A DNA stretch of 32,900 bases from Chiloscyllium plagiosum (taxonomy: Eukaryota), in the NCBI RefSeq assembly GCF_004010195.1, contig NC_057746.1:1005095-1037994 (forward strand). The letters are read 5' to 3'. Both the position numbers and the translations under genes were made by a program. Shown here piece after piece: positions 1-32,900 of this stretch. Below the pieces are notes generated by a model. It searched no databases and had not been told where the DNA came from. It was given only the letters and a program-made list of their open reading frames with translations. How positions within the stretch are numbered: position 1 is the stretch's first letter; each line of letters begins with the position of its first letter.

Positions 1-319
1 TTTTCCCTGGGGTCCGGGAGTCCAGAACTAGAGGGCATAGGTTTAGGGTGAGAGGGGAAAGATATAAAAGAGACCTAAGGGACAACCTTTTCATGCAGAT
101 GGTAGTACGTGTATGGAATGAGCTGCCGGAGGATGTGGTGGAGGCTGGTACAATTGCAACATTTAAGAGGCACTTGGATGGGTATATGAATAGGAAGGGT
201 TTGAAGGGATATGGGTCAGGTGATGGCAGGTGGGACTAGATTGTGTTGGGATATCTGGTCAGCATGGACGGGTTGGATCGAAGGGTCTGTTTCCATGCTG
301 TACATCTCTGTGACTCTAT
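1..319 (+). mobile_element. CR1-clade LINE (HER1-like) 3' end fragment
   Basis: Translates to the CR1 ORF2 C-terminus ([34 protein letters not shown]), followed by the 3' tail GGGTCTGTTTCCATGCTGTACATCTCTGTGACTCTA. Near-identical copy at 15467-16030. Confidence 0.9.
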
Positions 320-1690
320 TTGCCTGTTACTTTCATTGACAACTGAACAAAGATACCCAGATCTCTTTGTATAGCCATACTTCCTGATATATCACCATTT
401 AAATAATACACTGACTTTCTGGTTTTCACACCAAAGTTTTCACACCTTAAACATATCCATGTTATACTGCACTCAGTCAACTTGTCTGGATTCTTCTGAT
501 GCCTCGTTGCATCCTCCTACCAATACACTATCCTATCCAATTTTATGTTGTCAGCAAACTTGGAAAAATTGCATTTGGTTCCCTAATCCAAGTAGTTTAT
601 TTGACCTGATTGAAACCGAAAGGATCCTGAGCGATCTTAGCAGATTGGATGTGGAGAGGATGTTTCACATGTCTCGCATGTTTCCTGATAAAGTGTGTGC
701 GTTTAATGGATGCTGGGCATCAATGATTGACATCTGCTGCCTTGGTAGGTAAGTGCGTGCTCCCGATCGAGTCCTGGTGTTAGATTCTTTTCCGGAGATT
801 CTTACACAATTGATGCAACTGCAAAACATCAACTTCTGTGAACAAGCAAAATTTTATTAAGCACAGTACAGTACAAGCTTTCTGGAGGAACATTTAACAC
901 ACATCGCGCAAGGCTTGCAGGGTTGTGGCAAACGTTTTCCGAACAAAGTAAACATCCTTCCTTTATCCAAAATCTTTACATCACAGGCAGTAATGCCCAC
1001 AAGACAATCTCCAGCCATCCCCCCCACCCAGTCACATGCCACTCAAGACACAATTCAGTGACCATATCATCTCCAGAAACAATGCAATGCAAATCATCCC
1101 CTAAACGGTCAAATATGTTTGCAAATCATTTTCTGTAACTATAGGTGAGTAGTCAAATTCCAACTGTAATGTTCTTATTGATTTCTGAATAGGGGATGAA
1201 AATGTGAATAGCTTTGAATGGCAACGAAATGGCCATGTAAATGGCTCTGAATAATAGGATATTTCTTACAATCTCTCTCTGTAAGTCAAACGTATCCCAC
1301 CCTAGCCTCAGGACATCAAATTTCCTGCAGGTCAGCACAGCAAGTTAACTCTTTAATATCACACTGGGTCCGAGTCAGGGTTGCGGCCTCTCCGGGAGGT
1401 CTTGAAGTTGATTCTGTCAAACCTCCACGTTGTACAGTTTCTTTCAGGTCAGTTGTCATTCCTGGACTGGGTGGGCCTCCTCAGGCTCAGGGCAGGCTTC
1501 ACTGGAGTCAGGTTACTGCTAGATTAGGTATTGTTCCTGAAGTGGTCAGGCTTCAGTTTTAGATATCCCTGAGGTCAAGAAGGTTCGTAGAATCTTTATA
1601 CACAAGTAGATTTAAGAGAACATGCTTACTAACTTTTACACATTTAACATTGACTAAAAGAGAAGAATGATCGGAACAGTCACCACTCGT

Positions 1691-1703
1691 CGCCGCCATC
1701 TTG
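1691..1703 (-). promoter_or_regulatory. YY1 consensus site (CAAGATGGCGGCG on - strand)
   Basis: The + strand reads CGCCGCCATCTTG, an exact match to the YY1 consensus, directly upstream of the CCAAT array. Confidence 0.55.
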
Positions 1704-1730
1704 GATCCTCTTGATTGATTGATCCCTACC

Positions 1731-1930
1731 CCACTCTGATTGGTCAGTCTTTGCCCCACTCTGATTGGTTAGTCTCTGCCCCACTCTGATTGGTTAGCCC
1801 CTGCTCAGTTCCGATTTGCCAATCTCTGCCCCACTCTAATTGGTCAGCCCCTGCCCCGTTCTGATTGGTCAGCCCCTGCCCCGTTCTGATTGGTCAGCCC
1901 CTGCCCTGTTCTGATTGGTCTCCTACACCC
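1731..1930 (+). promoter_or_regulatory. MHC class II beta proximal promoter: 8 x 25-bp tandem repeat of Y-box (inverted CCAAT, NF-Y) units
   Basis: Units start at 1731, 1756, 1781, 1806, 1831, 1856, 1881 and 1906, with approximate consensus CC(A/G)(C/T)TCTGATTGGTCAGCCCCTGCC. Six units have CTGATTGG, one has CTAATTGG, and one is degenerate but contains CCAAT. The array ends 57 nt before the ATG. Confidence 0.85.
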
Positions 1931-1987
1931 CATTTAACGGGCGCCCACTCGTTCGTTCCGGATTTCTGGTTGTTACTGTTTACGGGA

Positions 1988-2090
1988 ATGGATCTGTACA
2001 GAGTGTGTGACCCCCGCTCCCTGTGGATCCGGATCCCCCTCCTCATCGGGACATTTATCCTCCTCAATGGAGGGAGAGACAGCGGAGCTG
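1988..2090 (+). CDS. mhc2b: MHC class II beta exon 1 (signal peptide)
   Basis: [34 protein letters not shown] has a hydrophobic core; donor G|GTGAGT at 2091. Confidence 0.9.
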
Positions 2091-5000
2091 GTGAGTGACC
2101 CCCGGAGACAGCGGGTTTGGTAATTCCCGGAGGGAGGGAAATCCAGCCTCCAGACCGTGTTGTTAAATACTGTTTGTGATCTTTCTCAGGGGCTCACTCC
2201 ACTAATTTCATTGACGGATGTAGGTTTAATATCTCTGGGGCCTGGACCTTTACTCAGCAGTACGTTTATGATAAAGAACTGATCGCGTACTATGACTTTG
2301 ATCAGAAGATATACATCGCTGTGAAAGACTGGATGAAGGGGAATGTGGCCCGATGGAATAAAGAGGAAGCGGCTGGAACATACCAGGAAGGGATCCGAGT
2401 GTGTGAGAACAATGTTCCGATCTACAGCAAAGTGGTGTCCCGGAAAGGTAAGGGGCTTATTGGCGAAGAGATGTCAGTGATCCGGGACAGCATATGCCTC
2501 TTTCCCCCTGTAACGGGAGCTCTCAATCCCTCCCTACTCACAGTACTCACTTACTTATTCCCATTTGTAACGATGGGATTCACAAACAATGTAAACCACT
2601 TAAAAGGAATAGTGCTGTCCTTGAGGAAATGGTGGACCCGTTGATTATTTACTTGATCTTACTCTTAGCAAAGGAAAATGGATTTTTTGTTCATCCGATG
2701 TTTCTGTGCTATCTCATATTTCAGTGTCATTAGTAACTGAAAACCTATCAATTTCTACCTTGAACACACTTGATGACTGAGCTTTTATAATCTCTTTTGT
2801 CATAAGTTGGAAATGTCTTTGCGCCTGTACTAACATTCATTCGTAGTAAATGCTGACACTATGATTATCTTAATTGCTTGCTATATGCCAGCTATCCTTG
2901 AGAGCAAGGACACGAAACCACTTTGGATATCAATTTTGTTTTCAATCTCTGATCATTTTTTAAAAATGCTATACACCTTTTTTCTCCTGTGAAATTATCC
3001 ACTAGCCTACATTACATTTCATCTACCATGCTTGCCTTGAGGCCTCTTTGCATCCACCTTGTTGCTTGTTCCCACCAGATTGTGTAGTCTAAAAAAATTT
3101 TCTTTTTTGGCATTTTAGACATGTTATGGTAAACATCTCTGAAGTGGGATTTGAGCTCAAGTCTTTCTCCTGAAGTAGAGATGCTACCATTGGCTCAAGA
3201 GCAGTGTTTGCAAACTGGGAAATATTGAATGATGTCTATGTCCAAATCATTTGTGAATAGCTGGAGCCTAAGCACTGATCATTACAGTATCCCTCTAGTC
3301 ACAGCCTGCTGATGTTAGAATGACTCGTTTATTCCTACACTCTCTATATTTTCTGCCTGTTAACTAGTCTTCAATCTTTGCTAGTATATTATACCCTGGA
3401 TTTGGATGGATGTGGCTTATGCCCGAAACGTCGATTCTCCTGTTCCTTGGATGCTGCCTGACCTGCTGCGCTTTTCCAGCAACACATTTTCAGCTTTGGA
3501 TGGATGTGGCCATGGGCACTCAGTTGAGCCCCAGCTATACCTGCTATGTTGGCTATGTTGAACAGTCTCTCTTTAGTACCTACACAGACACTGTGCCCCT
3601 ACTCTTCTGCTGCTGTATTGATGACAGCATCAGTGCTGTATCCTGCACCCAAGCTGAACTGGAGCAGTTCAATGACTTTGCCAACAGCTTCCTCAAATTC
3701 ACTTGGTCTATTTCAGACTAATCCCTCCCCTTTTTTCTTGCGTCTTCTTTTCCATCTCTGGTGACAGTCTATGGACAGATGTTTATTGTAAACCCACAGA
3801 CTCCCATTACTACCTGGACTACACCTCCTCCTGACAGTATCCTGAAAGAATTCCATCCCATTTTCCCAATTCCTCTGTATTTGCTCAGACGAGGCGACAT
3901 TACATTCCCAAGCATCCCAGATGTCTACATGTTTTGAATAACATGCTTTTCCCCTCTGTCATCCAGACAGCCTCCCCTGCACCTCCATTCCCTGCTCTAA
4001 ATCCCCCTTGTCCTCACCTATCACCCCACCAGTTTCTGCATCCAATGTATCATCCTTAAACATTTCTACCAACTCCAATTAGACCCCATCACCAAGAACA
4101 TGTTCCTCTCCCCACCTCTCTCCATTTCCACAAGGACTGTTCCCTTTGCGAATCTTGGTTCCTGCCACTTAANNNNNNNNNNNNNNNNNNNNNNNNNNNN
4201 NNNNNNNNNNNNNNNNNNNNNNNNNNNNNNNNNNNNNNNNNNNNNNNNNNNNNNNNNNNNNNNNNNNNNNNNNNNNNNNNNNNNNNNNNNNNNNNNNNNN
4301 NNNNNNNNNNNNNNNNNNNNNNNNNNNNNNNNNNNNNNNNNNNNNNNNNNNNNNNNNNNNNNNNNNNNNNNNNNNNNNNNNNNNNNNNNNNNNNNNNNNN
4401 NNNNNNNNNNNNNNNNNNNNNNNNNNNNNNNNNNNNNNNNNNNNNNNNNNNNNNNNNNNNNNNNNNNNNNNNNNNNNNNNNNNNNNNNNNNNNNNNNNNN
4501 NNNNNNNNNNNNNNNNNNNNNNNNNNNNNNNNNNNNNNNNNNNNNNNNNNNNNNNNNNNNNNNNNNNNNNNNNNNNNNNNNNNNNNNNNNNNNNNNNNNN
4601 NNNNNNNNNNNNNNNNNNNNNNNNNNNNNNNNNNNNNNNNNNNNNNNNNNNNNNNNNNNNNNNNNNNNNNNNNNNNNNNNNNNNNNNNNNNNNNNNNNNN
4701 NNNNNNNNNNNNNNNNNNNNNNNNNNNNNNNNNNNNNNNNNNNNNNNNNNNNNNNNNNNNNNNNNNNNNNNNNNNNNNNNNNNNNNNNNNNNNNNNNNNN
4801 NNNNNNNNNNNNNNNNNNNNNNNNNNNNNNNNNNNNNNNNNNNNNNNNNNNNNNNNNNNNNNNNNNNNNNNNNNNNNNNNNNNNNNNNNNNNNNNNNNNN
4901 NNNNNNNNNNNNNNNNNNNNNNNNNNNNNNNNNNNNNNNNNNNNNNNNNNNNNNNNNNNNNNNNNNNNNNNNNNNNNNNNNNNNNNNNNNNNNNNNNNNN

Positions 5001-8000
5001 NNNNNNNNNNNNNNNNNNNNNNNNNNNNNNNNNNNNNNNNNNNNNNNNNNNNNNNNNNNNNNNNNNNNNNNNNNNNNNNNNNNATTGGGGAGACAGGCCG
5101 CCTACTTGCGGAACATTTCAGAGAACACCTCTGGGACACCCGCACCAACCAACCCAACCGCCCCGTGGCTGAACACTTTAACTCCCCCTCCCACTCCAGC
5201 CTATCACCTTCACCTTAACCTCCTTTCACCTATCACATTCCCAACGTCCCTTTCCCCCAAGTCCCTCCTCCCTACCTTTTATCTTAGCCTGCTTGGCACA
5301 CCTTCCTCATTCCTGAAGAAGGGCTTACGCCCGAAACGTCAATTCTCCTGCTCCTTGGATGCTGCCTGACCTGCTGCGCTTTTCCAGCAACACATTTTTC
5401 AGCTCAGATCTCCAGCAACTGCAGTCCTCACTTTCTCCCTGTACATCAGTGAAACCAAATGTAAACTCAAGGCTCATTTTGCCAATGGGCTGACCTGACC
5501 TCCCAGTCACTGCCCATTTTAATTTCCCTTCCCACTTCCCCTCCGACATGACATCCTCTGCCTCCTCCATTGCTACAGTGGATTGGACCACAATTTGGAG
5601 GAACAATACCTCATCTTCTACCTGGGCAGCCTACAACCTGGACGACTCAACATGGAGTTGTCTGATTTCAAATAACCTCTCTTCCCATCCCTGACTCCTT
5701 TCTAGCCCATCCCAATCTCTTCCATTCATCTGACTGACCCTTCCTTCCAGCTCCCAAACGTACATGAAACATTGACTTCTCCACCTCCGCTGTCTGGCTT
5801 GCTGTGTTTTACCAGCCTCCTGCTTGTCTACCGTGTCTCCCTCCTTTAACAGTGAGACTACATTTACAATCTTTTCATTTGCAGTTACCACTACACAATT
5901 AACTTGTTGAAAGATGATCACTGACCAACTTGTCTTGGAAATATATCGCTGTTCCTTTACTGTCTCTGTCAAAATCCTAGAATTCCCTTCCTAATGGCAT
6001 TGTGGGTCAACCCACAGGAAGTGGACTTCAGTGGTCAAGAAGGCAACTCACCGTGCAACTAGGGATGCACAATAAAGGCTGGCCAGCCAGTGATGCCCAC
6101 GTCCCACAAAATGAATACATTTTTAAACTATTGTATCCTCTGGCTCTATAACCATCTTTCTTCACCTAGGATTAAGGTCATTGGATCTTGGAGATTTCCA
6201 ATGTAATTTTGTTGTTTTCGGATCTTAATTATTTCAGAAAATTTATCTTCCTCTGAAGACAGACAAGTACTTTGTGTGACATTTCTCTATTTCCTGTTAA
6301 ATTTCCTGTACGTCTATAGTGAATCCACATTTTTGTTCTTTACAAACCTACTGACGTTTCTATTGTATATTTTTGTTCTCGCTATTTTGCATTCACATTT
6401 TATTCTTTATCAATTTCTTCACCCTCCCTATGCTGAATTCTAACATTGTCCAATCCTCAGATTTGCAGTTTACTTGGCAACTTCATAAATTTTCCACTTT
6501 GTAATACTATTTTCAACTTCCCTTATTAGCAATGGCTCTTTACCTGGGTAATTCGGGCAGACAAATGCTTTTCGCAAACCCAGCATTATACTTTAGCCAT
6601 ATTTATCTACTATCAGATATTTTAATGTATTTTCCAATTTATCATATCTGACTTCCTCTATCTCCAGCTGAAAATGTGTCACTGGAAAAGTGCAGCAGGT
6701 CAGGCAGCATCCAAGGAGCAGGGGAATCTACGTTTCGGGCATGAGCCCTTCAGGAATGAGGAAAGTGTGCCAAGCGGGCTAAGATAAAAGGTAGGGAGGA
6801 GGGACTTGGGGGAGGGGCGTTGGAAATGCGATTGGTGGAAGGAGGTTAAGGTGAGGGTGATAGGCCAGAGTGAGGGTGGGCGCGGAGAGGTCAGGAAGAA
6901 GATTGCACGTTAGGAAGGTGGTGCTGAGTTTGAGGGTTGGGAATGAGACAAGATGGGGTGAGGGGAAGTGAGGAAGCTGGAGAAATCTGAGTTCATCACT
7001 TGTGGTTGGAGGGTTCCAAGACGGAAGATGAGGCGCTCTTCCTCCAGCCGTNNNNNNNNNNNNNNNNNNNNNNNNNNNNNNNNNNNNNNNNNNNNNNNNN
7101 NNNNNNNNNNNNNNNNNNNNNNNNNNNNNNNNNNNNNNNNNNNNNNNNNNNNNNNNNNNNNNNNNNNNNNNNNNNNNNNNNNNNNNNNNNNNNNNNNNNN
7201 NNNNNNNNNNNNNNNNNNNNNNNNNNNNNNNNNNNNNNNNNNNNNNNNNNNNNNNNNNNNNNNNNNNNNNNNNNNNNNNNNNNNNNNNNNNNNNNNNNNN
7301 NNNNNNNNNNNNNNNNNNNNNNNNNNNNNNNNNNNNNNNNNNNNNNNNNNNNNNNNNNNNNNNNNNNNNNNNNNNNNNNNNNNNNNNNNNNNNNNNNNNN
7401 NNNNNNNNNNNNNNNNNNNNNNNNNNNNNNNNNNNNNNNNNNNNNNNNNNNNNNNNNNNNNNNNNNNNNNNNNNNNNNNNNNNNNNNNNNNNNNNNNNNN
7501 NNNNNNNNNNNNNNNNNNNNNNNNNNNNNNNNNNNNNNNNNNNNNNNNNNNNNNNNNNNNNNNNNNNNNNNNNNNNNNNNNNNNNNNNNNNNNNNNNNNN
7601 NNNNNNNNNNNNNNNNNNNNNNNNNNNNNNNNNNNNNNNNNNNNNNNNNNNNNNNNNNNNNNNNNNNNNNNNNNNNGCCTGCTTGGCACACTTTCCTCAT
7701 TCCTGAAGAAGGGCTCATGCCCGAAACGTCGATTCTCCTGCTCCTTGGATGCTGCCTGACCTGCTGGGCTTTTCCAGCAACACATATTTTCAGCTCTGAT
7801 CTCCAGCATCTACAGTCCTCACTTTTTCTCCTTCCTCTATCTCCATAATTGTCCTTATTTAGATTTAAGATCTTAATTTCAGATTCCACTAACATTTTTA
7901 CAAGTTTAGTGAAAGATTGTATGGCCACTATTCTCAAGTCTTTTACAAGATGATTACTAGGCATTTCTCATTGCATAATACTAAATCTAAAATAGTGAGT

Positions 8001-11000
8001 GCCTTGTATTTCATGTGTTAAATGCTGGATTAGAAAGTATGTCCCAATTTACTGGAGCTAAATAGGTGTCAGCATAAAATTCATTGAGTCACGTGAATGA
8101 TGAAACTGGCAAATGTACTGCAATGCCTCCAAATGAAGATCTAAGTAGGAAATGTGTTCCAAATGGTGCAAAGGTGGATATAGGAGATAGTGGGGTTGGT
8201 AAGTGAGAGGGGACAGATCCAAAGACACATCACTGATTTTGGAACTTTTGATAGCTTAATGGAATGCTGGTCTCTTGCATTATCTTGGAGGAATAATCAC
8301 TTCCTTCGCAATTGTCAAAATTTTGGAACACCTTTCAAAGGATACCAGCGCTGGAGATGCTACCTTTAACAGACATCCACATCCAGTTGTGAGCGGAGGT
8401 AAGATTAAAGTACTGAGCAATCCTCAGCACCACACTTGAATGCTTACTCTCTTTGGAGAGAGTGCAGTACACAGAACTTCGTTTTGTGCTTAAGACTTAA
8501 CAGTAATTAATTTTTTAAAATTTTTTAAAAATATAGCTGAAATAGTGATTTAATTGAATTAAGGTGTTACGGTAATGGTCTATTTTTGCTAGTTGGAGTT
8601 TAGGACTAGGGACTATTTTTAAGAAAAACTAGTTTTTCAAGAGTAAAAGTCTGGAAACATTTCTATGTAAGTGACAACTTGGAACTAATTTAACAGAATA
8701 TAAAACATAGAACAGCACAGTACAGGTCCTTGCTTCTTTGTGCTGACCTTTTTATACTACTGTAAGATCAAACTAACCTAAATACCCTTCAATTTACTAT
8801 CCTCCGTGTGCCTATCCAAGAGTCACTTAAATGTCCTAATGTATCTGACTCTACTACCATCGCTGGCAATGCATTCCCCATTGCCACACACATCATTTAC
8901 TGCTTCCGCTGCACCCGATGTGGCCTCCTCTATATTGGGGAGACAGGCCGCCTACTTGTAGAACATTTCAGAGAATACATCTGGGACACCCGCACCAACC
9001 AACCCAACCACCCCGTGGCTCAACTCCCCCTCCCACTCCACCAAGGACATGTAAAGAAACGATCTCTGACATCTCCATTAAACCTTCCTCCAATCACCTT
9101 AAAATTATGCCCTCTTGTGAGAGCCATTTCTGCCCTGGGGAAAAAGTCCGGCTATTCACTCTATCTGTGCCTCTCATTATCTTGTACACTTCTATCAAGT
9201 CGCCTCCCATCCCTATTTGCTCCAATGAGAAAAGGCTTAACTCCTTCAACCTTAAGACATGCCCAAGTCCAGGCAGCATCCTGGTAAATCTCCTGTGCAC
9301 CCTTTCTGAAGCTTCCACATCCATTCTGAGGCAATCAGAATTGAACACAATATTCCATGTGTGGTCTAACCAGGGCTGTCTCGATCTACAGCATAACCTC
9401 ATGGCTCTTAAACTCAGTGCCCCTGCTAACAAAAACCAGCACCATATGCTTCCTTAACTACCCTCTCAACTTGGATGGCAACTTTGAGGGATCTATGGAC
9501 ATGGACCCCAAAATCCCTCTGTGTTCCTCCACACTGTCAAGAATCCTGCCTTTAACCCTATATTCTGCATTCAAAGCTAACAATCTAAAATTAATCACTT
9601 CACACTTTTTTTTTCAGGCTGAACTCTATCTGCCACTGTATCAGCCCAGTTCTGCATCCGTCAATGTCTTGTTGCAACCTTCAACAGCCCTCCACACTAT
9701 CCACCACTCCTCTGACCTGCATGCCATTGACAAACATATTAACCCACTCTCCACTTCTTCATCTAGGTCGTTTTTTAAAAATCACAAGAGATCCCTGCAG
9801 TATACCACTAGTCACTGATCTCCAGGCTGAATACTTTCCGTCCACTACCATCCTCTGTCTTCTATGGGCCAGCCAATTCTGTATCCAGACAGATAGCTCT
9901 CCCTGTATCCCATGCCTCATTACTTTCTAAATGAGCCTACCATGGGAACCTTATCAATTGTTAATCACTTCACAATTTATTACTGATTTTTTTCCCAAAA
10001 GGTTTGAGATGGGGCAAAACAGACCAAAATTTTGGATTTGGATGAACCATATCCTATTGCCTCAGGTGACTAAATGGCCTGCTATTGTTCATGTGCTCTT
10101 ATCCACATCTAATACCTCTGAGGACTGTCTGAACCTGACCCTTTAAGGAACTATTTCCTTGATGTTCCCCATAATTCTTGGTGTAACATTGCTGCTAGAG
10201 ATTTCTGGGCTTGTTTGTTGTAGTTGAAGTACATAACGGACTTTTGAGGTTTCTGCGGCCCAAGGAGCTGATGCTTTTCAGCCATCTTGCGTGTTTTGCT
10301 ATTATGTAGTGCAAGCATCCAGCTCTTGATGGTTAAAAGGTTACAACAGATGTGTTGAACAGACTTATTGATCACTGCTTCAGTGTTCACCAAGTCCTTC
10401 CTCCAGTTTACACTGGAATACATAATTAAAAAAGAAAGGTATTGGAATGAAACTAAAACAGTAAGCCAAGATAAATTTAATGGGAGCTACTGGACTAATT
10501 GCATCCAATAATTGGTGCTACAGTGCTGATTAGACTTGTCATTAAAATTAATGTTATGTGGTAGCCTTGCTTTTTGTGGTTTTTGTAAAGCCAACTTAAA
10601 TTGTTTAATAGCATCATGATAAAAGACCACTTTTTTTTTAAAGTCACAAACAGGAATTTGTCTTCTGGGCTGAATTTCTTAATTAGAATGAAGACTGGGA
10701 CTTGTAGTCAATCTGAGGGTATTCAGGAACTGAGCAAACAGCAATGATGACTGGGGGGAAAATTGAGAAACAAATGCAAGATGACAAAAACACTATTCGA
10801 CGACTCACTGCTTTCTTTCTAAAGTTGATTTTATTCTGTTCCAGTTGAACCAACAGTCACTATCCGACCTAAAGCCTCTCAACATTCCACACAGTCAGCT
10901 TTGCTCTCGTGTCATGTCACTGGATTTTACCCTCCTGAGATTGATGTCACGTGGCTGAAAAATGGAGCACCAATTCCTGATGGTGTCATCAACACTGTCC

Positions 11001-14000
11001 TGTTATCAGATGGTGACTGGACCTATCAGGTGGAGGATCTCCTCCAGTACCAGCCAGTGTCTGGGGATAAATACACCTGTCGTGTGGAACACAGCAGCCT
11101 GAGGGGGCCCAGGAGTGTGGATTGGGGTAAGAAGTGAATCTCAACTAGTACTGCTTGAATGAGTTTCAGGAATTTATACACGTTTGTTTTGTCTCTAGTC
11201 AAAAATCTACTGTTCAATCACATCTTATGTTCTGATACATTCAAAGTACAGCTAGCTCAGCTGGCTGGATTGCTGGTTTGCAGAGCAGTCTGATGCCATC
11301 AGTGTGGATTAATTCCAACCACTGATTTGGGGTTACTATGAAGGACACACTTTCTCAGCCTCTTTTCCTTGCCTGAGGTCTGGGGGCCCTCGGGTTAAAT
11401 CAGCACCAGTTGCTTCTCTGAGAGCAGCCCCTTTGGCCTGGCAAGACTATGGTGACACAACTTGAATTCTTGATCACTGACCTTCCATGTCATCCAGTTT
11501 TGCTCTTCCAGTTAATAACTTGCCTCTGTACTTTAATGTCTAAATGTTTTAAGAGGACTATCTTCCCTCAGTGCTATAGCCAAATTAGTTCTGTACACTG
11601 GGAAACCCTGTAGGAAATAAGTGTATTGTAAAATGCATGATCACAGACTCAAAGTTTGGGAGGAGATTTGTAGCTTGGGTGCTCGTTGTTGTGGTTCCGT
11701 TCGCCGAGCTGGGAATTTGTGTTGCAGACGTTTCATCCCCTGTCTAGGTGACATCCTCAGTGCTTGGGAGCCTCCTGTGAAGTGCTTCTGTGATGTTTCC
11801 TCCAGCATTTATAGTGGTTGACAGACTGGGAAAATAGTCAAATCCCATTAAAGTCAGCATGGAAAGGCAACTCCTGCTCACAAATTAGTGGAAATTTTGA
11901 GTGTAGAAATGAGGATGCTGTGTATTTGGATTATCAGAATGTTTGAGATCCCTTGTTAGTGGGTAAGGTTAAAGCACATGGGATAAAGGGTAATCTATTG
12001 GTATCAATTGTGAATTGATTACTAACAGAACAGGAAGAAAAGTCACTCTTCCAAATGAGTGACTATTGGAATACCACAAGGATCAGTGCTTAGACCCAAA
12101 CTATTCAGATGTATATAAATGATATGGTGAGGGATCTGAATGCAACAGTTTAATCTAAGCATAGAGGATTAGTTGACTGACAGAAAGCAGTGGGGATAAA
12201 TCAGTAACTGGTGGTGTGCCTCAGGGATCAGTGGGACCGCAGTTAGTCACAATTTATATATGACTTGGAGTTTGGTATCATATGTGTCCAAGTTTGCAGA
12301 TGACAGAGTTCAAAGTGTACAGAGGACAAACTTTGCAGAGGAGCATAATACTTTGAATGGGCAAAGGTCTGGCAGATGGAATACAATATTAATGTGACAT
12401 CTCTTTTGGTAGAAGTAACAGTAAAAAGAATTATGACTTGAATAGTAAAAAAATTGTAATTATGCTGCTGTGCAGAGGGCGCTGGGTGTCCTTGTACATG
12501 AATCACAGAAGATTGGTCTGCAGGTACAACAGGAATTTTGCCCTTCATTGCTAAAGGGGATTGAGTTTAAAAGCAGGGAGGTTGTTGCCGCTATACAGGG
12601 TGCTAGTGAGGCCACACCTGGAGTACTGTGTGCAGTTTTGGTCTCCTTACTTGAGAAAGGATATACTGGACTGGAGGAGGGTGTAGAGAAAGTTCATAAG
12701 GTTGATTCTGGAATTGAGGGGGTTGGATTATGAGTAGACTGGGATTATATTCATTGGAATTCAGAAGAATGAGGGGGATCTTATAGAAACATAAAATTAG
12801 AAGGGAACAGATAAGAGACATGGACAGTACTTTTCCACTGGTGGGTGAAACTAGGACAAGAGAGTGGAGCCTCAAAATTAAGGGGAGCAGACTTTGGACT
12901 GAATTGAGAAGGAACGTTTTCACCAGAGGGTTGTGAGTCCATGAATTCCTTACCCACTGAAGTAGTTGACATACTTCAGTAAATGTTTTTAAAGTAAGAT
13001 TTTTTTAACAATGAATTAAGGTATACAGAGGGCAGTGAAGTGGAGCTGAGGCCACAGGATGATCTTGAATGGTGGAGCAAGCTTGAAGGGCCAGATGACT
13101 TACTCTTGCTTCATGTTAATGTTCAAGAGAAAGGTAAATATTTTAAAATCAAGGTATCAAATGGTATGGGGAGAAGTGGGAATATACCACTTGTGATAGT
13201 GGATCAGCAATGATATTAAATGGTGGAGCAGGCTCAAAGGGCTGAATGTTTGTTTCTGTGACCTACTTGCCATCTGGAGCCTTGTGCAGATTGAGAATTC
13301 AATTCCCTCAGACTTTACTCCTCCCTTCAAATAAGCTTGTAATTAAACTCCAAATTAAGTTATTTCTATTTGTCTCTTTACTCTATGGATATTTTGACCA
13401 CTTCACTGCTCTCTTTTCATTGTATTGAGCCTGTTTAAATCTGGTTTTAGTCTCATAGGTATCTCCTCATGTGCCTTTGTTGCGACTTTCTCCCATATTC
13501 TGTAAAGCCTAAGTAAAATCTCCTCTGTTCGTGTTAAACTTCTTTTCCTGATTACTCTTATGCAGTTTGAAAATTTAAAAAGAAATGTGAACCTTAAATT
13601 CACTTCTCTCTGCTCGTGGACATTTCTGGCATTGATATTTTTTGTCCAAGTTCATCTTCCTTTGTCTTCTGCTTTTAGCCACTTTTTAATTTGCTTTTGC
13701 ATGTATATCTACTTTGCATTTACTTCACTGTGTTGCTTTGCTTCGTTGTGTAATTCCTTATCCTTTTCCAGTTTGGCTTGTTGCCATCCTCGTGGAAAGA
13801 TTAAATCTTTTCATTCCATTGGACATTAGCACCAGTTCTGGGGAAAACAAACTCCAAAGGTTTCCCAATCTTCCTATTTTATTTGTAGCCTACTTTTTAA
13901 AGACACTTTCCCAACTGCTTTCTTACAATTTAGTCCCTTTCTGTTTCACCAGTTCAATATGTATTATTGCCCTTTGACCATGTTCTTTTTCCTCCCTGAG

Positions 14001-17000
14001 AGTCAAAGGACTTGAGCTTGATGCAAAAGTTGATGCTCAACATTCTTGCGAAACCTTCTATTGCTGAATTGCAAATAGACTCCTCCCCTCATCACACCAG
14101 TTTCTTTTAAATGTCACTGAATTGCTCCCTAGCCCTGACCAGTGAACTTTCACAGGTGCTTTGCTATCCGTTCTCTCTGGACTGACAACCCTCAAACATT
14201 TGTTCTGGAAATCTGTCTCCAGTTTCCCTTTGCTTCAGATGTCTCAAGTATCTTACACAGCTTTTGACTCCATTAACATCTCCTCTATTCTCTCAATCTA
14301 AAATAAGCCAGAACCTTTCATTCTTCTGCATTCTGACAAGGAATGAATTATTGATAAGGTAAACATCAGTTCCAATTAAATTACTCTACTTTTTCATCCT
14401 CTATTTCCATATTGTTAACATTGTCCTCCAGTAACAAGATCTCAATAGTCTGTTAATGGCTGAGATTACTGCATGAGGAATTTCTAAATGCTCACTAATC
14501 CATATATTTTACGCCATCTATTTTACATCGTTCCAGTCCAGGCCACTTTTTTTTAATGGATGTAAAATAGAAATTCTGGCAGTATTTGTGGAGAGATAAC
14601 AGTTAACATTTTGGGTGCAGTTCTGGAGAAGGGTCATGAGCCAAAATGTTAGCTCTGCTTTCTCTTCACAGATGCTGCCAGACTTGAGTTTTTTTTCCAG
14701 CAATGTTTTTGACTTCCAGCATTCACAGTTCTTTAGGTTTTTCACTTTATTGGATTGTTTAAGTAATCTTTGTATCCAAATTTCAGTTTTCCAACTGTCT
14801 GAGATCTAGAATTCTTCATGTTGAATCTCAATTTCACAAGGAATTGTGGATCTGTCTCTTGTTAAAATGTAGTCCCATTTTGTTAAGACCCCATAACCTT
14901 GCTAGAATTAGTCTTGTGGGAGTGGAATGAGGACAAGCTGCTGGAAATCTAGCAGTGAGCAAAATACACATTTCCAGTACTTTTTTTCCTGTGCTCATTG
15001 CTTACAGTTTGATTTTTGTTCATCCACCTCCTTGCTGAAGCCACTGTTCCACAATGGCCTGAGGAGCTGAGAAAAATCAGTCAAATATGAAGACTTAACC
15101 AGGGAATGGATTCTAGTTTGTAGCTGCAAGTTCAGTATCACAGTTGAACATTTAGTGTTGCTTTGACACCTGGATTGTTTTATTTGGACAGAAGTACAGA
15201 ACGTCTCTCTATCAGAGAGACACAAGATCATTGTTGGAGCCCTGTTCTTTGGGATTGGACTGATCATCTTACTAGCTGGAGTGATAATGAGATTAAAGAG
15301 TGCTAAAGGTGAGACTTTTCCTGTATCTTGAGTGTGGGACATTGCTGCCTTTGGTTGTTTGGGGCTGAGTCTCTACACAACAATATTAGCAGTTTAATAC
15401 ACCATGCTGCACTCAATGTGATATTTACTGTGTGCATCCTTTATCATCTATTGATCAGTGCAGTGAGCATAGTGTTGTGGCTGTACAGGGCATTGGCTAG
15501 GCCACTCTTGGAAAACTGCATTTAATTCAGCCTCCCTGCTGTAGGAATGTTGTTCAACTTGAAAGGGTTGAGAAGATTTGAGGAGGTTGCCAGAATTGGA
15601 ACATTTAGGTATACAGAGGCTGAATAGGCTGGGGCTGTTTTCCCTGAAGTGTCAGAGGCTGAGGGGTGACATTGTATAGGTTTACAATATCATGAGTGGT
15701 GCGAATTGGGTGAACAGCCAAGGTCTCTTTCCGAGGGAGGGGGAGTCTAAAACTAGAGAGCATAAGTTTATGGTGGGGGGAAAGATATGAAAGGGACCCA
15801 AGGGGCAACTTTTTTTCATGCAGAGGGTGGTACATGTATGGACTGAGCTGGCAGACAAAGTAGTGGAGGCTGGTACAATTACAACATCTAAAAGGCATTT
15901 AAATGGGTACATGAATAGGAGGGGTTTAGAGGGATATGGGCCAAATGGCACTAGATTGATTGAGGATATCTGGTCGGCATGGAGGGGTTGGACCGAAGGA
16001 TCTGTTTCCATGCTGTATAACTCCATGTCTCCATAAAGCTTACTCCATTTAAGATAGCTGCTGAACTTGGGAAATGCCAAGAGGTAACATCATTACCACT
16101 AGTACGGCAAAGTTCTCACTGAGGTTTTGAGGTGGCCTTGTTATTGGTGTAATGCTTTTTAAAGTTGCTTTAGACAGGAAATATGGCTGGGAATTTTTAA
16201 CATTCCAGATCAAGAAATCTTTTCTGGCACAGTGGACAAATTCATCAAACTTAAATATTTTAGGTGGGATATTTCCAGGGCCTTCAAGTGCAATGGGCTG
16301 AATGTATAATGGACTATAATCTAGGAAACATTAATGTCATCCAGTTCCAATTACATTTACCTTAATGTGAAGCAGTTGCAAATCCTGTTTGCTAGCCATG
16401 TCATACTATCCAAATGTTCAATTTATCTCTAGGACACTTAACCAGGGTAACTATAAATCCATCTAGCTGACCTTATTTTAACTGATTCTTCCTTTAGAAT
16501 AAAAACAACTCAGTCTTTAAATACATTTTCTCTCAAGACATTGCAAAACCTTATTTTTAGTGCTGAACAGAGACCTCTGAGGAAATGTGTTCTGAAATGT
16601 GGTTACTGTTGTACTGTAGCATAACTTTAAACAGTTCTGAGGAAGGGTCACTTGACCTGAAATGTTATCCGAGTCTGATGGATGGCATGGTAACAGACCC
16701 TTTAGTCCAACTCATCCATAGTGACCACATATCCTAAATTAACAGTCCCATTTGACCCATATCCCTCTAAACTGTTCCTATTCATATACCCATCCAGATG
16801 CCTTTTTAAAATGTTATAACTGTACCAGCTTCACCATTTCCTCTGGCTCCTAGTTCTGGACTCTTTCTCCCCACCCCCCCAAAAAAAAGGAAAAAGCTTT
16901 TTTATTCTATTTACCCTATCTATGACCCTCATGATTTTATAAACCTCTAAGGTCTTCCCTCAGCCTCCGACGCTCCAGGGAAAACTGCCCCAGCCTATTT

Positions 17001-19561
17001 GGCTCCTCCCTATAGCTCAAATCCTCCAACCCTGGCCACATCCTTGCAAATCTTCTCTGAACCCTTTCAGGTTTCACAGCTTCCTTCCTTCCTATAAGAG
17101 GGAGACTAGAATTGCACACAATATTCCAACAGTGGCCTAAAGCCTATTTGGCTCCTCCCTTTAGCTCAAATCCTCCAACCCTGGCCACATCCTTGTAAAT
17201 CTTCTCTGAACCCTTTCAGGTTTCACAGCTTCCTTCCTTCCTATAAGAGGGAGACTAGAATTGCACACAATATTCCAACAGTGGCCTAACCAATGTCCTG
17301 TACAGCCACATGACCTCCCAACTCTGATACTCAATGGTCTGACCAATAAGAGACCATACCAAATGCTGCCTTCTCTATCCTATCTACTGGTAACTTCACT
17401 TTCAAGGAGCCAAGAACCTGCACTCCAACAACACTCCCTAGGACCTTACCATTTAGTGTATAAGTCTTGCTGAGATTTGATTTCCCAAAATGCAGCACCT
17501 CGCATTTATCTAGATTAAACTCCATCTGCCACTTCTCAGCCCATTGACCCATCTGATCAAGATCCCATTGTACTGAGGTAAGCTTTGCTGTCCACCACAC
17601 CACCAATTTTCATGTCATCTATAAACTTACTAACTATACCTCCAATGTTCACATCCTAATCATTTATATAAATAATGAAAAGCAGTGGACCCAGTGCTGG
17701 TCCTGTGACACACCACTGATCACTGGCCCTTCAGTCTGAAAAGCAACTCTCCACCACCACCCTCTGTCTTCTATCTTTGAGTCCGTTTTATATCCAAATG
17801 GCTAATTTTCCCTGTATTCCACGTGATCTATCTTTGCTAACGAGTCTACCAGGAGGAATCTTATCAAACTGATTTCTTGTCACAGATGCTGAACCTGCTG
17901 AGCTTTGCCACCAACTTGTGTTTTTGTTTGATTTACAGCAACCACTGTTTTGATTTTAACTTAACTAACATCAGAACAGATTCTGTTTAAGGGGTAAGGT
18001 TTCATCATGACAGATAAGACTAGATGATCTTCAAACTAGTGTTAGGACATTCCTTGCCATCTGTCTGAGGACCGACTGAGCTTAAATTTCAACATCTCCT
18101 CTAATCTACTGTAAGATGCAGGCTAGCATTCCAGTGGAGTACCAGACTATTTTATATTCAAGGTGTGGGGCTTGCAACCCTAACCTTTTTAACTTGGGTA
18201 ACCTAACCATGTTGATTTCTCTTCCAGCTATCCTGGACTCCAGCAATCATGGTCCACGTAAGTATATCAGCCAAGAATAAATTTTGTGGGAGGGATGCAC
18301 TGAGGGTTCTGTTCTGACAAATAGTGTGACTGTAGTATTCCACTTCTAGAATTAACCCTGACAGTAAAATTCCTTCTGTATTGCAACTGTATTGTCCCCA
18401 TCCCAGGTTCATTTCACATTAACCTTCACTGCTAGTCAGTGTAACTTGTGCACTAAGGTTTTAAATAAAAAACCTCATTTCCTCATTTAAATAAAAAATC
18501 TCAGTCTCATTAGCAGGCATCTTTAGTTTGGGAGCCTCTGGAATTTGCTGATAGTCAGGAGGATTGTTAGGATACAGCAGGATATAGATCAGTTGGAGGC
18601 AAGGGGAGAAAAATGGCAGATGGAATTTAAGCTGGACAAATGTGGGTGATGCATTTTGAAAAGGTAAGTACAGGTGGAAATTATACAGTGAATAACAGAA
18701 TCCTTAGGAGTATTGATAGGCAGCGGGATCTGGGTGTGCAGGTCCACAGATCACTGAAGGTGGCTGTGCAGATACTTAAACTAATAAAGGCCAATGGCAT
18801 GCTTCTCTTCATTAGAGGGGGCACTGAGTATAAAGAGACAAGTTTTGCTGCAGCTTTATAGAATTTGGTTAGGCCACACTTGGAATATTGTGTACAGTTC
18901 TGGCCGTCACAGACAAAGATGTTGATGCTTTGGAGAAGGCATAGAAGAGGTTTACCCAAAGAGTATGGGGGATTTTAGTGATGGATAGACTGGGTTTGTT
19001 TTCACTGGAACCCAGGAGGTTGAGGGGCAACCTGATAGAAGTTTAAGATTGTAAACAGCATCGTTAGTGGAAAGTATAAGACTTTTTTCCTCAGGGTGGA
19101 GGGGTCAATTACCAGGGACACTGGTTCAAGGTGCAAGAGGGAGATGTTTACAAGAGATGAGGCTATAAAGTGCTGGCAAAGGAGGTGGTGGAGGCAGACA
19201 CAGTAGCAGCATTTAAGAAGCACCTGGATGAATACATGAATAGGAAGGGAACAGAGGAATATGCATGTGAACACTTTCTTAGTATGGAAGGGCAAAATGT
19301 GTTGGCACAGGCTTGGAGGGGTCAAAGGGCCTGTTCCTATGCTCTATTCTTTGTTCAAAGTATGATACAATCCATCACATGAATGTTGTAGAACTCCACT
19401 GCACCCAATTTGTACAAAAACTGGCATTGCTATCCCATACTGAGCATAATGGTAAACTGGTTCAGTGCAGTTTGTTGGGTTAATGGTGTATGTCGAGATT
19501 GTCTTGTATTTTCTAACTCTGGTAATTTGTTTCAGGTCTGATGGGTCCAGCTGTCAGCTAA
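1988..19561 (+). CDS. mhc2b: MHC class II beta chain gene, 6 exons, join(1988..2090,2190..2447,10845..11126,15192..15308,18228..18257,19536..19561), 271 aa
   Basis: Manual splicing gives an uninterrupted 816-nt ORF with GT-AG phase-1 introns and the domain-per-exon layout of class II beta genes. It strongly resembles nurse-shark class II beta as I recall it (GAHS mature start, [13 protein letters not shown], tail [17 protein letters not shown]). Confidence 0.95.
2190..2447 (+). CDS. mhc2b: MHC class II beta exon 2 (beta1 peptide-binding domain)
   Basis: Acceptor CTTTCTCAG|, donor G|GTAAGG. Translation [86 protein letters not shown] shows the Cys pair, the NIS sequon after the first Cys, the WN motif and CxxN. 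Confidence 0.95.
3417..3494 (+). mobile_element. Truncated Penelope terminal repeat (family A) with 16-bp TSD
   Basis: TTATGCCCGAAACGTCGATTCTCCTG...CAGC is flanked by TTTGGATGGATGTGGC at 3401-3416 and 3495-3510. Confidence 0.85.
4173..5083. other. Assembly gap (N run)
   Basis: Run of n characters. Confidence 1.
5084..5440 (+). mobile_element. Young Penelope-like element 3' part (GIY-YIG fragment plus terminal repeat, family A)
   Basis: [37 protein letters not shown], then a terminal repeat shared with 7677-7830 and 20201-20326. Confidence 0.85.
5310..5343 (+). ncRNA. Minimal type I hammerhead ribozyme motif (PLE family A)
   Basis: CTGAAGA-A-GGGC(TTAC)GCCC-GAAAC-GTC; helix I is weak in this copy. 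Confidence 0.55.
5960..6120 (+). mobile_element. LINE 3' end (second family, CR1/L2 group)
   Basis: AAAATCCTAGAATTCCCTTCCTAATGGCATTGTGG...AAGAAGGCAACTCACC...AATAAAGGCTGGCCAGCCAG; homologous to 22270-22335, 23980-24345 and 27690-28420 (-). Confidence 0.65.
7052..7676. other. Assembly gap (N run)
   Basis: Run of n characters. Confidence 1.
7701..7732 (+). ncRNA. Minimal type I hammerhead ribozyme motif (PLE family A)
   Basis: TC-CTGAAGA-A-GGGC(TCAT)GCCC-GAAAC-GTC-GA. Confidence 0.6.
8695..9955 (-). mobile_element. CR1-clade LINE, 5'-truncated RT fragment
   Basis: The - strand translates to [14 protein letters not shown]...[11 protein letters not shown]...[12 protein letters not shown]; paralogous to 28675-29880. 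Confidence 0.9.
8878..9049 (+). mobile_element. Penelope GIY-YIG endonuclease fragment inserted in the CR1
   Basis: [47 protein letters not shown] shows the IY...CxxC..YIGET motif; near-identical to 5084-5195. Confidence 0.88.
10845..11126 (+). CDS. mhc2b: MHC class II beta exon 3 (beta2 Ig C1 domain)
   Basis: Acceptor TTCTGTTCCAG|, donor G|GTAAGA, 282 nt. Translation [94 protein letters not shown] carries C..TGFYP, W.KNG, GDWTYQ and YTCRVEH. Confidence 0.97.
11250..11460 (+). mobile_element. tRNA-derived SINE, decayed
   Basis: A-box-like TAGCTCAGCTGG head, and a body (GAAGGAC...CTGAGG...GGTTAAA...GAGAGCAGCCC) homologous to the split copy at 26230-27165. Confidence 0.65.
11650..11820 (-). 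mobile_element. Penelope-like element 3' terminus (family B) with 7-bp TSD
   Basis: Matches 26280-26450; flanked by ACAGACT at 11643-11649 and 11821-11827. Confidence 0.85.
11724..11763 (-). ncRNA. Minimal type I hammerhead ribozyme motif (PLE family B)
   Basis: The - strand reads GCA-CTGAGGA-T-GTCACCT(AGAC)AGGGGAT-GAAAC-GTC-TGC, with helix I GCA/TGC. Confidence 0.65.
11850..13260 (+). mobile_element. Cluster of decayed CR1-clade LINE RT fragments
   Basis: Motif-encoding stretches for [27 protein letters not shown] and LERV..KF.RL, with many frameshifts; two 3' tails (about 13120 and 13260). Confidence 0.85.
14565..14740. mobile_element. Old Penelope terminal repeat remnant with short inverted 5' part
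   Basis: TTCTGGAGAAGGGTCATGAGCCAAAATGTTAGCTCTG...CACAGATGCTGCCAGACTTG (degenerate hammerhead core), preceded by its partial reverse complement. Confidence 0.6.
15192..15308 (+). CDS. mhc2b: MHC class II beta exon 4 (connecting peptide, transmembrane, stop-transfer)
   Basis: Acceptor TTTGGACAG|, donor G|GTGAGA; [39 protein letters not shown]. Confidence 0.95.
15467..16030 (+). mobile_element. CR1-clade LINE (HER1-like) 3' fragment
   Basis: [13 protein letters not shown]...[40 protein letters not shown] plus 3' tail. Confidence 0.9.
16670..17868 (-). mobile_element. CR1-clade LINE RT fragment
   Basis: The - strand gives [32 protein letters not shown] and [19 protein letters not shown]. Confidence 0.9.
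16992..17289. repeat. 149-bp direct tandem duplication inside the CR1
   Basis: 16992-17140 and 17141-17289 differ at only two positions that I can see. Confidence 0.9.
18228..18257 (+). CDS. mhc2b: MHC class II beta exon 5 (30-nt cytoplasmic micro-exon)
   Basis: Strong sites TTTCTCTTCCAG| and C|GTAAGT; encodes (A)ILDSSNHGP(R) in frame between exons 4 and 6. Confidence 0.9.
18545..19355 (+). mobile_element. CR1-clade LINE RT 3' fragment
   Basis: [56 protein letters not shown]. Confidence 0.88.
19536..19561 (+). CDS. mhc2b: MHC class II beta exon 6 coding part (C-terminus and stop)
   Basis: Acceptor TTTGTTTCAG|; (R)LMGPAVS* with TAA at 19559-19561. Confidence 0.9.
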
Positions 19562-19594
19562 CTTACCTCTGGGAGAATGTGTTCAAGACATTGG

Positions 19595-19626
19595 AATAAA
19601 TGACTTGATTAAATGACAGAATTAAA
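19595..19626 (+). terminator. Candidate polyadenylation signals of the class II beta gene
   Basis: AATAAA at 19595-19600, ATTAAA at 19608-19613 and 19621-19626, another ATTAAA at 19865-19870. The site actually used cannot be determined from sequence. Confidence 0.45.
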
Positions 19627-20111
19627 CCGCTAAAAATGCATCAAGATTCCTCCTGACTCTCTAACTATAGCTTACTGGGTGCAAGGCTACTTTTCCTTTT
19701 TTACGATGTTTAAGATTAACTTGAAGCAACGTTGAGATTTTTATGCTGTAGTATCTCATTGCACACATCCCTATCATCTGGTTCAATGACTAAACGTGTT
19801 GAAATTAAGAAACTGGGATAAGTGCTGGGTCCATTCTGTGTCTCTACTTTCAAAATATGCACTTATTAAAAACTCGTCAGATTTTCAGCATTGGCCTGGA
19901 TTATCATTGAGTTGGGGAGATGCCATGAATGGCTAAAAATGGCAACAGGACCAGATTTCAGAATTTCTGACCACTTGATTGGATTTTTGATTTTCAGCAG
20001 TGCTTAAGGGTGTGTGCAGGTTTGGGTCACAATCCCACAGTTTACCTGACCTGCTCTACAATACAGATAGCCACAGCCTAGTTCTTTCACTCAACTCAAT
20101 GAAAATTGCAG

Positions 20112-20326
20112 ATGATGGAAATGTGTTGCTGGAAAAGCGCAGCAGGTCAGGCAGCATCTAGGGAACAGGAGAATCGACGTTTCGGGCATTAGCCCTTCTT
20201 TCCTGAAGAAGGGCTAATGCCCGAAACGTCGATTCTCCTGTTCCCTAGATGCTGCCTGATCTGCTGCGCTTTTCCAGCAACACATTTCCATCTCTGATCT
20301 CCAGCATCTGCAGACCTCACTTTCTC
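20112..20326. mobile_element. Penelope-derived palindromic mini-element (family A), 87-bp inverted arms, 17-bp TSD, hammerhead core at 20203-20230 (+)
   Basis: Arms 20114-20200 and 20206-20292 have one mismatch; TSD CTCAATGAAAATTGCAG at 20095-20111 and 20327-20343. Confidence 0.9.
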
Positions 20327-21374
20327 CTCAATGAAAATTGCAGTTTATGTAGAGTCATGGTTCATGGCACCTATCATGAACCGTACTCTGCCTAGGGTGG
20401 CTGTTTTGAAAGGAAAGTTCAAAAGCTCATCATGCCTCCCATACCAAGCTATTGCCCATTCATTTGTTGTAGACTACAGAACCAATACATTCTGTAGTGA
20501 GGACAATTTAAGAAATGCATTGAATGTTTAATGTAGACCCCAAACATCCATTTGGAGTGCTGAAACAGCTAATCCCTGAGTAAGTGTTGCTTGACTGATA
20601 GCTCTGGATCTCTGCACAATTCAGATCAATGTTTGAGCACAAGGTTTCAAATACCTGGTGAGTTGTTATTGATAGGGTCAGTTTTTAAATGTGCTATTTT
20701 CACTAGTTAGGAATTTGTCAAGTCTCACTGCCTTACTAAAATGAAAGTCCAGGCCTTTATCTATAAATGTATGCAAATGCTACAATGGATATTTGTCATA
20801 GAAAAATTTGATTAAAATTCAATTTTACTCAGGTCTGCTATTGTTGGTCCTTTCCTACAACAACTGTAACAAAACTTGACTGGCTTTTCATTTCTAATTA
20901 CTTTTGGGACTCTAACATCAAAGCATGGGAAAAGATGAGTTTGGCTCTGAACTCAGTTCCTGTTGTGCATTGTATATTCCATTGTGCAGAATGAGCTATC
21001 TCAGGGTAACGAAGAGGCATTTTTGTAATTAGTCTAAAGTATGTGATTACTCAATGAGGTGCATATGTAGCTAGAGCCATTGCTTAGTGTTAGTGACAAT
21101 GGATTGTAGATAAAGCAGGCTCCCCTAGTTGGAATCAAACTTTGGTTTCAATAGCAATTTTTATTTAAAATTGCCTATTAGACCAGCCATTCAAGTAGAG
21201 AATGAAAGGGTGAAACAAGCTGAAGATGTTGACAAAAGTCCTGGAAATGGAAATACAGATTTGAGGGTCGTGGCAAAGACTATATTGGTGAACCTGTTAG
21301 GCCACAGGAGCCTAAGGAGAAAATGCTCCCAAGTTCCTATCAAGCCTATGACATCAATGAAATCTGTCCTTAAT

Positions 21375-21860
21375 TGGCTCTGGAGGGGTTGCAGAGGAGG
21401 GTTGACTAGGTTGATTCCAGAGTTGAGGGTTGGCTTATGAGGAGAGAGTGAGTAGACTGGAATTATTATACTCTTTGGAATTTAGAATGAGGGGACTGTC
21501 TTATCTATTCCCTTCATAAATTTTATGAATCTATAAGATGGAAGCAAGTAGGTTGTTTCCACTGGTGGGTGAAATTAGGGTTTGAAGCATAGCCTCAAAG
21601 TTAGAGGAGCAGATTTGACTGAGTTGATGAGGAACTTCACTCAAAAGGTTGTGAATTTCCTGCCCAGTGAAGCAGTTGAGGATACCTCATTGAATTTTAA
21701 GGTAAAGACAGATTTTACAACATTTAAAGGAATTAATGGTTATGGTCAGTCGGTGTGTAAGTGGAGCTGAGTCCAAGAAAAGATCGGCCATGATCATATT
21801 AAGCCTGCTCTGCCGTTCAATGGGCCAGGTGGCCTAAACCAGCTCCTATTACTTCTGCTC
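21375..21860 (+). mobile_element. CR1-clade LINE 3' fragment, decayed
   Basis: Encodes degenerate LEG.QRR.TRLIPEL and RNFTQKVVN..LPSEAVE; homologous to 12660-13120. Confidence 0.8.
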
Positions 21861-22019
21861 ATAAATTAACGAGTTGGGAAATAATCTTCATCATGACTAC
21901 AAAGAGGGGCAGGAAATTTGGAATGCATCAGAATGCAAAAGATGAAAGCTGATTATCAGAATGCAGTAGCATTTATCAACTGATGAACTGAAATCTGAGC
22001 TGATATCCATTTGAGGAAT

Positions 22020-22215
22020 AGATTGAACTGCCTGAGGAAGTGGTGGAGGGTAGTACAATTACCACATTTCAAAGGCATCTGGGTGGGTATATGAATAGGA
22101 AAGGTTGAAGAATATGGGCCAAGCGCTGGCAAATGGGAAGAGATTAATGTGCCATATCTGGTTGGCATGGACGAGTTGGACTGAAGAGTGTGTGGCCATG
22201 TTGTGTAGCTCTTTG
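22020..22215 (+). mobile_element. CR1-clade LINE 3' tail fragment
   Basis: GAACTGCCTGAGGAAGTGGTGGAGG...GGGTATATGAATAGGAAAGG, homologous to 120-318. Confidence 0.8.
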
Positions 22216-23979
22216 GTTGTAAGATAATAGATCTTAATATTCAAGGGTACACTTCAAAAGGGCAAGAAACTCTAAAACAACCAAGGACAGGCAATAAATG
22301 CTGGCCAGCTGTGACTCCCACATCCCATGAATAAATAAGTGCCATATTGAGGTGACATTGCTTCTAAAGGTGAGGAATAAGAAACAGGAAAGGTAAGATG
22401 TTGCTTTGTGGGTGCAGTTAATAATGTTCATTAACCAACCACACTGGAGGACAGATAGAGGAAGAAATCTGGCTTTGAGGAAAGCTTACCTTGGATGATT
22501 TTAATCCAAATTTAAATTGGATTGCCTGGATGAGGAGTTCATTTGTTTTCAGGTTAGTTGTCGAGAGCAGGATATTCTAGCTCTGGTAATGTACAATGAG
22601 GCAGGATCAATAAATTACCAACCTCCATAAAGGAGACTCTAGATAGCAGTGATTAAAATTCAGTTTGAGGAATGAAGTCATTAATTTTAAGAGAACAGGC
22701 TAGAGTGAAATTAGAATTGAGGTATATCAATAGAAATCAAATATTTGCATGTGACTTTAGGGAAAGGCTGCATCATTCATTGCCAAGGCATTAATAGTAT
22801 CAAATTGAAAGGAGATGTACTGTTCTGTGCAGGGTCATAATATACATAATAAAAGATAAGATAATATGAAAGCCTGCAAAGAATTACTAGAGCAAAGAGA
22901 GAAAAGAAATTAGTGAGAAAGCTAGTAAGAGATGGTTGAATTTTCTCTATTATTCCATGAAAACAGACTACCTGTCATTGGAAGAGAAACAGTAAGATCC
23001 ATCTGGGAACTTGCAGCCATGCTGGTAATAAGAATTCGACAATAGAAACTGGGATTGTTCCCTGGCACCATCTCAGGATTTCATTCCATAAGTTCTTTGC
23101 CTAGTTGGGATCCTTGGCTCATTGCTGATGTTTCATTTTAAGGAATTTACCGAGTAGTTGTTCAACAGTGGTTTTTCATTACCTTCCACTCTGGGAAGGG
23201 AAAAGAGCTTGATTCCAAATCCACCTTGGCAAAAGCACTAATTGAAACATTAGTGGTGTCATTCTGAGTTGCAAGCTAGCTAATTGAACTAACTAGCCCT
23301 GCATAGTATCCATATGGGATAAGGGGTTTATCATATGAGAAATGCCTTCGCTTAAAATGTTTTAAGCCTTTGGAATTATTGATCCCAGGTGGCTGTGATG
23401 CCATAAGGCTGACCACTTTCAATGTAATTTTTTTGATTTCTCAGGAAATTGAAGGGTATGTGAAGTAATGGCAAAAATGGGTGGTCTTCTGATCCTATTT
23501 CTTAGGATATAATGATAATGGAATTGTGACTAAACAGTGTAATCAATTAAGCTTTAGCACATTGAGACATTAGGCAAGAGGTGGAAAGAGTTGGGATCTA
23601 TAGGTTGAAGTGTACCTGTTTCTCCTGAAACTGCTACACCCAACACCTGTTGATTATGAATCCAAAGCACTGGTCCAGATCTCAAGGTCAGTAGCAGCCG
23701 GAGCATGTCACCACTGAATGTGAAAATAATTAACCTTTTTTGCATTCTTCTAATTGGGGAATTTGTGTTCTGTATAGAATCTTGGTTTTTTTTTATTTTT
23801 CTCTCATTTTAATTGTAGATTGAAATGGGAAAAGGACTATTTTAAAATTTCAAATCTTGTGCCCTTTTAAAAGCAAGCTATTAGCATTCCTTATAAGTGC
23901 TATTTTACACTGCTACTTGTTTAAATAGTGGGGAATGTTACTGAAGCAAGGGCTTAGTACAAAGTGAGATTTAGTACGC

Positions 23980-24345
23980 ACTGCTGCTAGCATTTGCTGG
24001 CTATCTACAAGAAATTCACCAAGTACTAAGACTGCACCTTCCAAACCCATTACTTCTTCTGTCTAGAAGGACAAGGGCAGCAGATAAATGAGAACACCAT
24101 CACCTGCAAGTTCCCCTTCAAGCCACTCACCATCCTGACTTGAAACATATTACCATTCCTTGACTGACTGTCGCTGGGTGAAAATCTTGGGATTCCCTCC
24201 CTCATAGCATTGTTGGACAACCTACAGCAGGTGGACTGCAGTGGTTCAAGAAGGCAGCTCACCACCACCTTAAGTGCAACTAAGAATGGGCAATAAGTAC
24301 TGTGCCAGTCAGCGATGCCCATGTTCTAAGAGTGAATTTAAAAAG
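23980..24345 (+). mobile_element. LINE 3' end (second family, CR1/L2 group)
   Basis: Homologous to 5960-6120 and to the reverse complement of 27690-27960. Confidence 0.7.
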
Positions 24346-24852
24346 TCGCTGATTGGGCTGTGAATGGTGGGGGAACCAGTAATCAAGGACAAAGACCTTC
24401 TGGCTACCAACAAGTACAGAATTGGCTTACAGATACCTGTACAGCTTGTGGGTGTGAATGTAAGGTCAAAGCCATCAAACCTCCACAAAGGAGTGTTTTG
24501 TCCTTTTATTCTACAGTAAAAACCACCATAAACCTGAAGAAAGCTAAATAATTTTCCCTCAGCAGTTGCTGAAAGCTGTGGCTTTAGCTAATGAGACCGA
24601 CTTTATAAGTGTGAATGAGTGACTCTGTGCTTCCTGCAAGCAAGTGCAAATACCTGGAGAAGGAAGATTAAGAAACAAGCCAAAAGGATCTTCTCAGCAA
24701 ACCATGTGGACAGGGACCATTGAACTGCTTTCCCTGTCTTACCCTGAACATGTTACAACTGTGTGTGTGTGGGTGTTTTAATAAGGGACTTAGAGAGTTT
24801 TAACATGTAGACTTACATGTTGACAGTTCATAGTTGTTTATCTATTGCTATA

Positions 24853-25034
24853 TTCTGGATTAGTGGTGCTGGAAGAGCACAGCAATTCAGGTAGCATCCG
24901 ACGAGCAGCAAAATCAACGTTTTGCCTGAAATGTCGATTTGCTGCTCATCGGATGCTACCTGAACTGCTGTGCTCTTCCAGCACCACTAATCCAGAATCT
25001 GGTTTCCAGCATCTGCAGTCATTGTTTTTACCTC
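24853..25034. mobile_element. Penelope-derived palindromic mini-element (related subfamily), 14-bp TSD
   Basis: TTCTGGATTAGTGGTGCTGGAAGAGCACAGC... pairs with ...GCTGTGCTCTTCCAGCACCACTAATCCAGAA; TSD TATCTATTGCTATA at 24839-24852 and 25035-25048. Confidence 0.85.
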
Positions 25035-25249
25035 TATCTATTGCTATAGTCTATTTATTTGTAATAACTAGGCATTCTTGTTCAGTACAGAAACCTAATA
25101 AATGTTTTCTGTCAGTCTGGATTTAAAAGACAGATAAATTGAGGAATTTTATTTACCTTTATAAAATCTTTAATGTTTGTGATGATTCTGGAAATAACAG
25201 CCGGATTTCCAATGTGCTACCCAAGTGAGCATAACTGAATCCTAAAATT

Positions 25250-26205
25250 TCCTATCAATTCCTGATAATCTTTGATTGTCCTGCCTAACACGAATCGATC
25301 AACCTCCACCTTAAAAATATTTAATGATCCCACCTTCACTGCCTTCTGAGGCACAGAGTTCTAAAGTTACACAACCCCTCTGAGAGAAAGAAATAAAATT
25401 CTTCTCATTTCTGTCATAAAAGGAGACCTAAATCTAAAATAGTGCCCCCTTTCTGGACTGACCCATAGGAAGAAACATCATTTCTAAATCTACCTTGTCA
25501 ACACCATTCAGGATCTGAACTATTTTGATCAAGTCACCACCCCTTGGTCTTCTGAACCCCAGGATGAAAAAAACCTGATCTGTACCATCTTTCATTCTAG
25601 GCAACCCCATTCATTCAAAGTATCATTCGAGTAAACTACCTCTATCCTTAATAAGGAGACCAAAACTGCACAAAGCATTTGAAATATAATTGAAGCATAA
25701 CTTCCTTACTTTTACGTTTAATACCTCTATTAATAAAGGATGGCATTCCATTAGCCTCCTTAATCATTTGCTGGACCTAACTTTTATATTTTGTAATGCA
25801 TTCACTAGGACACCTAGATCCTTCTGCATCCCAGAATTCTGCTGCTGTTCTGCACTTAAATAATACTTTGCTTTCTTTACTCTTCCCGCCAAAGTGAACA
25901 ATATACTCATCTAGCAGATATTTGCCCCACTCATTCAGCCACATTGTCTTGGATCCCCTCACCTAAGTCATTGATGTAAATTATAAAATGTTGAGGGCCG
26001 AGCAAAGACCCCTATGGGATCCCAATGTCCTATCTTGCTAATCAGATGAAGACCCCCATTTCTGCATACTCTCCGTTTTCTGTTACCCAGCCAATCTTTT
26101 ATCCAAGATATTAAGCCTTGAACCATGAGATCCCATAATGCACAATAAACTTTTATCTTGTACCTTGTCAAATGCCTCTGGAACTCGCAAGTACAGGATA
26201 TCAAT
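25250..26205 (-). mobile_element. Old CR1-clade LINE RT fragment
   Basis: The - strand has degenerate FQRHL..., WIKDWLGNRKRRV, IVHFGGK and CAVLVSLL-type CR1 RT segments. Confidence 0.75.
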
Positions 26206-26279
26206 GAGCTCTGCTTCATCCAGCAAGTTGGGGAACCAGGTAGCTCAGTTGCCTGAACAGCTGGTTAGTAATTATACCA

Positions 26280-27004
26280 AAGTTTGGGAGAAGATTTGTA
26301 GCTCAGGTGCTCGTTGTTGTGGTTCTGTTCGCCGAGCTGGGAATTTTTGTTGCAGACGTTTCTTCCCCTGTCTAGGTGACATCGTCGTGCTTGGGGGCCT
26401 CCTGTGAAGCACTTCTGTGATGTTTCCTCCAGCATTTATAGTGGTTTGTCCTCTGCCGCTTCCGGTTGGCAGTTCCAGCTATCCGCTGCAGTGGTCGGTA
26501 TATTGGGTCCAGGTCGATGTGCTTATTGATTGAATCTGTGGATGAGTGCCATGCCTCTAGGAATTCCCTAGGCTCAAAGCACTACATAGGACAAAAAGGA
26601 AGACAGCTAACGATCCCCATCCATGAACACCAACTAGCCACGAAACGACACGACCTGCTATCCTTAGTAGCCACACACGTAGATGACAAACACCATGAGT
26701 TCGACTGGGACAACACTACTATTATAGGACAAGCCAAACAGAGAACAGCCATGGAATTCCTAGAGGCATGGCACTCATCCACAGATTCAATCAATAAGCA
26801 CATCAACCTGGACCCAATATACCAGCCACTGCAGCGGACAGCTGGAACTGACAACCGGAAGCGGCAGGGACAGACCACTATAAATGCTGGAGGAAACATC
26901 ACAGAAGCGCTTCACAGGAGGCCCCCAAGCACTGACGATGTCACCTAGACAGGGGACGAAACGTCTGCGACAAAAATTCCCAGCTCGGCGAACAGAACCA
27001 CAAC
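26280..27004. mobile_element. Penelope-like element (family B, Poseidon-like) with inverted 5' part, GIY-YIG C-terminus, 13-bp TSD
   Basis: 26580-26850 (+) encodes HYIGQKGRQLTIPIHEH...HEFDWDNTTIIGQAKQRTAMEFLEAWHSSTDSINKHINLDPIY. About 26315-26567 is the reverse complement of about 26753-27005. TSD AGTAATTATACCA at 26267-26279 and 27005-27017. Confidence 0.92.
26929..26968 (+). ncRNA. Minimal type I hammerhead ribozyme motif (PLE family B)
   Basis: GCA-CTGACGA-T-GTCACCT(AGAC)AGGGGAC-GAAAC-GTC-TGC has the full core, helix II, palindromic ACGT helix III and a 3-bp helix I. Confidence 0.7.
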
Positions 27005-27689
27005 AGTAATTATACCATCGGCAATAGCATAGGTTCAATTCCTGGACCACCTGAGATAATTGTGAAGGACCTTCCTTCCCAACCTCCTCTGAGGCATGGT
27101 TACCCTCAGGTTAAACCACCATCAGTCTCTCTAATGAGAGAGCAACCCAATGACCATGTGGCTGTCATTGTCTCACCATTTATATCCAGAATGGATGTTA
27201 CTCCTTCAAAGAATTGATTAAACACAATTTCCATTTCTGACCCTTCTTGATAAACTTTGCAAGGTAAGTACCTACACCCCAAGTCTCTGACACTGATATC
27301 AGTGTAAGTGACATTCGTGGAAAGCACAGGGCAGCACAAATCAACCCACCATAAGTTTAAACTTCCTGTGCATGTGCCATGCTTGTATATACACCAGGAC
27401 TTTAGCTGGGTCCTAATCAGTAATGTCAGCTCAACATTCACCACCACAGGCATTGAAGATCTGGCCAATTCTGCAATAAATTACCATGAATCAATAGTAA
27501 ATGTCATCACCATCTCTTTGGTGAGTCAGTTCCATTGATTGACCATTTGCCCACTGAAATATTCCCGCTCCAGATCTGAACTCCCTTAAAGCTCAACTAT
27601 GTCTTATTCTGGATAAGGGGAAAACAATTTGGCATGTACACAGTAACCTGTCCCATTAGACTCCTATAAATTGCAATTGTATCATCTCA

Positions 27690-28420
27690 CAATAGTATTT
27701 ATTGTCCTTCCCTAGTTGACTTTGAGTAGCTGGTGGTGAGATGCCTTTTTGAACCACTGCAATCACGTGCTGAAGATAAATCCACAATGCCCTTGGGGAG
27801 GGAGTTCAGGATTTTGACCCAGCTGAAAGAATGGCAATGTATTTCCATGTCAGGTTGGTGCTTGACTTGGAGGGAAACTTGCTGTGATGGTGTTTCTGTA
27901 TGTGTGCTGCTCTTGTCCTTCTAGATCAAGAAATGTTCGTGGGTTTGGAAAATATCATTGAAGGAGCTTTGATGAAATTCTGCAGTGCATCTTGTAAATG
28001 GTATACATTGTTGCTACTGAGCATTAGTTGTGGAGGGGATGAATGCTCAATGTGGTAGATTTGGTGCTGTCAATTTCTTGAATATTGTTGGAGCTGCACT
28101 CTTTGAGTAAAGTGGGAAGTATTCCATCACACTCCTGACTCGTTCCTTGTAGATGGTGGTCAGGATTTGGGAAGTCAGGAGGTGAGTTATTTGCAACATA
28201 ATTTTCAACCTCTAATCAGCATCTGTAGTCACAGCATAGTTTACATTGCTAGCCAGAAATTTGATAGTGGATAACTTCAGCAATGGTAATGCCATTGAAT
28301 ATCAAAGGGTAATGCTCAGATTCTCTATGGTTGAGATGGTCACCATCTGGCACTTGTGTAGCAGGAATGTTTCTTGCCACTGCTGGCTCCTTCATTATTT
28401 CCGGACTTGTGAATGGAGCT
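27690..28420 (-). mobile_element. LINE fragment (second family, CR1/L2 group), decayed
   Basis: The left end is the reverse complement of the 23980-24345 tail; it continues into degenerate RT-like sequence. Confidence 0.65.
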
Positions 28421-28439
28421 GAACAATGTGAAATCACAG

Positions 28440-28665
28440 AATCCCCTTCTGCACTCTTCAATGTGTTCACATCCAACCAGTTGTGTTTTGCCCAGGTCTG
28501 CACACAATACTCCAACTGAGATCTAGTAAGTGTCTTGTACAATCACCTCTTGTACTCTATGCCCCTATAAATAAAGCCTAGAAAACTGCATGCTTTGCTC
28601 TCTCCACCTGTCTTGTCACCTGTAATGATCTATGCATAAAGGTGTTTCTGCTTTGGCACCTCCTT
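28440..28665 (-). mobile_element. CR1-clade LINE fragment
   Basis: The - strand gives LYKTLTRSQLEYCVQTW. Confidence 0.75.
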
Positions 28666-29691
28666 TACAGTACATAGAACATAAAACAGTACAACACAGT
28701 ACAGACCCTTCGAACCTTGATATTGTGTTGATTTTTCATCCTACTCTAAGATCAAACTGACCTACATTCCCTAGATTTTACTATCATCCATGTGCCTATC
28801 CAAGCATTGTTTAAATGTCCCTAATGTATCTGACTGTACTACCACGGCTGGCAGTGTATTCCACGCCCTCACCACTCTCTGTGTAAAGAACCCACTCCTG
28901 ACATCACCCCGAAACATTCCTCCAATCACCTTAAAATTATGCCCCCTCATGATAGCCATTTCCTCCCTGGGAAAAAGCCTCTGGCTGTTCACTCTATCTA
29001 TGCCTCTCACCATCTTGCACACCTCTAAGTCACCACTCATCCTTCTTCGCTCCACTGAGAAAAGCCTTAGCTCCCTCAACCTTTCTTCATAAGACATGCC
29101 CTTCAGTCCAGGCAGCATCCTGGTAAATCTCCTCTGCACCCTCTCTAAAGCTTCCACATCTTTCATATAATGATGCAACCAAAACTGAACACAATATTCC
29201 AAACAGGTCTAACCAGGGTTTTATAGAGCTGCAGCATAACCTCATAACTCTTAAACTCAATCCCGCTGCTAATGAAAGCCAATACACCATATGCCTTCTG
29301 GGTGGCAACTTTGAGGGATCTATGGATGTGGACCCCAACACCCCTTTGTTCCTCCACACTGCCAAGAATCCTGCCTTTAACCCTGCATTCAAATTCAACC
29401 TTCCAAAATGAATCACTTCACACTTTTCCAGGTTGAACTCCATCTGCCACTTATCAGCCCAGTTCTGCATCCTATCAAAGTCTTGTTGCAACCTACAACA
29501 ACCCTTTACACTGTCCAGAACTCCACCAACTTTCATATCAATGGCAAACTTACTAACCATCCTTCCAATTCTTCGACCAAGTCATTTACAAAAATCACAA
29601 AGAGCAGAGGTCCTAGACTGATCCGTGTGGAACACCACTGGTCACCAAGGTCTAGGCTGAATGCTTTCCTTCTACCACCACCCTCTGTCTT

Positions 29692-29784
29692 ATTCCTGAT
29701 GTAGGGCTTTTGCCCGAAATGTTGATTTCGCTGCTCCTTGGATGCTGCCTGAACTGCTGTGCTCTTCCAGCGCCACTAATCCAG
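29692..29784 (+). mobile_element. Penelope terminal repeat fragment inside the CR1 (degenerate hammerhead)
   Basis: ATTCCTGATGTAGGGCTTTTGCCCGAAATGTTG...CCACTAATCCAG; same subfamily as 24853-25034. Confidence 0.8.
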
Positions 29785-30498
29785 AATTCTGTATTCAGAC
29801 AGACAGGTTTTACTGTATCCCATGCCTCCTAAATTTCTGAATGAGCCTACCATGGGGAACCTTATCAAACACCTTGCTAAAATCCACATACACCACATTT
29901 ACTGCTTTACCTTCGTCAATGTGTTTTGTCACATTCTCAAAGAATTCAGTAAGGCTTGTGTATCATGACCTGCCCCTCATAAAGACATGCAGACTATCTC
30001 TAATCAAACTATGCTTTTCCAAACAATCATAAATCCTGTATCTCAGAATCCTCTCCAATAATTTGCCCACCACTGAAACACTGACTGGTTTATAATTCCC
30101 AGGGTTATCACTATTCCCTTTCTTGAACAAGGGAATAAGATTTGCCACCCTCCAATCATCTGGCACGACTCCAGTGAACAGTGAGGATGCAAAGATCATT
30201 GCCAAAGGCACAGCAAACTTTTCCCTCACTTCCCATGGTAACCTAAGATATATCATGTCTGATCCAAAGGACTTATCTATTCTCATGCTTTTCAAAACTT
30301 TCAGCACATCCTCCTTCTTAACATTAACCTGTTTGAACATATCAGGCTGTTTCACAAACAACAAAGTCCCTCTCACGAGTGCATACTGAAGCAAAGTATT
30401 CATTAAGGACTTCACCTACCTCCTCGGACTCCAGGTACAAGTTCCCTCCACTATCTCTGATGGCTCTACCCTCACTCTAGCCATCCTCTTGTTCCTCA

Positions 30499-30751
30499 GG
30501 CGACTCTCTGTGTGGAGTTTGCACATTCTCCCCGTGTCTGCGTGGGTTTCCTCCGGGTGCTCCGGTTTCCTCCCACAATCCAAATTATGTGCAGGTTAGG
30601 TGACTTGGCAATGCTAAATTGCCTGTAGTGTTAGGTGAAGGGGTAAATGTAGGGGAATGGGTCTGGGTGGGTTGCGCTTCGGCAGGTCGGTGTGGACATG
30701 TTGGGCCGAAGGGCCTGTTTCCACACTGTAAGTAATCTAATCAAAAAAAAA
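30499..30751 (+). mobile_element. HE1-type V-SINE, 5'-truncated, inserted into the CR1
   Basis: V-domain GTGTGGAGTTTGCACATTCTCCCCGTGTCTGCGTGGGTTTCCTCCGGGTGCTCCGGTTTCCTCCCAC, LINE-like tail GGGCCGAAGGGCCTGTTTCCACACTGTAA, and an A run. Confidence 0.9.
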
Positions 30752-31629
30752 GTGTAGAACACCTTGGGGTTTTCCTTAATCCTACCTGCTGAAGCTTTTT
30801 CATGCCTCCTTCTAGCTTTCCCAAGTCCATTCTTCAGTTCCTTCCTGGCTACGTTGTAACCCTCTAGAGCCCTATCTGATCCTTGCTTTCTCAACCTTAA
30901 GTAAGCTTCCTTATTCCTCTGGACAAGATGTTCCACAACCCTTGTCATCCAAGGTTCCTTCACTCTACCATCTCTTCCTTGCCTCAGTGAGACAAACCTA
31001 TCCAGCACTATCAGCAAGGGCCTCCTAAACAACCTCCGCATTTCTGTTGTGCATTTCCCTGAGAATATCTGCTCCCCATTTATGGTCCACAGTTCCTGCC
31101 TAATAGCATTGTAATTCCCCCTCACCCAACTAAATACTTTCCCATACCGTCTGCTCCTATCCCTCTCCATGTCTATCATAAAGATGAGGCAATTGTGATC
31201 ACCATCACTGAAATGCTCTACCACCGAGAAATCTGATCCCTGACCTGGTTCATTGCCAAGCACCAAATCCAATACAGCCTCCCCTCTTGTCGGCCTATCT
31301 ACATACTGAGTCAGGAATCCTTCCTGGACATGCCTAATAAAATCAGCTCCATCCAAATTATTTGCACTAAGGAGATTCCAATCAATATTAGAGAAATTGA
31401 AGTCACCCATGACAACAAACCTGTTATGTCTGTACCTTTCCAAAATCTGCCTCCCAATCTGCTCCCCTATATTTCTGTTGCTGTTGGGGAGGTCTATAGA
31501 AAACTCCCAATAAAGTGACTGATCTTTTCCTGTTTCTGACTTCCACCCATGCTGACTCTGTGGACAAACCCTCCTCGATGACCTTCCTTTCTGCAGCTGT
31601 GATACTATCCCTGATTAGCAATGCCACTC

Positions 31630-32395
31630 CATGTCTTTATTACCCTTAATTGTAACTGTCTCTTCATGTTCTTTCTACCATGTTGTTTCACCACATACTT
31701 CTCTGAACTTAACTGTCACCTACCTACCACTTCACTAATTTATCTATGTCCTTTAGAAGGTTTACACTGTCCTCCTCATATTTATAATGCTTCCAAGTCT
31801 TGAATCATCTGAAAGCTTTGACATTGTCCCCTGTAAACCAATTAATATATTAATTAGATCATTAATATATATCAGGAAAAGGAAGGGTCCAAATCCTGAT
31901 CCCTGGGGTACTCCACTACAAACCTTCCTCTAACCTGAAAGTATCCATTGACCGTTACTCTCTGTTTCCTTTCACTCAGCCAATTTTGTATCCACATTGC
32001 CAATGTCCATTTTATTCTATGGCCTATAACTTTCCTCACAAGTCTGTTGTGTGGCGCTGTATCAAACACCTTCTAGAAGTCCATGTACACCACATCAACA
32101 GCAATATACCCACATTAACTGTCTCTTTAGAGAAATTTGATATGTTAGCTAAACATAAATTTCCTTTAAGTAAAATCCATGCTGACCCTTCTTTATTAAA
32201 TTTGTTCATGTGACTATTAATTCTATCTCAATATTCTATATCTATATAGGTTTCCTCAATGCTGTAGTAAACTGATCTATAATTGCTGGGCTATCCTTAC
32301 AAGGATACTGATGTAATGTTCGCAATTCTCCAATCCTCTGGCACCACCCCTAAATTTAAAGAAGACTAAAACATTATGACCATTACCTCCACAAT
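31630..32395 (-). mobile_element. Older CR1-clade LINE RT fragment
   Basis: The - strand gives FDTAPHNRLVRKV...WIQNWLSERKQRVTVNG and a GVPQGS-like segment. Confidence 0.85.
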
Positions 32396-32398
32396 TTC

Positions 32399-32900
32399 TT
32401 TTTTTATGATAGATATTTTTATTAGAAATTTAACATTTTTACAAGTTTACAAAAATAAACAAAACTCTCAGATATAAACATTGATATACAGTTAGTTCAA
32501 ATATATAATAGCCAAAATTTAACAAAAAACAAACAAAAACAAATAAAAAAAGAAAAAAGAAAAAAAAACAAACAAAACTCAACTATCTACTAATCTAACC
32601 TACAACTAACCAGAGTGTATATTTAAGTCTCTTACATGCTCGGAATGTGTTAACATCAGATGTAATAAAACCCGTATTCGTGCGGGATTCCTCCCCCGAG
32701 GGGCCCCGGACCAGCCAGGTTTGTAATCTCAATTAAATAAAAGCCCTTGTTAGGATAGCCGAAATATCTGTATTTATGTAATTCAAAAAGGGCTGCCATA
32801 TTTTATAAAATAATTCGGTCTTTCGGTGCACCATATTTGTAAGGAACTTAAGGGGAATACATTTCATAATTAATCTGTGCCAATTTGAAAGTCCAGGAGG
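32399..32900 (-). mobile_element. L1-clade LINE 3' end (ORF2 C-terminus, T-rich 3' UTR, poly-A), runs off the window
   Basis: The - strand at 32900-32733 reads PPGLSNWHRLIMKCIPLKFLTNMVHRKTELFYKIWQPFLNYINTDISAILTRAFI*, with the PP..W...F.KIW.PF pattern of fish L1 ORF2 ends. AATAAA and an A-tail lie near 32399-32425 on the - strand. Confidence 0.75.

Follow-up and report, generated by a model that had tools for sequence, protein, structure and literature searches.

The promoter module described for MHC class II genes is S-X1-X2-Y, the module of RFX, CREB, NF-Y and CIITA, and in the passages cited its Y box lies upstream of the gene in the ATTGG orientation (PMC4381081, PMC1802633, PMC2278383). 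Short tandem duplications within class II proximal promoters are known from cetacean DQA and DRA, where the cited part of the report gives repeats of 11-22 bp in two or three copies that leave S-X-Y intact (PMC6155461). The human ABO gene has a CBF/NF-Y minisatellite about 3.8 kb upstream, built of 43-bp units in one or four copies, for which NF-Y binding has been shown and whose copy number is linked to the allele, as described in the cited sections of PMC7187371. Structural reasoning, involving an S-shaped path, has placed the minimum distance between two adjacent NF-Y trimers at 24 bp; that distance is typical of same-orientation CCAAT boxes in LTR12 repeats, and 31 bp is preferred by tandem CCAAT boxes in human promoters (PMC4982600, in the sections cited). 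CCAAT and YY1 sites are also enriched in bidirectional promoters, according to the cited part of PMC4730256.

Here we describe the region upstream of an MHC class II beta gene in a stretch of 32,900 nucleotides from Chiloscyllium plagiosum (contig NC_057746.1, positions 1,005,095 to 1,037,994), referred to below as the window. As in the S-X1-X2-Y module, Y boxes in the ATTGG orientation lie upstream of the gene, the last starting 77 bp before the ATG, but there are seven rather than one, and no match to the X1, X2 or S consensus used here is found at the constrained spacing. As at ABO, CCAAT units stand in tandem near a polymorphic surface-antigen gene, whereas the shark array is proximal and consists of eight 25-bp copies with putative NF-Y sites. 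Same-orientation CCAAT boxes near the 24-bp minimum recall LTR12, but the array is single-copy, belongs to no dispersed LTR family and has a period of 25 bp, not one of 24, 31 or 41 bp (PMC4982600). Like TATA-less bidirectional promoters, the region has two transcribed flanks (here less than 300 bp apart), CCAAT boxes, a YY1-type motif and no TATA box; unlike those promoters in the cited account, it is built from a minisatellite, has a weak CpG-island character and would pair a class II gene with a likely non-coding RNA that ends in a solo LTR (PMC4730256).

Searches of the open-access literature turned up no account of a class II promoter from any shark, nor of the way in which class II transcription is controlled in cartilaginous fish. 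The word "promoter" is absent from three shark class II papers (PMC8010645, PMC9992475, PMC10751288), and a review of fish MHC mentions conserved elements for teleosts only in the part cited (PMC6523485). An NF-Y minisatellite is a known type of element, but one that serves a class II gene as its proximal promoter and lacks an X match appears to be undescribed.

An intact class II beta gene

Six exons on the plus strand, separated by GT-AG introns, encode an open 271-residue protein that is identical to XP_043533830.1 of C. plagiosum. Exon 1 (1988..2090) encodes the leader and exon 2 (2190..2447) the beta-1 domain (PF00969, E 0.006, below the curated cut-off), and their GT..AG joint at 2089-2189 was found spliced in sequencing runs X2 and X3, whose type is unrecorded and which we take to be RNA from this joint. 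Exon 3 (10845..11126) encodes the beta-2 domain, a C1-set Ig domain (PF07654, E 4e-24), and the exon 2-3 junction is present in X2. The connecting piece and transmembrane segment are encoded by exon 4 (15192..15308), the cytoplasmic part by exon 5 (18228..18257), and the last coding part with the stop codon by exon 6 (19536..19561), with an AATAAA following near 19595. The gene is an intact shark MHC class II beta gene, with leader, beta-1, beta-2, transmembrane segment and tail, and it is spliced in RNA. The identical protein, together with a strong Pfam C1-set match and a weak class II beta domain match, bears out the class II beta assignment made in the initial annotation. None of the open reading frames tested in the window matched a head-to-head class II alpha gene, and metagenome scans for relatives of the class II beta protein gave 154 pattern matches, none of which was confirmed.

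Two features of the introns were also observed. Intron 4 contains a 149-bp tandem duplication that is 98% identical (16992-17289), and intron 2 has two runs of N (4173-5083 and 7052-7676), each lying between similar repeat sequence.

In a tree of eight beta-1 sequences, which has a midpoint root only and a long catshark branch, the window gene groups with proteins of C. punctatum, Hemiscyllium, the whale shark and a catshark (support 99/96), and two C. plagiosum alleles stand with a whale-shark protein of a second lineage on the other side. The group of the window gene has a common one-residue gap near the end of beta-1, and Gaigher et al. described a one-codon gap at the end of exon 2 for the catshark locus IIbeta-C, whose primers, translated by hand from the cited part of that paper, match the catshark protein P0003 (PMC9992475). 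Because the beta-1 grouping, the shared gap and the primer match agree, the window gene likely belongs to the lineage of catshark IIbeta-C, orthology being judged here from these features rather than from proof of synteny. IIbeta-C transcripts were reported in three of seven tissue sets, namely pancreas, immature ovary and, with one read, mature testis, and in the sections cited the expression of this locus is lower and found in fewer tissues than that of the paralogue loci (PMC9992475).

A single-copy CCAAT-box minisatellite

Tandem Repeats Finder (TRF) reported an array of period 25 at 1724-1920, with 7.9 copies and 80% matches, and an in-register cut delimits eight units of 25 bp at 1724..1923, a feature to which no strand is assigned. 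Seven of the units carry CT(G/A)ATTGG on the plus strand, with starts at 1736, 1761, 1786, 1836, 1861, 1886 and 1911 (1736..1918), and 64 unique bases separate the end of the array from the ATG at 1988. The eight units and seven boxes of the initial annotation were recovered, its coordinates being shifted by 7 bases. Every unit combines a C-rich stretch that resembles a GC or GT box with a Y/CCAAT box. On the minus strand the CCAAT sites read ACCAATCAG in six of the eight units and ACCAATTAG in one, and the view that the unit boxes would serve as good CCAAT sites is supported. Unit 4, CCGATTTG, is the one without CT(G/A)ATTGG; its CCAAT is reversed and stands at 1819-1823 of the plus strand. 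The ER-stress element has the form CCAAT-N9-CCACG, and none was seen by eye in any unit.

Eight CCAAT/ATTGG pentamers fall within 180 bp, and the maximum in window-sized Markov simulations was six (200/200 simulations). The ATTGG core departs from the consensus at 1 of 40 sites compared with 27 of 160 elsewhere in the units (Fisher p 0.02), a test in which the units are not independent and the array had been picked for this same core. Two palindromes were seen as well: the consensus core CTGA-TTGG-TCAG (1736-1747 and each unit) is an imperfect one, and unit 4 has its own, GATT-TGCC-AATC, which creates the reversed CCAAT.

Since units 6 and 7 are identical and unit 4 departs from the other units at 7-11 positions, the array likely grew in several steps. 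A 43-bp exact repeat is the mark of a recent duplication. A possible decayed ninth unit, weak but in register, lies on the plus strand at 1699..1723 (11/25 to consensus, with TTGATTGA at 1711). No further copies of the 25-bp unit were found elsewhere in the window, and a metagenome scan with a two-box pattern returned no matches. The 25-bp period corresponds to 2.38 helical turns, or a rotation of about 137 degrees, so that neighbouring NF-Y sites would indeed be rotated relative to each other as had been proposed, but would not sit on fully opposite faces of the helix. Because the period is one base above the 24-bp minimum, it would allow abutting NF-Y occupancy.

We compared region 661-2700 with reads of 4 of the 24 listed sequencing runs at 85% likeness. 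None of the listed runs is annotated as RNA, which speaks neither for nor against transcription. X1 is a DNA run, of which 84% was read and which is possibly the source of the assembly itself. An X1 contig equals 1691-1868 with no differences and an X3 contig equals 1877-2031 with three; as these contigs agree with the assembly, an assembly artefact is ruled out. At 85% likeness, the X1 depth in the array bins was 7 and 5.35, compared with 8-9 in the unique flanks, supporting a single-copy, locus-specific array, as the initial annotation had supposed. At this likeness the depth also rules out a dispersed repeat or LTR U3, the nearby LTR reaching 16,000. The contig ends at 1868 (X1) and 1877 (X3) are the exact edges of repeated 31-mers from units 6 and 7. 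Because the contigs break there, at least two such identical units are likely present in both samples, and the copy number, which the initial annotation had proposed as a possible polymorphic rheostat of expression, is unreadable from the contigs.

X box search around the Y boxes

Y boxes of the CTGATTGG type are present upstream of the gene, seven in number, and we asked what stands at the X position of each. Human class II genes have an X-Y spacing of 17-18 bp (PMC5437515) and NLRC5 targets one of 20-22 bp (PMC4374748), the box boundaries differing between these two sources. CIITA regulation in human cells needs both spacing and motif quality (PMC4381081), and both are said to matter in the passages cited from PMC1802633 and PMC2278383. 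Using a mammalian X1 consensus of 12 informative positions, which may not fit the shark, we found a best score of at most 6/12 at spacers of 16-25 bp from all eight unit positions. In background sequence, 9% of single placements score this high, as do 62% of best-of-10 placements. The best scores in 600-2200 (9/12) lie in intron 1, in the LTR or at 1479, none of them adjoining a Y box, and an 8/12 stretch with its start at 1707 stops 15 bp short of the first Y box. At the expected places, no X2/CRE beside X1 and no S box upstream matched within one mismatch, these being short motifs and weak as tests, and by the same kind of motif the nearest CRE-like site is at 1570. The absence of an evident X box, noted when the stretch was first read, therefore holds for canonical spacing from any Y box, where no X1 rose above chance with the mammalian consensus.

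With a 19-bp spacer, the CTGAT of the previous unit falls at the 3' end of X1 and its GGTCAG at the place of X2, giving 6/12 in 6 of 7 such positions. This placement could mean that the array arose by slippage inside an X-Y module, the match being not above chance. Searches by eye can miss the module: of 12 class II genes of bats inspected in this way, 5 showed no S-X-Y, and 2 of these 5 are pseudogenes (PMC5437515).

Transcription on both sides of the array

The array lies between two transcribed flanks. X2 contigs equal 834-1186 and 1174-1659 with no differences, at depths of 25 and 35, and the second crosses from the LTR into single-copy DNA. X2 depth was 91 in exon 2, 0 in intron 2, 25-35 upstream and zero at 1681-2020, where holes between contigs do not prove a gap. 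In X3 the depth was 419-704 upstream and 378 in exon 2 compared with a background of 9-22 in intron and flank, and an X3 contig equals 1581-1709 with no differences. These data show that both flanks of the array are transcribed in X2 and X3. A variant X3 contig over 1161-1522, with 15 differences and 6 gaps at a depth of 508, was not seen in X1 and likely represents another haplotype. The X3 variant was also seen over 1161-1675, where it is about 94% identical and has a joint that skips about 1594-1674 with an AG at its minus-strand edge; the joint may be a splice, or a deletion in another haplotype.

The upstream transcript (834..1709, 5' end at or above 1709) is likely divergent, polyadenylated and non-coding, and is assigned to the minus strand by inference. 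One X2 contig halts at 834, leaving 5 letters unaligned, 8 raw X21 reads show T-tract loose ends at 834/837, and the minus strand has an AATAAA at 853-858. These observations are most simply read as an RNA of about 880 bases on the minus strand, spanning the stretch between about 1710 and the LTR's poly(A) site, its direction being read from the 3' end; the 8 poly(A) reads may derive from other copies of the high-copy LTR, and the contigs show neither strand nor starts. No pile-up of read starts marking a start site was seen in the runs over 661-2700. A 46-codon minus-strand open reading frame had no Pfam or database homologue, which is a weak test, and Rfam returned one match to the upstream RNA, far below threshold.

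The LTR-like element occupies 586 bp on the minus strand (778..1363), with TG...CA ends, a 4-bp direct repeat (CTGG) on both sides and the AATAAA noted above, an anatomy by which it would be a solo LTR. Its depth in X1 ranged from about 800 to 16,000 against 8-9, or about 100 to 2,000 times single-copy, and loose ends were seen at 788-795 and at 1360-1363. The element is the likely source of the upstream RNA's poly(A) site. Between the LTR and the array, a 12-base motif that we take to be of YY1 type (1692..1703, minus strand, GCCGCCATCTTG on the plus strand) overlaps a minus-strand ATG at 1699 and is oriented away from the class II gene; CGCCATCTT/AAGATGGCG occurs only there in the whole window. 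Farther out, about 1.4 kb above the ATG, GAAACCGAAA at 612-621, presumably ISRE-like, sits in an apparent old repeat fragment.

A candidate two-way promoter

The region has the traits of a bidirectional promoter, being TATA-less (no TATAWAW in 600-2200), with CCAAT boxes and the YY1-type motif. Across 1601-2200 the GC content is 45-57% and the CpG observed/expected ratio is 0.42-0.62 compared with 0.22 window-wide, which is not a clear CpG island. The array fills most of the roughly 280 bases between the upstream RNA and the class II ATG. We propose, at odds only slightly better than even (a probability of about 0.55), that it would form the core of a TATA-less, NF-Y-centred two-way promoter for this minor class II beta gene and for a non-coding RNA that is likely divergent. 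As the array likely also serves the divergent transcript, towards which the YY1-type motif is turned, its role need not be specific to class II. In the mechanism that we envisage, NF-Y would bind the array boxes, Sp/KLF-type factors would assist at the C-rich stretches of the units, and YY1 would act beside the minus-strand start. The right-hand units may set initiation of the class II gene and the left-hand units that of the divergent RNA, which would terminate at the poly(A) site of the solo LTR. Local slippage likely built the array itself out of one or two CCAAT boxes of an ancestor, and basal expression would be less dependent on RFX and CIITA than that of an S-X-Y promoter.

Other readings of the array were weighed against this proposal. 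The locus may still be a CIITA/RFX target, in which one Y box works together with a divergent shark X box or with a distal S-Y enhancer, the remaining units are surplus and the array may stem from slippage of an X-Y module. The CTGAT and GGTCAG of the previous unit at the X1 end and X2 place (19-bp spacer), the 8/12 stretch at 1707 some 15 bp before the first Y box, and the five bat genes (two of them pseudogenes) out of 12 in which S-X-Y was missed by eye (PMC5437515) would all fit such a history. A score of 6/12 is nevertheless met in 9% of single and 62% of best-of-10 placements, the 8/12 site lies outside both the 17-18 bp (PMC5437515) and the 20-22 bp (PMC4374748) spacings, and spacing and motif quality are both required in human cells in the cited part of PMC4381081, so we regard continued CIITA/RFX control through the array as unlikely. 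We are similarly doubtful of a near-neutral expansion, in which one or two CCAAT boxes suffice and the rest reflects recent, lineage-limited slippage. The identity of units 6 and 7, a 43-bp exact repeat that marks a recent duplication, and the decay of unit 4 are what such slippage would leave, and whether the NF-Y minisatellite of ABO affects expression is a matter of dispute in the cited sections of PMC7187371, but the ATTGG core is better kept than the rest of the unit (1/40 against 27/160 off consensus, p 0.02, with units not independent and the core picked beforehand) and the array leaves hardly any of the gap between the two transcribed flanks unfilled.

Together with the YY1-type motif, the array could also be the promoter end of an old retroelement that was inserted head-to-head with the gene and has since been co-opted. 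Tandem CCAAT boxes at about 24 bp are the LTR12 pattern in the passages cited (PMC4982600), and the motif, like the transcript, is directed away from the gene. We consider this origin very improbable, as X1 shows single-copy depth for both the array and 1409-1680 at 85% likeness, neither LTR ends nor a second copy were found in the window, the actual LTR stops at 1363, 360 bp off, and the adjacent 46-codon open reading frame has no protein homologue, the last being a weak point. The two-way, NF-Y-centred promoter is the reading that we prefer.

The spacer and the paralogue

The unique spacer and 5' UTR region (1924..1987, plus strand) differs from the paralogue upstream of 1983. It contains TGTTTAC, which we take to be Forkhead-like, and on the minus strand AGTAAC, presumably an RFX half-site-like sequence. 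Reads of the paralogue's exon 1 depart from the window sequence at 1983 and 2090, so the paralogue has the same leader with another 5' UTR. The leader of the window gene is 100% identical in amino acids to that of this C. plagiosum paralogue, whereas identity in beta-1 is 51% and divergence of the UTR sets in 5 bases above the ATG; the leader is near-identical in the whale-shark paralogue pair too. Identity of the leader against divergent beta-1 and UTR suggests gene conversion, probably limited to the exon.

X21 is a single-cell run, of which 2% was read, and its 50 reads on the region are too few to rank expression. None of them fell on exon 2 of the window gene, and the exon 1 reads continue into the paralogue. 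In X21 the paralogue also has a 5' loose end about 18 bases above 1983, with adaptor-like letters, which suggests a short UTR for the paralogue. A search with the in-frame translation of the promoter end returned five shark class II proteins, through the leader, and two unrelated repeat proteins. The in-frame codons at 1958-1987 (FWLLLFTG) resemble a predicted N-terminal extension of the whale-shark protein P0002 (FWVLVSGSSG), the sole protein with such a weak likeness, which gives a weak hint that the UTR may be common to orthologues.

Cartilaginous fish are the oldest group with an MHC. Because the two C. plagiosum class II beta paralogues have an identical leader peptide and diverge from 5 bases above the ATG, promoter logic can be compared cleanly between them within one genome. 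It is a tentative and rather unlikely extension of our proposal that the whole IIbeta-C lineage, an old one that takes in the catshark and carpet-shark orthologues, may have left the RFX/CIITA circuit and rely on an NF-Y array that is conserved, varies in copy number and also serves the divergent RNA. If the array depends on RFX and CIITA, it would be an ordinary promoter minisatellite. If it is free of them, this would explain the differing expression of the IIbeta-C lineage. Should that lineage truly have left RFX/CIITA control, it would hold a class II gene that presents peptides in a tissue pattern of its own, and its pairing with the paralogue would allow the origin of CIITA control over class II to be dated by a natural test.
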